Origin: Escherichia coli | GTDB taxonomy: Bacteria; Pseudomonadota; Gammaproteobacteria; Enterobacterales; Enterobacteriaceae | Length of the DNA: 64,000 bases | Reading direction: 5' to 3' (one strand) | NCBI RefSeq assembly: GCF_044324875.1 | Contig: NZ_CP172185.1 | Part shown: positions 1 through 64,000 of the stretch, piece after piece | How the letters are laid out: every line of letters starts with the position of its first letter | Numbering within the stretch: the stretch's first letter is position 1 | Made by a program: the position numbers and the translations under genes | The notes under the pieces: generated by a model | The model's input: only the letters and a program-made list of their open reading frames with translations | Database searches by the model: none | Told to the model about the DNA's origin: nothing

Positions 1-1199
1 CCGTGCTGCCGGTGGCGCTCTGGCATGTGAAGCGGATTGGTTGTGTGTTTATATTCATGTGTGCTGCGCGGATGTTGCGCCACACACTGCCCCTTGTGCC
101 AGAGCTGTACCACCGACTGCCCCGCCTTCAGTGACAGACGCTGACCGACCAGTTCGTGTGGAACGGAGTACCAGTGACGGGCATATTCAACGTGGTAGTC
201 AGGGCCAACCTTCACAGCTTTGTATTCCGTGTATTCATAAGGTGCCAGAGGCAGCGGAGAGAGTGCTGGCGCATCCAGTATGCGGAAGCGTTCTGCACGG
301 GTTTGATTGCCGTACCCCTTCATTGGCCGGTTATTCATGTCTGTCAGTAACTCCCTAAGGCGCGCATTCAGCGCCCTGAGCGTGTGGAAGGTTTCATTAC
401 GGATGCGGGCAAGAAGCCATCGTTCAACGATGAGGACGCCGTTTTCTGCTTTTGGTTTATCTTTAGGTTTGCGTGGTCGGGCCGGGATGATAACCGTGCC
501 ATAGTGCTCAGCCAGTGCCTGATAACTGTCGTTGATGACAGGCTCATATCGATCGGCCTTTTTCACTGCGCTTCTGAGGTTATCGGGGATGAGCAGCTTC
601 GGTACGCCGCCCAGGAAGGTCAGGCAACGGCTGTGGGCATTTAACCATGACATCATGTCCTGACCTTCGCACGCTTCAACGTAGGTATAGTTGGACGCCC
701 CCATTACGGCCACGAAGATTGCCACGCGGCGTATCTCACCGGTGTCCGGATTAATAACAGGAACCGTAGGACCACAGAAGTCGATAAAAAGCTTTTCGCC
801 GGCACGATGCTCCTGGCGCATGGAGAGACGTCGCGTTTTTTTCCACTCCCGGTAGCAACGGCAGAAGTGCGAGTATCCCATCGCTTTGTTACCCGCCTGT
901 GCCTTGTATTCCATCCACAACAGTTGCCGCGTCACACCTGGTTTTCTCATTTCCGTATCGAAGTACAACATGTCAGGCATTACAAGCTCTGATGCAAAGG
1001 TGTCTTTGGGCGGAAAAATGAGTTTCTCCAGCGTGTCATGGGATATATCAGCAGGTAATGGCCATGACAGAGAAGAGGCTTTGAAGCGGGCAAGAACCTC
1101 AAAAACGGTTGAGGCGCTGATGTGTAACGTCAGTCCGATACAACGGTTAGTCAGCTTCTTGTCGAACTTGAGCTGAAGGATCTTAAAACAGGTTTCCAT
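1..1199 (-). CDS. istA: IS21-family transposase IstA, C-terminus beyond window edge
   Basis: Minus-strand ATG at 1197-1199 (METCFKILQL...), HTH-like N-terminus, ...MGYSHFCRCYREWKK... and ...PRKPKDKPKAENGV... resembling the IstA DDE region; frame open to position 1. Not in the supplied ORF track because no stop lies in the window. Confidence 0.75.
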   Translation of the reverse strand, partial: METCFKILQLKFDKKLTNRCIGLTLHISASTVFEVLARFKASSLSWPLPADISHDTLEKLIFPPKDTFASELVMPDMLYFDTEMRKPGVTRQLLWMEYKAQAGNKAMGYSHFCRCYREWKKTRRLSMRQEHRAGEKLFIDFCGPTVPVINPDTGEIRRVAIFVAVMGASNYTYVEACEGQDMMSWLNAHSRCLTFLGGVPKLLIPDNLRSAVKKADRYEPVINDSYQALAEHYGTVIIPARPRKPKDKPKAENGVLIVERWLLARIRNETFHTLRALNARLRELLTDMNNRPMKGYGNQTRAERFRILDAPALSPLPLAPYEYTEYKAVKVGPDYHVEYARHWYSVPHELVGQRLSLKAGQSVVQLWHKGQCVAQHPRSTHEYKHTTNPLHMPERHRQH

Positions 1200-1310
1200 A
1201 GTGCTCCTGGATTTTCTCTTTCTGGACATTGACGTCTCCACTGGTTTAAACACGGCAATGGAGACTGTGGTGAAAAGAGTTAATTCCCGGAGTGACTGGC
1301 AGGATGCCAA

Positions 1311-1431
1311 TCAATGATCGGAAGCATGCCAAATCGTGATCGATTGTGATGCCAAACTGTGATCGGAGATGGATGCCAAATCATGATCGATTCGAATGCC
1401 AAACTGCGATCGATTCAGATGCCATTTTGCA
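1311..1431. repeat. IS21-type terminal multiple direct repeats (about 22-bp period)
   Basis: Units atgccaatcaatgatcgga / catgccaaatcgtgatcga / gatgccaaactgtgatcgg / gatgccaaatcatgatcga / aatgccaaactgcgatcga / gatgccattttgca read directly. Confidence 0.7.
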
Positions 1432-1569
1432 GTTCCCCGTTCTTTACATTCAGGCACTTCCGTTTCCTTTAACGTTTTCGTTACTCTCTGAAGCTTGTGG
1501 TATCTGTGATGGCTGATTCCTGCCGTCATACTGCGAAATTCCGGATATCAGACCGTGGAGGATTCTGCC

Positions 1570-2142
1570 ATGCAACGCTGGTTTCTGCCTTTTCTTTCGA
1601 CTCTGTTGCTGTTACAGGGTTGTGTTGCCGCTGCGCTGGTCGGTACGGCTGCTGTGGGTACTAAAGTGTCAGTGGACCCCCGAAGTGCTGGAACGCAGAT
1701 TGATGATGAAATTCTGGAAGCAAGGGTCAGCCGTGTGCTGTCGAAGGACTCACAACTCAGGGGGGATGCGCGAATCATCGTCACAGCATACCAGGGCACT
1801 GTACTGCTGACAGGGCAGGTACCAGACCGTAGTGAAGGTGAAAAAGCCCGTCAGATTGCAGATGGTGTTGAGGGGACTGTGCAGGTATGGAATGAAATAA
1901 GGACGGGAAAACCACTTCGTGCTGATAAAACAGCTACTGATGCGTGGCTGACCACAAAAATCCGGGCACAGTTACTGAAGAGCAGCAGGGTGAAACTGTC
2001 AGATGTTAAGGTACTGACGGAGAATGGTGAAGTCTTTCTTATGGGGAGAGTTACAGAGAAGGAAGGACAGGCTGCAGCTGATATCGCCAGTCGCGTGGCG
2101 GGGGTGAAACACGTCATCACCGCATTCAGTTATATACGCTGA
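1570..2142 (+). CDS. BON-domain lipoprotein, DolP/YraP-like paralogue
   Basis: GGAGG RBS 8 bp before ATG 1570; lipobox LLLQGC; recalled strong similarity to E. coli YraP/DolP (CVAAA.VGTAAVGT..., TENGEVFLMG..., AAADIASRV.GVK). Confidence 0.8.
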   Translation: MQRWFLPFLSTLLLLQGCVAAALVGTAAVGTKVSVDPRSAGTQIDDEILEARVSRVLSKDSQLRGDARIIVTAYQGTVLLTGQVPDRSEGEKARQIADGVEGTVQVWNEIRTGKPLRADKTATDAWLTTKIRAQLLKSSRVKLSDVKVLTENGEVFLMGRVTEKEGQAAADIASRVAGVKHVITAFSYIR

Positions 2143-2147
2143 GTATG

Positions 2148-2170
2148 GAGAGCCCGTTCGTTCGGGCTCT
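2148..2170. terminator. Hairpin between convergent genes (bidirectional terminator candidate)
   Basis: gagagcccg-ttcgtt-cgggctct followed by T-rich tgtattt; lies between the DolP-like (+) and YebF-like (-) genes. Confidence 0.45.
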
Positions 2171-2188
2171 GTATTTAGCTTCATTCGT

Positions 2189-2542
2189 TCATCCCTGGCG
2201 TTGCCAGGTGGCACTTCCGTTCTTACAGTCAACGCTCACACGGTACTGAATATCTGCTTTCTTTCCACGGGCAGTGAGATGCACTGTGATGACATTATCA
2301 CCTTTATTTACCGGCTCACGAAGATTCACCCAGACAACGGGACGCTGCTGACCGAGAATTTCCTGGTCATCTTTCCACTGAAACACCTGTTTCTGGAGAT
2401 AGTCCCGTTTGACGCTGGCTGCAACAGCTGATGCTTCCTGTCCTTCACATCGTGGAAAACTGACGGTTCTGTTTTTTTCAGCGGCCAGTGATGATGCGCA
2501 GATACCGAAGATGAGCAGAATGGAAGAGAGTGCTTTGTTCAT
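2189..2542 (-). CDS. YebF-family small secreted protein (paralogue)
   Basis: Signal peptide; ...VSFPRCEG...ASVKRDY...VSVDCK... pattern recalled from E. coli YebF. Confidence 0.65.
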   Translation of the reverse strand: MNKALSSILLIFGICASSLAAEKNRTVSFPRCEGQEASAVAASVKRDYLQKQVFQWKDDQEILGQQRPVVWVNLREPVNKGDNVITVHLTARGKKADIQYRVSVDCKNGSATWQRQG

Positions 2543-2857
2543 TTACAGGACCTCCACAGGGGATAGTTTCATTGCGGAGTTACATTTTAACAACGTAAAA
2601 CAGCATTTCCCGTAACAATCCTCACATAACGTCTTATCCCGTCACTTCCCGTTTCACATGGACAGAACAGTCTGTTTTTTAACCCGTTTTTTCAGTCATT
2701 TCCATAAACAAATCTTCGCTGACGATAAATCTTTTTTCTGCTTAATGATCGATTTTGTCGATCGATACGATATGTACAATTCATTTTACCAATGAGAAAT
2801 CCGTCTTAAAATTGGACAAATTCATATGTCTGAAGGAAACATCAGGAGAGGTGGATT

Positions 2858-3601
2858 GTGAAAAAGTTACTGGCACTCACTGCGGTAGCTGCGCTTACCG
2901 GTACGTTTTCAACGCTGACGCTGGCAGATGCGGATAAAACCGGTTTCTATATCACGGGTAAGGCTGGTGCATCTGTTATCACTCAGGATAATCAGCGCTT
3001 TAGTCAGGACTTTGGGGATGATGTTTATAAGTATAAAGGCGGTGACAAGAGCGATACGGTTTTTGGTGCTGGCCTTGCGGTGGGATACGACTTTTATCAG
3101 CACTACAATGTCCCTGTACGCACGGAAGTTGAATTCTATGGTCGCGGCTCTGCGAATTCCCGCTATCCACTGGATACATGGGAGTCCCCATTTGGAGATA
3201 GTGGCCGGGAAGACACACAAAACAGGCTCAGCGTGAATACCCTGATGGTGAACACGTATTATGATTTCCGAAACAGCAGTGCTTTCACTCCGTGGGTATC
3301 AGCCGGACTGGGCTATGCGCGGGTACATCATAAGGCAACATACACCGATACCTACTGGAATAAATCAGGCGAAGTAAGTACTTCTGCATTACATTACTCG
3401 GGATATGATAACAATTTCGCATGGAGCCTTGGTGTTGGCGTGAAATATGATGTCACTCCGGATTTCAGTCTTGACCTTGCTTATCGCTATCTTGATGCAG
3501 GTGATTCAACCCTGACGTATAAAGACGGGCAGGATACATATAAATCCTCTGTTGATGTCAGAAGTAACGAATTTACGTTAGGCGCTACATACAGCTTCTG
3601 A
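2858..3601 (+). CDS. tia: Tia/Hek/Hra1-family outer-membrane beta-barrel protein (invasin/adhesin type)
   Basis: Signal peptide, FYITGKAGASV, RTEVEFY, SVNTLMVNTYYDFRNSSAFTPWVSAGLGYARVHHK, NFAWSLGVGVKYDVTPD, LDLAYRYLDAGDS, C-terminal ...TYSF; adjacent to a leoCBA-like operon as in the ETEC tia island (recalled). Confidence 0.6.
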   Translation: MKKLLALTAVAALTGTFSTLTLADADKTGFYITGKAGASVITQDNQRFSQDFGDDVYKYKGGDKSDTVFGAGLAVGYDFYQHYNVPVRTEVEFYGRGSANSRYPLDTWESPFGDSGREDTQNRLSVNTLMVNTYYDFRNSSAFTPWVSAGLGYARVHHKATYTDTYWNKSGEVSTSALHYSGYDNNFAWSLGVGVKYDVTPDFSLDLAYRYLDAGDSTLTYKDGQDTYKSSVDVRSNEFTLGATYSF

Positions 3602-3612
3602 ATGTAATATCT

Positions 3613-3651
3613 GACTACACGTTGTTAAATTCAAAATCGCAGCGTGTAGTC
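3613..3651 (+). terminator. Long-loop hairpin downstream of tia-like gene
   Basis: gactacacg ... cgtgtagtc inverted repeat (9-bp stem, 21-nt loop) followed by tgatttgatagttt. Confidence 0.3.
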
Positions 3652-3687
3652 TGATTTGATAGTTTAATACAACAGACAGGTACCTTC

Positions 3688-3882
3688 ATGGCACTTCCTC
3701 AGCCCCCGGTTACGTTCATTTGTACCAGATGTAAGTGGCGTAAAACCATTGTCCATATGGGATGTACTACTGGATTTTCACATTGTCCTCAATGTGGCAG
3801 TAATTCGGTAAAACGGGAAAATGCTGGTGTTGTTACTTCATTATTTTCCTCCCTTTCATCCGTTTTCATGAAAAAATCCTGA
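3688..3882 (+). CDS. Small zinc-ribbon-like protein (CxxC...CxxC), hypothetical
   Basis: 64-aa ORF with CTRC ... CPQC pairs; directly upstream of the leo-like operon. Confidence 0.3.
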   Translation: MALPQPPVTFICTRCKWRKTIVHMGCTTGFSHCPQCGSNSVKRENAGVVTSLFSSLSSVFMKKS

Positions 3883-3983
3883 CTGCTGTTATTTTTATAT
3901 TGCTGGTACTTTATTAAAATCCGCTAAGGTTTTGTATCAGAAATAATTCTCAGACAGTAATCGTCATTCCATTCCGGGGATTT

Positions 3984-4652
3984 ATGAATACGAAAGAACA
4001 ATTCAACCAGCTTTATGATGATATCAGTAATCAGATACGCCAGACTGTGAATGATATTTCGCAACTGAGTGTTGAGAATGAAAAAGGACAGATACATCTC
4101 AATAAAATACGGGAACAACTACAGGCATTACATGATAACTTCAATCATAAGCTGGATTACCTGAAGGAGCATGCCGAATGGGACAGGTTTACTGTCGCTT
4201 TTTTTGGCGAAACGAATGCTGGTAAAAGTACCATAATTGAGTCGTTGAGAATATTATTTGATGAAACAACCCGTCGTGAATTCCTGAATAATAATCAAAA
4301 AGATTTACAAAAGTCAGAACAGGAGTTAAGTAAAAACCTGGAACAGTTAAGCCATGATTTGGAATGCGTTTATGGTGATATTGTCGATAAATTCCGTGAC
4401 ATTAGTTTGTCTGTCATGCAGTTACGACAAATTGTTGCTGATGAGAGCGCATTACGTATAAAAATGGAAGAAGATGAAAAGAATGCCCGTCTCCTTACAG
4501 AACAGAATGAAAGTCAGGCCCGGCTGAATATTTTACAGCAACAGACGAATACCAAAGCACGTTTCAGATTATTTGTGACGGCAATTATCAGCATGATTGT
4601 GGGAGGATGTGGATTTCTGTTGCTGAATCAAGTATTCGGGAGCTTACAATGA
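3984..4652 (+). CDS. leoC: LeoC-like: P-loop (G1) fragment of a split dynamin-like protein with C-terminal TM segment
   Basis: GETNAGKST Walker A/G1, coiled-coil-like middle, hydrophobic C-terminus; stop TGA overlaps the next ATG (ATGA at 4649-4652). Confidence 0.55.
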   Translation: MNTKEQFNQLYDDISNQIRQTVNDISQLSVENEKGQIHLNKIREQLQALHDNFNHKLDYLKEHAEWDRFTVAFFGETNAGKSTIIESLRILFDETTRREFLNNNQKDLQKSEQELSKNLEQLSHDLECVYGDIVDKFRDISLSVMQLRQIVADESALRIKMEEDEKNARLLTEQNESQARLNILQQQTNTKARFRLFVTAIISMIVGGCGFLLLNQVFGSLQ

Positions 4653-6373
4653 GTAATATTCCATGTTCTGCAGATAATAATCCGGAAAAATATCCGGAAA
4701 CTGTCTGTCAGGAATATAATTGCACAGGCGGCGCGGATGATATCAGGTTCTTTTTTAAAAAAAGTCTGGAGCGTACTGTTAGTTCCGTTATCCGGACCGA
4801 AACATTAAGAAATACTGCAAAACGTGTGGATGGCCTGATCATCGGAACCGGTGAGGCTGATTTTACCAAAGACAACACACACTATAATTTACGCATTGAC
4901 GATAAAGATTTTCAGTTGATTGATGTTCCGGGTATTGAAGGTAATGAAACCTGCTACACACATCTTGTTAAAAAAGCCATTGCGCAGGCTCATCTGGTGG
5001 TTTACGTCAACGGTACCAATAAAAAGCCTGAAACAAGCACCGCAAAGAAGATCAAATCTTATCTGGAATATGGCACTCAGGTTTATCCGTTGATCAATGT
5101 ACGCGGTTATTCTGATGACTATGAATTTGAGGAAGATCGTGTCGCTCTCGAACAACAGGGTAGGGGCGGTGAGGCTTTATGCCAGACTGTTGGGGTGCTC
5201 GCTTCCGTATTAGGGGCGGATGTGTTGCTGAATGGGAACTGTGTACAGGGATTACTGGCATTTTCAGCGTTGGCTTATGACGACAATACACACAGAACAA
5301 CCATTCATCCGTTACGTGATCGAAATCTGGCGGTATATCAACGTGGTTTTTTTAATGTATTTCCTTCCCGTCAGGAAATGCTGACATTCAGCCAGATTGA
5401 TGCCGTCGCTCAGACAATTAAAAATAAGGTCGCAACGTTCCGTGAGGATATTATCGAAAGTAATAAATATAAAGTTCGTGAGACTCTGGATCAATACTTA
5501 CAGGTACTTGAAGAGCAATTAAACAGCCATCACTGCTTTTTACAAAAGACAATACCGGAATTTGAAAAATGCCGGACTGCGTTCAAAAATGCGACTGGTG
5601 AATTTGAACGCCGTATTGCGAACAGTCGTCGCAATCGCTGGAATAGCCTTTTTAATGACCTAGGGAATGCCTGTGATGGTATTGTCGAACATAATTTTGG
5701 TGACAGCAGTGCTATTTCCACACTGATACGTAATGAGTATGAAAAGCGCCGTAAAATGATGGAACAAATGATGCAGGAGGATACTGAAGAGAGTGTAAAG
5801 GTATTACAAGAGCAAACTCTTCAGGCGGTAAATCGTTTGCTGGAAGATATTCACAATGTGGAACTTCAACACCCCCTCAGTTTTGCTAACAGCCGCAGCA
5901 TCGAGTTTAGTGGAGAGATGGTACCTGGTTACGAGCTGGGGATGGCTGATTTCAGTTCAATGGTTTTAAAAATTGGCAGCTATGCAATGTCAGGCAGTGC
6001 AATTGGCAGCATCTTTCCCGTTATTGGTACGCTTGTTGGCTCTGCGGTTGGTGCGTTGCTTGGCATAATAATGACTATTGCGGGTATTTTTACCAGTAAA
6101 GCGTCAAAAATCCGCAAAGCACAAGGAAAAATACGCAACAAGCTGGAGGAAGTGCGGGATAAATCTCTCTGCAGCATACCTGATGAAACCCGCCTCCTGG
6201 TTGCAGCTATTGAAAAAGAACTTGAGTGTGGCCTGCTGCAAAAACTCAACGATATGCAGGTGGATCTGCAACAGCCTGTTGCCATATTCGAAACTCAAAT
6301 CAGTCGAATCACAACATTAAAGAAACAATTGGAGAAAATGCCTTATGGAACAATTCAAACAGTTCAGTATTGA
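4649..6373 (+). CDS. leoB: LeoB-like: remainder of the split dynamin-like protein
   Basis: Translationally coupled to the upstream gene; DVPGI (G3-like) motif; long helical regions and hydrophobic stretch near C-terminus. Confidence 0.55.
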   Translation: MSNIPCSADNNPEKYPETVCQEYNCTGGADDIRFFFKKSLERTVSSVIRTETLRNTAKRVDGLIIGTGEADFTKDNTHYNLRIDDKDFQLIDVPGIEGNETCYTHLVKKAIAQAHLVVYVNGTNKKPETSTAKKIKSYLEYGTQVYPLINVRGYSDDYEFEEDRVALEQQGRGGEALCQTVGVLASVLGADVLLNGNCVQGLLAFSALAYDDNTHRTTIHPLRDRNLAVYQRGFFNVFPSRQEMLTFSQIDAVAQTIKNKVATFREDIIESNKYKVRETLDQYLQVLEEQLNSHHCFLQKTIPEFEKCRTAFKNATGEFERRIANSRRNRWNSLFNDLGNACDGIVEHNFGDSSAISTLIRNEYEKRRKMMEQMMQEDTEESVKVLQEQTLQAVNRLLEDIHNVELQHPLSFANSRSIEFSGEMVPGYELGMADFSSMVLKIGSYAMSGSAIGSIFPVIGTLVGSAVGALLGIIMTIAGIFTSKASKIRKAQGKIRNKLEEVRDKSLCSIPDETRLLVAAIEKELECGLLQKLNDMQVDLQQPVAIFETQISRITTLKKQLEKMPYGTIQTVQY

Positions 6374-8078
6374 AAAACTGGCTGCGATTAATTCGCTATC
6401 ACAGTTGCGCGGAATGTTAGAAATGTTGGGAGATTTGGGGATAGACATCAGTGACGATTTACAAAAAATTACTTATGCAATTAATTCCATCGAATCTGAT
6501 GTTCTGCGTATTGCTTTGTTGGGGGCGTTTTCTGATGGCAAAACCAGCGTTATCGCTGCATGGATGGGTAAGATAATGGATGATATGAATATTTCCATGG
6601 ATGAGTCCTCTGATCGGTTGAGTATTTACAAACCGGAAGGTCTGCCAGACCAGTGTGAAATTGTTGATACACCCGGGCTGTTTGGTGATAAAGAGCGTGA
6701 GGTGGACGGGAAACAGGTGATGTATGAAGACCTGACCAAACGCTATATATCTGAAGCTCATCTGATTTTATACGTGGTTGATGCCACTAACCCGCTAAAG
6801 GAGAGCCACAACGACATCGTAAAATGGGTATTGCGCGATTTGAATAAACTCTCTTCAACCATTTTTGTTATCAATAAAATGGATGAAGTGACTGATCTGA
6901 CAGAGCAGGCGCTGTTTGACGAGCAGGCAGCAATTAAAAAGGCGAATCTTAAAGGTAAATTGCAGCGTGCAGCTGCTCTTACCGCTCAGGAGTGTGATCA
7001 GCTAAATATCGTCTGCATTGCTTCAAACCCAAACGGTCGTGGCTTAACGTACTGGTTTGATAAACCAGAACATTATGAAAGTCGTTCGCGCATTAACGAT
7101 CTTAAAAATGCTGCCACCGACATACTGAAAACTAATGTGCCAGAGGTATTGTTAGCGAAAACAGGTATGGACGTGGTGAAAGATATTGTCATTCAGCGTG
7201 CCACCCAGGCAAGCAGACAGTTCGATGAACTGAATCTGTTTGTTGAGAAGAATGACGAGGACATGTGTCGTTTTCAGAACGACATTAAGCAAAGTCGCAT
7301 TGAGGTTAAACGGCTGGCCGGAGAGTTATTTGAAGAGCTGAACCTGATGGAAAAAAAGCTGATGAGTCAACTGCGTTCACTCGATCTGGACGATATCCGC
7401 CCGTTTATGGACGATGAGCTGGGATATACAGAAGATGGGGTTGGCTTTAAGCTTCATCTGCGCATTGAGCAGTCAGTTCATCGTTTTTTCGAACAGTCGA
7501 AAGCGGTCTCGCAACGCTTATCTGATGATATCACTTGTCAGTTGAGCTCCAGCGAGAGCTTTCTAAGTGGCTTAGGCGAAGGCGCATTTCGTTCTTTAGG
7601 CGGGACCTTTAAGGGAGTGTCGAAAATTAGTCCGGCGACGCTCAAAACGACTATTTTGACCGCACGCGATACGATTGGCAAACTAACGGGATATACCTAT
7701 AAATTTAAACCCTGGGAGGCCACGAAACTGGCCGGAAGCATTTCCAAATGGGCTGGTCCTGTGGGTGCAGTGTTTACGATTGGTTCTGATCTATGGGATG
7801 CCTATAAAGCACACGAGCGGGAGCAGGAGCTGAAAAAAGTAAAAGAATCGCTGGCGAAAATCATTAAAGAGCAGTTTGAATATATCTATGACGTACTGAG
7901 TTCTGATGAGAAAATATTCGCCTTTTTTGCACCGCAGATCCAAAAAATGGAGCAGGTTGTTACTGAGCTGGCAGAGAAAAGCCAGGCTATTCGCGACAAC
8001 CGGCAGAAACTGAGCATTATTCAGACGCAGCTTGCACAACTAATGGTTCCAGCCACAGAAAACCATACTGTCAGATAG
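6345..8078 (+). CDS. leoA: Bacterial dynamin-like GTPase, LeoA-like
   Basis: G1 GAFSDGKTS, G3 DTPGL, G4 NKMD in order; 577 aa; overlaps the end of the upstream gene (operon). Confidence 0.75.
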   Translation: MEQFKQFSIEKLAAINSLSQLRGMLEMLGDLGIDISDDLQKITYAINSIESDVLRIALLGAFSDGKTSVIAAWMGKIMDDMNISMDESSDRLSIYKPEGLPDQCEIVDTPGLFGDKEREVDGKQVMYEDLTKRYISEAHLILYVVDATNPLKESHNDIVKWVLRDLNKLSSTIFVINKMDEVTDLTEQALFDEQAAIKKANLKGKLQRAAALTAQECDQLNIVCIASNPNGRGLTYWFDKPEHYESRSRINDLKNAATDILKTNVPEVLLAKTGMDVVKDIVIQRATQASRQFDELNLFVEKNDEDMCRFQNDIKQSRIEVKRLAGELFEELNLMEKKLMSQLRSLDLDDIRPFMDDELGYTEDGVGFKLHLRIEQSVHRFFEQSKAVSQRLSDDITCQLSSSESFLSGLGEGAFRSLGGTFKGVSKISPATLKTTILTARDTIGKLTGYTYKFKPWEATKLAGSISKWAGPVGAVFTIGSDLWDAYKAHEREQELKKVKESLAKIIKEQFEYIYDVLSSDEKIFAFFAPQIQKMEQVVTELAEKSQAIRDNRQKLSIIQTQLAQLMVPATENHTVR

Positions 8079-8190
8079 ATGCATAATGCAGTTCCGTACA
8101 TCCGAATTTGAATAACGAATACTCTTTCAGAACTATCTGGATTGAAAGGATGCCTTCTGCTAATCATCGGAAATATGGCTTACTTAAGAC

Positions 8191-8400
8191 ATGAGGGATA
8201 AATCAGTGAGATTATTGTTAAAGGGACTGACTGGAATGGTTATGGCCTGGTTGGTGATCTATTTTGGTATGAAATTATTTTTTCTCACAGATCAGATTCA
8301 TCCGGCATTAAGAACTCTTGTCATGCTGGGGATGTTATTTATGTTGATAATGATTCCCTGTGTAATATGTGGTTCTTTTTTACGAAAGAGGCAGAAATGA
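8191..8400 (+). CDS. Small membrane protein (two predicted TM helices), hypothetical
   Basis: 69-aa ORF, hydrophobic segments, basic C-terminus. Confidence 0.3.
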   Translation: MRDKSVRLLLKGLTGMVMAWLVIYFGMKLFFLTDQIHPALRTLVMLGMLFMLIMIPCVICGSFLRKRQK

Positions 8401-8485
8401 TAATTCGTCCTGTAATAATGACGAATCAACAAGAAAAATTGATGCATAAGAATGATACATATACTTATCTGTATTAAAGGATGAT

Positions 8486-8971
8486 TTGATGAACATAAAA
8501 AATATTTTTCTGTTTCTTTTTTTTAGTTTATTAGCAGGTAATGCCTTTGCTGCTGCAACAGTGATGGGGTATTGTGAACTGAAGAATGGAAAAACGCTTT
8601 CTGTATGGGCTGGTGATAATGGAAGTTATAATTATACTTTATATGGCAAAAGTGGGACGACAGAGTTACAGCTAAAAGAAGGATTGTTTGGCGTCAGAGC
8701 TTTTCACTATTATCATTCCATACGTGATGGAGTGGGAGCGTTCAAGTACCTCCGGTTTAATAAAGGTGAATATGATTATGTTGTCATGTCGTATGAGGAT
8801 GGTCGTTCCCCCTATTTTGATGGTGTGATAGTATTCAGAAATGGAAACCGAATTGCTCGTCTCGAATGTGCCCATCCATTTACAGGAGCATTTTCTGTTG
8901 AAGAACTGGATGCAGGACATAATCAGGACAGTGAAGATATGGCTGAATATATTATGAGTAATTTTACCTGA
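8486..8971 (+). CDS. Secreted protein of unknown function
   Basis: N-terminal signal peptide (FLFLFFSLLAGNAFAAA); no recognised motif. Confidence 0.5.
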   Translation: MMNIKNIFLFLFFSLLAGNAFAAATVMGYCELKNGKTLSVWAGDNGSYNYTLYGKSGTTELQLKEGLFGVRAFHYYHSIRDGVGAFKYLRFNKGEYDYVVMSYEDGRSPYFDGVIVFRNGNRIARLECAHPFTGAFSVEELDAGHNQDSEDMAEYIMSNFT

Positions 8972-9105
8972 ATATAATAAATTTAAATATATCAGAATAT
9001 TTTCTGACGATATTGCAATGAAAACTGAATATAATTTTCAGTGGATGAGAAAAACGGACTGATGAAATTATGGTTCTCAGTCCGTTTCATCATAAACTTT
9101 ATCAA

Positions 9106-9870
9106 TCAATCCAGTGTGATTTCTGCAGCCAGTTCTTCTGAGTCTGCATTTGCTATTTTGCTACGTAAGACTGCAACATAAATTACGGCAGGTATTGTAA
9201 CCCTGTAGGCTGTACCACCAACATCCACAAGAGTCCAGATTGCGGTAATCGCCCATCCTACAGGACCAGTTAATACAGCCATTGTTCTGGTCAAAATAGT
9301 ATTACCGGCAAAACTTAATCCTCTTCCGATTAAAGCTTTTAAAATAGCATTAGCCATAATTAATGTAAGCTGATACGATTTGAATCCACCTGCTTTAAAT
9401 ATGAACTGGAATGTTGAAACAAGTGCTTTCGGTGTAAGCCCATCGAGTTTTTTTACACCAATCTCTCGCGCAAATTCTTTCAGTTCATCATCACTCATTT
9501 TTTCAAATGCATCATTGAGTATTTTCAACATGAGGCATTGTTCTATATTTTCAATTGTGCTATTTTTGTTATAGTTAACTTTTAGTTTATCACAAACATC
9601 GGTAAGCACCTCTCTGTATTTAACACCTCGTCCTCCTCTGAGAAGTGTCGCAAAAGTATTACCGCCAAAGCATTGAATTTCAGCTGCAATTTCTCGCCAG
9701 TACTTACTGTGCTGAGGATTATATCTTTTGTAATATTCATTTCCAGAAAGTTCTTCAGTAAAGCGTTTCTTTCCGTCCTTATCATATATTAAGCAATCAA
9801 CCAAATCATTCAGTTCTGCATCAGAACATTTTGATAAAAACTCAAGGTCTTCATCATAACGATATGCCAT
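9106..9870 (-). CDS. YaaW/UPF0174-family protein
   Basis: C-terminal ...GPVGWAITAIWTLVDVGGTAYRVTIPAVIYVAVLR... recalled as characteristic of the YaaW family. Confidence 0.55.
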   Translation of the reverse strand: MAYRYDEDLEFLSKCSDAELNDLVDCLIYDKDGKKRFTEELSGNEYYKRYNPQHSKYWREIAAEIQCFGGNTFATLLRGGRGVKYREVLTDVCDKLKVNYNKNSTIENIEQCLMLKILNDAFEKMSDDELKEFAREIGVKKLDGLTPKALVSTFQFIFKAGGFKSYQLTLIMANAILKALIGRGLSFAGNTILTRTMAVLTGPVGWAITAIWTLVDVGGTAYRVTIPAVIYVAVLRSKIANADSEELAAEITLD

Positions 9871-11051
9871 AAAATTTCCTATTTAAAGGTCAGGTGTTAA
9901 TGCTGACATGCGATTTTGAGACGTATAAATAGTCCTTGTCTATTATATTCTTATCAATTTTATTTTCAATGTTTTTATCTTCTTTTTATACACTCTTAAA
10001 AAGAACCGATTTTATTACCTGAGCATGTAATGTAAAAGTATATGTGTGATGATTAAAGTTTTTATCCTTATTTTTCCTGTAAGGACGAGCTTTCCGTGGT
10101 TGCTGTTCTCGTATGTATGCGGGGTATTACTTTCACTAATGGTTAAAATTCTTTCCTTCCGGTTAAAGCATTCATGTGTTTGTATTTTTCTTTGCTATTT
10201 GTTTTTTAGTACAGAATTTAATTAGTGTGGTTGTGATTTTTGTTGATATCACCACGCGCATTTTATATGAAATAGCCACATAACTTTCAACAAAATATAA
10301 AAATAAAATTATGCTATAGTAAACAACAGATTTTTATGTTTATGAAAGATGACCACTTTTTTAATTTGACTGAATTTTTTAAGATGCTTTTGAGTTGTGA
10401 AATATATTTTTCTTTATTGCTTTTTGGAATGTTGACGGGGCGTAGTTATGATTAATATAACAGAAGTTTCAGGAACGCTTTTTTCTTTTAAATGCCTGCG
10501 CATGACTTGTTCAATAATGTGTTTTCATCATATTTTTTTGGCATCAATACAATAATTAAAGATATAACGTTAAAATATTATTTATTGGCTTTTCCTGATG
10601 GAGTAAAAACAAATGTAACAACTAACTGCATGATAAATAAGTAGAATGGTCAGTATCATGTATATTATTTGGGTATAAGTGGTATTTGTAAAGAATCAGT
10701 TGTGTTACTCCGGAATATATCTCTTTGAGAGAGCAGAAGTGAAACAGATATTCTCTTGAAAGTATTGCATTATCGTTACCGTTTTTATATCAGAGGCTGA
10801 AAATACGTATTTTTATAAACAGGGTGGAGGCATTTTTGTGTTATGTATGGATTTTCAAACCGGGTGAATCATCCAGACAGGTAATAATATAATAAGAAAT
10901 GTTGCTGCCAGGCTAAAACAGGAACGTGTACTTCTGTGAAAATGTTGATGCGAAGCTACCATTATTTGGGGTAGGGTATCTTCGCTCATCAGATGATATT
11001 GAATATGGTCGCCTGAAATCAGAAATTAAAAAATACAAATGGTAGTTAACT

Positions 11052-11078
11052 CCCCACCAACCGCTGTGGTTGGTGGGG
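11052..11078 (-). terminator. Perfect 11-bp-stem hairpin immediately downstream of int, followed by a G8 tract
   Basis: ccccaccaacc-gctgt-ggttggtgggg, then gggggggg; T-run only 15 nt further on the minus strand, so not a canonical intrinsic terminator. Confidence 0.3.
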
Positions 11079-11087
11079 GGGGATGGC

Positions 11088-12281
11088 TTATTTCGTTTGT
11101 ACGTTTTTCTCCATAAGTGAATCAATGTAATCAGCGTACCACTGCATCATTTCACGACGTCCATCGAGATACAGGGCATGATTATAGGTACCCCTGATGG
11201 AGTTTTTATCCACATGCGCTAACTGCATTTCAATCCAGGCAGAATTAAAGCCCTGTTCGTGCAGAATTGTGCTCATTGTGTGACGAAAACCATGGCCGGT
11301 TGCTCTGCCATCGTAACCGATGCGTTTTAGTACCATATTGATGCTGGCTTCACTCATCGGTTTGTTAACATCGCAACGTCCGGGGAATATAAGGCGATAC
11401 TGCCCGGTAAAACGATGCAATTCCTGCAGCAGTGAAATGGCCTGGCGTGACAGAGGAACAATATGATGCCTGCGCATTTTCATTCGCTCTTCAGGGATAT
11501 GCCAGAGTGCGTTGTCAGAATCAATTTCTGACCATTCGGCCAGCCGCAATTCAATCGTTCTGAGTCCGGTCAGCATCAGCAGGCTCGTCGCCATACGGGT
11601 GACAGGACTGCCATGATAGTCAGCGAGCTTCCGGAGAAAAACAGGAAGTTCATCCGCTCTCAGATGGGGAAAATGTGCGGTTTTTGGTGCCGCCAGCGTA
11701 CTGGTCAGTTCTGATGCAGGATTGACAGTGGCACGTCCTGTGGCAATGGCATAACGGAAAATCTGATTGCAGTATTGACGGACCTTGCGTAATTTTTCCA
11801 GAGAGCCACGTTTTTCAATACGACGCAAAATCTCCAGCATTTCCAGCGGGAGGATATCAGTCACGCTCCGGTTGCTCAGATACGGGAAAACGTCTTTATC
11901 CAGCGCTTCCAGTACGCTTCTGGCGTAACTGTCAGACCATGATAAAGATTTATGATGATGCCATTCCATTGCGAGAGCATGAAAGGTGTTGGTGACAGAG
12001 ATTTTCTGAGAGAGTTTTTCCCTTCGCTTCTTTTCACCGGGATCTCCACCCTCGGATATAATTTTTCGTGCATCGTCGCGTCTGGTTCTGGCTTCAGCAA
12101 GGGAGACGTCAGGATAGACGCCGAGGGACAGTTTTTTCTCCTTTCCTGCTGTTCTGTACTTAAGGCGCCAGTAGCGTGCTCCCGTGGTTTTTACCAGCAG
12201 ATATAAACCACGTTCATCAGAAAGTTTATAATCTTTGTCTTTAGGTCTTGCCGTTTCGACCTGTCTGGCTGTAAGTGCCAT
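11088..12281 (-). CDS. int: P4-type tyrosine integrase
   Basis: MALTARQVETARPKDKDYKLSDERGLYLLV...RYWRLKYR...KLSLGVYP N-terminal domain typical of P4/CP4-57 IntA integrases; RBS-supported ATG at 12281; adjacent to tRNA-derived att. Confidence 0.9.
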   Translation of the reverse strand: MALTARQVETARPKDKDYKLSDERGLYLLVKTTGARYWRLKYRTAGKEKKLSLGVYPDVSLAEARTRRDDARKIISEGGDPGEKKRREKLSQKISVTNTFHALAMEWHHHKSLSWSDSYARSVLEALDKDVFPYLSNRSVTDILPLEMLEILRRIEKRGSLEKLRKVRQYCNQIFRYAIATGRATVNPASELTSTLAAPKTAHFPHLRADELPVFLRKLADYHGSPVTRMATSLLMLTGLRTIELRLAEWSEIDSDNALWHIPEERMKMRRHHIVPLSRQAISLLQELHRFTGQYRLIFPGRCDVNKPMSEASINMVLKRIGYDGRATGHGFRHTMSTILHEQGFNSAWIEMQLAHVDKNSIRGTYNHALYLDGRREMMQWYADYIDSLMEKNVQTK

Positions 12282-12457
12282 ATGGGGGCCCCTTAAACTG
12301 ACCGAACACAATGAGCCCCCAAATGTGCCCCCATTTAATGCTTGATTCAGGGGGTGTTCAATAGAATTCGGTGGAGTTCAAAATGTCCGGAACGATTATA
12401 AATCAGTGATTATACATGAATTTCGTGGAGTGCGGGGGATGTGTGTAGAAGTGAAGG

Positions 12458-12507
12458 TGGTGCCCTGACTCGGAATCGAACCAAGGAAACGGGGATTTTC
12501 AATCCCC
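12458..12507 (-). other. att core: 50-nt copy of the 3' end of tRNA-Phe (no D-arm or 5' acceptor strand), not a full tRNA gene
   Basis: Minus-strand read GGGGATTGAAAATCCCCGTTTCCTTGGTTCGATTCCGAGTCAGGGCACCA matches the anticodon arm to CCA end of E. coli tRNA-Phe (recalled) with 2 mismatches; upstream sequence does not fold as a tRNA. Confidence 0.75.
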
Positions 12508-12558
12508 GTGCCATAATTGGCTGTGTCAGTTGGTTACACACCATTGAGGTGTGTACTA

Positions 12559-13437
12559 ATGAAAATACTGCCCGTTGTCTCCACAAAAGGTGGCGAAGGT
12601 AAATCAACACAATCCGCAAACCTGGCTGGTTTTCTCGCCGATGCAGGTATCCGTACCCTGCTGATTGACGGAGATCATGCTCAGCCCACGGCAAGCAACA
12701 TCTTTCCGCTGACATATGAAGCGTCAGCCGGTCTTTTTGAGTTGCTGATGCGCACGGCTGACCTCAGTCATCCCGATAACATCATTTCCCGCACGGCTAT
12801 CGACGGACTCGATCTGATAGTCTCCAATGACCCTCATGAGCAGTTAAAAACTGCGATGCTTCACGCCCCGGATGGTCGTCTGCGCCTCCGGAATGTCCTG
12901 CAGCATCCGCTTTTTCTGAACAACTACGATGTCATTGTAGTTGATTCTCAGGGAGCACGTTCTGTCATGCTCGAAATGATTGTGCTGTCGGCCACTGATT
13001 CGGTTGTCGGGATGGTCAATCCGGTACTCCCTGATGTGCGCGAGTTTATTCGGGGCACTGTCAATGTTATGGAGAACCTGCTGCCTTACCGGGAGCTGGG
13101 GATACCCCTGCCGAAAGTACGCACGCTGGTTAACTGCATGGATTATACGGCACTGGCCAGGAAGACGCTGGATGAGCTGGCCGGAATTATTCAGACCGGT
13201 CGTTACAGCAGACAGTTACCTGAAGGTGCGGTTTCCCTTCTTTCCACACAGATTTACGACCTGAATATTTACAAGCAGGGGCATGCGGCTGGTCAACCCG
13301 TACATCGTCTCGAAAAAGAATCCACACGTCGCAGTGATTCCGCGCTTGTCACGATGCACAGCCTGGCCTGTGAACTCTTTCCTGAGTGGAAACAGGCGTT
13401 TGACGGGCTGCTGGCGAACGGGGGAATACGTCAGTGA
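12559..13437 (+). CDS. parA: ParA/Soj-family partition ATPase of the ICE
   Basis: Deviant Walker A VVSTKGGEGKST; first gene after att, as in pKLC102/PAPI-1-type elements. Confidence 0.85.
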   Translation: MKILPVVSTKGGEGKSTQSANLAGFLADAGIRTLLIDGDHAQPTASNIFPLTYEASAGLFELLMRTADLSHPDNIISRTAIDGLDLIVSNDPHEQLKTAMLHAPDGRLRLRNVLQHPLFLNNYDVIVVDSQGARSVMLEMIVLSATDSVVGMVNPVLPDVREFIRGTVNVMENLLPYRELGIPLPKVRTLVNCMDYTALARKTLDELAGIIQTGRYSRQLPEGAVSLLSTQIYDLNIYKQGHAAGQPVHRLEKESTRRSDSALVTMHSLACELFPEWKQAFDGLLANGGIRQ

Positions 13438-13504
13438 TTCAGGTTAAGCGAGAACCATGCAGCTCCGTTACCCTGGCTTATGGACGTTATCAATACCGGA
13501 CAAT

Positions 13505-14020
13505 ATGACGAGAAGGATTAACCCTATGAATAACAGCAGCAATACCACAACCCGTAATACGCTTTCACCCGTTGAGTCAGCCTGTCATGCCTTACTGGAT
13601 TTTATTGCCCGGGAAGTTTTTGAGAATAAAGCACCGGAAGAGGACGTCAGGGAACGTTGCAAAGTATTTACAGCGCTGCTTAACGAAGGATTTAAAGCCC
13701 TGCTTGATGAGGCAGGGCTGAATCTGTCAAACCTTCGTAAACAGTGTGAGGAACTGGAATCTCAGATAACCAGACTTGATTCTCAGTCCGATGCTATTTG
13801 TCGCAGAGGTGCTCAAATTGAACGCTTCATTGGTCACCATTTACCTTTTTTCGATTTGAACAAAGTTTTTGATACTGCCAGTCAGTCATGTGAACCAGCG
13901 CCTTCTCCGGCTCAGTCGGCTGTGTCCAGTAGTCAGCCCAGTAATCTGTCAGAGCAAGGGACATCTCAGCGGGTGTCATCTGTTCAACCGTTGCAGGGAG
14001 CCAGTGATGTTGATGAATAA
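13505..14020 (+). CDS. Hypothetical ICE protein
   Basis: ORF between soj and dnaB; start uncertain; low-complexity S/Q-rich C-terminus. Confidence 0.35.
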   Translation: MTRRINPMNNSSNTTTRNTLSPVESACHALLDFIAREVFENKAPEEDVRERCKVFTALLNEGFKALLDEAGLNLSNLRKQCEELESQITRLDSQSDAICRRGAQIERFIGHHLPFFDLNKVFDTASQSCEPAPSPAQSAVSSSQPSNLSEQGTSQRVSSVQPLQGASDVDE

Positions 14021-14378
14021 GAGCAAACTTAACGGCTTGTTGAACGCTGATACTGTTATCGTCCAGAAAAAACCAGCGGCGGCTGTTAATCAGCCAGTGT
14101 CCGAGCCAGCAAAGTCGGTAAGCGAGCTTCCGGTCAGCTCCGGGAAAGATTTCTGTTCCCTGGTCAAAGAAGGTTTTGCACCGTTCCACATCGTCGGTGC
14201 TCATACCTCCGACTTTCCAGTTTTCATAATATTTTGCCATGTTGCCATCCTCATCATGGTTGTTATCAATGCCGGACGGCAGTTGCTGATGATTTGTGTT
14301 CATAAGGTATTTCTCTTCGTAAACATGTTGATTATGAGCGCAAATATGCTGTACGTACCTTCTGACCGGGGTCGGCAA
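13827..14378 (-). CDS. Hypothetical protein (Trp-rich), convergent with and overlapping the previous ORF
   Basis: 183-aa ORF with globular-looking composition; fills an otherwise 490-bp gap before dnaB; cannot decide from sequence alone which overlapping frame is real. Confidence 0.3.
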   Translation of the reverse strand: MPTPVRRYVQHICAHNQHVYEEKYLMNTNHQQLPSGIDNNHDEDGNMAKYYENWKVGGMSTDDVERCKTFFDQGTEIFPGADRKLAYRLCWLGHWLINSRRWFFLDDNSISVQQAVKFALIHQHHWLPATVEQMTPAEMSLALTDYWADYWTQPTEPEKALVHMTDWQYQKLCSNRKKVNGDQ

Positions 14379-14511
14379 ACTTACCGGTCGGAAAATGTAC
14401 AGAAAGTTATGGGCCTTTTATGCCCTGCAACTGTTCGTCCGGCACCCGTTTTCGTTTTTTTGCATGGTGGGTTTGCTGTGAAACAGGCTCCGTTTGCCCG
14501 GGAGGTGGCGT

Positions 14512-15900
14512 ATGTCTGAACGCTATATTCCACGCTCCGTTGATGCAGAGCAGGCCGTGCTGGGCGGCCTGATGCTCGATAATGAACGCTGGGATGAGGT
14601 GGTACTGATGCTCCGGGGGGAGGATTTTTCTCTGGCCGCACACCGGGTGATATTCCGCACCATGTCAGAGCTGGCAACCAGCGGTCAGCCGTTCGACCTC
14701 ATCACGCTGAGTGAGCATATTGAGAAAACAAACAATATTGAGGCACTGGGTGGTTTCGCTTATCTGGCTGAACTCAGCAAAAATACGCCTTCTGCAGCCA
14801 ATATTATCGCTTATGCCCGTATTGTTGCTGAAAAGAGCATGCTGCGTCAGTTGCAGGAGACGGGGAATGCGCTGATTACGGATGTGGCCGCACCGGATGC
14901 GACACCACGCACTGTTCTTGAATCCGCTGAACGTCGGCTCTTTTCACTTTCACAGACTGGCATGTTGCATGAGCGATGTGAAGTCAGTCTCACCTCGGCT
15001 ATGGAGCTGGCGCTGCGTCAACTGGAAGAGGGACTGAACGCCGGCGGGATGACGGGCACGCCCACGGGATTTGATGAACTGGATGAGATGACCTGTGGTC
15101 TGCAGCCCGGCGACCTCATTCTTCTGGCTGCACGCCCGTCTATGGGGAAAACAGCGCTGGGCCTTACCTTCTGTCTTAATGCCCTGTGTAACCGGACCGA
15201 TGAAACGGTATTTCTTTTCAGTATCGAAATGTCCCGGGAGCAGCTGATTCTGCGTGTCCTGTCAATGCTCTCCAGGGTGGAGCTGACACGTCTTCGCAGC
15301 AGCATGATGGATGATGAAGAGTGGGCGAGAGTCACGGCAACCATGGGACGCTTCATGAATGAAGCGTCATTCATCGGAGATGGAAACCGCCTGATAATTG
15401 ATGACACCTCCTTCCAGACGCCGTCATCGCTGCGTGCCAGCGCCCGTCGTTATGTCCGTCTGTATGGCAGACCTTCCCTGATAATGGTTGATTACCTCCA
15501 GCTGATTCGTTCTCCGGACCAGGAGAACCGAACGCAGGAAATTGCGGAAATATCCCGCGCCCTTAAGGCGTTAGGTAAAGAGCTGGGATGCCCGGTACTG
15601 GCACTGTCTCAGCTTAACCGTCAGGTGGAGCAGCGGGCGGATAAGCGCCCCAATAACGGTGACCTGCGTGATTCCGGGGCGCTGGAGCAGGATGCTGACC
15701 TCATTATGTTTATTTACCGTGATGAGGTTTATAACTCTGGCACGCTGGATAAGGGCGTTGCTGAAATCATTGTGAGCAAACAGCGGCAGGGGCCAACCGG
15801 AACGATACGGGTGAACTTCGACGGCCGCTACACCCTGTTTTCACCGTTTGAACGTGGATGGAATTTTGACCGTGCCGGAGGAAATGCGTATGTCAATTAA
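14512..15900 (+). CDS. dnaB: Replicative DNA helicase DnaB homologue
   Basis: GGAGG RBS; DnaB N-terminal domain (SVDAEQAVLGGLMLDN), Walker A ...AARPSMGKTALGLTF... Confidence 0.9.
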   Translation: MSERYIPRSVDAEQAVLGGLMLDNERWDEVVLMLRGEDFSLAAHRVIFRTMSELATSGQPFDLITLSEHIEKTNNIEALGGFAYLAELSKNTPSAANIIAYARIVAEKSMLRQLQETGNALITDVAAPDATPRTVLESAERRLFSLSQTGMLHERCEVSLTSAMELALRQLEEGLNAGGMTGTPTGFDELDEMTCGLQPGDLILLAARPSMGKTALGLTFCLNALCNRTDETVFLFSIEMSREQLILRVLSMLSRVELTRLRSSMMDDEEWARVTATMGRFMNEASFIGDGNRLIIDDTSFQTPSSLRASARRYVRLYGRPSLIMVDYLQLIRSPDQENRTQEIAEISRALKALGKELGCPVLALSQLNRQVEQRADKRPNNGDLRDSGALEQDADLIMFIYRDEVYNSGTLDKGVAEIIVSKQRQGPTGTIRVNFDGRYTLFSPFERGWNFDRAGGNAYVN

Positions 15901-17539
15901 ACGAAATCATTCCGTTGATCTGGGAGCTGCCATCATGCAACCGGGCCGTCAGACCAGCACGACGGGTAACGTGGTGGCGCTGGGGGAAACACCGATGATT
16001 CTGACGCTGGATCAACTGCGCCCCAACCCGGATAACCCGAGGACCACGCGTAATCCCCGGTACGACGATATTAAAAGTTCAATTTTCTCCCGTGGACTGG
16101 ATACGGTGCCCAAAGTCACCCGGATACCTGAGAGTGAGCCGGATATCTATATTTTCAGCGATGGTGGTAACACGCGATATCAGATCCTGAAAGAGCTGTG
16201 GGAGGAGACCGGCGATCAGCGTTTCTATCGTATTCATGTGCTTTTCAAGCCATGGCCGGGACGGCTTCAGTGCGTCATTGGTCACCTGGCTGAGAATGAA
16301 GTCAGGGGCGAACTGACGTTTATTGAAAAGGCCCGGGGTATCCATAACGCCCGGATGATTTATGAGGAGTCGATGCAGCGAACCGTGACGATCAGGGAAC
16401 TGGCGTCACTGCTGACGGATGAAGGACTTCCGGTAAGCCACTCATCTGTCAGCAGGATGGAGCATACTCTGAAATATCTGTATCCGTGGATCCCCGATCT
16501 TCTGGAATCAGGATTAGGAAGACCGCAGATCAATTCACTGTTGTCTCTCCGGCAGGATGCGGAACGCATCTGGGGACAGTTTGCGGTGGCAACAGAGAAC
16601 GGGGCGGATTTTGACCGCGTGTTTGGTGAATGCTGCAGCAAATTCAATTCACCGGAGCTCTGGTCACTGGAGATGTTCCGGGATGAGCTGATTGGTGATC
16701 TGCTGAAAGCGTTACCACATCCGGTGCTGGATTATGACCGCTGGTTGCTTGAACTGGATCCGCGGGAGCGTAACCGACGTCACCATTTTGGCGAACCTGA
16801 GCCGGTGCTCATTCCCGCAGACAGTGATGCGATGCCAGAGCCTGCGACTGACGGTGTGTCGGCAGTGACGGCGGAGAAGAACAGCGGAAGGGAGCAGTCT
16901 GTGATTTCCGCACCGGCTGACCATGACACAGTCATGAATACGGAGCAATCCCCGGCTGGAAAGGCGGAGAGTTCAGTTATCGAACAACGCGAAGAACGCC
17001 GTAGAAAGGAAGTCCAGCCGGATATGTATGGTGGTGAAGAAACATACAGCGGCGATTACGAAGAGGATGGCGATACCCGTGATGCTGCGGATCTGCCGGT
17101 AACGTCACCGGAAGAGGGGGCTCAGCAGAGCAGCGGTGAAATATTCAGTGAGCCGGTATTCAGTGTTGGTGAACTGGATGATATCGAATATCTGCAGAAT
17201 GAGGCATTTCACCTGGCATGGGAGCTGGCGTCACACACAGGCTGTGTCGATGAGCTGGCTATGGACAGGGAAAGCGAACTGTCTGCGGGATTCGGCGCGG
17301 CAGAGGCGAATTGTTCTCCGGTCATGGCATTTCTTGTCAGGCTGACCGGTGAGGAGGTTCTGCGGGTTAATCCGGTTTCTCTTGATGCACTGATGATTGG
17401 TGGCAGTACTGAAGAAGAGCCACCACTGCTGGATGATGAGCATGCCGGGAAGTTACTCCGTCTGCTTGGGGTGTTGCGTCGTCTGCGGGGGCTGCAGCGC
17501 CAGGTGGAAGAAGAGAACGTGGAGGGGCGTGATGAATAA
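15890..17539 (+). CDS. parB: ParB-like nuclease-domain protein of the ICE
   Basis: ...LTLDQLRPNPDNPR... ParB N-terminal motif; acidic C-terminal half; position after dnaB conserved in this ICE family. Confidence 0.8.
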   Translation: MSIKRNHSVDLGAAIMQPGRQTSTTGNVVALGETPMILTLDQLRPNPDNPRTTRNPRYDDIKSSIFSRGLDTVPKVTRIPESEPDIYIFSDGGNTRYQILKELWEETGDQRFYRIHVLFKPWPGRLQCVIGHLAENEVRGELTFIEKARGIHNARMIYEESMQRTVTIRELASLLTDEGLPVSHSSVSRMEHTLKYLYPWIPDLLESGLGRPQINSLLSLRQDAERIWGQFAVATENGADFDRVFGECCSKFNSPELWSLEMFRDELIGDLLKALPHPVLDYDRWLLELDPRERNRRHHFGEPEPVLIPADSDAMPEPATDGVSAVTAEKNSGREQSVISAPADHDTVMNTEQSPAGKAESSVIEQREERRRKEVQPDMYGGEETYSGDYEEDGDTRDAADLPVTSPEEGAQQSSGEIFSEPVFSVGELDDIEYLQNEAFHLAWELASHTGCVDELAMDRESELSAGFGAAEANCSPVMAFLVRLTGEEVLRVNPVSLDALMIGGSTEEEPPLLDDEHAGKLLRLLGVLRRLRGLQRQVEEENVEGRDE

Positions 17540-18263
17540 TGATGCAGCACGTCAGGAGCAACTGATTAAACGGATAAGAAAACTGCTGGCGCTGAGCCGG
17601 AATAACAGTAATCCACATGAGGCAGGTCAGGCTCTTTCCCGCGCACAGGCGCTGATGCGGAAGCATGGTATCACCGAACTGGATGCTGATATTTCGGTGA
17701 TAAAAACCTCATCATCAAAGGGAGCACCGTCAGAAGCGGAAAAAGTTCCGGTATGGATGGGGCGTCTTATGAATGTTGTTGCAGGGGCATTCGGATGCCA
17801 TACATACCTGGACTGGCGTATCACAACCGGAGGATACTGGCGGCGGATTGTCACATTTTATGGTTTTGGGGAGCGTCCGGTTGTGGCTGCGTATGCCTTT
17901 GATGTTCTCTGCCGGCAGATGCAAAAGGCGACAAAAGAGTATCTCTCAACCCAGAGCCGGAAATTAAAACACTCAACCCGTCGTGCAAGAGCTGCGATGT
18001 TTCGTGACGGCTGGGTTTATGGGGTGCGTGATGTGGTGGATGCATTCCGGCTCACGGAAGATGAGACGCGTGTAATGAATACGTGGCTGCAGAACCAGCA
18101 ATTTGAGGGAATGGTCGTCTTCCGGGAGGTAAAGGACTGCCATGGCGGTGACCATGCACGCTGGCAGGGATACAACGAGGGGAAAAAGGCAACGCTGAAT
18201 CACGGTGTTGGTTCCCGGGATCTGAGACCGGAAAGCCTGATATCGGGCGGAGGTGAGGTATGA
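17532..18263 (+). CDS. DUF2786-like hypothetical ICE protein
   Basis: RBS-supported ATG 17532; N-terminus IKRIRKLLALSRNNSNPHEAGQALSRAQALMRKHGITE resembles the DUF2786 motif (recalled). Confidence 0.6.
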   Translation: MNNDAARQEQLIKRIRKLLALSRNNSNPHEAGQALSRAQALMRKHGITELDADISVIKTSSSKGAPSEAEKVPVWMGRLMNVVAGAFGCHTYLDWRITTGGYWRRIVTFYGFGERPVVAAYAFDVLCRQMQKATKEYLSTQSRKLKHSTRRARAAMFRDGWVYGVRDVVDAFRLTEDETRVMNTWLQNQQFEGMVVFREVKDCHGGDHARWQGYNEGKKATLNHGVGSRDLRPESLISGGGEV

Positions 18264-18838
18264 GTAACAACTTATCACAGGCCACCAACGGGCTGTTGAT
18301 GCAACTGGTGATGGATCTCAAGAGTGGCTATCTGCGGCGATGTGAAGCGCTGGGGCTTTCCCGGGAAGAAATGCAGATGCTGCAGGGGCTGAGCATTGAA
18401 GAAATTCACTATCTGTCAAATTCAGAAGTGTCGGTGCTGCGGCTGGATATTAACCACAACAATCTTGTGCGCATGTTGCAGCAGGCGCGGACTGAACAGA
18501 AACGTCTGCAGCGAATCGATCGCGCTCTGGCGCTGGGTGGGTCTATCGAACTCATGGCGTTTTATTTTGGTCTTTCCAGCGTGGATGTGGCTGCGCGGCG
18601 TCGTATCTCCGGTATTGATGTTCGTCCCGGAAGGGGGATCACCCTGAGTGACGATGAGAATTCTGAACTCTGGCGGTTGTGGCAGAAAGCCGGGATCAAT
18701 GATGTGGAGAGTGTGGATGGGCTGGATGTCATGATGCTTTGTGCTGAACAGATGAACATTCCACTGACGGCCATCTGGCATGCCGTCAGAGGGTGGCATA
18801 CAACCGGAAATCCGGATCAGGTAAGGAGTGCGTCATGA
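18260..18838 (+). CDS. Hypothetical ICE regulatory-region protein
   Basis: 192-aa ORF, start overlaps upstream stop; no recognised motif. Confidence 0.55.
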   Translation: MSNNLSQATNGLLMQLVMDLKSGYLRRCEALGLSREEMQMLQGLSIEEIHYLSNSEVSVLRLDINHNNLVRMLQQARTEQKRLQRIDRALALGGSIELMAFYFGLSSVDVAARRRISGIDVRPGRGITLSDDENSELWRLWQKAGINDVESVDGLDVMMLCAEQMNIPLTAIWHAVRGWHTTGNPDQVRSAS

Positions 18839-19083
18839 AGATGACAGAACTGGTTCCCGGAGTGCTGACAAGTCCGGGCGTCCCTCCCACCAGTCAGCGT
18901 AAGGCGGTTGAACTGGTCAATCGCTTCCGTCGTGGAGAGCGGAATTATCATGAACTGAAGGAAAGAGGATTTGGTTATTTCAAGATTGATGTTGGTCCTG
19001 ACTGGCGGTTACTGAGCCGGAATAAAGGGCTGACCTGGGCCCTGTTGAGTCATGAACGATACAACAACATGAGACTGAAGTGA
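18835..19083 (+). CDS. Small hypothetical protein
   Basis: AAGGAG RBS, ATG 18835; 82 aa. Confidence 0.5.
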   Translation: MKMTELVPGVLTSPGVPPTSQRKAVELVNRFRRGERNYHELKERGFGYFKIDVGPDWRLLSRNKGLTWALLSHERYNNMRLK

Positions 19084-19092
19084 GGTGGAAAG

Positions 19093-19350
19093 ATGAGTAA
19101 TGCAGCAAGACTCCAGCTGGGTTTTTCTCCGTTTTCAAAAACTATCGTGCTGGCAAAAATGCGTAATCTTGACGACGGAACCAGTCTTCGTGTCGGTAAT
19201 GATCCCGGTCGCGATGTAACCAATGAGGCGGCTCAGCTTGTCTGGCATCTGGTCATGGCAGAAGGTGGTGAAATTATGTGGGAAATGGACGATGGCTCCC
19301 GCATGGTGCTGAAGGCTGAAAGTCAGGAGGCAACCAGTGAGCAAGATTAA
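19093..19350 (+). CDS. Small hypothetical protein
   Basis: 85-aa ORF, same strand, compact spacing. Confidence 0.45.
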   Translation: MSNAARLQLGFSPFSKTIVLAKMRNLDDGTSLRVGNDPGRDVTNEAAQLVWHLVMAEGGEIMWEMDDGSRMVLKAESQEATSEQD

Positions 19351-19945
19351 CTACCAGGCACTGCGTGAGGCGGCAGAGCAGGCAATGCATGACGACTGGG
19401 GATTTGACACGGATCTTTTCCATGAGCTGGTAACACCATCGATTGTGCAGGCACTGCTGGATGAACGGGAAGCCCAAAGCAAACACGTAGCTGAACTGGA
19501 GGCTAATTTATCGGCGATGACCGAAGACCACCAGAAAGCGACTGAGTCAATTAAGCAGGCTGATTCGGCTGTTAAGTTGGCACACGAGACGTTTTCGGCG
19601 CTGGCGGCGGAGAATGCAAAGCTGAAGAAGTTCTGCAAAGACGCTGCATTCGATGCCGATTACGAAGCAGAGTCAGGTATGGAGCGTGGTGGATTCAGTG
19701 ATGCGCTTAACGAAATCAAAATCACAGCCACCGACGCTTTCCTGGCTGAAGTACGGGCGCAGGGGGTGGATGCTGCTATAGACGCTGCAAAAAATCTGGT
19801 GGCTCAGGAATATGAGTATAAGGATTTCAAAGCGGCGCAGAGTGATTGCTGTATGTTTCCTGGTTCAGACCTGGTAGGGAAGGTTGAAATGACCGAGTGG
19901 TTAGTTGACTTTGCCGCAGAGCTTCGCAAAGGAGGCAACCAGTGA
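19337..19945 (+). CDS. Ead/Ea22-like prophage-type protein
   Basis: N-terminal ...INYQALREAAEQA... and coiled-coil middle, recalled as typical of Ea22-like proteins of lambdoid prophages. Confidence 0.5.
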   Translation: MSKINYQALREAAEQAMHDDWGFDTDLFHELVTPSIVQALLDEREAQSKHVAELEANLSAMTEDHQKATESIKQADSAVKLAHETFSALAAENAKLKKFCKDAAFDADYEAESGMERGGFSDALNEIKITATDAFLAEVRAQGVDAAIDAAKNLVAQEYEYKDFKAAQSDCCMFPGSDLVGKVEMTEWLVDFAAELRKGGNQ

Positions 19946-20256
19946 ACAAGATTGACTATCAGGCACTGCGTGAGGCGGCAGAAGCAATAAAAATAGCAGC
20001 CACACCACAAAAATTGCTGGCATTTCGTATGAAAGTCACACCTCAGGTTGTGCTGGCGCTGCTGGATGAGCTGGAAACCAAAGAAGAACAGCGAGCTAAC
20101 TTGCAGGGACCAGAAGGATTGATTAAAGCAGTGCGCTTCTATGAACAGGTTAAGCGTGAAAATCCGCCAGTCGAAACCGGAGTATGGAAAGACGCTGTTG
20201 ACTGGGTGCTCAAAGAGGCTTGCCAGGCTGTAAACATTGGCATCAAAGGAGAGTGA
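19942..20256 (+). CDS. Ea22-like short paralogue
   Basis: N-terminus MNKIDYQALREAAEA repeats that of the upstream gene; ends ...IGIKGE. Confidence 0.5.
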   Translation: MNKIDYQALREAAEAIKIAATPQKLLAFRMKVTPQVVLALLDELETKEEQRANLQGPEGLIKAVRFYEQVKRENPPVETGVWKDAVDWVLKEACQAVNIGIKGE

Positions 20257-20258
20257 GA

Positions 20259-20750
20259 GTGCAGATTTCACCGGTTACTCTTCGTGTTGCGAAGGCGTTT
20301 ATATCCAGACATCACCGACACAATAAACCCCCGGTGGGGCATAAATTCAGCATTGGTCTGAGAAATGATGCCGGAGAATTGATAGGTGTGGCGACAGCCG
20401 GTCGACCTGTAGCACGACATTTGGATGATGGATTAACGCTTGAAGTAAATCGCACATGTACCACAGGAGAACGCAACGCTAACAGCGCGCTTTATGGTGC
20501 TGTCTGGCGGGCAGCAAAAGCTATGGGTTATCAACGTTGTATTACGTACACCCGGGCAGATGAATCAGGAGCATCTCTTCGCGCAACTGGTTTTGTTCGT
20601 GTGAAAGAGCTTCCTCCAAGAAAAAGCTGGGCGGAATCAAGCGTCGCCCTGCGGAGTAAACGCGATCCAGTCGGAAACGGTGGTGTTCCTCGTGTGCTCT
20701 GGGAAATCAGGAGAATGAGTACCACTGGTATTCGCATCAAAGGAGAGTGA
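20259..20750 (+). CDS. XF1762-like hypothetical protein (possible acetyltransferase-like fold)
   Basis: GTG start 20259 after AAGGAGAG; ...ISRHHRHNKPPVGHKFSIGL...; ends ...GIRIKGE. Confidence 0.45.
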   Translation: MQISPVTLRVAKAFISRHHRHNKPPVGHKFSIGLRNDAGELIGVATAGRPVARHLDDGLTLEVNRTCTTGERNANSALYGAVWRAAKAMGYQRCITYTRADESGASLRATGFVRVKELPPRKSWAESSVALRSKRDPVGNGGVPRVLWEIRRMSTTGIRIKGE

Positions 20751-20751
20751 T

Positions 20752-21267
20752 ATGGCGTTAACACACCACGAACTCTGTCAGATTGCGTACAAGTTCCTTA
20801 AGCGCAACGGGTTCAAGGTTTGCTTTCATGACCGCTTTATAGCTGTAACCAGTACCGGAGAACAGCCAGATGCTATGGGATTCAGAAATTCAGCATCATG
20901 CCTGATAGAGGCGAAGTGTTCTCGTGCTGACTTGTTGGCAGATAGAAAAAAGCGTTTCCGTAAAAATCCCTCACTTGGCATGGGCGACTGGCGATTCTTT
21001 ATTAGTGAGCCGGAAATTATTTCAGTTGAGGATTTACCTCCCGGCTGGGGATTACTTCACGTTGTTAACGGAAGAGTACGGAAAGTACATGGATGGCCCA
21101 GGGGTAATTGCTGTTGGGGTAATCCTGACGATAAGCCATTTACTGGGAATAAGCAGGTTGAATGCGATTACATGTTATCTGCATTAAGGCGCATGGAGCT
21201 AAGAGGACACCTTAATGAAATATATGACGGTGTAATTGTTAATAAGAAAGAAGGAAACGCAGCATGA
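20752..21267 (+). CDS. MmcB-like PD-(D/E)XK nuclease-fold protein
   Basis: ...PDAMGF...CLIEAKCS... D-x(n)-ExK arrangement; recalled similarity to the MmcB family. Confidence 0.5.
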   Translation: MALTHHELCQIAYKFLKRNGFKVCFHDRFIAVTSTGEQPDAMGFRNSASCLIEAKCSRADLLADRKKRFRKNPSLGMGDWRFFISEPEIISVEDLPPGWGLLHVVNGRVRKVHGWPRGNCCWGNPDDKPFTGNKQVECDYMLSALRRMELRGHLNEIYDGVIVNKKEGNAA

Positions 21268-21513
21268 CCACTTTAACCGACAAAGAACTAATTAAAGAAA
21301 TCAGAGAGCGAATACCCCGCCTTGCCAGCGTCGGTAGTGCCTGAAGGACTGGTTAAAGCAGTGCGTTTCTATGAACAGGTAAAGCGTGAGAATCCGCCAG
21401 TCGAAACCGGAGCATGGAAATACGCTGTTGACTGGGTATTACAGGAAGCATGTCAGGCTGTTCATTGGTGCCGACAGATATCAGCCCTTCAGGAACAGGA
21501 GAATCATTCATGA
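21264..21513 (+). pseudogene. Frameshifted remnant of an Ea22-like paralogue
   Basis: 27-codon N-terminal piece (MTTLTDKELIKEIRERIPRL...) followed, in another frame, by ...LVKAVRFYEQVKRENPPVETGAWKYAVDWVLQEACQAV, nearly identical to the C-terminus of the 19942-20256 product. Confidence 0.4.
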
Positions 21514-21725
21514 GAAAAATCAGTGGAATGTTGAATCTGGAGAAGGCCAGGATGCAGTTGCGTGTTTTGTTATCTGGACCTGTTCCTGCAATCACTCCGA
21601 TGGCGCATGCCGTGGCAATAAAAGTTGTGCTTGATGCTCTGGATGCGAGTGAGCGGAGGGTGGCTGAACTGGAACAGGTCTGCACTGCCGCGGGTATTCG
21701 TATCAAAGGGGAACAAGTGAAATGA
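21510..21725 (+). CDS. Small hypothetical protein
   Basis: AGGAG RBS, ATG 21510; ends ...AAGIRIKGE with the same junction motif as neighbours. Confidence 0.4.
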   Translation: MRKISGMLNLEKARMQLRVLLSGPVPAITPMAHAVAIKVVLDALDASERRVAELEQVCTAAGIRIKGEQVK

Positions 21726-21943
21726 AACGGAAAATGCAGACAATTTCGGGTCCTGTGATTATCGACAGTAATGAGGTGACACAGTTTTACCCGGACCATG
21801 AAAGTGGAGGGGAACTCACCGCTGTTGAGTACCTTGCTGACGGGGGAAGAATCACCGCGAGGGTGAGGCACTCTTTTTATCAGGTTGCTGCGGCACTTGC
21901 CGGGGCATGGCGTGCGGATGATGCATCAAAAAGCGGTGGGTGA
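21722..21943 (+). CDS. Small hypothetical protein
   Basis: 73-aa ORF coupled to upstream stop. Confidence 0.4.
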   Translation: MKRKMQTISGPVIIDSNEVTQFYPDHESGGELTAVEYLADGGRITARVRHSFYQVAAALAGAWRADDASKSGG

Positions 21944-22203
21944 GGACTGTGCCGGAATGATTGTCTGTTCCGAAGCTGCTGAGCCGCGACATAAATTTTT
22001 TATGTTGCGGTGAAGCAGCCGACAAACGAAGAGCGTCAGCGTATCAACAGTTAAGGAAAATATCTTCTGAAGCCGGACGCGACAGTCAGTCCGGTGGTGC
22101 TCGTGTGGTGAAGTGTTTAGCCTGCATCTTTGACAGGGTTCAGTTATAAGCATTTCGGAAACCGTTCCCCGGGGCAGTCTGCCGGGATTTAAGGAGTTTA
22201 TTT

Positions 22204-23469
22204 ATGGCGCTACCTGCAGAAAGCCTTATTGCGCATACGCTCAGAAAAATGAAGGCCAGCATGGCAGAGAAAGCCAGTCGTGAGGACGGGAGGATACGCA
22301 GTGGGCTGTTGTTTACCGGCAATGTTCACGATTCGTATCCCCGCAGGCTGTTGCTGGATACGCGCCTTTCTCCCCTTGATAAAACTGCGTGGATGATGAT
22401 TCGTCTGCATGCCCTGAATAATGAGGGCGCAGTATTTCCGACGTACGATGAACTGCAGTTACAACTGGCATCTCCCGGGCGCGGGAAGGCGTCCCGTGAA
22501 ACAGTGAGCCGGGTGCTGACAATGCTGCGGCTTACGGGCTGGCTGAGTCTGTGTAAGCGGGTCAGGGATGAAAAAGGGCGGGTCCGGGGGAATATTTACG
22601 CCCTGCATGATGAGCCACTGACCTGCTGTGATGCAGAAAAGTTTGACCCACGATACCTGGATATGGTTCTGGATACTGTGAGCAGGAGCCGGAACAAGAC
22701 AATCCGGCACACAGCCAGTGAAGTGCTCAGTGATATCAAAAATGAGCCCGGTATGCGGCATTACCACAGCCATATCACTCTGTTTGAATCGCGTATGGGG
22801 GCAGCACAGACACCTGGTCAGCTGGCGGCGCGTCAGCGGGTGAACCCGATGGTGAATGAAAACACAGGCAGAGAGAGTGGTTCGGATTCCGTACATACCC
22901 CTGCACCTGTCGTGCAGGTAAACGAACTCAGTGATCCATTAATCGAACTCAGTGAAAAACAGGAAATGAGCCCACTCAGTTCGGATTCCGTACTGCCTGA
23001 AAAATCAGCAACTTATTACTCGGTTCGGAAACCGAACAATTACGTACGTAATATCACACACAGTGTGATTAAAAATACGTACGTATTGCCTGAGTCGGTG
23101 AAATCGCAAATCAGCGCAGAAGACACGGACATGCTGACAAAACAACTGCAGGCGTTGCCGGAAGAACTGGCAGGTAGTGTGCTGAGCAGCCTGTTACAGA
23201 TGCTCAGCAAAAACACGCTCCAGAATCCGGTTGGCTGGATGCTGGCTGTGATGAAACTTGCGCGTGAGGGACGTTTTAATACGCCGGATATGTCCGTGCA
23301 TGAATCCCGGTCGCCAGCCCGTGCACCATATCAGCCTGTGTACAACCGTGATGAACGTGAACGTCGTCGCGGGAAAGTGGCGTCACCTGAAACGGTGAGC
23401 AACATTGTCGCAGAATTCCGGGCCAGCCTGAAACGTGCAAATGCTGCCCGTCTGGCGGCGCGTGTGTGA
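22204..23469 (+). CDS. STY4528-type pathogenicity-island replication protein (putative replication initiator)
   Basis: 421 aa, immediately upstream of the iteron array; family assignment recalled from SPI-7-type islands. Confidence 0.65.
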   Translation: MALPAESLIAHTLRKMKASMAEKASREDGRIRSGLLFTGNVHDSYPRRLLLDTRLSPLDKTAWMMIRLHALNNEGAVFPTYDELQLQLASPGRGKASRETVSRVLTMLRLTGWLSLCKRVRDEKGRVRGNIYALHDEPLTCCDAEKFDPRYLDMVLDTVSRSRNKTIRHTASEVLSDIKNEPGMRHYHSHITLFESRMGAAQTPGQLAARQRVNPMVNENTGRESGSDSVHTPAPVVQVNELSDPLIELSEKQEMSPLSSDSVLPEKSATYYSVRKPNNYVRNITHSVIKNTYVLPESVKSQISAEDTDMLTKQLQALPEELAGSVLSSLLQMLSKNTLQNPVGWMLAVMKLAREGRFNTPDMSVHESRSPARAPYQPVYNRDERERRRGKVASPETVSNIVAEFRASLKRANAARLAARV

Positions 23470-23483
23470 TGGTTAAAAGTCAA

Positions 23484-23808
23484 TCTATGGCGCTACTGGC
23501 ACCATAGTACAAAAAATAAGCGATGGTGCCACTGGCACCATAGTACAAAAAATGAGCGATGGTGCCACTGGCACCACGGTATAAAAAATGAGCGATGGTG
23601 CCACTGGCACCACGGTATAAAAAATGAGCGATGGTGACGCTGGCACCATAGTACAAAAAATAAGCGATGGTGCCACTGGCACCACGGTACAAAAAATAAG
23701 CGATGGTGCCACTGGCACCATAGTACAAAAAATGAGCGATGGTGCCACTGGCACCATAGTACAAAAAATGAGCGATGGTGCCACTGGCACCATAGTATAA
23801 AAACGAAC
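23484..23808. repeat. Iteron array: 9 tandem copies of a 36-bp unit (GCGATGGTGCCACTGGCACCATAGTACAAAAAATGA)
   Basis: Unit starts at 23520, 23556, 23592, 23628, 23664, 23700, 23736, 23772 (exact 36-bp period) plus a partial first copy; only minor variants (cacGgtaTaa, gtgaCGctgg). Confidence 0.9.
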
Positions 23809-23935
23809 GCAATTCATACGCTCAATCCCGTTAATTTTAAAAGGTTCAAATCTGTTTTCCTGTTGTTGTTAATCCGGTTCTTTCTGACGATCTCACACTC
23901 AACTGGTGTTATTTCTGGTACTGAGTGGAGGTCAT

Positions 23936-24616
23936 ATGACTGATGAGAAAAAGACTGAACCTGGCGTGTTAAAAAGCTCCCTGACAATTAATATTCACAC
24001 TTATTACGCTATTCGGTTGTGGAACGGTCGCAAGCCTGAGACTGGTGCTGATAAGTCGGAACGTCGGCGCAGGATCATTGGCATGCCCGGGGTTATTTCC
24101 CGTGCGGGTATCGCAACAAAAGATTCTGAGAACAATAATCCGTGGGCGGATGAATTTTTGTTCAGCCTTGAGGAAAAGCTGAATCACTCAAAGCAAAAGA
24201 TTAATGACCTGGTTGAGCAGTTAAATGATGTTTTACGGGATGTGCCAGGGGATATTTGTATTTCTGAAATATCATCAACCAGTCCAGTAAATATTGGTGT
24301 GCACAGTCGTTCACCTCTTGGTTACAAATGTGTATGGCTGCTTGTCGGGTACGATGAACTGGTGCTTAAAGCCTTTCAGGCTTTCCACTATGGACTGATT
24401 GCCCGATCACGTCGTGATGAAATACTTAATGCCGGAGGGCATGCTGTACGTCAGATTTGTGCTCTTGCCCAGGGATATAAAACTGTACCTGCAACGAGGG
24501 GTGATATTTCTTCTGGCTCACAAAAAGGAAAAGATGCGATCAGCCGCTATGGCATGCCTGATCCTGACATCCTTACCGGGAAGAAACGGTCCTCCTTTTC
24601 TGCACCGCTGAAATAA
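23936..24616 (+). CDS. Hypothetical ICE protein
   Basis: GGAGG RBS, ATG 23936; position upstream of topB conserved in this ICE family (recalled). Confidence 0.55.
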   Translation: MTDEKKTEPGVLKSSLTINIHTYYAIRLWNGRKPETGADKSERRRRIIGMPGVISRAGIATKDSENNNPWADEFLFSLEEKLNHSKQKINDLVEQLNDVLRDVPGDICISEISSTSPVNIGVHSRSPLGYKCVWLLVGYDELVLKAFQAFHYGLIARSRRDEILNAGGHAVRQICALAQGYKTVPATRGDISSGSQKGKDAISRYGMPDPDILTGKKRSSFSAPLK

Positions 24617-24628
24617 TCTGGTAACTCT

Positions 24629-26647
24629 ATGCGTCTCTATTTATGTGAAAAACCTTCACAGGCCGCTGATATAGCCAGAGTACTTGGGGCTGCCAGACGT
24701 GGTGATGGTGCGATTGAAGGTAAGGACTTTGTTGTGACCTGGGCCTTTGGTCACTTGCTGGAGCAGGCGCCACCGGAGGCGTATGGTGAACAGTTTGGCA
24801 GCCCCTGGAAAATTGACGTTTTGCCGGTCTTTCCTAAACAGTGGAAGATGGTGGTGAAGGATAATGTCGGGAAGCAGTTTAATGTGATCAGCCGCCTTCT
24901 CCGTAAGACTGATGAAGTGGTGATTGCCACTGACGCCGATCGTGAAGGCGAAATTATCGCAAGGGAACTGCTGGATTATTGTGGTTATACCGGCGTTGTG
25001 CGCCGTCTCTGGCTGTCCGCACTGGATGAGAGCAGTATCAGGGAGGCGCTGGACAGAATACTGCCCGGAGAGGAGACCGAGAAGTTATATGAAGCCGGTA
25101 AGGGACGCAGCCGGGCTGACTGGCTGACGGGGATCAACCTGACGCGTCTGTATACCCTGAAAGCCAGGGGGTGTGGTGTGTCCGGCGTCCTCTCTGTTGG
25201 CAGGGTGCAGACGCCCACGCTTGCGATGGTGGTCAGACGGGACGCGGAAATAAAAAATTTTATTCCGGTACCTTACTGGCAACTGTATCTCTGGCTGGAG
25301 AAGGATAATGTGCGTTTTCGTACCACCTGGATTGCGGCAGCGCAGTACTGCGATACTGAAAAACGGTGTGTGAATGTGCAGGCGGCAACAGCCGTCCTGT
25401 CACAGTGTCGTCAGGCAGGTGTTGCTGTTGTCAGGGATGTCAGCAGCAGACGGGAGAAAAAGCAGCCTCCGCTGTGTTTTTCGCTCGGAACGTTGCAGGA
25501 GGTCTGTTCGCGCAAATTTGGCCTCGGAGCGCAGGCTGTTCTTGATATAGCCCAGTCGCTGTACGAAAAGCATAAGGCGACAACATATCCGCGTACAGAT
25601 TGCGGTTATCTGCCGGTATCAATGCACAAAGAAGTGCCTGACGTACTGGCGGCGCTGGAAAAAACCGATCCGGATATTGCCACGGAGCTGGCAAAACTCA
25701 GTCCTGATATTGTGTCGGGGATCTGGAACGACAGGAAGATCACCGCGCATCATGCGATAATCCCCACCCGTCAGCCGTTTAATATTGTGGCGCTGAGTGA
25801 TAATGAGCTTAAGGTGTACCGGTTAATTCGTCAGCATTATCTGGCTCAGTTTTTACCCATGCAGGAGTCGGATGTCACAGAGGCCACATTTCTTGTTGCG
25901 GGGCAGTTGTTCGGAACGCGGGGACGGGTGGAGGTTGTCAGGGGATGGCGTGCGCTTTTTGTGTCAGATTCGGCGGGAGAGGAAGAGGATGTTGCAGACG
26001 ATGAGCAGGCGATGCCCCTTCCCGTACTGGCAAAAGGTGATGAATGTCGTCCTGCTGAAGCTGAACTCAAAGAGATGCAGACCACGCCACCACGTCATTA
26101 TACGGAAGGCACGCTGATTGCGGCGATGAAAAATGCTGCGGGTATGGTGAGTGATCCGGCACTGAAAAAAGTGTTACGCGAAAATGCGGGGCTGGGTACT
26201 GAAGCGACCCGCGCAGAAATACTGGAAACGTTGTTCACCCGCAAATATATCGAGAAGCAGGGTAAGCATATCCGTGCCACGCAACTGGGGGCGGAGCTGA
26301 TAGCGGGATTGCCGGAGGCGCTGACCAGTCCGGGAACAACGGCGCTGTGGGAACAGGCTCTGGATGATATTGCACAGGGTAAACTGTCACTGTCGTCATT
26401 TATGGAGAAGCAGAAACAGTGGCTTAACCACCTGGTGGCCGGTGCAAGGCAGCAGCCACTGCAGATCACGGCACCGGTTACGCCTGCATGCCCTCTTTGC
26501 AGGGGAAGAATGCGGAAGGTGAAGATGAAAAGCGGGAAAGGGGAATTCTGGAGTTGTCAGCGTTATCCGGAGTGTAAGGGAGTGATTTCAGAGCAGAAAC
26601 CGACATCCGGGAAACGGGGCGGCAGAAAAATTAAAAAGCGTGGATGA
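24629..26647 (+). CDS. topB: DNA topoisomerase III
   Basis: Toprim N-terminus MRLYLCEKPSQAADIARVLG...; type IA topoisomerase length; C-terminal zinc-ribbon cysteines (CPLC...CQRYPEC). Confidence 0.9.
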   Translation: MRLYLCEKPSQAADIARVLGAARRGDGAIEGKDFVVTWAFGHLLEQAPPEAYGEQFGSPWKIDVLPVFPKQWKMVVKDNVGKQFNVISRLLRKTDEVVIATDADREGEIIARELLDYCGYTGVVRRLWLSALDESSIREALDRILPGEETEKLYEAGKGRSRADWLTGINLTRLYTLKARGCGVSGVLSVGRVQTPTLAMVVRRDAEIKNFIPVPYWQLYLWLEKDNVRFRTTWIAAAQYCDTEKRCVNVQAATAVLSQCRQAGVAVVRDVSSRREKKQPPLCFSLGTLQEVCSRKFGLGAQAVLDIAQSLYEKHKATTYPRTDCGYLPVSMHKEVPDVLAALEKTDPDIATELAKLSPDIVSGIWNDRKITAHHAIIPTRQPFNIVALSDNELKVYRLIRQHYLAQFLPMQESDVTEATFLVAGQLFGTRGRVEVVRGWRALFVSDSAGEEEDVADDEQAMPLPVLAKGDECRPAEAELKEMQTTPPRHYTEGTLIAAMKNAAGMVSDPALKKVLRENAGLGTEATRAEILETLFTRKYIEKQGKHIRATQLGAELIAGLPEALTSPGTTALWEQALDDIAQGKLSLSSFMEKQKQWLNHLVAGARQQPLQITAPVTPACPLCRGRMRKVKMKSGKGEFWSCQRYPECKGVISEQKPTSGKRGGRKIKKRG

Positions 26648-26924
26648 TGATTACATGCTTTTTTTTATTTGTTAAAGTGCATACGCTTTGATGCGTACCC
26701 TGCTGACCACAGTAAAGAGCGGGCAGCTCTTCGGTCCGGTGATCGGCTCTACACACCAGCTGGATCACAAGGCGCATAAACTCCGTGAAAACCGCGCCGG
26801 GAGAAATCCCCGGAGACTGATGAGATAAACTACAGGGCTGGTAACCCCGGGCACCGTTTTTACGGTGCCCTTTTTATTTTGGTATTGACTTTCTTTGTGT
26901 GAGCTTTAAATATGGCAGGGCTAA

Positions 26925-27238
26925 CTTGTCGCTCCGGCGACCACCAATGTTCCATAGTGGCCTGTGAGGAACGCCTTCGGGTGGCCCATGTCGCTTCAGC
27001 GACCACCAATGTTCCATGTGGCCTGTGAGGAACGCCTTCGGGTGGCCCACGTCGCTCCGGCGACCACCAATGCTTCATCTGACCTGTGAGGAGCGCCTTC
27101 GGGTGGTCAGTTTTACACCTCCTGAGCCTGAAAGGAGCTGTGCGTACTGAAGGGATATATTCCCGGAAGTACGGGCAAATCTGCACACCTTTGAGAGCAG
27201 ATGTCACTGCGGTTTTCCGTGATGATGAAGGCTTTTTT
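26925..27238 (+). repeat. Structured repeat element, copy 1 (3 tandem ~60-bp subunits plus ~130-bp conserved tail ending in a T-run)
   Basis: Subunits GTCGCTCCGGCGACCACCAATGTTCCAT(a)GTGGCCTGTGAGGAACGCCTTCGGGTGGCCCA(t/c); tail ...TTTTACACCTCCTGAGCCTGAAAGGAGCTG...GATGATGAAGGCTTTTTTT; near-identical copies at 60942 and 63735. Confidence 0.85.
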
Positions 27239-27357
27239 TACTGCACAGACAGCCGGAAATTCAGCTGATTCCGGCATCCCCGACGGGAACTATCACTCCC
27301 GTCAGGGCTGGTGATGTTCTCCGTCATATCTTTTTTTCACTCCATGGAGAAATCATC

Positions 27358-27822
27358 ATGTCTGCAACTAACTCTACTTCTGCAAAAACTGAATACTTCA
27401 ACCTGACCATGAAAGGTCTTGGGTATCTCAGCAATGTACGTCAGGTTAACCATCAGAACGGTTCGTTCCTCAGCTGTGTGATTAACGCACTGAGTGGACC
27501 AACGGACAATCCGTCCTATACGCGTTTTGATGTTACGGTTGCCGGTAAAGAGGCGACCACCCTGATCTCCCGCTGCCAGAAAGCAGTGGATGAGGACCGC
27601 AAGGTACTGCTTGGTTTTACGTTAAGCAACCTTGCCACCGACATTTTCACCCTGAACAAGGGGGAGCATGCCGGTGAGCAACGCGTCAGCCTGAAAGCCC
27701 GCCTGATCAAGGTGGACTGGATAAAAATAGGCCAGGAGCAGGTCTATAAGGCTGAAAAAGCGGAGTCCCAGCCACCGAGCCATGGCACCACAAAACGTGA
27801 ATACGCAGAAGACTCCTTCTGA
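27358..27822 (+). CDS. STY4534/DUF3577-like ICE protein
   Basis: 154-aa ORF between topB and ssb; family assignment recalled. Confidence 0.6.
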   Translation: MSATNSTSAKTEYFNLTMKGLGYLSNVRQVNHQNGSFLSCVINALSGPTDNPSYTRFDVTVAGKEATTLISRCQKAVDEDRKVLLGFTLSNLATDIFTLNKGEHAGEQRVSLKARLIKVDWIKIGQEQVYKAEKAESQPPSHGTTKREYAEDSF

Positions 27823-27921
27823 TCGCGTATTTTTCTCACTGCCTCCCTGATAAAGAAAACAGACCACCATCAGGGAGGTCTGTTTTCTTATTGTGTTTAC
27901 TGAACTTTAAGGAAACAAATT

Positions 27922-28125
27922 ATGACTTCTACAAACGGTATTCTCGCAGCTGCGGCAGGTTATACATTACCTCTGGAAATACTCAAAAGTGGGCGCGGAT
28001 ATTATATTGGCACTCAGTGTTGTGAGGGGCCGGTATCCCGTGAATCAGAAGAGTATTTCAAAAAATATGAGCAGGCTGAGCGGGCGCTGAAAAATGGCAC
28101 CTGGACACAACGTCATGCCTGGTAA
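27922..28125 (+). CDS. Small hypothetical protein
   Basis: 67-aa ORF with RBS-like AAGGAAA upstream. Confidence 0.4.
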   Translation: MTSTNGILAAAAGYTLPLEILKSGRGYYIGTQCCEGPVSRESEEYFKKYEQAERALKNGTWTQRHAW

Positions 28126-28137
28126 TGAGGAGGTGCT

Positions 28138-28695
28138 ATGGCTTCACGTGGCGTAAACAAAGTTATCCTGATAGGACATCTGGGGCAGGATCCGGATATC
28201 CGGTATTTCCCCAATGGCGGTGGCGTTGTGGCGAATCTGTCACTGGCGACCAGCGACACCTGGCGGGATAAACAGAGCGGTGAAATGAAGGAAGTCACTG
28301 AATGGCACCGCGTTGTTCTCTATGGAAAACTGGCTGAAGTTGCCTGCGAGTACCTGCATAAGGGGTCGCAGGTGTATATAGAAGGCCAGCTTAAAACCCG
28401 TAAATGGTTTGACCAGCAGAATGGTGTGGACCGTTATTCAACTGAGGTTGTTGTGGGCGTGAATGGTGTCATGCAGATGCTGGGTTCATCGCGTCAGCAG
28501 GGCGCTTCCGGTAATGGTGCTTCAGCACCGGCACAAGGGGGCCAGGGACAGCCGCCGAAGACGACCGGACAGACTGGTCGTGCTACCCGGACAACTTCAA
28601 CAGGTAATGGTGCTCCACCTGTGGACTTTGACGATGATATCCCCTTTATGGGGATCGGGTATGGCATGGAACGGCGAATTATTCATGCCATGTAA
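28138..28695 (+). CDS. ssb: Single-stranded DNA-binding protein with 15-aa extension past the DDDIPF tip
   Basis: OB-fold N-terminus [28 protein letters not shown]..., Gly/Gln-rich linker, ...DFDDDIPF followed by [15 protein letters not shown] before the stop. Confidence 0.9.
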
Positions 28696-28741
28696 TATTA
28701 ACCATGGGGCGATACGCCCCACTTTTTTATCCGGAGGTTAC

Positions 28742-29734
28742 GTGAGTGAAAAAGTTAACAAAATCACTATGATTCATGACGGGGCGTTAAAGAAGACGCT
28801 TGAAGATCCCGCAGCAGTAAGGGACTTTCTTGAACAGGTCTTGACACACGATCAGATATCCCGCTGTAATCTTGATACAATAGAAGTTGAAAAGAATTCG
28901 TTCGTGACGGAAAGTTTGCGTCAGCATGCCTGTGATGTTTTGATCAGCATGAAGACAAACGACGGCAGGGACGGATACATTTATACCTTAATCGAGCACC
29001 AGAGTTCGCCGGATAAATTCATCCCGCTGCGTATGATGCGATATATCCTGGCTGTAATGGAGCAACATGTTGAAAAGCATAAGTGTGCACCTGTGGTGAT
29101 CCCCGTGCTGTTTTATCATGGTGCAGTGCGGCCATATCCGTATCCGCTGAACTGGGTGGATTGTCTGGATGACCCGGAGTACGGACGTGAGATTTATGGC
29201 GAGTCAAAGCCATTCAGTCTGGTGGATGTCAGTACGCTTGATGATGATGAAATTGAGCAGTATCGCCGGATGGCGGCGCTGATGTACACCATGAAGTCCG
29301 GAACTCAGGGTGATTTGATTGAGCTGATTGGTAAATCGATCACACTGACGGATAAGTATGGCAGCAGCGTTCACCTGAATACGGTGCTTACTTATCTGAT
29401 GGAACTTTACCAGATGGATGTTGCTGAACTTTTTGAAGCAATATCCACACACTATCCCAGCCACAAGGGGGTGATTATGACGATAGCGGAACAACTGGAA
29501 GAGAAAGGCCTTGAGAAAGGCCGTGCTGAAGGTCTTGCTGAAGGCCGTGCTGAAGGCCGTGCTGAAGGTCTTGCTGAAGGTCTTGCTGAAGGCCGTGCTG
29601 AAGAGCGTCAAAAAGCGCTTGCAGAAACCTATGCATCTGTCCGTCGCATGAGTGATATGGGGATGTCAACAGAAGTTATTAAGCAAGCTCTTCAGCTTTC
29701 TGATGAACAGATTCAGGAAGCGCTTAATAATTAA
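28742..29734 (+). CDS. Rpn/YhgA-like (PD-(D/E)XK transposase_31) recombination-promoting nuclease with internal (R/L)AEG tetrapeptide repeats
   Basis: GTG start 28742 after GGAGG; ...HQSSPDKFIPLRMMRYI... YhgA-like core; seven in-frame 12-nt repeats at about 29517-29600 encoding GRAEGLAEGRAEGRAEGLAEGLAEGRAEE. Confidence 0.65.
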   Translation: MSEKVNKITMIHDGALKKTLEDPAAVRDFLEQVLTHDQISRCNLDTIEVEKNSFVTESLRQHACDVLISMKTNDGRDGYIYTLIEHQSSPDKFIPLRMMRYILAVMEQHVEKHKCAPVVIPVLFYHGAVRPYPYPLNWVDCLDDPEYGREIYGESKPFSLVDVSTLDDDEIEQYRRMAALMYTMKSGTQGDLIELIGKSITLTDKYGSSVHLNTVLTYLMELYQMDVAELFEAISTHYPSHKGVIMTIAEQLEEKGLEKGRAEGLAEGRAEGRAEGLAEGLAEGRAEERQKALAETYASVRRMSDMGMSTEVIKQALQLSDEQIQEALNN

Positions 29735-29924
29735 CCTCACATCGTAATGATGTGGCAGAGCGCGACTGATGCGTCAGAATGCGTGATGCCCTGTGAACAC
29801 AGCGCCTGCCATTGTGCAGGCGTTTTTTTTGTCAACCGGAAATCAGTTGTTCATTGAGCCTCCCCTCACTTCTTCTGCAAATTGACCTCTGACTTTATCA
29901 CTTCACTGCAGAGGTAATTCCCTG

Positions 29925-30503
29925 ATGAAAATATCCCTTCTTTTTTCCGCGCTGTCTGCCTGTGTGTTGCTGGCGGGGTGCCAGAGTCCGCAAAAACTGC
30001 AGCAGAGGGCGGCTGCCGTCCCGGTACCGTCGGTGACAGTCAGCAACAATGTCCGTCCGGCAAATCCGGATGTGTACGCCGGTGCGGCGACACCGGAGGT
30101 GGTGCGTTATGACCGCTATCTGCTGGTTAACACGGCACCGGATACGGTACAGCGTGACCCGCTTTCCCAGGTGATTGACATCCGCATTCCGGCATCACTG
30201 AAGCCGACGGTGGCGGATGCGATGCGTTATGCCCTGAAACAGTCCGGCTACACACTCTGCGCCACGGGGCCTGCCAACGGTGTGCTCTACCGTCAGCCGC
30301 TACCGGCCGTGCAGTACCAGACCGGGCCGGTCAGACTGCGGAGCGCGCTGCAGATGATGGCGGGGCCGGCATGGCAGCTTGAGGTGGATGATGTGCAGCG
30401 CGTGGTCTGTCACAGTCTGCGTGAGGGTTATCAGTTACCGGCACGCCAGCTGGCGCCGGTACCGGCGGTGGTGAAGGTATCCGGTGCGGAGCAGAAAAAA
30501 TGA
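29925..30503 (+). CDS. pilL: PilL-like lipoprotein (type IV pilus/conjugation region)
   Basis: Lipobox LLAGC; position and size as in SPI-7/PFGI-1-type ICEs (recalled). Confidence 0.65.
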   Translation: MKISLLFSALSACVLLAGCQSPQKLQQRAAAVPVPSVTVSNNVRPANPDVYAGAATPEVVRYDRYLLVNTAPDTVQRDPLSQVIDIRIPASLKPTVADAMRYALKQSGYTLCATGPANGVLYRQPLPAVQYQTGPVRLRSALQMMAGPAWQLEVDDVQRVVCHSLREGYQLPARQLAPVPAVVKVSGAEQKK

Positions 30504-31279
30504 GTGAAAAGCAACAGGAGATATCAGCCGCTGCAGGTGGTTCAGGTGGCACCACACCGTCAGGAAGGGTGAAACGGCGTCCCTCTCCCGGTCTGTTCGC
30601 AGGGCTGGTGACGGTGGTGATGATGGCGATCGCGGTTGCCGGTCTGGTTCGTTATACGGGAGAGCAGGACAGGCGAATGACTGCGCTGGCGGTGCAGATG
30701 AAGGCGTATTCTGATGCGCTCGCCTTGTCCGGAACGGAACTGGTACCACTGAGGGAGAGGCTGGCTGAGACCGAAAAACAGCTGAAGAGTGTGGCGGAAC
30801 GTATTTCTCAGCTGGAAAAGCGTCCTGCACTGACGGAGGAAGAGCATGCGCGTACGGGAGAGATGGCCGCCAGCCTGGCATCACTGCAGACCTCACTGGC
30901 GCAACAGGGAGAAACGCTTCGCACGTATGAGCAGCGACTGGAGAAGGTGGAGAAGACTTCAGTCACCCCGGTATCACCGTCATCTGCGAAAGGCGCGGGC
31001 GGGACGATGAAGGGCACAGCGGCGGTTGCGCCACAGAAGAAACGAATGTCTGCCGGCGTGCCGGTGGTCAGTCGTACCGCGCCGTTTGTTCTGACCGGGA
31101 CAGAGCAGCGGGGAGGCCGTACGTATGCGGCAGTGGCCCCCCGTGGATTCAGCAGTCTTGCTGATGTGACGTTACTGGGTGAAGGGGAGAGCACGACAGG
31201 CTGGGTGCTTGAGCGTGCAGGACGTGGCGAGGCCACGTTCCGGGTGAATGGTCGTCAGGTCCGGGTCATGGTGGAGTGA
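30500..31279 (+). CDS. ICE membrane/coiled-coil protein
   Basis: TM segment GLFAGLVTVVMMAIAVAGLV, coiled-coil middle. Confidence 0.55.
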   Translation: MSEKQQEISAAAGGSGGTTPSGRVKRRPSPGLFAGLVTVVMMAIAVAGLVRYTGEQDRRMTALAVQMKAYSDALALSGTELVPLRERLAETEKQLKSVAERISQLEKRPALTEEEHARTGEMAASLASLQTSLAQQGETLRTYEQRLEKVEKTSVTPVSPSSAKGAGGTMKGTAAVAPQKKRMSAGVPVVSRTAPFVLTGTEQRGGRTYAAVAPRGFSSLADVTLLGEGESTTGWVLERAGRGEATFRVNGRQVRVMVE

Positions 31280-31283
31280 GAAA

Positions 31284-32003
31284 ATGAAGCTGAAAAGTCT
31301 GTCACTGGCGCTCATGCTGCTGTCCCTGCAGGCGATGGCCGCCGTACAGGAGAGTACGCAGCAGGGAACGCGCACCTCCTCATCCTCTCAGGTCAGTACC
31401 ACCACACAGGAACTGCAGCAGCAGGCCGGGCAGTGGGGACTCAGTGAGGAAGATTACCGGCGTTACCGTACCCTGATGGAAGGTCCCCGCGGTATTCAGT
31501 CTCCGGGGCTGGACCCGCTGACGGTACTGGGGATTGAAGCGCGGACGGATGCAGAGCGCAGGGTGCTGGCCGAAAAATGGGTTAAAGCTGAGTATGAACG
31601 CACTGAGAAGGAACTGGCTTTCCAGCGTGAAGTGAATGCCGCCTGGAAACGGTTGTATCCGGGGGTGATGCCGGTCAGCCTGGGGAATTCTGCCGGCATC
31701 GCCCGTGACACCGGGGGACGTCTTGCCCTGTTTGTCAGGTCGAAAGACTGCAGTACCTGTGATGCGCGGCTGGCCGCCGTGCTTTCATCCGGTCGTCAGG
31801 TGGATATTTACCTGGTCGACAGTCAGGGAAATGATGAAAAGCTGAGGCAGTGGGCCCGGGAGCACAGTATCCCGGCAGACCGTGTGCGCAGTCGCCACAT
31901 CACGCTGAACCATGACGGCGGTCGCTGGCTGCGGTTTGGGGAGGGGAGAATGCCGGTGGTACTTCAGCAGGGGGCTGACGGATGGCGCGTGGCAGCCTTC
32001 TGA
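31284..32003 (+). CDS. ICE periplasmic protein
   Basis: Signal peptide MKLKSLSLALMLLSLQAMAA; RBS-supported start. Confidence 0.55.
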   Translation: MKLKSLSLALMLLSLQAMAAVQESTQQGTRTSSSSQVSTTTQELQQQAGQWGLSEEDYRRYRTLMEGPRGIQSPGLDPLTVLGIEARTDAERRVLAEKWVKAEYERTEKELAFQREVNAAWKRLYPGVMPVSLGNSAGIARDTGGRLALFVRSKDCSTCDARLAAVLSSGRQVDIYLVDSQGNDEKLRQWAREHSIPADRVRSRHITLNHDGGRWLRFGEGRMPVVLQQGADGWRVAAF

Positions 32004-32638
32004 TGTCGCTGCTGCTGATGGCAGTCAGCATTCCGGCGGGGGCGGCGCTGCATGATATCCCGGAGGGATACGTGCGTGTGGCGGAACAGCATGGTGTTCC
32101 GGCAGAAGTACTCTATGCCGTCTCGCTGACCGAGACGGCCATGGTCCCCTCCGCCATTGGTGCTGTAATGAAAAAACGGAATGAGGATTACAGGGTACCA
32201 GCAGTGGCACGTCCCTGGCCCTGGACCATCAATGTGGCGGGCCGGGGATACCGCTATGCCAGTCGACTGGAGGCCTGGCAGGCCCTCCAGGTTTTTCTGA
32301 AACGATATCCGGCCCGACGGATTGATGTGGGGATAGCCCAGGTCAATCTGGGCTGGAACGGGCACCGTTTTGCGTCCACATGGGCGGCATTTGACCCGTA
32401 CACCAGTCTGAACACGGCGGCGGTCATCCTGAGAGAATGTCGCCGTCGCCATCCTGACAGCTGGCTGCAGGCTGCCGGCTGTTATCACCATCCGGCAGGC
32501 GGCGCACCCGCAGTACGCTACATCGCGCTGGTGAGGCGGCATATTGACCGCCTCCACCGTGATGCGGTCAGTACGTCAGGTGTGACTGCCATGAATCCCC
32601 GTTATATCCGGACAGAACCCCGGGAGTTAACCCCATGA
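32003..32638 (+). CDS. Lytic transglycosylase (SLT domain)
   Basis: ...LYAVSLTETAM... SLT catalytic motif; signal peptide; TGATG overlap with upstream stop. Confidence 0.75.
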   Translation: MSLLLMAVSIPAGAALHDIPEGYVRVAEQHGVPAEVLYAVSLTETAMVPSAIGAVMKKRNEDYRVPAVARPWPWTINVAGRGYRYASRLEAWQALQVFLKRYPARRIDVGIAQVNLGWNGHRFASTWAAFDPYTSLNTAAVILRECRRRHPDSWLQAAGCYHHPAGGAPAVRYIALVRRHIDRLHRDAVSTSGVTAMNPRYIRTEPRELTP

Positions 32639-33162
32639 AACGATTTAAACGATATGTCATGACGACCGCAACGGGTCTGTTGCTGTGCGCGGCTCAGGCC
32701 GGCGCGGAGCTCAGGGTGATTGCTGACCTTGGTGGCAGTGATGCCGGCAGGTTTTATGAAGCAATAAACCGCCAGGCGGACAGCGGAACGTCGTCGCCTG
32801 TCACGGCGCTGCTGCCGCAGGGGGAGAGTGCGATGCTGCCGGTGTCCACACCGGAAATGTCTCCCGGAGAGGTGACGCCGAGATCACTGCAGTTACCGGG
32901 GCTGGGGGCACTGTTCCTCGTGGGGGATGATGCACTCTCCCGTCAGTGGCTGCAGACGAATGCGGCCGCGCTGCTTGAAAGGAAGGCTGCCGGTATGGTG
33001 GTGAGCGTGACGAATGAGAGCGGTCTGCAGGCGCTGCGGGCGCTGGCTCCCGGTGTGATGATGGTACCGGCTTCCGGTTCAGCACTGGCCCGCCGTCTGC
33101 AGCTTGACCACTGGCCGGTGCTGATAACGGACAGTGGTATCAGCAGTGTGGTGATGCCGTGA
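32635..33162 (+). CDS. ICE periplasmic protein
   Basis: Signal peptide; ATGA coupling. Confidence 0.55.
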   Translation: MKRFKRYVMTTATGLLLCAAQAGAELRVIADLGGSDAGRFYEAINRQADSGTSSPVTALLPQGESAMLPVSTPEMSPGEVTPRSLQLPGLGALFLVGDDALSRQWLQTNAAALLERKAAGMVVSVTNESGLQALRALAPGVMMVPASGSALARRLQLDHWPVLITDSGISSVVMP

Positions 33163-33752
33163 TGCAGAGACAACTGACGGACCTGTTACAGGAAGGCACG
33201 TGGCACGGCATTCTGCTGTGCGTACTGGTCGTGCTGTTTCTGTTTTTTCCGCTCCTGTGGGGGCGATGCAGACGTCGTGAACGCGCCAGTGAGCGTCGTC
33301 ACCGCCGTTACCGCGCTGCGGCTGAACGTGTGCTGACAAAGCTGCCGGAAGGTGGGGCGGGTGTGAAATACCTGCGAAAAATTAACCCGTATGTGTTTGA
33401 AGAACTGCTGCTTCTGGCGTTTGAACGCAGGGGGATGGCGGTCATCCGTAACACACGTTACAGCGGAGATGGTGGCCTGGATGGTCAGGTGCTGATTGAC
33501 GGCGAGCGGTGGCTGATTCAGGCCAAACGTTACGGACGGACCATCCGTCCGTCACATATTGATGATTTTGGTGACCTGCTGCGCCGTGAAGGCTGCCGTG
33601 GATTTTTTATTCACACCGGTCGTACGGGACCGGCCAGCCGGGCACGGCTGGCGCTGTGGCCGGATATTGAGCTGGTCAGCGGGCAGCGTCTGCTGAAACT
33701 GCTGAACGGGGCATTGCTGCCGGATGAACTTACCAGAGGAGCGCGGAGATGA
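33159..33752 (+). CDS. Membrane-anchored restriction-endonuclease-like (Mrr_cat-type) domain protein
   Basis: N-terminal TM helix, then ...FEELLLLAFERRGMAVIRNTRYSGDGGLDGQVLIDGERWLIQAKRY... PD-(D/E)XK-like motif. Confidence 0.55.
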   Translation: MMQRQLTDLLQEGTWHGILLCVLVVLFLFFPLLWGRCRRRERASERRHRRYRAAAERVLTKLPEGGAGVKYLRKINPYVFEELLLLAFERRGMAVIRNTRYSGDGGLDGQVLIDGERWLIQAKRYGRTIRPSHIDDFGDLLRREGCRGFFIHTGRTGPASRARLALWPDIELVSGQRLLKLLNGALLPDELTRGARR

Positions 33753-34261
33753 TGACGGTAAAACGGATGTTTATGTTTTTATTCAGAATAACGATTGTCT
33801 GGCCATCCATGCTGACAGGATGCGTGATGATGCTGTATTTCGCGGAGGTCGCCGGCGGTGGTGTGGCGGGACTGGAGCAGCGTTACGGGGTGGAATCCGC
33901 CCGCTGGCGTGATGCGCCGGAAGGGATGGTGATGACAGCGCAGTGCCCGTCGCGTCCCTTTATGGCGCCTGTGAGTGCCGGGGAGTGGCGTGCACTGGCT
34001 GCATCTGATGATGAATGCAGCCAGGTTCCGCGCTCTTTCAGAGAAGCTGCAGAGGGCGATGTGCAGTCGCTGCGCAGAGTGGCACTGACACTTCTGCTGG
34101 CATCCGTGGTTCTGGAAGCGCTTTCAGCCTGCATTCTGCGCCGGGTAACGGCATCCGTCCGGGTATCACCACACTGTGGATATGGCTGCGGACGTGGTGC
34201 GGTGGCGCACTGGCCAGAGAGTCGCGTTCACGCTGCACCGGAGAAAGGAGAGCGGGTGTGA
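33749..34261 (+). CDS. ICE membrane protein
   Basis: Hydrophobic N-terminus; operon position. Confidence 0.5.
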   Translation: MMTVKRMFMFLFRITIVWPSMLTGCVMMLYFAEVAGGGVAGLEQRYGVESARWRDAPEGMVMTAQCPSRPFMAPVSAGEWRALAASDDECSQVPRSFREAAEGDVQSLRRVALTLLLASVVLEALSACILRRVTASVRVSPHCGYGCGRGAVAHWPESRVHAAPEKGERV

Positions 34262-35043
34262 ACGTTTCATTTACTGAACAGGTGCAGAGGGATATGCCGC
34301 AATGGGCGAATGACCCGTTACTGGCATGGGATGCCACCGCGTTTGCGGCAATGTCGGATTTTATTACAGAGCACTACTGGACGGGACAGGGCAGCATCAA
34401 TGTGTTCCGCATTGTGGGAACTGACCATCCACAGTATGCCGGAATGACCTGGCTGGAGCTGCTGGAGCGCGGTAACCGTATGGACATCAATATCCCGTTA
34501 CTGGAAAAAAATCCGGGATACTACACGCAGGCAGAGCAACAGCATGCCGGGATGAGTTTTGTCAGCACGGATGGCGTTGACTGGTATGTCAGTACAGACG
34601 GCAATCACCGCAGTTGCCTGGCACGCTTTCTGTTTCACCTGCAGGGGGAGGAGCGCACACAGCTTCACAACGTGGCACAGAGTATTTATCACACAGACCG
34701 GGCGTTCTGGTCTGCCTGCCGGGAAATCCACAACCTGACTGACGCGCTGTCCCGGCATGGTGTATATATCCGTCTGCAGATCCGACGGCAGTGTGTTGCC
34801 CGCGAAGACCTGGCCTGCTGGAAAGTGGACCGTTTCAGCACAGAGGCGCAGCTGACAGTGGATGACGTGCGTGCCGGCGGACATGATATGCCTGCGGTGT
34901 ATAAGACGTTGCTGCTGAATGCGGCAGACGCATGGCGTGAGGTGATGGTATTACAGCGCAGACTGGAGGCGCTGTCTGCATCACCGGGGAACGATTTGCC
35001 ACGCACATGGTGGCGACGTCTTTTACGGAAGGGGGACATGTAA
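34258..35043 (+). CDS. Hypothetical ICE protein
   Basis: GTG start 34258 after GAGAAAGGAG; frame chosen for coupling to traD (TAATG overlap at 35041-35045). Confidence 0.5.
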   Translation: MNVSFTEQVQRDMPQWANDPLLAWDATAFAAMSDFITEHYWTGQGSINVFRIVGTDHPQYAGMTWLELLERGNRMDINIPLLEKNPGYYTQAEQQHAGMSFVSTDGVDWYVSTDGNHRSCLARFLFHLQGEERTQLHNVAQSIYHTDRAFWSACREIHNLTDALSRHGVYIRLQIRRQCVAREDLACWKVDRFSTEAQLTVDDVRAGGHDMPAVYKTLLLNAADAWREVMVLQRRLEALSASPGNDLPRTWWRRLLRKGDM

Positions 35044-37160
35044 TGAGCAACCGCTATGTCATTGAGGCATTGCTGAGACCGGCTGTGGAGTTCAATACGG
35101 CAGTGGTGGCAGCAACAGCAGCATGTATCTGTGTGACAGCCCCCTGGGCGGTGGCGCTGGCACCCACCGTCAGTTACGCCACTGCCGGTGGATTTGCCCT
35201 GCTGGCCGTGGTGCGTTTCCGGCAGGGGATGAACATCATCCGGTATCGCCGTAATCTGCGCCGGCTGCCCCGCTATGTGATGAGTACACGGCAGATCCCG
35301 CTCAGCCGTCAGCGGCTGTTTCTGGGGCGGGGATTTCGCTGGACCCAGAAGCATACCCAGCGTCTCCAGGATACGCTGCGACCGGAGGTGGCACACTATC
35401 TGCAGCCGGGCGGACTTTACCGGCTGGCGCGCTGGCTGGAAATGAAAACGGAACACCGTCTGCCCGCGCTGGGGAAACTGCTCCGGCATGAGTCGTCGCT
35501 GAATCCTGTGCGTCCTCTGCCGCCGGTGGGGGGAAATCCCGCCCTGCATGGTATTGAGCCGGATGAACAGGATGTGACGCTGGCTCTGGGGGAGCGTGTG
35601 GGGCATACCATTGTCTACGGCACCACCCGTGTCGGTAAAACCCGCCTGGCAGAACTGCTGGTCACTCAGGATATTCGCAGGGGAGAGGTGACCATTGTTT
35701 TTGATCCCAAAGGTGATGCTGATCTGCTGCTGCGTGTCTGGGCGGAAGCACACCGTGCCGGGCGGGGTGATGAACTGTATATTTTCCATCTGGGATGGCC
35801 GGAAATTTCGGCCCGATATAATGCGGTGGGACGCTTCGGGCGTGTTTCGGAAGTGGCTTCCCGTGTGGCCGGGCAGTTGTCCGGTGAAGGGAACTCGGCG
35901 GCTTTCCGCGAGTTCGCCTGGCGGTTCGTCAACATCATTTCCCGCGCCCTGGTGGCACTCGGTGAGCGCCCGGACTACCTGCTGATTGTGCGGTATGTGA
36001 ACAACATAGCCGATCTCTATATCCGCTATGCCGGAAAGGTGATCCGCGAGCGCATGCCGGAACTGGAGCAGGCGATTGCGAATAACCAGAATGTGATCAG
36101 CGAGGAGGATGTTCCCCGCACCATGCAGAACCAGCCGGATGCGGTACGTATCTGGTCCATCGAGATGGCCCTGAGCAGTGAGGAGGGTAAAAAAATTTAC
36201 GATCCGATCCTGGACGGGCTTCGCAGTGCGGTCCGCTATGACCGTACCTATTTTGACAAAATCGTGGCGTCCCTGCTGCCGCTGCTGGAAAAACTCACCA
36301 CGGGCAGGATCGCAGAGCTGCTGGCACCGGACTATCTGGACATGAACGATGCGCGACCGATTTTTGACTGGGAACAGGTGATCCGTAAAAAGGCGGTGGT
36401 CTATATCGGCCTGGATGCACTCAGCGACAGTGTGGTAGCCAGTGCTGTGGGGAATTCGATGTTTGCGGACCTGGTGAGCGTGGCGGGGCATATCTACAAG
36501 CACGGCATGCATGCCGGTCTGCCCGGTAAGGGGGAAGGCAAAAATGTGGTGAACCTGCACTGCGATGAGTTTAACGAACTGATGGGGGATGAGTTTATTC
36601 CGCTCATTAACAAGGGGGGCGGTGCCGGTATGCAGGTCACCGCGTACACCCAGACATCGTCAGATATTGAAGCGCGTATCGGTAATGCAGCCAAAACGGC
36701 GCAGGTTCAGGGAAACTTCAACAACATGATCATGCTGCGTGTCAGGGAGAACAGGACGGCAGAGCTGCTGACCACACAACTGCCTCAGGTGGAGATCTAC
36801 ACCAAGACGCTGGTCTCCGGTCACCAGGATACGGCGGACGTGTCTGCCGGTCAGGATTTCACGTCCAGCACCCAGGATCGTGTCGGCACGGTGAAGGTAC
36901 CTCTGCTGGAGCCGTCAGATATTGTCACCCTGCCCAAGGGACAGGCGTTTGCCCTGCTGGAAGGGGGGCAGCTGTGGAAAATCCGGATGCCGCTGCCGGC
37001 AGGGGATACGGATGACGTGCTGATGCCGGAGAACATTGCCCGGGTGGCAGAGGCGATGAGACAGAACTATCACACCGGTGAAGGATGGTGGAATGAGCCG
37101 CCGTCAGCGCAGGCCGCCGGAACAGATGAAGGAGGCGGATATGGCGGAAGCGCGTCGTGA
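35043..37160 (+). CDS. traD: Type IV coupling protein TraD (ICE type)
   Basis: Two N-terminal TM helices; Walker A ...TIVYGTTRVGKTRLAEL...; about 700 aa. Confidence 0.85.
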   Translation: MSNRYVIEALLRPAVEFNTAVVAATAACICVTAPWAVALAPTVSYATAGGFALLAVVRFRQGMNIIRYRRNLRRLPRYVMSTRQIPLSRQRLFLGRGFRWTQKHTQRLQDTLRPEVAHYLQPGGLYRLARWLEMKTEHRLPALGKLLRHESSLNPVRPLPPVGGNPALHGIEPDEQDVTLALGERVGHTIVYGTTRVGKTRLAELLVTQDIRRGEVTIVFDPKGDADLLLRVWAEAHRAGRGDELYIFHLGWPEISARYNAVGRFGRVSEVASRVAGQLSGEGNSAAFREFAWRFVNIISRALVALGERPDYLLIVRYVNNIADLYIRYAGKVIRERMPELEQAIANNQNVISEEDVPRTMQNQPDAVRIWSIEMALSSEEGKKIYDPILDGLRSAVRYDRTYFDKIVASLLPLLEKLTTGRIAELLAPDYLDMNDARPIFDWEQVIRKKAVVYIGLDALSDSVVASAVGNSMFADLVSVAGHIYKHGMHAGLPGKGEGKNVVNLHCDEFNELMGDEFIPLINKGGGAGMQVTAYTQTSSDIEARIGNAAKTAQVQGNFNNMIMLRVRENRTAELLTTQLPQVEIYTKTLVSGHQDTADVSAGQDFTSSTQDRVGTVKVPLLEPSDIVTLPKGQAFALLEGGQLWKIRMPLPAGDTDDVLMPENIARVAEAMRQNYHTGEGWWNEPPSAQAAGTDEGGGYGGSAS

Positions 37161-37902
37161 TGCGGAACGCAGCCCGCAGTCCCGGGCGCCCCGTCAGCAT
37201 GGTCTGCTGTACAATCTGGTGTGGGGCTGGCCGTGGGCACTGGTGGGGCTGATTTTATCCTCCCTGCTGCTGAGTCTGTTGATTGAGTATGCCGGTATGA
37301 CGTTTTTCTGGAGTGAGGAGGGGGCGGCGCACAGCCGCGCTGTCATGAACACGGAGCTGGGCTGGCTGTCAACGGAGTTCACCCGCAGTCTGCTGCTTTC
37401 CGCGCCGGCAGAAACGGTGCCTGCGTGGATTTCCGCCGCGTATCAGTGGCTGTTTGTGGACAGTGGCATGCAGACATGGCTGCATGCACAGCAGGCGGGG
37501 ACGGCGGCAGGCAGAAGCGTGTCTGAATTCAGCAGTGAGCTGAGTCAGTGGCTGGCTTATCATCTTCATGACTACCTGCTGGCGACGGTGTATGTGACGG
37601 TGGTGACGATGGTCAGGGTGGTTATTCTCGTCCTGTCCGTTCCGTTGTTTGTGATGGTGGTTCTGGTGGCCGTTGTGGAGGGGCTGGGGCGCCGTGATTT
37701 GCGGCGTTACGGCGCGGCTTATGAGTCCAGCTTTGTCTATCATCATGCAAAAAAATCAGTCAGACCGGCGATTTATGTCCCCTGCATTATTTACCTTTCC
37801 TGGCCCGGCGCGGTATATCCGAACCTGCTGATATGGCCGGCGGCCATGCTGCTGGGACTGGCGGTTACCGTGACTGTGGCATCGTTCAAAAAATATCTCT
37901 GA
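37141..37902 (+). CDS. ICE integral membrane protein
   Basis: AGGAGG RBS, ATG 37141; multiple TM helices. Confidence 0.55.
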   Translation: MAEARRDAERSPQSRAPRQHGLLYNLVWGWPWALVGLILSSLLLSLLIEYAGMTFFWSEEGAAHSRAVMNTELGWLSTEFTRSLLLSAPAETVPAWISAAYQWLFVDSGMQTWLHAQQAGTAAGRSVSEFSSELSQWLAYHLHDYLLATVYVTVVTMVRVVILVLSVPLFVMVVLVAVVEGLGRRDLRRYGAAYESSFVYHHAKKSVRPAIYVPCIIYLSWPGAVYPNLLIWPAAMLLGLAVTVTVASFKKYL

Positions 37903-38414
37903 TTCATGCGCCGGACACCCCGGTGCAAAACGTGTTTTGTGGCGGGGTGTCGGCAGACAAGCCACGTACTGACTGTCACAGCGCGTCAGCGTAAGAGCAC
38001 CGGCAGCAAGGGAATGACAACAATGGTGATGACGATGATGAGCAGGTTGATGCCCCTGATGACGTCATATAACCAGACAGGGCACTGTGGCTCTTCCCTG
38101 ACGATATATAACACAACAAAAAACCAGGTAAGACTGAACAGGGCCCGGTACGGAAGGGCGGTGAGGAGAAATTCCATGCTGATGTTTCCTCTTTACGGGG
38201 GGTCATTAGCGGGAAACTGTAGTGATGACCTGTTTCAGTAAACAGAAAAAATCATTAAAGATGGAATAAAATTGCGCCCCGGCGCGGGGATATGTTCCGG
38301 CATTCAGCCATGTCCGTTTTCCCTTAAAAATTTTCAGTTTTACAAATAGAGTTTATCGCTGACCGGCACACCTGCCTTCTTCATGCTGTACGCACCCACA
38401 GATTCTTAACGGAG

Positions 38415-38762
38415 GTGCGTATGTTTTCTCTTCCCGCATTTCCCCGGCGTGCCGCTGCCCTGGCAGGTACTACCGGGATGATGCTTCTTGCCATTGTGGC
38501 TGTGCCGGCTCAGGCCGCCGAAAAGGATGAGCTGGCAACGGCCATGCGTCAGCTTGACCAGGTACGGGAGGCGCTTGACCGTGCGAGAACGGTTTCCCTT
38601 CAGGCCACGCCTCATGACGGGCGTTATTTCTTCGACTACCCGCGTGCACAGGCTGACATTCAGACCATACAGGCGGGTATTGACCGTTATCTCACGCCGT
38701 CCCGTGCCCAGCCCCGAAACGGCAGTGCCGTGACCGGTGAATACCGGCGGGAGCGTCCCTGA
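38415..38762 (+). CDS. RAQPRD-family ICE protein
   Basis: Signal peptide; C-terminal ...SRAQPRNGSAVTGEY... matches the RAQPRD signature (recalled). Confidence 0.65.
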   Translation: MRMFSLPAFPRRAAALAGTTGMMLLAIVAVPAQAAEKDELATAMRQLDQVREALDRARTVSLQATPHDGRYFFDYPRAQADIQTIQAGIDRYLTPSRAQPRNGSAVTGEYRRERP

Positions 38763-39004
38763 TGGCGCTGACGTCGGCACAGACCACGGCCTTTATGGCG
38801 GCATCCGGTGGCCTGGCAGTGAATGAGCTGCATCTGACCGCTGTGGGAATACTGGTTGCCGTTCTCTTTCTCTGGGCCGCCTGGGGACTGTCGGATGCAT
38901 GGTCCGGGTGGCGTAACGGTGACGTCAGGGAATCTTCGTTTATCTGGTTTACCGTCCGTACCGCACTGCTGCTTGTCAGCAGTATCTGGATGTTTGCGGG
39001 CTGA
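38762..39004 (+). CDS. Small ICE membrane protein
   Basis: 80 aa, two hydrophobic helices; ATGA coupling. Confidence 0.5.
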   Translation: MALTSAQTTAFMAASGGLAVNELHLTAVGILVAVLFLWAAWGLSDAWSGWRNGDVRESSFIWFTVRTALLLVSSIWMFAG

Positions 39005-39031
39005 TTTTCCGTTTTCTTTAAGGAGACATAC

Positions 39032-39397
39032 ATGTGTAAAAAGGTTTTTACTTTCCGTCACCTGCGTCTGGCGGGAATGGGACTGATTGCTTTTCTGCTG
39101 GGCAGTCTGACCCCGGCACTGGCCGATTTGCCCAAAATTGAGCCGCCATCATCCGGTGGGGGTGGTGGTTTTTTTAATCAACTCAAAGGCTATATCCAGG
39201 ATGGCATTGTGCTGTTTGGTCTGGTAGTTGCAGCGGCGGCCTTTGTGAAGGTGGCGGAGGCTGCCGTTACCACTTTTTCTGAGGTGCGTGACGGCAAGAC
39301 GGGCTGGGGACAGTTCGGGGCCATTATCGTGGTCGGGGTGGTGCTGCTGGTTGCGGTTATCTGGCTGCTCGGCAAATCCGCGAACATCATCCTGTAA
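39032..39397 (+). CDS. ICE membrane protein (pilin-like?)
   Basis: Signal peptide, Gly-run, hydrophobic helices. Confidence 0.5.
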   Translation: MCKKVFTFRHLRLAGMGLIAFLLGSLTPALADLPKIEPPSSGGGGGFFNQLKGYIQDGIVLFGLVVAAAAFVKVAEAAVTTFSEVRDGKTGWGQFGAIIVVGVVLLVAVIWLLGKSANIIL

Positions 39398-39415
39398 TCC
39401 ACCAGAGGGCTGTTT

Positions 39416-39781
39416 ATGGAAACCATTCGTTTTCTGCCCGATCGTCTGAATGCCGAACCGACGGTGTTCCGGGGATTCACCACGCCAGAGCTGGGTCTGG
39501 CCGCACTGAGCGGTGTCTTTCTCGGTCTTCTCTGGACACTGCCACTGATACCGCTGTTCGGCTGGGTGATTATTCCCACCGGTGCCCTGCTCACTCCACT
39601 GCTTCTGGTCTGGACCGGCGGCGTGTGGATCACCCGGCTGAAACGGGGCAAACCGGATAACTGGCTCTGGCAGCGTATTGAAGAGAAAAAAGCGGCGCTG
39701 GGTGTGGGGCGCCCTGCATTTATCAGGGAAGCACAGGGCTGGTCCCTGCGTCGTTCCCGCGTCAGGGGAGGAAAAGGATGA
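39416..39781 (+). CDS. ICE membrane protein (VirB3-like position)
   Basis: 121 aa, hydrophobic core; operon position. Confidence 0.5.
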   Translation: METIRFLPDRLNAEPTVFRGFTTPELGLAALSGVFLGLLWTLPLIPLFGWVIIPTGALLTPLLLVWTGGVWITRLKRGKPDNWLWQRIEEKKAALGVGRPAFIREAQGWSLRRSRVRGGKG

Positions 39782-40425
39782 GTCGTTTTCGTCATGCCCT
39801 GCAGGATCGTGACCAGCATATTTTGACGCTTCGTGTGTTCAGTGGTGTGCTGGCGGGGCTGCTTCTGATGGTCACCCTCGGCTGGATGTCTGCACCTGAC
39901 CGGCTGACCATCCATAATCCACCTGATTTACGTTCCGGCAGTACCCGTCCGTGGTGGGAGGTTCCGCCTTCCACTGTCTATTCCTTTGCGTATTACATTT
40001 TCCAGCAACTGAATGCCTGGCCGAAAAACGGTGAGGTGGATTATCCGGCAAAAATTCATGCCCTGTCGGCCTATCTGACACCGTCGTGCCGGGAAATCCT
40101 TGAAACGGATGCACGACGCCGTAAGGACGCGGGGGAACTGCTGGATCGTGTTCGTGTGGTGTATGAGATCCCTGAGCACGGTTACGGCGGACGTTACAAC
40201 CGTAATCCGGTCACGGTGGAAGGCCGGGACAACTGGCAGGTTCGTCTCGACTTAGTGGTGGATGAGTATTTTCATGCTGAGCCGGTCAAACGGGCGCTGG
40301 TCCGCTATCCGATGAAGGTGGTGCGTATGGAGGGCGATCCGGAACTTAATCCGTTTGCTCTGGCGCTGGACTGTTACAGCTCCACGCCGCAGCGTCTGGA
40401 AGCCGTGAAGGGAGGTGGTGAATGA
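39778..40425 (+). CDS. ICE T4SS protein (VirB8-like position)
   Basis: N-terminal TM helix; ATGA coupling. Confidence 0.55.
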   Translation: MSRFRHALQDRDQHILTLRVFSGVLAGLLLMVTLGWMSAPDRLTIHNPPDLRSGSTRPWWEVPPSTVYSFAYYIFQQLNAWPKNGEVDYPAKIHALSAYLTPSCREILETDARRRKDAGELLDRVRVVYEIPEHGYGGRYNRNPVTVEGRDNWQVRLDLVVDEYFHAEPVKRALVRYPMKVVRMEGDPELNPFALALDCYSSTPQRLEAVKGGGE

Positions 40426-41342
40426 GAACCTGTGTACTGCGCAACCTGCTGCGTCCTGCCGCTGTGATGTTGTCGCTGTCAGTGATGTCCCTGACGGCGC
40501 AGGCAGATGAACTGATGAAGTGGGAGCGTATTCCGCTGGATGTCCCGCTGATGGTGGGGCAGGAGCGGGTCATTTTTGCCGATAAAAACGTGAGGGTGGG
40601 CTTTCCGCCTGCACTGAACGGCAGGCTGCGGGTGCAGAGCACCGGCGGTGCCGTCTACCTGAAAGCGGACAGCGCCTTTCCGAAAACGCGGGTTCAGCTG
40701 CAGGATGTGGAAAGCGGGGAGATGATCCTGCTGGATGTGACGGCCGCAGAAAAGGGGCCCACTGAGCCTGTCCGGATTGTGTATGACGGGGAGGTGAACA
40801 CGGTGAGCCGTGCCGGCGGCAGCGCTCCGGAGAGCGCGAAGGCGGGCAGCAGTGACGGACGTCCCGGGAAAGTCGGTGCGGATGACGGCACGCAGGCCCG
40901 CCGGACCGCCCCCCGTTATGACGAGCCCTTGCCGGTTCTGCTGACCCGGTATGCGGCACAGTCCCTGTATGCTCCGCTGCGCACCCTTGAACCGGTTGCG
41001 GGGATCAGACCGGTGGTGCCACCTCTTCCCCGGCAAATCACCACGCTTTACCCGTCTGAACCCCTGACGGTATCCCCGGTGGCGGCATGGTCCGCCGGCG
41101 GACGAACCGTGGTGGCCCTGAAACTCACCAGTACGGTGAGCCGGCGTATTGTGCTTGATCCGCGAGCCCTGCAGGGCCGTTTTGTGGCGGCCACCTTCCA
41201 GCACCGCTGGCTGGGTGCTGCCGGGACACCGGAAGACACCACAATGCTGTATGTGGTGACGGCAGGCCGCCCGGAGAAGGCCTTTGTGGCAGAGCCTGTG
41301 GCACCGCGCAGGACGGGCGGGGAGGTGAAACATGCAGATTAA
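40422..41342 (+). CDS. ICE T4SS periplasmic protein (VirB9/TraK-like position)
   Basis: Signal peptide; operon position. Confidence 0.55.
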   Translation: MRTCVLRNLLRPAAVMLSLSVMSLTAQADELMKWERIPLDVPLMVGQERVIFADKNVRVGFPPALNGRLRVQSTGGAVYLKADSAFPKTRVQLQDVESGEMILLDVTAAEKGPTEPVRIVYDGEVNTVSRAGGSAPESAKAGSSDGRPGKVGADDGTQARRTAPRYDEPLPVLLTRYAAQSLYAPLRTLEPVAGIRPVVPPLPRQITTLYPSEPLTVSPVAAWSAGGRTVVALKLTSTVSRRIVLDPRALQGRFVAATFQHRWLGAAGTPEDTTMLYVVTAGRPEKAFVAEPVAPRRTGGEVKHAD

Positions 41343-42810
41343 GTCCAATACCCTGGTGAAATTTGTGGTACCTGCTGTGGTACTGGCGGGGCTGGTGATC
41401 ACGATGAAAAGCTGCAGCACACCGGAGAGCGGGAGTGAGAGTACAGCACAGAGCGGTGCGCTGGCCGGATTATCGTCAGAAGAGCTGCGTGCGCTGGGCG
41501 TGGAAGGGGACACGCCGGAGGATACCCTGCGGACCCTGGTTGCCCGCCTGAACCAGGTCAGGGATAACCAGAAAACGCTGGAGAGCCAGAATGCGCAGTT
41601 GCTGAAGGACAACGAACAACTGCGTCGCCGGGGGACGGATGTGTCCGGCCAGGTCAGTGAAGCCGTGGCGGGAATGCAGAAAACCTACGATCAGAAGCAG
41701 CGTGAACTGCAGGAGCAGCAGCGCTCCCTGATGTCGCAGATTGATGTGCTGCGGGGGCAACTGAGTGACCAGCTGACGGGAAGTCACACGAAGCTCAGCG
41801 ATATTCCTGACGGGCTGGGACTGGATTCAGGCAGTGGTTCCGGGTCGTTGATCTCGCAGGGGGCGGACGGGCTGATGTGGGTGAGTCCGGCCGATCAGTC
41901 ACAGGATGATCCGCTGAGCAGCGGCGGAAAGAGCGGTCCGCGTTTTCCGACCTCCTTCCTTGAAGATAACCCCCTGACCCGGCAGAAAGCAGCCTATGAG
42001 CAGCAGGTGAAGGGGTACAGCAATGAGCAGCAGGCGGCCACCACGCAGGCCGTGTACACCCTGCCGGAGAACTCAACCCTGACGGGCAGCCGTGCCATGA
42101 CGGCCCTGCTGGGCAGGGTGCCGGTAAACGGCACGGTGACCGATCCGTATCCGTTCAAGATCCTCGTGGGGCGCGATAACCTCACGGCAAACGGCATTGA
42201 ACTGCCGGATGTGGAGGGGGCTGTGGTGTCAGGGACGGCCAGCGGTGACTGGACGCTTTCCTGTGTGCGCGGACAGGTGAACAGCATCACCTTTGTGTTT
42301 GCTGACGGCACGGTACGCACGCTGCCACAGGCGGATGTGAACGGTACCACCAACAGCAATCAGCAGGCGAAAAACGGGAATAACGCAGGCGGGATTGGCT
42401 GGATTTCGGATGAGGATGGGATCCCGTGTATCAGCGGCACCCGTAAATCCAATGCGTCAACCTACCTGCCGACGATATTCGGGCTGGCCGCAGCCGGCGC
42501 GGCAGGGGATGCCCTGAGTGAGGGGCAGTACACCTCGCAGAACAATGTCAACGGTATAACCTCGACGCTGACCGGCAGTGCCGGTGAAGCGGCGCTGGGT
42601 AAGGCCCTTTCCGGCGGGATGAATGAGACCGCGGACTGGGTAAGACAGCGTTACGGGCAGACCTTTGATGCCATTTATGTGCCGCCGGGAAAAACGCTGG
42701 CCGTTCACATTACCCGTCAGCTGGCGATTGATTATGAAGAGCGTGGACGTCGTGTGCGTTATGACTTCACCCTGCCGGGAGAAGCGGGCGACCGGGGCGG
42801 CCTTGACTGA
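41332..42810 (+). CDS. ICE T4SS protein (VirB10/TraB-like position)
   Basis: N-terminal TM, coiled coil, Gly/Ser-rich linker, C-terminal beta-rich domain. Confidence 0.6.
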   Translation: MQIKSNTLVKFVVPAVVLAGLVITMKSCSTPESGSESTAQSGALAGLSSEELRALGVEGDTPEDTLRTLVARLNQVRDNQKTLESQNAQLLKDNEQLRRRGTDVSGQVSEAVAGMQKTYDQKQRELQEQQRSLMSQIDVLRGQLSDQLTGSHTKLSDIPDGLGLDSGSGSGSLISQGADGLMWVSPADQSQDDPLSSGGKSGPRFPTSFLEDNPLTRQKAAYEQQVKGYSNEQQAATTQAVYTLPENSTLTGSRAMTALLGRVPVNGTVTDPYPFKILVGRDNLTANGIELPDVEGAVVSGTASGDWTLSCVRGQVNSITFVFADGTVRTLPQADVNGTTNSNQQAKNGNNAGGIGWISDEDGIPCISGTRKSNASTYLPTIFGLAAAGAAGDALSEGQYTSQNNVNGITSTLTGSAGEAALGKALSGGMNETADWVRQRYGQTFDAIYVPPGKTLAVHITRQLAIDYEERGRRVRYDFTLPGEAGDRGGLD

Positions 42811-42827
42811 ACAGGGAGAATGAGTCC

Positions 42828-43232
42828 GTGAAACGATTACTGTTCGTGATGAGTGTGGCACTGGTGCTGTCGGGCTGTGCCACCTCTAAAGAAGAGCTGC
42901 TGCCTGCCGGAGAGCAGACGATGCTGGAGCTCTGGCAGGGTAAAACCGCAGGTGGCGGTCAGCGGCATGCGCTGGCCGCCCGGGAAACGTTGCGCCGTCC
43001 CCTTACGGTAACGGAGCAGCAGGGGATGAACGCGGAGGCGTACAGCTACAGCCGGACGCAGGAAAGCGAAATCAGCCAGCAGTTTCCGCGTCTGCCGAAT
43101 CCCGACATGGTGATGTATGTGTTTCCGCATCTGGCCGGCGGTACGTCGCCGGTTCCGGGCTACAGCACGGTATTTCCTTTTTACAGCAGGACGCAGTATG
43201 CGCTGCCAGGTGAGCGTACGGAGGCTCTGTAA
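42828..43232 (+). CDS. ICE conjugal-transfer lipoprotein
   Basis: Lipobox LVLSGC. Confidence 0.55.
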   Translation: MKRLLFVMSVALVLSGCATSKEELLPAGEQTMLELWQGKTAGGGQRHALAARETLRRPLTVTEQQGMNAEAYSYSRTQESEISQQFPRLPNPDMVMYVFPHLAGGTSPVPGYSTVFPFYSRTQYALPGERTEAL

Positions 43233-46081
43233 TGACATTCTCGCTTTTCAGACGCCGTGAGGAAAAAGGTACAGCAGAGACCAGGGAACGACCGGAAGCA
43301 GAAGCGGGGGCATCTTCATCGGCCTTTGTTCCGCCCTGTCCTCCGGGGGCACAGCCCCTGCGACGTCCGGGACAGATGACCCGTGATGCTGAGGCGGCGG
43401 TTTATCATGCCGGTCCGTCGGTTATTGATTTTCTGCCATGGGTGGAATATCTGGATGAGGAGCAGTGTCTGCTGCTTGACGACGGGGTGTCGGTGGGAGC
43501 GGTCTATTCGGTGACGCCGGCCGCAACGGAAGGGCGTACGGAAGAGCGCCTGGCGCAAATCAGGGACATGGTGGAGGATGCCCTGCAGGACAGTTTTGAT
43601 GAGTACGACACGCATCCCTGGGTGGTGCAGTTCTACTGTCAGGATGAAAATGATGTGGATGCGTACCTGGACTATCTGAAGGGGTATGTGAAACCCCACG
43701 CGCAGGGAACGGCATTCACGGAGGCCTGGCTGGGTGAAATGGCCCGCCATCTCAGGGGGATTGCCCGTCCTGAGGGACTGTTTACGGACACCCTGGTCAC
43801 CGGTCAGCCCTGGCGGGGACAGCAGCGACGAACCCGGATGGTGGTTTACCGTCGTATCGGGAAGAACAATAACGATCCGATGTCGCCGGTGGCGATGCTG
43901 AACCAGGTCTGCGACCGCGTGGTGTCCGCACTGGGTGGAGCCGGTATCCGCTGTACCCGGATGAACGGTCAGCAGGTGCACAGCTGGCTGCTGCGGTTAT
44001 TTAATCCGGCACCGGACTGGATTGCCCGTGAAGAGCTGTACCGGATGGCCTCACGGGTTGATCCGCGTGAGCGTGGTGATGATGTGATGCCGGTGATGAC
44101 GGATTTTGCCGAGAGCCTGTGGTTTAACCCGCCGTATTCCGATCCGGAGAACGGGGTGTGGTGGCTGGACGCCATGCCGCACTGTGCCGTGGTGGTGGAA
44201 AAGCTGCGTACGCCGCCGGAGCCGGGGACCATCACCGGAGAGATGCCCCGTGGGGAAAAAACGGTGAATGCGCTGATGGACACCTTTCCGGAGGGAACGG
44301 TGATGTGCATGACCATCGTGGTGCAGCCCCAGGACACCCTGGAGGACCGTTTCACCCGGCTGTCGAAAAATGCGGTGGGTGAGAACACGGAATCCATCCG
44401 GGCGCGTCAGGACGTGAAGGTGGTGAAGGAGCTGCTGGGGAACCGGCACAAGCTGTACCGGGCAGGGCTCACCTTTCTTCTGCGGGCAGAGGATATGGAC
44501 AGCCTGAAACGCCGGCGTGTGGAGCTGACCACGGTGCTTCTGGGGGCTGGTCTGCAGCCGGTGCGGCCTGAGTTTGACGTGGGGCCGCTGAACAGCTGGC
44601 TGCGGGCGCTGCCGATGTGTTTTGATCCGGATACGGACAAAAAGCAGTGGTACACGCGTCTGATGTGGGTACAGCACATGGCAGGATTGTTGCCGGTGAC
44701 CGGCCGGGATACGGGGACCGGACATCCGGGGTTCAGTTTTTTTAACCGGGGTGGTGATGTGCTGACTTTCGATCCGCTGAACAAGCTGGACCGTACCCAG
44801 AACGCGCATCTGCTGCTGTTCGGACCAACGGGGGCCGGTAAATCGGCCACGCTGTGTGCTTCACTGTCGCAGGTGATGGCAGTACACCGTCCCCGCCTGT
44901 TCATTGCCGAAGCGGGGAACTCGTTTGGTCTGCTGGCCGATTATTTTGAGAGTCTCGGGCTGTCGGTGAACAAAATCAGCGTCAGACCGGGAACCGGTGT
45001 GACCCTGCCGCCGTTTGCAGATGCGCATAAACTGGTTGAGGAAGGGCAGGATCTGCAGTGCGTGGATGAGCACTCACTGCCTGATATTGAGGATGAAGCC
45101 GGGGATGAAGGGGAGGATAAACGAGACATTCTGGGCGAGATGGAAATCTCAGCCAGGATGATGATCACCGGGGGGGACCCGAAAGAAGAGGCCGCGCTGA
45201 AGCGTGCGGACAGGGCGATGATCCGCGAGGCGCTGCTGATGGCCACACACCGGACATACCGTGAGGGGCGGCAGATGCTGCCGGAGGATTTGCAGTCCGC
45301 CCTGTGGGAGATCTCCCGTGACAGCAGCCGTAACGATGTGCGCAATGCAAAGGCGGCGGAGATGGCGGAGTCTCTGGGGATGTTCACCCAGAAGGGGAGT
45401 TTTGAGGCGGAGTTGTTCAACCGTGAGGGCGAACTGTGGCCGGAAGCGGATGTGACGCTGATTGACCTGGGGCATCTGGCCCGTGAGGGGTATGAGGCAC
45501 AGATGGCGCTGACCATGGTGTCGATGACCAACATGATCAATAACATTGCCGAACGTGATCAGTATCTGGGGCGTGACATCGTGTTTGCGGTGGATGAGGC
45601 GCATATCGTGACGGTCAATCCGCTGCTTTCGCCGTACATGACGAAGGTTGTGAAGATGTGGCGTAAGCTGGGAGCGTGGCTGTGGCTGGCGACACAGAAC
45701 CTGAAGGATTATCCGGATGTGTCGGAGAAGATGCTGAATATGGCGGAATGGTGGGTGTGTCTGACGATGCCACCGGAGGAAGTGAACAACATTGCACGCT
45801 TTAAATCACTGACGGAAGAGCAGAAAGCGGTGCTGATGTCGGCGAGTAAGCTGTCCGGCTGTTATACCGAAGGCGTGGTGCTGGCGAAACAGATTGAGGC
45901 GCTGTTTCGTGCGGTGCCGCCAAGTCTCTATCTGGCGCTGGGCATGACGGAGAAAGAAGAGAAGGCTGAGCGGCGCATGCTGATGAAGGAACATAACTGC
46001 AGCGAACTGGAGGCGGCGTTCCATGTGGCGCGTAAGCTGGACAGGCTGCGTGGTCTGTCGGCCATGGAGGCGGATGTATGA
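43232..46081 (+). CDS. Conjugative transfer ATPase (VirB4/TraC-like)
   Basis: 949 aa; Walker A ...LLLFGPTGAGKSATL...; Walker B-like ...IVFAVDEAH... Confidence 0.9.
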   Translation: MTFSLFRRREEKGTAETRERPEAEAGASSSAFVPPCPPGAQPLRRPGQMTRDAEAAVYHAGPSVIDFLPWVEYLDEEQCLLLDDGVSVGAVYSVTPAATEGRTEERLAQIRDMVEDALQDSFDEYDTHPWVVQFYCQDENDVDAYLDYLKGYVKPHAQGTAFTEAWLGEMARHLRGIARPEGLFTDTLVTGQPWRGQQRRTRMVVYRRIGKNNNDPMSPVAMLNQVCDRVVSALGGAGIRCTRMNGQQVHSWLLRLFNPAPDWIAREELYRMASRVDPRERGDDVMPVMTDFAESLWFNPPYSDPENGVWWLDAMPHCAVVVEKLRTPPEPGTITGEMPRGEKTVNALMDTFPEGTVMCMTIVVQPQDTLEDRFTRLSKNAVGENTESIRARQDVKVVKELLGNRHKLYRAGLTFLLRAEDMDSLKRRRVELTTVLLGAGLQPVRPEFDVGPLNSWLRALPMCFDPDTDKKQWYTRLMWVQHMAGLLPVTGRDTGTGHPGFSFFNRGGDVLTFDPLNKLDRTQNAHLLLFGPTGAGKSATLCASLSQVMAVHRPRLFIAEAGNSFGLLADYFESLGLSVNKISVRPGTGVTLPPFADAHKLVEEGQDLQCVDEHSLPDIEDEAGDEGEDKRDILGEMEISARMMITGGDPKEEAALKRADRAMIREALLMATHRTYREGRQMLPEDLQSALWEISRDSSRNDVRNAKAAEMAESLGMFTQKGSFEAELFNREGELWPEADVTLIDLGHLAREGYEAQMALTMVSMTNMINNIAERDQYLGRDIVFAVDEAHIVTVNPLLSPYMTKVVKMWRKLGAWLWLATQNLKDYPDVSEKMLNMAEWWVCLTMPPEEVNNIARFKSLTEEQKAVLMSASKLSGCYTEGVVLAKQIEALFRAVPPSLYLALGMTEKEEKAERRMLMKEHNCSELEAAFHVARKLDRLRGLSAMEADV

Positions 46082-46464
46082 TGTGTCTGAAATACCCGAA
46101 ACCGGAGGTGATGACAGAGGTCATGCCCGGGGGCAGCGTGTTTTTTCTGCCGCCGCAGGGAAAACCGGGTGTTGCGGATCTGGCGCAACCGCATCTGCAG
46201 CGCCTGCGGTCACAGCTTGAACGCAGGCTGGGTACGCTGCATCGTGTGGTGTGTCAGCCCCAGCGGGTGGGGCAGAGCAGCAGTGTGGCCGTGACAGCAG
46301 AAGGGGCGTGTGGCGAGGTGCATCTTCTGCTGACAGTAGGGGGGCATGAGAGCTGGCCCTCTGAAGAGGAATACCGGCATCCGCGCTGGTATATCCAGGT
46401 GGTGGATGCGGCCGATCTGTTCTACCTGCTGCTCTGGCTGTGTGATGGCGGGCAGGAAGCGTGA
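46078..46464 (+). CDS. Hypothetical ICE protein (3' end duplicated downstream of the receptor insertion)
   Basis: 128-aa ORF coupled to ATPase stop; last 63 bp repeated at 48806-48867. Confidence 0.5.
   Translation: MMCLKYPKPEVMTEVMPGGSVFFLPPQGKPGVADLAQPHLQRLRSQLERRLGTLHRVVCQPQRVGQSSSVAVTAEGACGEVHLLLTVGGHESWPSEEEYRHPRWYIQVVDAADLFYLLLWLCDGGQEA
46398..46460 (+). repeat. Left copy of a 62-bp imperfect direct repeat flanking the TonB-dependent receptor module
   Basis: GTGGTGGATGCGGCCGATCTGTTCTACCTGCTGCTCTGGCTGTGTGATGGCGGGCAGGAAGC versus the same at 48806-48867 with 3 substitutions. Confidence 0.85.
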
Positions 46465-46550
46465 AGTAAAAATACTTCCACTGGCAAACTGCTCCAGTGG
46501 AAGTGTATGTAATGTTTTGTTGTTTATTTTAATTTCTTGTAAAACACAAA

Positions 46551-46571
46551 CACTAATTATTCTCATTATTG
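46551..46571 (+). promoter_or_regulatory. Candidate Fur box upstream of the receptor gene
   Basis: ACTAATTATTCTCATTATTG, about 13/19 matches to GATAATGATAATCATTATC consensus (recalled), roughly 50-70 bp upstream of ATG 46620. Confidence 0.35.
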
Positions 46572-46619
46572 TTTAGATTTGTGTATCTTTCGCCCGATTA
46601 ATATAATCGGAGAGAAGAT

Positions 46620-48707
46620 ATGCGAATAACCACTCTGGCTTCAGTAGCCATCCCTTGTCTCGGATTTTCAGTCAGCAGCATGGCTGCGGAAGATGTGATG
46701 ATAGTCACCGCATCCGGCTATGAAAAAAAATTAACCAGTGCAGCTGCGAGTGTTTCGGTGATCAGTCAGGAGGACTTGCGATCCAGCCAGTATCATGATC
46801 TTGGGGAGGCACTGAGATCCGTAGAGGGGGTGGATGTTGAAAGCGGTACGGGTAAAACCGGTGGACTGGAAATCAGCATCCGTGGAATGCCTGCCAGTTA
46901 TACGCTGATACTGATTGATGGTGTCCGTCAGGGCGGGAGCAGAGACGTAACCCCGAACGGTTTTTCTGCCATGAACACGGGGTTTATGCCACCTCTGGCC
47001 GCCATCGAACGTATTGAGATTATCAGGGGCCCCATGTCCACTCTGTACGGCTCTGATGCCATGGGGGGCGTGGTGAATATCATCACCAAAAAGAATGCAG
47101 ACAAATGGCATTCTTCAGTTAATGCCGGGCTGAACCTGCAGGAAAGTAACAAATGGGGGAACAGCAGCCAGTTTAATTTCTGGAGCAGCGGCCCCCTGGT
47201 GGATAATTCTCTCAGCCTGCAGGTACGTGGCAGCACGCAGCAGCGACAGGGCTCATCGGTCACATCACTGAGCGGCACCTCAGCCACGCGCATCCCTTAT
47301 CCAACAGAGTCACAGAATTATAATGCAGGTGCTCGTCTTGACTGGAAAGCAACGGACAAGGATATGTTCTGGCTTGATATGGATACTGCACGACAGCGTT
47401 ATGATAACCGGGACGGCCAGCTGGGCAGCCTTACTGGCGGTTATGATCGTACCCTGCGCTATGAACGTAATAAAATTTCGGCAGGTTATGATCATGCATT
47501 CACCTTCGGAACCTGGAAGTCATCCCTGAACTGGAATGAGACGGAAAATAAAGGCCGTCAGCTTGTACGCAGCGTACTGAAGCGTGATAAATGGGGACTT
47601 GCCGGCCAGCCGAGGGAGCTTAAGGAGTCGAATTTTATCCTGAATTCCTTACTGCTTGCACCTGTGGGTGAATCTCACCTGGTTACTGTCGGTGGTGAGT
47701 ACCAGAACTCATCCATGAAAGACGGGGTTGTTCTCACCAGTACAGGCGAAACCTTCCGGCAGAAAAGCTGGTCGGCATTTGTTGAGGATGAGTGGCATAT
47801 CACGGATGCGGTTGCACTGACTGTGGGCAGTCGTTATGAACATCATGAGGTGTTCGGAGGACACCTCAGTCCGCGGGCATATATGGTCTGGGATGTGGCT
47901 GATGAGTGGACGCTGAAAGGTGGGGTGACCACGGGATATAAGGCACCCGGCATGGGGCAGTTACATAAGGGGATCAGCGGTGTGTCCGGTCAGGGGCGTA
48001 CGAATCTTCTCGGTAACCCGGACCTGAAGCCGGAGGAGAGTGTCAGCTATGAAGCGGGCGTGTATTACGATAATCATGCCGGTCTGAACGCCAATATCAC
48101 GGGCTTTATGACAGAGTTCTCCAACAAGATCGTATCTTATTCTATTGATGATAATACCCGCAGCTATACAAACAGCGGAAAGGCCAGGACTCAGGGTGTG
48201 GAGTTTGCCGGCACACTGCCTCTGTGGTCAGAGGATGTGACGCTGTCTCTGAATTATACCTGGACGCAGAGTGAACAACGGGATGGGGATAATAAAGGTG
48301 CACCACTGAGTTACACCCCTGAGCATATGGTGAATGCGAAACTGAACTGGCAGATTACTGAAGATGTGTCATCATGGCTGGGTGCCCGTTACCGCGGGAA
48401 AACGCCACGTTTCACCCAGAATTATTCGTCACTCTCAGCTGTACAGAAGAAAGTGTATGATGAGAAAGGTGAATATCTGAAAGCCTGGACGGTACTGGAT
48501 GCGGGCATGTCGTGGAAAGTGACGGATGCACTGACGCTGAATGCAGCGGTGAATAATGTGCTTAACAAGGATTACAGTGACGTAAGTCTGTATCGTGCCG
48601 GCAGTGGTACGCTTTATGCGGGTGATTACTTCCAGACGGGGGCATCGACAACAGGTTATGTGATACCGGAGAGAAATTACTGGATGTCGCTGAGCTATCA
48701 GTTCTGA
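46620..48707 (+). CDS. iha: TonB-dependent outer-membrane siderophore receptor, Iha/IrgA-like
   Basis: Signal peptide, TonB box region ...EDVMIVTASGYEK..., plug ...IERIEIIRGPMSTLYGSDAMGGVVNIITKK..., C-terminal ...YWMSLSYQF; N-terminus MRITTLASV... recalled as Iha-like. Confidence 0.75.
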   Translation: MRITTLASVAIPCLGFSVSSMAAEDVMIVTASGYEKKLTSAAASVSVISQEDLRSSQYHDLGEALRSVEGVDVESGTGKTGGLEISIRGMPASYTLILIDGVRQGGSRDVTPNGFSAMNTGFMPPLAAIERIEIIRGPMSTLYGSDAMGGVVNIITKKNADKWHSSVNAGLNLQESNKWGNSSQFNFWSSGPLVDNSLSLQVRGSTQQRQGSSVTSLSGTSATRIPYPTESQNYNAGARLDWKATDKDMFWLDMDTARQRYDNRDGQLGSLTGGYDRTLRYERNKISAGYDHAFTFGTWKSSLNWNETENKGRQLVRSVLKRDKWGLAGQPRELKESNFILNSLLLAPVGESHLVTVGGEYQNSSMKDGVVLTSTGETFRQKSWSAFVEDEWHITDAVALTVGSRYEHHEVFGGHLSPRAYMVWDVADEWTLKGGVTTGYKAPGMGQLHKGISGVSGQGRTNLLGNPDLKPEESVSYEAGVYYDNHAGLNANITGFMTEFSNKIVSYSIDDNTRSYTNSGKARTQGVEFAGTLPLWSEDVTLSLNYTWTQSEQRDGDNKGAPLSYTPEHMVNAKLNWQITEDVSSWLGARYRGKTPRFTQNYSSLSAVQKKVYDEKGEYLKAWTVLDAGMSWKVTDALTLNAAVNNVLNKDYSDVSLYRAGSGTLYAGDYFQTGASTTGYVIPERNYWMSLSYQF

Positions 48708-64000: not shown

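Follow-up and report, generated by a model that had tools for sequence, protein, structure and literature searches.

The sopC site of plasmid F is made of 12 tandem repeats of 43 bp. KorB of plasmid RK2 is a CTP-dependent clamp of the ParB family, which acts at palindromic sites both as a partition protein and, together with a partner, as a regulator of transcription. In ParB and Noc proteins, specificity for the DNA site resides in the recognition helix and in a further helix located about 28 residues downstream. [quoted passage not shown] For pKLC102, PFGI-1 and ICEHin1056, which contain a region homologous to the one described here, the literature labels this region as a putative oriV. Elements of the pKLC102 type have been reported to replicate or to exist as plasmids, in agreement with what an earlier interpretation of this DNA, the sequence-only reading, had stated about their episomal replication.

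The window analysed here is a stretch of 64,000 nucleotides of Escherichia coli DNA, which carries an island with the following features.

12559-13437, plus strand: ParA (Soj-type) ATPase, as annotated by RefSeq in the collinear locus L001
14512-15900, plus strand: SPI-7-type island replicative DNA helicase (DnaB-PI), from the RefSeq annotation of collinear L001
15890-17539, plus strand: ParB-family protein of 549 aa, matching NCBIfam TIGR03764 'ICE_PFGI_1_parB' (E 2.5e-113); proposed array binder, BisD/KorB-like
18260-18838, plus strand: DUF2857 protein, from the RefSeq annotation of collinear L001
22204-23469, plus strand: STY4528-family protein of 421 aa, with ATG start and TGA stop, matching NCBIfam NF040582 'STY4528 family pathogenicity island replication protein' (E 9.7e-116)
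22880-23087, no strand: palindromes within the STY4528 gene, conserved at the DNA level; possible internal origin, or sites where STY4528 may bind
23487-23803, no strand: nine-unit array of 36-bp palindromic repeats; proposed ParB-family loading sites, from Tandem Repeats Finder, listing in register, family-wide survey and ParB covariation
23936-24616, plus strand: PFL_4669 family protein, Pfam PF08900 'Transcriptional regulator AcaB', exchanged with the array as one cassette in E. coli islands
24629-26647, plus strand: DNA topoisomerase III (TopB)
27358-28695, plus strand: STY4534-family protein (27358-27822) and SSB (28138-28695)

The array probably represents tandem cognate binding sites of the island's own ParB-family protein, and would be the counterpart, in the SPI-7/pKLC102 clade, of F sopC, of plasmid and chromosomal parS, of the RK2 OB sites and of ICEclc bisS; the probability that we assign to this reading is about 0.78.

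The repeat array and the ParB-family protein

Tandem Repeats Finder detected at 23487-23803 an array with a period of 36 bp, 8.8 copies, 92% matches and 0% indels (score 522), which resolves into nine units when it is written in register; the nine direct repeats with exact phasing described in the sequence-only reading are therefore real. The array starts 17 nt past the stop codon of the STY4528 gene, or 15 nt past it when the start is set at the extended palindrome (CTATGG..., at 23485), and the distance of 15 bp given previously was thus essentially right; the NCBIfam match also bears out the STY4528-type replication protein that had been placed 5' of the repeats. A palindrome is present within each unit; this was absent from the earlier reading, and it alters the interpretation.

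Each unit is composed of a perfect 19-bp palindrome, ATGGTGCCA-C-TGGCACCAT, followed by a 17-bp A-rich spacer. Its core is a palindrome of 17 bp, TGGTGCCA-C-TGGCACCA (8+1+8), a size fitting a dimer. The corresponding 17-mer, TGGTGCCACTGGCACCA, is perfect in seven of the nine units, units 1 and 5 being degenerate, while unit 9 is without most of its spacer. No second site for the 17-mer was found outside the array in the 64-kb window at up to three mismatches; this confinement puts the array far beyond chance. An Rfam search of the array region returned nothing relevant, and a sigma-70 scan of 22000-24700 found no promoter. The minus-strand ORF of 110 aa that runs through the array was rejected as a gene, since it encodes a low-complexity 12-residue repeat and its counterparts elsewhere are found on either strand.

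The same element is located between the STY4528 and PFL_4669 (AcaB-type) genes in Enterobacterales islands, in ICEHin1056 and in pKLC102. In about 70 of the 93 loci surveyed, which come from many genera, the STY4528 stop codon is followed by palindromes of the form TG[G/T/C]TG-N7-CA[C/A/G]CA, from 1 to 26 per locus and spaced mostly at 36 bp; many islands have a single palindrome only. Position and 36-bp phasing are kept from Haemophilus to Escherichia. The 17-mer is found in the variants TGGTGGCA.., TGTTGCCA.. and TGTTGGCA.., and a further palindrome variant, TGTTTCCACTGGAAACA, resembles the canonical parS. Several genomes contain two or three such islands, mostly with differing palindromes (few pairs).

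The parB-family gene is located 6 kb upstream of the array. Its product displays Box I (LRPNPDNPR), Box II (GGNTR, of the GxxR type) and Box III (ENEVR), which are CTP-binding boxes like those of BisD and KorB, a helix-turn-helix at about residues 165-195, an acidic linker and a C-terminal domain. The family profile gave weak matches in the PDB (E 0.005-0.09), among them KorB (8qa8, E 0.005, the best one) and Caulobacter ParB. A phmmer search of the protein against the PDB found no match; a Pfam search found none either, and no ParB domain. The ParA ATPase is likely the partition partner of this protein.

Covariation of the palindrome with island proteins

The first comparison is provided by E. 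coli SF-088, whose module proteins are 94-100% identical to those of the window, PFL_4669 excepted, and whose palindrome is different; the differences between the two ParB proteins cluster at residues 153-216. YZLc1-3 and EC554 share the PFL_4669 protein and the spacer with SF-088, but all their 26 palindromes differ from it at the inner bases (GCCA vs GGCA), and ParB differs at residues 211 and 215. Over 13 E. coli loci, all the five combinations of outer-base and inner-base type match the types of the ParB segments. Among about 1,480 variable columns from ten proteins in these loci, the inner base is perfectly partitioned by ParB R211 and N215 only. The outer base is perfectly partitioned by six ParB columns (residues 163-192) and by seven PFL_4669 columns, with no such column in the other proteins, STY4528 included.

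When the survey was extended to about 65 loci and nine proteins, the top single predictor of the outer base was ParB H184 (0.55), followed by ParB I168 (0.34), the best non-ParB column reaching 0.28; for the inner bases the top predictor was ParB R211 (0.34), by a narrow margin over the other proteins, whose best columns reach up to 0.30, and all these association scores are inflated by shared ancestry. The rules linking residues to bases are clearly visible in the family alignment, and the ParB columns related to specificity are Q163, I168, D177, S183, H184, H192, R211 and N215. The ParB protein of pKLC102, which is out of sample and about 36% identical overall, carries the same signature (I168, D177, S183 and H184, with a basic residue at 211) and confirms out of sample the ParB-palindrome code proposed from these alignments.

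STY4528 behaves differently: in the E. coli loci its 216 variable columns include none that follows the palindrome, proteins that are 97-99% identical adjoin different palindromes, and the pKLC102 protein, about 30% identical to that of the window, adjoins an identical one. Judged by covariation, array specificity is coupled to the island ParB-family protein and uncoupled from STY4528. Since the palindrome follows ParB, and not STY4528, across about 70 islands, the array is most likely a centromere-like loading site rather than a replication origin.

In the proposed mechanism, one ParB dimer would bind each palindrome through its helix-turn-helix; the recognition helix, starting from S183-H184, would read the outer bases, and a second element about 27 residues downstream, containing R211 and N215, the inner ones. 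By analogy with ParB, KorB and BisD, CTP-bound dimers may close into clamps at the array and spread onto the flanking DNA. The resulting complex could then act with ParA to segregate or stabilise the excised circular island, and with the DUF2857 (BisC-type) protein to turn on the rightward transfer genes. The best reading of the array's role would be partition and/or activation of transfer genes, as loading sites similar to sopC, parS and bisS.

Replication origin and other interpretations

The sequence-only reading had considered the repeats as iterons and as a candidate vegetative origin; in such an origin the STY4528 initiator would bind the 36-bp units and open the adjacent DNA. The repeats are indeed in tandem and directly 3' of a gene for a DnaD/RepA_N-like winged-helix protein, DnaB, SSB and TopB, as well as ParA, are encoded by the island itself, the STY4528 gene is found in 35 plasmid records and the homologous region bears the oriV name. 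This interpretation nevertheless appears improbable, given the uncoupling of the palindrome from STY4528 described above. The sites are also perfect palindromes in 1-26 copies, often one per island, and the typical signals of an origin were not observed at the array: a consensus scan for DnaA boxes of the TTATNCACA type in 22000-24700 had a single hit, which falls within topB (24644); the GC content of the 3' flank is 40%, compared to 50.5% for the window, with no marked AT-rich unwinding element; GC and AT skew show no inflection. Moreover, one Pantoea plasmid carries the full backbone and, separately, a conventional replication initiation gene, and the oriV label is founded, in the accessible parts of the published descriptions, on sequence features only. 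A ParB-binding array could also lie beside an origin or overlap it.

If the island has a vegetative origin of its own, a better candidate than the array may be a cluster of palindromes within the coding sequence of STY4528. There, GTTCGGAWWCCG(A/T)AC occurs three times, at 22880, 22979 and 23023, and is followed by TCACACACAGTGTGA within a larger AT-rich palindrome at 23043-23087. The gene contains 3-4 GTTCGGAWWCCGAAC boxes at nt 650-830, in the region coding for the central linker; 273 matches were counted in 111 kb of STY4528 genes, compared to 6 in 1.56 Mb of flanks, and the copies fall in different reading frames. The protein itself models as a DnaD/RepA_N-like fold with an N-terminal DnaD-like winged helix: the AlphaFold prediction, built on an alignment of 51 sequences (a single-sequence run was uninformative, with pLDDT 44), has a winged helix at residues 57-134, a disordered linker at 222-290 and a C-terminal helical domain at 297-354. 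Pfam gave no match to RepA_N in this protein, and DnaD_N only, with an i-E of 0.27.

Still less probable is that the array works as an operator or titration array for the AcaB-type regulator PFL_4669, governing the promoter of its own gene or the topB operon. AcaB is a DNA-binding, ribbon-helix-helix-like activator, the array is upstream of the PFL_4669 gene, the two are swapped as a cassette in SF-088 and the outer base is tracked by the seven PFL_4669 columns in E. coli; however, adjacency alone can account for this covariation. Conversely, no PFL_4669 column tracks the inner base in the E. coli loci, and identical proteins (WP_001696681.1) adjoin arrays with different inner bases. The pKLC102 protein has only two of the five 'G-type' residues despite the identical palindrome, and in several E. 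coli islands a mipA/ompV gene intervenes between array and PFL_4669, while the array still adjoins STY4528. A sequence search of PFL_4669 against the PDB gave spurious matches to ABC transporters only. As the outer base covaries in E. coli, it is possible that PFL_4669 is a second binder of the array besides ParB.

Finally, it is very improbable that the array has no protein-specific role, being made of hairpin/terminator-like or slippage-prone repeats or belonging to a real repeat-protein gene: read on the minus strand, the units look like hairpins with a T-run behind them, ORFs of 110 aa cross the array, RefSeq 'hypothetical protein' ORFs cover such arrays and the copy number is 8.8, 15.8 and 24.8 among near-identical islands, but 6 nt separate the stem from the T-run, the annotated ORFs are on differing strands between islands and encode a low-complexity 12-residue repeat, and position and 36-bp phasing are conserved while the palindrome changes in step with a distant protein.

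Implications and comparison with known systems

In Salmonella Typhi, Pseudomonas aeruginosa, Haemophilus and E. coli, virulence and resistance genes are carried by islands of this family, whose persistence after excision and whose switch to transfer are only partly understood. It is possible, although we would not put it at even odds, that the whole of the following holds: the 'oriV' of pKLC102, PFGI-1 and ICEHin1056, so labelled from the 2000s onwards and also invoked for SPI-7, is no origin but a site in multiple copies at which a BisD/KorB-like ParB clamp loads; the specificity of the protein for its DNA has diversified into at least ten variant pairs with a readable two-segment code; and the true origin, if any, lies within the STY4528 gene, in a layout of the RepA_N type that is new for Gram-negative elements. 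Assigning 'oriV' to ParB would provide a directly testable model, in which the 17-bp site is defined, the specificity residues are named and nature supplies variants of the specificity; for the origin, it would shift attention to a short, conserved part of the STY4528 gene. Co-resident islands might owe their compatibility to the variant ParB-site pairs, which could also serve as orthogonal pairs for DNA labelling.

The regions named oriV in pKLC102 (16 repeats of 57 bp), PFGI-1 and ICEHin1056 are the same genetic element as the window array, located between the STY4528 and PFL_4669 homologues; the 57-bp repeats of pKLC102 contain the identical 17-bp palindrome, and the ICEHin1056 array has the same 36-bp spacing as the window. 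Interpretation alone differs: the literature, in its accessible parts, proposes an origin from sequence features, while covariation points to ParB. As for the palindromes inside the STY4528 gene, a putative similarity can be drawn with RepA_N plasmids, e.g. with pSK41 Rep, in which the origin is inside the initiator gene; differently from these initiators, STY4528 is without a RepA_N Pfam match, its host is Gram-negative and its boxes are palindromic.

In a wider sense, ICEclc and the window island belong to one family of integrative conjugative elements. In ICEclc too, the gene of a ParB-like protein, which displays the boxes GxxR and ENxxR, is followed by a DUF2857 gene; the window protein of 549 aa is likened to BisD by its features alone, namely the acidic linker, the C-terminal domain and the DUF2857 gene downstream. 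The bisS sites, like the array, are palindromes of odd length to the right of an STY4528-type gene and upstream of a long rightward run of transfer genes. However, bisS (GAGCTATCCCCnGGGGATAGCTC) occurs as two solitary palindromes, within inrR and ssb, and had no match in the 64-kb window at up to three mismatches, while the array is intergenic and built on a different 17-mer in 9-26 copies. The window protein can also be likened to RK2 KorB, whose OB sites are dispersed single palindromes instead of a tandem array, and which represses rather than activates.

The organisation of the array also resembles that of sopC, although in F this site is right after its operon, while the window array is 6 kb from parB with a unit of 36 bp, and the window ParB-family protein has in addition an acidic linker, a C-terminal domain and a DUF2857 partner. 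In both cases tandem direct repeats contain one short inverted repeat each, bound in F by a dimer of the ParB family, each element also encodes the ParA partner, and in F the number of repeats is not critical.

The repeat array and its setting

The island module in the window has the gene order ParA, DnaB-PI (an island-type replicative helicase), ParB, DUF2786, DUF2857, small genes and STY4528, followed by the repeat array and then by PFL_4669, TopB, STY4534, SSB, PilL, TraD and the type IV secretion genes. This order is kept in 80 Enterobacterales loci retrieved by genome scan and also in pKLC102 and ICEHin1056; the module is 99.6-100% identical to its counterpart on an island in the E. coli TUM1886 chromosome. 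The elements discussed here are:

15890-17539 (+), gene for the 549-aa ParB-family protein (ParB)
22204-23469 (+), STY4528 gene, 421 aa
23487-23803, repeat array
23936-24616 (+), PFL_4669 gene

The STY4528 product is a full-length member of NF040582 (NCBIfam, E 9.7e-116), titled 'STY4528 family pathogenicity island replication protein', while PFL_4669 matches Pfam PF08900, 'Transcriptional regulator AcaB', over its full length (E 2.6e-74). For the array, Tandem Repeats Finder (TRF) gives a period of 36, 8.8 copies, 92% matches and no indels; written in register it has nine units, the last without most of its spacer. These results confirm the sequence-only reading of nine phased 36-bp direct repeats close behind a STY4528-type replication gene, the distance from stop codon to array measuring 17 nt. 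Each unit consists of a 19-bp perfect palindrome, ATGGTGCCA-C-TGGCACCAT, and a 17-bp A-rich spacer, AGTACAAAAAATGAGCG; the palindromic nature of the units is absent from that reading. The 17-mer core is perfect in 7 of the 9 units, units 1 and 5 being degenerate, and no further copy with up to 3 mismatches was found elsewhere in the 64-kb window.

Across the family, about 70 of 93 loci have 1-26 copies of a 17-bp palindrome TG[G/T/C]TG-N7-CA[C/A/G]CA behind the stop codon of STY4528, spaced mostly by exactly 36 bp or by about 105-108 bp, usually with TTAAAAA in the spacer. In ICEHin1056, TGTAAAGGGGCTTTACA is present three times with a spacing of 36 bp, and some variants, among them TGTTTCCACTGGAAACA of Providencia, resemble canonical parS. 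Copy number varies even among near-identical E. coli islands (window 8.8, TUM1886 15.8, CM2 24.8). A 104-108-bp period, about three 36-bp units, is found in the island loci L008 (E. coli Br_112, 14494-15308), L018, L022, L031, L046 and L071, where one palindrome is left per period and the other two positions are decayed or replaced by other sequence.

Other repeats lie elsewhere in the window. The 61-bp repeats detected by TRF at 26927-27233, 60945-61117 and 63740-63911 represent the Rfam STAXI RNA motif RF01728, with four matches above the gathering score, the first pair lying between topB and the STY4534 gene; one EFASI RNA (RF02957) is found near STAXI copies, at 61642-61764. The heptamer TGCTTGT forms a perfect 17-copy run at 58034-58152 (TRF score 238), a type of repeat that can alter the reading frame or the spacing of a promoter. 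At 1302-1424, well upstream of the integrase gene (11088-12311) that precedes the island ParA, lie tandem repeats of 23/47 bp (GGATGCCAAACTGTGATCG..., 2.4-4.3 copies).

Covariation of the palindrome with ParB

The array probably (roughly 0.78) consists of cognate sites of the ParB-family protein encoded on the island, comparable to sopC, parS or bisS, mainly because of recombinant E. coli islands, a modular match at two palindrome positions and a check in pKLC102. The evidence is wholly comparative, and kinship of the loci inflates association scores.

In E. coli SF-088, ParA, DnaB, ParB, DUF2786, DUF2857, STY4528, TopB, STY4534 and SSB are 94-100% identical to those of the window (STY4528 97%), yet the array palindrome is TGTTGGCA-G-TGCCAACA; thus, array specificity is not set by STY4528. 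PFL_4669 is just 48% identical in this strain, and 21 of the 34 ParB differences fall within residues 153-216. YZLc1-3 and EC554 have the same PFL_4669 (WP_001696681.1) and spacer as SF-088, while 26 of 26 palindromes are TGTTGCCA-G-TGGCAACA, with the inner bases (positions 6-7) swapped; therefore, PFL_4669 is not their determinant. Between the window and the E. coli island locus L006 (15150-15875), two islands otherwise 94-100% identical, the identity of PFL_4669 is only 48%; PFL_4669 and the array are exchanged as one cassette, whose borders are the stop codon of STY4528 and the topB start.

For 13 E. coli loci, the ParB sequences were aligned beside the palindromes of the same loci.

Palindrome bases and the ParB residues that go with them
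Outer base 3, G: ..QR.VTIRELA..TDEGLPV[S/N]H..SRMEH
Outer base 3, T: ..SKSVSMRELSSLLTEQGLPVDASSISRMEN
Outer base 3, C: ..GRTVSLRELADLLTHEGLPIHNSTISRMED
Inner base 6, C: GLGR[P/H]Q.[N/T]
Inner base 6, G: G[L/M]GSPQVR

Five outer/inner combinations occur in these loci, and each agrees with the ParB segment types. Of about 1,480 columns that vary in ten proteins, the inner base is perfectly partitioned by ParB R211 and N215 only, and the outer base by six ParB columns (Q163, I168, D177, S183, H184, H192) and also by seven scattered PFL_4669 columns; the remaining proteins have none for either position (STY4528 0/216). Over about 65 loci and nine proteins, the top outer-base predictor is ParB H184 (bias-corrected score 0.55), followed by I168 (0.34), the best non-ParB column reaching 0.28. 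For the inner base ParB R211 leads at 0.34 with other proteins up to 0.30, so that the inner-base signal of ParB is weaker family-wide. In a half-site-sorted alignment, GGCA goes with ParB G-[S/A/T/G]-P-Q-[I/V]-R, GCCA and GACA with G-R-P-Q, GCG with S-R-x-Q, GCCC with G-[R/K]-H-Q, and outer C with [H/D]-N-S.

In pKLC102, used as an out-of-sample test, the published 'oriV' lies between the STY4528 and PFL_4669 homologues. It is a 57-bp GC-rich unit in 15.2 copies, every one holding TGGTGCCACTGGCACCA exactly, identical to the window palindrome, while STY4528 is about 30% and ParB about 36% identical overall to those of the window. The pKLC102 ParB nevertheless shares I168, D177, S183 and H184 and is basic at 211, a signature found only with TGG-type palindromes among E. 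coli and Enterobacterales loci; its PFL_4669 has only 2 of 5 'G-type' residues.

The SF-088 swap, the lack of partitioning STY4528 columns and the identical pKLC102 palindrome do not bear out the proposal that the repeats are sites of the adjacent STY4528 protein, and an array of iterons forming an oriV, as published labels have it, is unlikely. Still less probable is an operator for PFL_4669, where the outer-base covariation may be a real second interaction or hitch-hiking of the adjacent cassette.

The origin annotation and palindromes inside the STY4528 gene

The origin proposed by the sequence-only reading is already the standing annotation, since the papers on PFGI-1 and ICEHin1056 label this region oriV. 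In PFGI-1, said to encode no Rep protein, the putative oriV upstream of the PFL_4669 homologue comprises four 23-bp palindromes, CTGAGTTCGGAATCCGAACTCAGT, and four 46-bp repeats with an inverted repeat in each (PMC2647930); in ICEHin1056 it was assigned from 'iteron-like' repeats, as is stated for pKLC102, SPI-7 and PAPI-1 (PMC2258188). The basis of the label in both papers is sequence features only (PMC2647930, PMC2258188).

A consensus scan of 22000-24700 found no DnaA box apart from one inside topB, and no skew inflection was seen at the array; the GC content of its 132-bp flank is 40%, versus 50.5% for the whole window. Pantoea agglomerans pNBBC01-4 (NZ_CP099732.1; loci L099/L100), a circular 71.6-kb plasmid record, has the complete island backbone with integrases and additionally a separate conventional replication initiation gene, a TrfB-like gene and a second ParA, which argues weakly that the backbone alone gives no plasmid-type maintenance there. 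The STY4528 gene is found in 35 PLSDB plasmid records.

If the island has an origin of its own, a better candidate than the array are the palindromes inside the STY4528 gene:

22880, 22979 and 23023, three copies of a GTTCGGAWWCCG(A/T)AC palindrome inside the ORF
23043-23087, AT-rich palindrome that holds the second conserved palindrome, TCACACnnnGTGTGA (= TCACACACAGTGTGA), 3' of the three copies

With up to 3 mismatches, the first of these palindromes, GTTCGGAWWCCGAAC, gives 273 hits in STY4528 genes (111 kb) versus 6 in 1.56 Mb of flanks, an enrichment of about 640-fold over 90+ loci; each gene has 3-4 copies at nt 650-830, where the linker is encoded. Their reading frames differ (1,1,0 in E. 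coli; 2,1,1,0 in pKLC102), and therefore the conservation is at the DNA level. The AlphaFold model of STY4528 (pLDDT 77 with a 51-sequence alignment) has a confident winged helix at 57-134 and helices up to residue 212; residues 222-290 form a disordered linker and 297-354 a helical C-terminal domain. The RepA_N winged helix of pSK41 binds four Rep boxes located centrally in the rep gene, within DNA for a dispensable linker (PMC5703833); STY4528 genes share this layout, with boxes in linker-coding DNA. The palindromes at 22880-23087 may be an internal origin or a STY4528 binding site. They correspond to the 'first half' of the PFGI-1 oriV (PMC2647930) and resemble the ICEclc 'bisS-3' candidate inside orf96323, to which BisD is not recruited (PMC12409273); judging from the motif, orf96323 would be a STY4528 homologue.

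The ParB-family protein and related systems

ParB matches NCBIfam TIGR03764, 'ParB family protein', while a Pfam search gave no match. It has the three N-terminal boxes of ParB proteins, LRPNPDNPR, GGNTR (GxxR) and ENEVR; next come a segment resembling a helix-turn-helix (IRELASLL-TDEGLPV-SHSSVSRMEH), then an acidic linker and finally a C-terminal domain. Over Boxes I-II, a profile from 27 family members retrieved KorB (8qa8, E 0.005) as well as ParB of Caulobacter (6t1f, E 0.09). By analogy with ParB, KorB and BisD, the protein would load at the array as a CTP-dependent clamp and spread, would partition the island with ParA and, with the DUF2857 protein, would activate the rightward transfer genes.

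BisD of ICEclc is a ParB-like CTP-binding clamp that loads at palindromic bisS sites, spreads the way transcription runs and, jointly with the DUF2857 protein BisC, turns on transfer promoters (PMC12409273, PMC7423338). In ParB and Noc, specificity resides in recognition-helix residues and in a helix about 28 residues downstream, each for different half-site bases (PMC7383237), and H184 and R211/N215 of the window ParB show the same two-part layout. Work on BisD-type and ParB/Noc proteins points to the likely mechanism of the window ParB.

Follow-up and report, generated by a model that had tools for sequence, protein, structure and literature searches.

A structured repeat occurs three times, always on the + strand, in a 64,000-nt stretch of Escherichia coli DNA (the window; 100% identical to the chromosome of E. 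coli TUM1886, NZ_CP128970.1), raising the question of what the repeat is and what it contributes to the genes that follow it. The copies lie at 26925-27238, 60942-61194 and 63735-63989, bearing out the original prediction of three same-orientation copies; the first was correctly placed after topB, and lies between that gene and a DUF3577 gene. A repeat search gave identities to copy 1 over 250 nt of 98% for copy 3 and 88% for copy 2, and also recovered a 61-nt sub-repeat within the window. The window has exactly seven occurrences of the unit core GAGGRNCGCCTTCGGGTG, split 3+2+2 and on the + strand only, against 0.3 expected from shuffles, and no further core or STAXI copy was found in the next 8 kb of the element past the window. 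Apparent unit-number polymorphism among E. coli integrative conjugative elements (ICEs) was discarded: the 48- and 60-nt length differences are multiples of a 12-nt repeat in a nearby Rpn gene.

The three repeats are almost certainly copies of the STAXI RNA motif, Rfam RF01728. A scan of the whole window at curated Rfam thresholds (RF01728 gathering cutoff 40.5 bits) gave two matches in copy 1 (26927-27049, 61.6 bits; 27050-27233, 66.3 bits) and one each in copy 2 (60945-61117, 85.3 bits) and copy 3 (63740-63911, 83.3 bits), all above cutoff and confined to the + strand. That these matches are artefacts is excluded by independent covariation, described below. The original prediction had assigned the element to no known family; that view is overturned by this clear match, and the cmscan-type search it proposed returned RF01728 above cutoff for all three copies. 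Because the element belongs to a known family, the finding was already known: the motif was catalogued in 2010, and our observation is a rediscovery.

STAXI stands for Ssbp, Topoisomerase, Antirestriction, XerDC Integrase, and was described by Weinberg et al. (2010, Genome Biol 11:R31; PMC2864571), who weighed a role in single-stranded DNA, preferred RNA owing to the UUCG loops, and assigned no function; in the same work its cis-regulatory status carries a question mark (PMC2864571). Rfam types RF01728 as “Gene; sRNA” and not as a cis-regulator, and Cury et al. found STAXI typical of MPF_G integrative conjugative elements. Transcripts have been reported: in Pectobacterium atrosepticum, strand-specific RNA-seq shows a STAXI transcript after topB and, directly behind it, another transcript annotated as STAXI (PMC4710047), and STAXI was detected by RT-qPCR in E. 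coli vesicle preparations (PMC12370729). We found no paper in the searchable literature that gives STAXI a function; the acronym there mostly denotes an anger questionnaire. The copies described here differ in nothing essential from STAXI at large: they score above cutoff, carry the tandem pseudoknot unit at least two to three times with UUCG loops, belong to an Enterobacterales MPF_G ICE, and have the expected neighbours (topB, copy 1, DUF3577, ssb; copy 2, then the Integrase_1 gene; copy 3, then further genes and ardA). Their parts, with the flanking features used below, are as follows.

26885..26913, + strand: predicted sigma-70-type promoter of copy 1 (TTGACT, 16-17 nt spacer, TAAATAT)
26919..27232, + strand: STAXI copy 1 (RF01728 matches of 61.6 and 66.3 bits)
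26928-26941, 26990-27003 and 27051-27064, + strand: 5' hairpins of copy 1
26942-26989, 27004-27050 and 27065-27110, + strand: predicted canonical pseudoknot units of copy 1
27115-27176 (T1) and 27177-27232 (T2), + strand: predicted degenerate units of copy 1
27233..27239, + strand: T7 run directly after T2 of copy 1, not conserved across relatives
27240..27360, + strand: 3' part of the copy 1 leader, without a matching Rfam family
27252-27275 and 27278-27307, + strand: hairpin H1 and GC hairpin H2 of the copy 1 leader
27310-27322, + strand: anti-Shine-Dalgarno segment, pairing with the Shine-Dalgarno (SD)/start region 27346-27360 of the DUF3577 (STY4534-family) gene
60901..60930, + strand: sigma-70-type promoter of copy 2 (TTGACG, 18 nt spacer, TATTCT, TG upstream of the -10)
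60937..61187, + strand: STAXI copy 2 (5' hairpin, two canonical units, T1, T2; RF01728 85.3 bits)
61191..61219, + strand: small hairpin CCGGATTTCGTCCGG and then a T-rich run after copy 2, terminator-like only
61642..61764, + strand: EFASI RNA motif (RF02957, 71.7 bits against a 51.2-bit cutoff), after copy 2 and ahead of the recombinase gene
61901-62818, annotated by PGAP: Integrase_1 recombinase gene (domains PF12835 and PF12834)
63697..63726, + strand: sigma-70-type promoter of copy 3 (TTGAAG, 18 nt spacer, TACAAT)
63732..63983, + strand: STAXI copy 3 (5' hairpin, two canonical units, T1, T2; RF01728 83.3 bits)
63984-63989, + strand: T6 run after copy 3

Comparative analysis indicates that each repeat unit is a small H-type pseudoknot. 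Hairpin-rich subunits of about 60 bp had been proposed; the tandem period is real, at 61 nt, and each subunit resolves into a 14-nt UNCG hairpin (GTCGC-TYCR-GCGAC) followed by a 47-nt pseudoknot unit, which in other genera repeats without the 14-nt hairpin at a period of 46-48 nt. In the three-helix model that we tested, the outer helix has 6 bp, the inner hairpin has 3 bp and a UUCG loop, and the pseudoknot has 5 bp, with the segment after CCAAUG paired to the 3' half of a 10-nt bulge, G(U/C)U(C/U)C with GGA(A/G)C. A unit-core scan of one genome per species (at least 120 loci) yielded 103 distinct units from Enterobacterales genera that include Photorhabdus, Xenorhabdus, Serratia, Pectobacterium, Dickeya, Erwinia, Pantoea, Edwardsiella, Citrobacter, Klebsiella and Cedecea. 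Among the matches listed, the model paired 97.4% of cells across these units against 82.8% in column shuffles, and pairing fell to 34-49% when the partners were slid; both sides had changed in 267 cells, and 11 of the 14 pairs covary. The pseudoknot helix was 98.8% paired, with four of its five pairs covarying (same 103 units among the matches listed). The covariation analysis that had been proposed as a check thus supports the helices. Units were retrieved with a pattern that fixes the inner hairpin, which inflates both the frequency of UUCG and the conservation of the inner stem; no such constraint applied to the outer helix or to the 5' strand of the pseudoknot. In the window, C(UUCG)G occurs in seven of seven units, and the 5' hairpins carry UCCG, UUCG or UUCA.

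The originally noted CTGACC/GGTCAG helix is real, as is the inner GCC-UUCG-GGU hairpin; the CCACC/GGTGG helix, also noted originally, is not supported. It was paired in 78.1% of cells against 76.2% in shuffles (103 units among the matches listed), its two outer pairs fail in 46-59 of the 103 units among the matches listed, and it conflicts with the supported helices. The pairing also has a strand. Over the 14 pairs of the units among the matches listed, we counted 170 G·U or U·G against 12 A·C or C·A, and 74 against 12 once the G·U that is conserved at the foot of the inner hairpin is set aside; because G·U pairs far outnumber A·C, the fold is selected on the + strand, which is sense for the neighbouring genes. 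Thermodynamic folding of the whole element, on both strands and as RNA and DNA, gave z scores of -1.4 to -2.0, with units cross-pairing, by a method that is blind to pseudoknots.

The tail of about 130 bp described behind the units is not a separate part: it consists of two more, degenerate pseudoknot units with larger inner hairpins. In the second Rfam match on copy 1, T1 and T2 take the places of model units 2 and 3, and across relatives the tail repeats the topology of the unit: 5' strand of the pseudoknot, 5' strand of the outer helix, a UGAAA or UGAGA bulge and the 3' strand of the pseudoknot, then a longer inner hairpin and the 3' strand of the outer helix. The T2 outer helix is CCTT/AAGG in 52 arrays, TCTT/AAGA in 12, CCCT/AGGG in 2 and CTCT/AGAG in 1 among the matches listed, and the pseudoknot of the last unit covaries as AUCUGC/GCAGAU, AUCCGUUU/AAACGGAU, CUCCACUU/AAGUGGGG and CCCUGUUU/GAACAGGG. 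The terminal GATGATGAAGGC is thus the 3' strand of the last pseudoknot unit. Each copy in the window comprises a 5' hairpin and, in tandem after it, four or five pseudoknots, with three, two and two canonical units in copies 1, 2 and 3 and two degenerate units in each.

A promoter-like sequence stands at a fixed distance upstream. The -35 of the best -35/-10 pair lies 58 to 62 nt before the first unit in 68 of 93 non-redundant arrays among the matches listed, its hexamers there including TTGACA (25), TTGACG (17) and TTGACC (8); TTGAC falls within that 20-nt interval in 52 of the 93 arrays among the matches listed, against 1.35% of background intervals. In each of the three window copies, 7-8 nt separate the end of the promoter-like site from the conserved 5' edge GCTAAC/GCTTTAAC, so that the conserved block begins at the predicted transcription start, which for copy 1 falls near 26919-26921, just before GCTAAC. 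The position of the copy 1 promoter fits the array-wide -35 spacing; a consensus scan missed it because its -10 is weak, and from copy 1 to the DUF3577 gene the same scan detected no further promoter on the + strand.

From about 12.3 kb on, the window is an ICE of the SPI-7/PFGI-1 type (MPF_G), with genes, nearly all on the + strand, for ParA, an SPI-7-type DnaB, ParB, STY4528- and STY4534-family replication proteins, topoisomerase III, Ssb, PilL and TIGR037xx conjugation proteins. Copy 1 lies between topB, with its terminator at 26849-26870, and the DUF3577/STY4534-family gene, which is followed by ssb; copy 2 lies upstream of EFASI and then a recombinase gene with Integrase_1 and Phage_int_SAM_2 domains; and copy 3 lies upstream of three small genes and ardA, just past the window. 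These arrangements recur. Using tblastn of window proteins against the flanks of 106 arrays among the matches listed, with one genome per species, we found STAXI followed by an Integrase_1 gene in 40 arrays among the matches listed (mostly about 750-860 nt downstream); the order topB, STAXI, DUF3577 (STY4534-family), ssb in 18 (about 160-335 nt), again among the matches listed; and recombinase, STAXI, homologue of a 133-aa gene (hyp30857) in 8 among the matches listed (about 300 nt). All 70 of the 70 recognisable downstream homologues among the matches listed lie on the STAXI strand. EFASI (RF02957) has a leader in common with STAXI, from which it lies a few hundred nucleotides downstream, before the integrase-like gene; it differs from STAXI in having an unrelated fold and a single copy, found only beside the recombinase-linked STAXI copy.

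Downstream of STAXI, ahead of the first gene in both the DUF3577 operon and the 133-aa-gene operon, comes a conserved series: a variable hairpin, a GC hairpin of the form CCCCGACGGGAA...TCCCGNCNGGG, and an anti-SD segment such as GATGTTTTCTCC, complementary to the SD region and spacer (GGAGAAAACATC-ATG). RNAalifold recovered five pairs only in this 3' leader, whose variable loops could not be aligned by MAFFT, and we used per-sequence folding instead: the SD region was paired with the anti-SD segment in 28 of 28 minimum-energy folds of unique leaders from many genera, with a mean z of -4.0. The two strands change together between lineages (AAGATTTCTCC/GGAGAAATCTT, GGTTTTCTCC/GGAGAAAACC). Past the window, copy 3 is followed by an H2-like hairpin, an SD-sequestering hairpin, the 133-aa gene and then ardA, and the SD of the copy 3 leader is likewise sequestered, by the unrelated sequence CGGAACGTCCG/CGGAGGTTCCG. 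No Rfam family matched this SD-sequestering module in the window (27240-27360). These modelled folds show the first gene of the DUF3577 and 133-aa-gene operons to be probably under RNA-level control.

We suggest, with a probability of roughly 55%, that STAXI is the promoter-proximal, cis-acting 5' domain of a long untranslated leader common to three operons of the ICE; we read it as part of a regulatory leader mainly because of the conserved SD-sequestering module downstream. Each copy would have a sigma-70-type promoter to itself, from which transcription on the + strand would begin about 8-10 nt ahead of the first hairpin, and the RNA would fold into a short UNCG hairpin and then four or five tandem H-type pseudoknots, two or three canonical and two degenerate at the end. 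The three leaders would head co-oriented operons: the DUF3577/STY4534-family gene and ssb; EFASI and the Integrase_1 recombinase; and the small genes and ardA. Because promoter type and leader domain are common to them, the three operons would be controlled together after transcription start. In the mechanism that we prefer, the tandem pseudoknots would bind a putative factor several times over, and binding would determine what becomes of the mRNA, or which state is taken by the hairpin that conceals the ribosome-binding site downstream. We infer the action in cis, the binding of a factor and the output; the specific factor-binding mechanism is much less probable than the leader reading itself.

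A functional link between STAXI and the SD-sequestering hairpin is suggested by position only, and we found no covariation joining the two. Long-range pairing between the STAXI pseudoknot strands and the SD region was rejected: by eye, AAUGUUCC resembles GAUGUUCUCC in the window, without covariation elsewhere. That STAXI and the hairpin form one composite riboregulator, an RNA-level switch common to the three ICE operons and operated through the putative factor, is a proposal that we consider quite unlikely. If it were true, it might permit a burst of establishment proteins just after entry into a new host, and would be the RNA-level counterpart of Frpo-driven early expression in plasmids.

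The alternative that survives best, unlikely but with some weight, is that STAXI is a stand-alone, trans-acting small RNA, which could titrate an RNA-binding protein as CsrB does CsrA, its adjacency to genes reflecting co-regulation. Of the options that the prediction offered, that of an RNA gene family is supported, by the sense-strand covariation and the published detection of transcripts. In favour of a stand-alone RNA, Rfam types the motif as “Gene; sRNA”, the RNA-seq (PMC4710047) and RT-qPCR (PMC12370729) studies call it a small RNA, and near-identical tandem structured units are typical of protein sponges. A T-run or a terminator-like hairpin also follows each window copy. The T-run originally reported behind the tail is present after copies 1 and 3, and is replaced after copy 2 by the small hairpin and T-run at 61191-61219; given the T6-7 runs and this hairpin, discrete short transcripts are possible in this window. 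However, no terminator is conserved after STAXI. At least five T in the 8 nt after T2 occur in only 25 of 88 arrays among the matches listed, so the T-runs of copies 1 and 3 are not a conserved family feature; terminator-like sites lie within 85 nt after STAXI in 27 of 88 arrays among the matches listed, several being the SD-hiding hairpin itself, and sites such as that at 61191..61219 are no commoner than in shuffles. The invariable co-orientation of downstream homologues (70/70 among the matches listed) at their typical spacings, and the lack of a second consensus + strand promoter between copy 1 and the DUF3577 gene, likewise count against a stand-alone RNA. As a candidate in its own right, a CsrA sponge was dismissed: the GGA triplets lie inside the covarying pseudoknot helix and not in free loops.

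Very unlikely, by our estimate, is a structure that forms in single-stranded DNA during conjugative transfer, either as an Frpo-like promoter, from which ssb, ardA and the recombinase gene would be expressed early, or as a priming signal for the complementary strand. The neighbourhood of ssb, anti-restriction and recombinase genes does match the Frpo/ssi elements of plasmid leading regions (PMC11541004), a role in single-stranded DNA was raised when the motif was described (PMC2864571), and in the related SGI-4 the ardC/methylase/recombinase region is followed downstream by the relaxase gene, all in one orientation, a layout that would fit a leading region if transfer polarity, here inferred, is as in F. 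Like Frpo/ssi elements (Masai & Arai 1997; Samuel et al. 2024), STAXI occurs in several copies per element, in one orientation, upstream of ssb, anti-restriction and establishment genes. Frpo, however, consists of a single long, imperfect hairpin, which forms on the strand that is transferred, the template strand, and restores a duplex -35/-10, whereas STAXI folds on the sense strand, as the excess of G·U over A·C indicates (170 against 12 among the matches listed), into small pseudoknots downstream of an ordinary, linear sigma-70 promoter at a fixed distance. In none of the three copies did we find an inverted partner that would rebuild the -35/-10 duplex. The C(UUCG)G and UNCG loops, whose frequency here is inflated by the search pattern, stabilise RNA and not DNA (PMC2864571). 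The earlier suggestion of a transfer-related site is disfavoured by this strand asymmetry and by the absent promoter-forming hairpin.

It is highly improbable that the copies are duplex-DNA recombination sites or a binding-site array for the Integrase_1 recombinase, with the segment between copies 2 and 3 excising or inverting. Copies 2 and 3, repeated in direct orientation, stand on either side of the recombinase gene, as do copies in at least 14 other species, and some E. coli ICEs that are otherwise 96-99% identical carry a divergent allele between the copies. Yet in other genera the flanking copies differ in sequence and unit number, their pairing kept by compensatory changes, which argues for a single-stranded fold and not a duplex protein-binding site; copy 1 has no adjoining recombinase; and the segment was lost or inverted in none of the E. 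coli records listed from the roughly 50 in which at least 75% of it was covered. The allele replacement is accounted for by ordinary homologous recombination between the homologous flanks. An apparent deletion between copies 2 and 3 in strain GF43 proved to be such a replacement, and GF43 and APEC E19035 both carry a divergent allele of the copy 2-copy 3 module. Compensatory divergence, and the lack of excised or inverted variants among the matches listed, leave the predicted recombination or binding site unsupported. Least probable of all is a type III antitoxin-like RNA, in which a promoter, tandem pseudoknot repeats and a terminator would serve to neutralise a downstream toxin protein: the layout of promoter, pseudoknot repeats, T-run and small gene is superficially alike, but the downstream genes differ by copy (DUF3577, Integrase_1, 133-aa hypothetical) and match no PADLOC defence or toxin family, the units are non-identical and grade into degenerate terminal ones, and the terminator is not conserved.

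As a leader domain, STAXI may be compared with other RNAs. Structured 5' leaders that gate a sequestered ribosome-binding site include the pseudoknot in the leader of phage T4 gene 32, the operators of ribosomal-protein genes and the standby sites of tisB. As in leaders of the gene 32 type, a promoter-proximal pseudoknot domain here lies upstream of a hairpin-hidden start, before an operon for a single-stranded-DNA-binding protein; unlike those leaders, which have one unit, STAXI has four or five in tandem, and its link to the hairpin is positional only. A blastn search of phage genomes gave no match to STAXI. In the distantly related ICEclc, the operon orf95213-inrR-ssb, under the bistable PinR promoter, controls expression of the integrase and core genes (PMC3395598, PMC9286271); by position only, it is the counterpart of the STAXI-led operon of DUF3577 gene, small gene and ssb.

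The operons headed by STAXI would presumably be needed by ICEs in order to replicate, recombine and evade restriction; in E. coli and Salmonella, related members of the family bring with them genes for virulence and for resistance to heavy metals and to antibiotics. The anatomy described here gives handles on the motif: a fixed sigma-70-type promoter, a sense-strand fold, a tail of degenerate units, no conserved terminator, and an uncatalogued SD-hiding hairpin. The same gene orders are found on a MOBH/MPF_G plasmid of Pantoea and in the circular form of SGI-4 from Salmonella; an IncF plasmid of Klebsiella pneumoniae carries the recombinase module alone with its order kept. Against STAXI elsewhere, the copies in this window are distinguished by the 14-nt UNCG hairpin before every canonical unit and the resulting period of 61 nt, 46-48 nt being found elsewhere, by an enlarged T1 inner hairpin, and by the homogenisation of the three copies (98% and 88% identity).

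Downstream of STAXI copy 1, which lies between topB and the DUF3577 gene, we identified an uncatalogued 3' leader module that has no match in Rfam.
27240-27360, + strand (also L002, the retrieved locus in which this ICE continues past the window end, 30800-30860): 3' leader module
In the module, a variable hairpin comes first and a GC hairpin (CCCCGACGGGAA..TCCCGTCAGGG) second; the anti-Shine-Dalgarno segment, in third place, pairs with the first gene's ribosome-binding site and start. The module is conserved, with compensatory changes, among 28 unique leaders from many genera.

On the other side of copy 1, topB is followed by a strong intrinsic terminator.
within 26776-26870: terminator 3' of topB, GGGCACCGT-TTTT-ACGGTGCCC followed by a T-run
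An isrK-like match on the opposite strand of this interval scored 27.4 bits, below the 50-bit cutoff, and probably reflects the hairpins alone.

Two further elements lie between STAXI copies 2 and 3.
61218-61377: unannotated 160-nt segment shortly 3' of copy 2
61642-61764, + strand: EFASI RNA motif (Rfam RF02957; 71.7 bits against a cutoff of 51.2 bits)
Relatives of the 160-nt segment occur in 611 E. coli records at ~86-87% identity, including O157:H7 EDL933; there (L126, 2740-3160) the relative comes after a STAXI array of 46-nt period, and array and relative together sit in an island remnant adjoining type B L31 and hok/gef. The EFASI motif has copy 2 on its 5' side and the recombinase gene (Integrase_1) on its 3' side, and recurs at the corresponding position in another locus (L084). 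In the ICEs of E. coli GF43 and APEC E19035 the interval between the copies (61195-63735) is swapped for a divergent Integrase_1 allele and a 97-aa gene; outside it, these ICEs are 96-99% identical. The swap looks like mosaic exchange with the repeats as boundaries, rather than excision.

Past the window, the TUM1886 ICE contains pseudogenes and IS fragments, and no relaxase is annotated from the traG-like gene to the frameshifted integrase (L002, record 945688-972180). The related SGI-4 carries a UvrD-like helicase, TraI, and an integrase at the equivalent place. The TUM1886 ICE may be transfer-defective.

Within the window, two segments are bounded by direct repeats, and both pairs may be cargo-insertion scars.
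46389-46465 / 48796-48872: pair 1, 77 nt, 91% identity, on both sides of the iha adhesin/siderophore-receptor gene
55461-55580 / 58856-58975: pair 2, 120 nt, 88% identity, around an HNH endonuclease, an EcoRI-like methyltransferase, and ccdAB

Tandem repeats were found at three places, and the 12-nt repeat seems to differ in length between E. coli ICEs.
23439-23839: 36-nt unit x8, in a - strand hypothetical gene
29493-29636: 12-nt unit x9, inside an Rpn-family gene
58011-58171: 7-nt unit (GCTTGTT) x~20, close to the methyltransferase gene start

What the first reader, a model, noticed from the sequence alone, without database searches (positions are those of the whole stretch)
28742..29734. 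Rpn/YhgA-like nuclease carrying seven in-frame 12-nt tandem repeats ((R/L)AEG)n
Seen in sequence: 29517-29600 consists of cgtgctgaaggt / cttgctgaaggc type units encoding GRAEGLAEGRAEGRAEGLAEGLAEGRAEE near the C-terminus of a PD-(D/E)XK transposase_31-like protein. Inference: in-frame repeat expansion and contraction could vary a linker or surface without destroying the reading frame. Rpn proteins are recombination-promoting nucleases, so a variable copy on an ICE is notable.
Basis: partly seen in the sequence, partly recalled or inferred. Interest (0 to 1): 0.35.

Follow-up and report, generated by a model that had tools for sequence, protein, structure and literature searches.

The report
Variable repeats in Rpn toxin-antitoxin gene
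This is a copy of an Rpn nuclease-toxin gene carried on a mobile conjugative element; its seven 12-base repeats lengthen a helix shared by the toxin and a small antitoxin probably translated from inside the same gene, a strain-variable feature of this family already described in 2023, so the finding is real but not new.

Summary
Window 29522-29605 holds seven in-frame 12-nt units, (R/L)AEG x7. They lie near the 3' end of a 330-aa Rpn/YhgA protein (PF04754, E 5.5e-60), between ssb and pilL of an SPI-7/PFGI-1-type ICE of E. coli. The predicted variability is also real. On a nearly identical backbone, E. coli alleles carry 1, 2, 3, 4, 5, 6 or 7 units. One strain differs from the window by 4 substitutions in 7 kb plus a 48-nt repeat indel.

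These genes are toxin-antitoxin genes-within-genes. A small antitoxin, RpnS, is translated from an internal start. The 4-aa repeats sit in its first helix and set which toxin it neutralises.

This gene fits that model. The internal ATG at 29477 has the strongest Shine-Dalgarno sequence of all 75 start codons examined. That Met is conserved. The repeats start 10-16 residues after it. AlphaFold predicts a three-helix protein with a long first helix. The window allele also looks like a fusion of rpn with a downstream standalone antitoxin copy seen in other strains.

Verdict: a new member of a known kind. Expression, toxicity and phage defence are untested here. Interest is low.

The parts
28705..28729 (+). 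Intrinsic-terminator-like hairpin (TGGGGCG-ATA-CGCCCCA plus T-run) just after the ssb stop (28695). It leaves only about 12 nt before the rpn ribosome-binding site.
   Evidence: Terminator scan; sequence. No sigma-70-like promoter was found between ssb and rpn, so full-length rpn is probably transcribed by read-through (inference).
28733..28737 (+). Shine-Dalgarno sequence GGAGG of the full-length protein (RpnL), 4 nt upstream of GTG 28742.
   Evidence: Anti-SD duplex -10.1 kcal/mol. RefSeq annotates the same start in TUM1886.
28742..29734 (+). rpnL: full-length Rpn family PD-(D/E)XK nuclease (330 aa), the predicted toxin.
   Evidence: PF04754 E 5.5e-60; TIGR01784 121 bits against cutoff 52. 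100% identical to WP_073267992.1 'Rpn family recombination-promoting nuclease/putative transposase'.
28775..29353 (+). Transposase_31 / PD-(D/E)XK nuclease domain (residues 12-204), with D13, D65, E85, Q87, R97 and D168 conserved.
29465..29479 (+). Predicted internal translation initiation site: SD AAGGGGGTG (29465-29473), 3-nt spacer, ATG 29477-29479 (Met246 of RpnL).
   Evidence: Strongest anti-SD pairing (-11.8 kcal/mol) of all 75 ATG/GTG/TTG codons examined, stronger than the annotated start. Met246 is conserved in at least 90% of 21 homologues within the motif (L/I)MTIAE. The same SD and ATG are kept in every intragenic and every standalone downstream copy examined.
29477..29734 (+). rpnS: predicted 85-aa intragenic antitoxin, in the same frame as rpnL (MTIAEQLEEKGLEKG-(R/L)AEG x7-...QEALNN).
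   Evidence: The start site as above. AlphaFold2 mean pLDDT 94.1, helices 3-60, 65-72 and 76-84. The solved E. coli RpnA-S structure 7TH0 appears among the Foldseek hits (TM 0.62 on the target, rmsd 2.0 A over 37 columns, E 2.1, not significant).
29522..29605 (+). Seven 12-nt units encoding (R/L)AEG (RpnL residues 261-288, RpnS residues 16-43). The related KGLE/KG units before them extend the periodic tract back to about 29505.
   Evidence: The number of units varies from 1 to 7 among E. coli alleles.
29606..29924 (+). The 3' end of the gene plus the spacer to pilL. This segment is derived from a standalone downstream rpnSs copy and marks the window allele as an rpn::rpnSs fusion.
   Evidence: 0/135 and 0/190 mismatches to the downstream small-gene copy of L003/L004, against 5-7/135 and about 64/190 to the 3' end of their full-length rpn. 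The part before the repeats matches the rpn copy better.
29801..29834 (+). Intrinsic terminator after rpn (9-bp stem, T-run).

Best explanation
The locus is an ICE-borne RpnLS toxin-antitoxin 'gene within a gene'. The full ORF (28742-29734) encodes RpnL, a PD-(D/E)XK DNA endonuclease. The internal ATG at 29477 is preceded by the strongest Shine-Dalgarno sequence in the gene. It most likely directs separate translation of RpnS, an 85-aa, three-helix protein identical to the C-terminus of RpnL. RpnS would bind RpnL through the shared long first helix and keep the nuclease inactive. The seven (R/L)AEG units lie inside that helix. Each 12-nt unit adds 4 residues, about 6 A and about 40 degrees of twist. 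Because toxin and antitoxin are read from the same DNA, they always change together. In characterised family members an antitoxin neutralises only a toxin with the same repeat number, so repeat number acts as a specificity code. The array changes quickly, by slippage or unequal recombination between the 12-nt units and by recombination with a second array in a downstream standalone rpnSs copy. The window allele is such a fusion and carries the longest array seen here. The likely physiological role is anti-phage defence, ICE stabilisation, or both.

Shown here: family membership, conserved catalytic residues, the repeat, its allelic series, the fusion structure, the SD/ATG and its conservation, and the predicted helices. 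Inferred by homology with RpnA/B/C/P2: translation of RpnS, toxicity, neutralisation, repeat-coded specificity, and phage defence.

For: Internal start: ATG 29477 has an anti-SD duplex of -11.8 kcal/mol, rank 1 of 75 start codons. Met246 and the MTIAE motif are conserved. The SD and ATG are retained in the standalone downstream copies.

Geometry: the repeats begin at RpnS residue 10 (KGLE) or 16 (RAEG), within the published window of 8-20 residues after the RpnS Met. AlphaFold2 gives a single helix 3-60 followed by two short helices at pLDDT 94. In the full-length model one helix, 239-305, spans the internal start and the repeats.

Variation: alleles with 1, 2, 3, 4, 5, 6 and 7 units exist on a near-identical backbone. 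Gene lengths in complete E. coli genomes are 933, 945, 957, 969 and 993 nt, all 12-nt steps. Strain GF43 differs from the window by 4 substitutions in 6993 nt plus the 48-nt indel.

Fusion with rpnSs.

Published mechanism for the family: internal start site, RpnS antitoxin, 4-aa repeats that vary within species, repeat-number specificity, rpnSs copies and fusions, and defence by RpnP2 (PMC10400941).
Against: No expression data exist for this locus. Two scans found no internal sigma-70 promoter above shuffle level, although the characterised E. coli rpn genes have internal transcription start sites. The sequence of RpnS does not detectably match the solved RpnA-S, and the fold match to 7TH0 is not statistically significant (E 2.1). 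PADLOC 2023 has no Rpn model and gave only a weak hit of 22 bits. The protein is not an equivalog of any K-12 paralogue (203 and 191 bits against cutoffs of 583), so transferring function from RpnA/B/C/P2 is an extrapolation. Only RpnP2 has been shown to defend against phage.
Confidence: 0.8

Rival explanations
1. The array is a neutral, slippage-prone low-complexity spacer. Copy number drifts because 12-nt repeats are mutable and in-frame changes are tolerated, with no functional consequence.
For: Units differ almost only at synonymous or R/L positions. Copy number forms a continuous 1-7 series, as expected for stepwise slippage. pLDDT in the repeat region of the full-length model is only about 68.
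Against: In RpnC, adding one 4-aa unit abolished neutralisation unless toxin and antitoxin both carried it (PMC10400941). The same type of repeat recurs at the same helix position in distant Rpn proteins with different unit sequences (GIEK, GLEK, GLAE, GRAK), which points to a selected feature. The units keep a helix-compatible pattern and AlphaFold2 models one continuous helix.
Confidence: 0.08
2. The protein acts mainly as a recombination-promoting nuclease or transposase-like enzyme that helps the ICE acquire or rearrange DNA. In this view the variable C-terminal tail tunes DNA target preference (the 2017 view of the family).
For: Over-expressed RpnA-D raise RecA-independent recombination, and a variable tail was proposed to set DNA preference (PMC5350276). 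The C-terminal three-helix domain resembles HTH DNA-binding domains such as TrpR, DeoR and resolvase HTH. The locus itself shows recombination between rpn and rpnSs.
Against: No terminal inverted repeats flank the gene. It occupies the same ssb-pilL slot in all seven loci examined rather than moving. Zhong et al. found no evidence for transposition and showed that the tail is an antitoxin/oligomerisation domain. RpnA cleavage shows little sequence specificity.
Confidence: 0.08
3. The RpnLS pair serves mainly as an addiction or stabilisation module for the ICE (post-segregational killing), or as a marker that discriminates between competing related ICEs, rather than as a phage defence.
For: It keeps a fixed position in the ICE maintenance/replication module, next to ssb, topoisomerase III and the STY4534 and ParA/ParB/ParE-like genes. 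It is conserved in that slot across ICE variants of 74-100% identity. Toxin-antitoxin pairs on mobile elements classically stabilise them (general knowledge). Repeat-coded specificity would make antitoxins of sister ICEs non-interchangeable.
Against: No data exist on the relative stability of RpnS and RpnL. The only tested physiological role in the family is phage defence (RpnP2). The two roles are not mutually exclusive, so this rival concerns the biological purpose, not the molecular mechanism.
Confidence: 0.25
4. The seven-unit array is an assembly artefact.
For: Only one of 5426 complete E. coli genomes carries exactly 7 units. Repeats can be mis-assembled.
Against: The array is only 84 nt and is easily spanned by single reads. 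An independent complete genome (TUM1886) has the identical gene, while the window differs from that assembly elsewhere (heptamer tract). Neighbouring alleles of 5 and 6 units exist, and the 6-unit allele was seen on 49 contigs.
Confidence: 0.02

Closest known systems
E. coli RpnA-E and plasmid RpnP2 'RpnLS' intragenic toxin-antitoxin systems (Zhong et al., PNAS 2023, PMC10400941; Kingston et al., J Bacteriol 2017, PMC5350276)
   Same: PF04754 PD-(D/E)XK N-terminal domain with the same catalytic residues. An internal SD and ATG about 85 codons before the stop, at the conserved MTIAE motif. 4-aa repeats (one hydrophobic residue plus charged residues or Gly) starting 8-20 residues after that Met. 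Repeat number that varies within the species. A three-helix C-terminal domain. Optional standalone rpnSs copies downstream and rpn::rpnSs fusions.
   Different: It is a distinct paralogue: 36-50% identity to the other E. coli Rpn clusters found, and below the equivalog cutoffs for RpnA and PRK09956. The unit sequence is (R/L)AEG rather than, for example, KGIE. It has a fixed slot in an SPI-7/PFGI-1-type ICE directly behind the ssb terminator. Nothing has been tested experimentally for this copy.
Standalone RpnSs / DUF4351 (PF14261) small proteins
   Same: Several sister ICEs carry an 82-117-aa ORF downstream of rpn. It duplicates the rpn 3' part, including the SD-ATG and a repeat array of its own with 1-2 (R/L)AEG units.
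   Different: The window has no such second copy. Its single gene ends with the sequence of that copy, which indicates a fusion. PF14261 was not hit by the window protein.
TAEL 4-aa repeats in the HsdS subunit of the type I restriction enzymes EcoR124I/EcoR124II
   Same: Change in the copy number of a 12-nt in-frame repeat inside an alpha-helical spacer alters molecular specificity. Zhong et al. cite this as the precedent.
   Different: There the repeat sets the spacing between two DNA-recognition domains (N6 versus N7). Here it is thought to set protein-protein (toxin-antitoxin) matching.
Simple-sequence contingency loci (phase variation)
   Same: A mutable tandem repeat that generates heritable diversity between close relatives.
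   Different: The unit is a multiple of three, so there is no ON/OFF frameshift. The result is graded or specificity variation of two proteins at once.

Membership tests
Rpn / YhgA-like (Pfam PF04754, NCBIfam TIGR01784) | Significant match to the family profile above the curated cutoff | tested here: met
   PF04754 202.9 bits (cutoff 21), E 5.5e-60. TIGR01784 121.3 bits (cutoff 52.1).
Rpn / YhgA-like (Pfam PF04754, NCBIfam TIGR01784) | PD-(D/E)XK-type catalytic residues (RpnA D11, D63, E82, Q84, R94; PDDE D165) | tested here: met
   D13, D65 and E85 are invariant, and Q87, R97 and D168 are at least 90% conserved, in a 21-sequence alignment. Residue roles are from PMC5350276. The numbering correspondence is inferred from the RpnA profile offset.
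Rpn / YhgA-like (Pfam PF04754, NCBIfam TIGR01784) | PD-(D/E)XK alpha/beta nuclease fold | tested here: inconclusive
Rpn / YhgA-like (Pfam PF04754, NCBIfam TIGR01784) | Mg-dependent DNA endonuclease activity; toxicity and SOS induction on over-expression | not testable with these tools
   Requires biochemistry and genetics.
RpnA or PRK09956 equivalog (specific K-12 paralogues) | Score above the equivalog cutoff | tested here: not met
   203 bits (NF007418) and 191 bits (NF007361) against cutoffs of 583. This is a separate paralogue.
RpnLS gene-within-gene toxin-antitoxin | In-frame internal translation start with its own ribosome-binding site ahead of the variable C-terminal domain | tested here: met
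   In silico only. AAGGGGGTG-N3-ATG at 29465-29479, -11.8 kcal/mol, the best of 75 start codons. The Met is conserved. The site is retained in standalone copies.
RpnLS gene-within-gene toxin-antitoxin | RpnS protein actually made; internal promoter or transcription start site | tested here: inconclusive
   No sigma-70-like site above shuffle expectation lies upstream of 29477. Translation cannot be tested here.
RpnLS gene-within-gene toxin-antitoxin | 4-aa repeats (one hydrophobic residue plus charged residues or Gly) beginning 8-20 residues after the RpnS Met | tested here: met
   KGLE begins at RpnS residue 10 and the first RAEG at residue 16. The criterion is from PMC10400941.
RpnLS gene-within-gene toxin-antitoxin | Repeat number varies among strains of one species | tested here: met
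   1-7 units among E. coli alleles. Five gene lengths in 12-nt steps occur among 33 complete genomes.
RpnLS gene-within-gene toxin-antitoxin | RpnS is a compact three-helix domain whose long first helix carries the repeats | tested here: met
   This is a prediction. AlphaFold2 pLDDT 94, helices 3-60, 65-72 and 76-84. The match to the crystal structure 7TH0 has TM 0.62 on the target and rmsd 2.0 A, but E 2.1, so the direct structural link is weak.
RpnLS gene-within-gene toxin-antitoxin | RpnS binds and neutralises only the cognate RpnL; repeat number sets specificity | not testable with these tools
   Shown for RpnA/B/C in PMC10400941. Inferred here.
Anti-phage defence system | Protection against phage; location among defence genes | tested here: inconclusive
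   PADLOC gave only a 22-bit hit to 'C3a178 putative invertase'. Neighbours are ICE core genes, with a restriction-endonuclease-like gene about 3.4 kb downstream.
Insertion sequence / autonomous transposase | Terminal inverted repeats and variable insertion sites | tested here: not met
   Only weak inverted matches (71-86% complementary), all with at least one arm inside a coding region. The gene occupies the same ssb-pilL slot in seven loci.

The most novel reading that the evidence does not exclude
The ICE copy is not just hitch-hiking defence cargo. It sits immediately behind ssb, with no promoter of its own, in a module preceded by STAXI RNA motifs. It could therefore be expressed with the ICE's early establishment genes when the element enters a new cell. 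The repeat-number code, diversified by recombination between rpn and rpnSs arrays, would then act as a recognition system between competing sister ICEs or against resident elements. The nuclease itself might drive the repeat and cassette rearrangements.
Probability: 0.08. Interest if true: 0.5.

Novelty: new member of a known kind. Interest (0 to 1): 0.17.

Why it matters
The locus adds a clean natural example to the 2023 model. It gives a complete 1-to-7 allelic series of the repeat on an almost invariant backbone, in a defined ICE slot. It also shows visible rpn/rpnSs duplication and fusion intermediates whose junction lies at the repeat array. That could be useful material for the open question raised by Zhong et al.: how the dodecamer repeats expand and contract, and what selects for it. 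It does not reveal a new kind of system. RefSeq already annotates the gene as Rpn family, and the variable 4-aa repeat is the family's published hallmark.

Tried and rejected
1. Sequence searches of the PDB with the full protein and with a repeat-trimmed RpnS found no RpnA-S (7TH0), only designed helical repeats at E>0.06. The C-terminal domains are too divergent and too short.
2. Foldseek of the RpnS model gave no hit with E<0.7. 7TH0 ranked 7th among generic HTH domains. This is suggestive only.
3. A megablast against 72,556 plasmids found no match. This paralogue is chromosomal and ICE-borne in the collections searched.
4. Two promoter scans, consensus and PWM, found nothing above shuffle level for either rpnL or rpnS.
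5. PADLOC gave no real hit.
6. The antisense ORFs created by the repeat (29204-29611 and 29475-29669, minus strand) have no Pfam match and lie wholly inside a conserved sense gene. I rejected them as genes.
7. Rfam found nothing in or next to the gene, and there are no tRNAs in the window.
8. No second rpn copy or rpnSs is present in the window.
9. No terminal inverted repeats were found.
10. The supplementary files of the PNAS paper are not held, so I could not check whether this ICE paralogue is in its dataset.
11. A literature search for later work on Rpn repeats found only the 2023 paper and its commentary.

Full report
**1. The observation**

Tandem Repeats Finder reports an array at 29517-29603 with period 12, 7.2 copies and 89% matches. 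The same array also shows up with periods of 24 and 36 nt. An exact pattern match gives seven units at 29522-29605.

- The units are in frame in the ORF GTG 28742..29734 (330 aa) and encode RAEG-LAEG-RAEG-RAEG-LAEG-LAEG-RAEE.
- They differ only at the R/L codon, at the third base of the Gly codon, and in the final codon.
- The array is one of a handful of strong tandem arrays in the 64-kb window, so it is not a chance feature.

**2. Family and context**

The protein matches Pfam PF04754 (Transposase_31, YhgA-like) at E 5.5e-60 over residues 12-204. It also matches the NCBIfam Rpn subfamily model TIGR01784 above its cutoff. It falls far below the equivalog cutoffs for RpnA and PRK09956, so it is a separate paralogue.

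Kingston et al. showed which residues are needed for RpnA activity: D11, D63, E82, Q84, R94 and the PDDE aspartate (PMC5350276). These correspond to D13, D65, E85, Q87, R97 and D168 here. All six are invariant or at least 90% conserved in a 21-sequence alignment.

The gene is 100% identical to one in the E. coli TUM1886 chromosome. There it lies between ssb and pilL inside an SPI-7/PFGI-1-type integrating conjugative element. The neighbours include ParA/ParB, an SPI-7-type DnaB, STY4528 and STY4534 replication proteins, topoisomerase III, TraD and the TIGR037xx ICE proteins. The same slot is occupied in five other E. coli ICEs and in a more distant ICE whose Rpn is 74% identical. No plasmid in PLSDB carries it.

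**3. Repeat number in homologues**

Among complete E. coli genomes with a full-length match, the gene is 933, 945, 957, 969 or 993 nt long. All of these differ by 12-nt steps.

Reading the sequences shows a complete allelic series of (R/L)AEG units on an otherwise almost identical protein:

| Units | Length | Example |
|---|---|---|
| 1 | 306 aa | P0072 |
| 2 | 310 aa | L005 |
| 3 | 314 aa | L002, P0071 |
| 4 | 318 aa | P0001 |
| 5 | 322 aa | P0074 |
| 6 | 326 aa | P0070, on 49 contigs |
| 7 | 330 aa | window and TUM1886 |

- A second sub-lineage (L003, L004, L006) also varies in GLEK-type units.
- Strain GF43 differs from the window by only 4 substitutions over 6993 nt plus the 48-nt repeat indel. 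The array therefore changes much faster than the surrounding sequence.

**4. What the repeat belongs to**

Zhong et al. (PNAS 2023, PMC10400941) showed that rpn genes are toxin-antitoxin genes-within-genes.

- The full-length RpnL is a toxic DNA endonuclease.
- A small RpnS is translated from an internal start and equals the variable C-terminal domain.
- RpnS binds RpnL in a 2:2 complex and blocks it.
- The crystal structure of RpnA-S (7TH0) is a dimer of three-helix bundles joined through the long first helix.
- In many species that helix carries 4-aa repeats, made of one hydrophobic residue plus charged residues or Gly. They start 8-20 residues after the RpnS Met, and their number varies between strains.
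- Adding one repeat to RpnC-S or RpnC-L abolished neutralisation unless both carried it.
- Plasmid RpnP2 protected against T-even phages.

I tested these defining features on the window gene.

- **Internal start.** I computed anti-SD pairing for all 75 ATG/GTG/TTG codons in and just upstream of the gene. The in-frame ATG at 29477, preceded by AAGGGGGTG, ranks first at -11.8 kcal/mol. It beats the annotated start (GGAGG, -10.1 kcal/mol), and no other codon is below -6.1.
- **Conservation.** This Met (M246) lies in the motif (L/I)MTIAE and is conserved in at least 90% of homologues down to 24% identity.
- **Position of the repeats.** They begin at residue 10 (KGLE) or 16 (RAEG) of the predicted 85-aa RpnS, inside the published range.
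- **Structure.** AlphaFold2 predicts RpnS at pLDDT 94 as one long helix (3-60) plus two short helices. In the full-length model a single helix, 239-305, spans the internal start and the repeats.
- **Link to the solved structure.** Foldseek lists 7TH0 among its top hits (TM 0.62 normalised to the target, rmsd 2.0 A). All E-values are above 0.7 for so small a domain, so this is consistent but not proof.
- **Internal promoter.** I could not find one. This point stays open.

**5. Standalone copies and a fusion**

Several sister ICEs carry an extra 82-86-aa ORF between rpn and pilL (117 aa in L007). It duplicates the rpn 3' part, including the same SD-ATG, and has a shorter repeat array of its own. 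These are the 'RpnSs' genes of Zhong et al.

The window has no such gene. Its sequence suggests why:

- Its last 135 coding nt and the 190 nt that follow are identical (0 mismatches) to the standalone copy of L003/L004.
- The same stretches differ at 5-7 of 135 and about 64 of 190 positions from the 3' end of their full-length rpn.
- The sequence before the repeats matches the rpn copy better.

The window allele is therefore best read as an rpn::rpnSs fusion whose junction lies in or at the repeat array. Zhong et al. describe this type of event. Recombination between the two arrays, as well as slippage, probably contributes to changes in array length. This last step is inference.

**6. Mechanism and rivals**

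The best explanation, with confidence about 0.8, is an ICE-borne RpnLS toxin-antitoxin whose repeat number co-varies in toxin and antitoxin and sets cognate matching. What is shown and what is inferred:

- **Shown here:** family membership, catalytic residues, the repeat and its variability, the SD/ATG and its conservation, the predicted helical architecture, and the fusion.
- **Inferred by homology:** RpnS translation, toxicity, neutralisation, repeat-coded specificity, and the physiological role.

The rivals fare as follows:

- **Neutral low-complexity spacer.** This is contradicted by the family's experimental data and by recurrence of the feature with different unit sequences.
- **Recombination or transposition enzyme whose tail selects DNA targets.** There are no inverted repeats and the gene sits in a fixed slot.
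- **ICE addiction or inter-ICE discrimination rather than phage defence.** This is plausible and not exclusive. It concerns purpose, not mechanism.
- **Assembly artefact.** This is very unlikely.

**7. Novelty**

The phenomenon is already published, and RefSeq already names the gene as Rpn family. This particular ICE paralogue, its (R/L)AEG unit and its 1-7 allelic series are, as far as I could check, not specifically described. The paper's supplements were not available to me, and a search for later literature found nothing further. I classify it as a new member of a known kind, with low interest.

**8. Seen in passing**

- A perfect (TGCTTGT)x17 tract upstream of an EcoRI-family adenine methyltransferase, whose length differs between strains.
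- A 36-nt x 8.8 array of palindromic units beside the STY4528-family replication gene.
- Four STAXI RNA motifs and one EFASI RNA motif.
- A terminator directly between ssb and rpn that leaves no room for an rpn promoter.

Noticed in passing
window 58034-58152: A perfect heptanucleotide tract, (TGCTTGT)x17. On the minus strand it lies between a CcdB-family toxin gene (58212-58538) and a 384-aa EcoRI-family adenine methyltransferase ORF (56829-57983), and ends about 50 nt upstream of the methyltransferase ATG. The matching region spans 501 nt in the window but 480 nt in TUM1886 and 394-461 nt in four of the five other E. coli genomes, and in TUM1886 and CM2 (459 nt) the difference from the window is a multiple of 7 nt. 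This may be a phase-variable methyltransferase promoter or 5'UTR. It also shows that the window is not identical to the TUM1886 assembly.
   Followed up: partly
window 23487-23803: A 36-nt tandem repeat with 8.8 copies at 92% matches. Each unit contains the palindrome ATGGTGCCACTGGCACCAT. The array starts 19 nt after the stop of the STY4528-family ICE replication protein gene, and RefSeq places a 'hypothetical protein' on the opposite strand over it. It looks like iterons or a partition/origin site of the ICE.
   Followed up: no
window 26927-27233, 60945-61117, 63740-63911, 61642-61764: Four Rfam STAXI RNA motifs (61-85 bits) and one EFASI motif (72 bits). The first STAXI pair lies just upstream of the STY4534-hyp-ssb-rpn gene string. 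These account for the 61-nt tandem repeats found by TRF.
   Followed up: no
window 28695-28744: The ssb stop is followed within 10 nt by a strong hairpin terminator (28705-28721 plus T-run) and then directly by the rpn SD and GTG. No recognisable promoter precedes rpn, so the full-length toxin is probably made only by terminator read-through.
   Followed up: partly
L003 4091-4339, L004/L006 4103-4351, L005 4067-4327, L007 2335-2688: Sister ICEs carry a standalone duplicate of the rpn 3' part (rpnSs) between rpn and pilL, with its own 1-2-unit array. In some strains its repeat number differs from that of the adjacent full-length gene. In L007 the full-length Rpn has a different, repeat-poor C-terminus, while the downstream fragment keeps the window-type C-terminus, which suggests C-terminal cassette replacement.
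   Followed up: partly
L001 37879-39966 (TUM1886; corresponds to about window 46620-48707): The iha gene (siderophore receptor/adhesin) is inserted as cargo in the middle of the ICE conjugation gene cluster.
   Followed up: no
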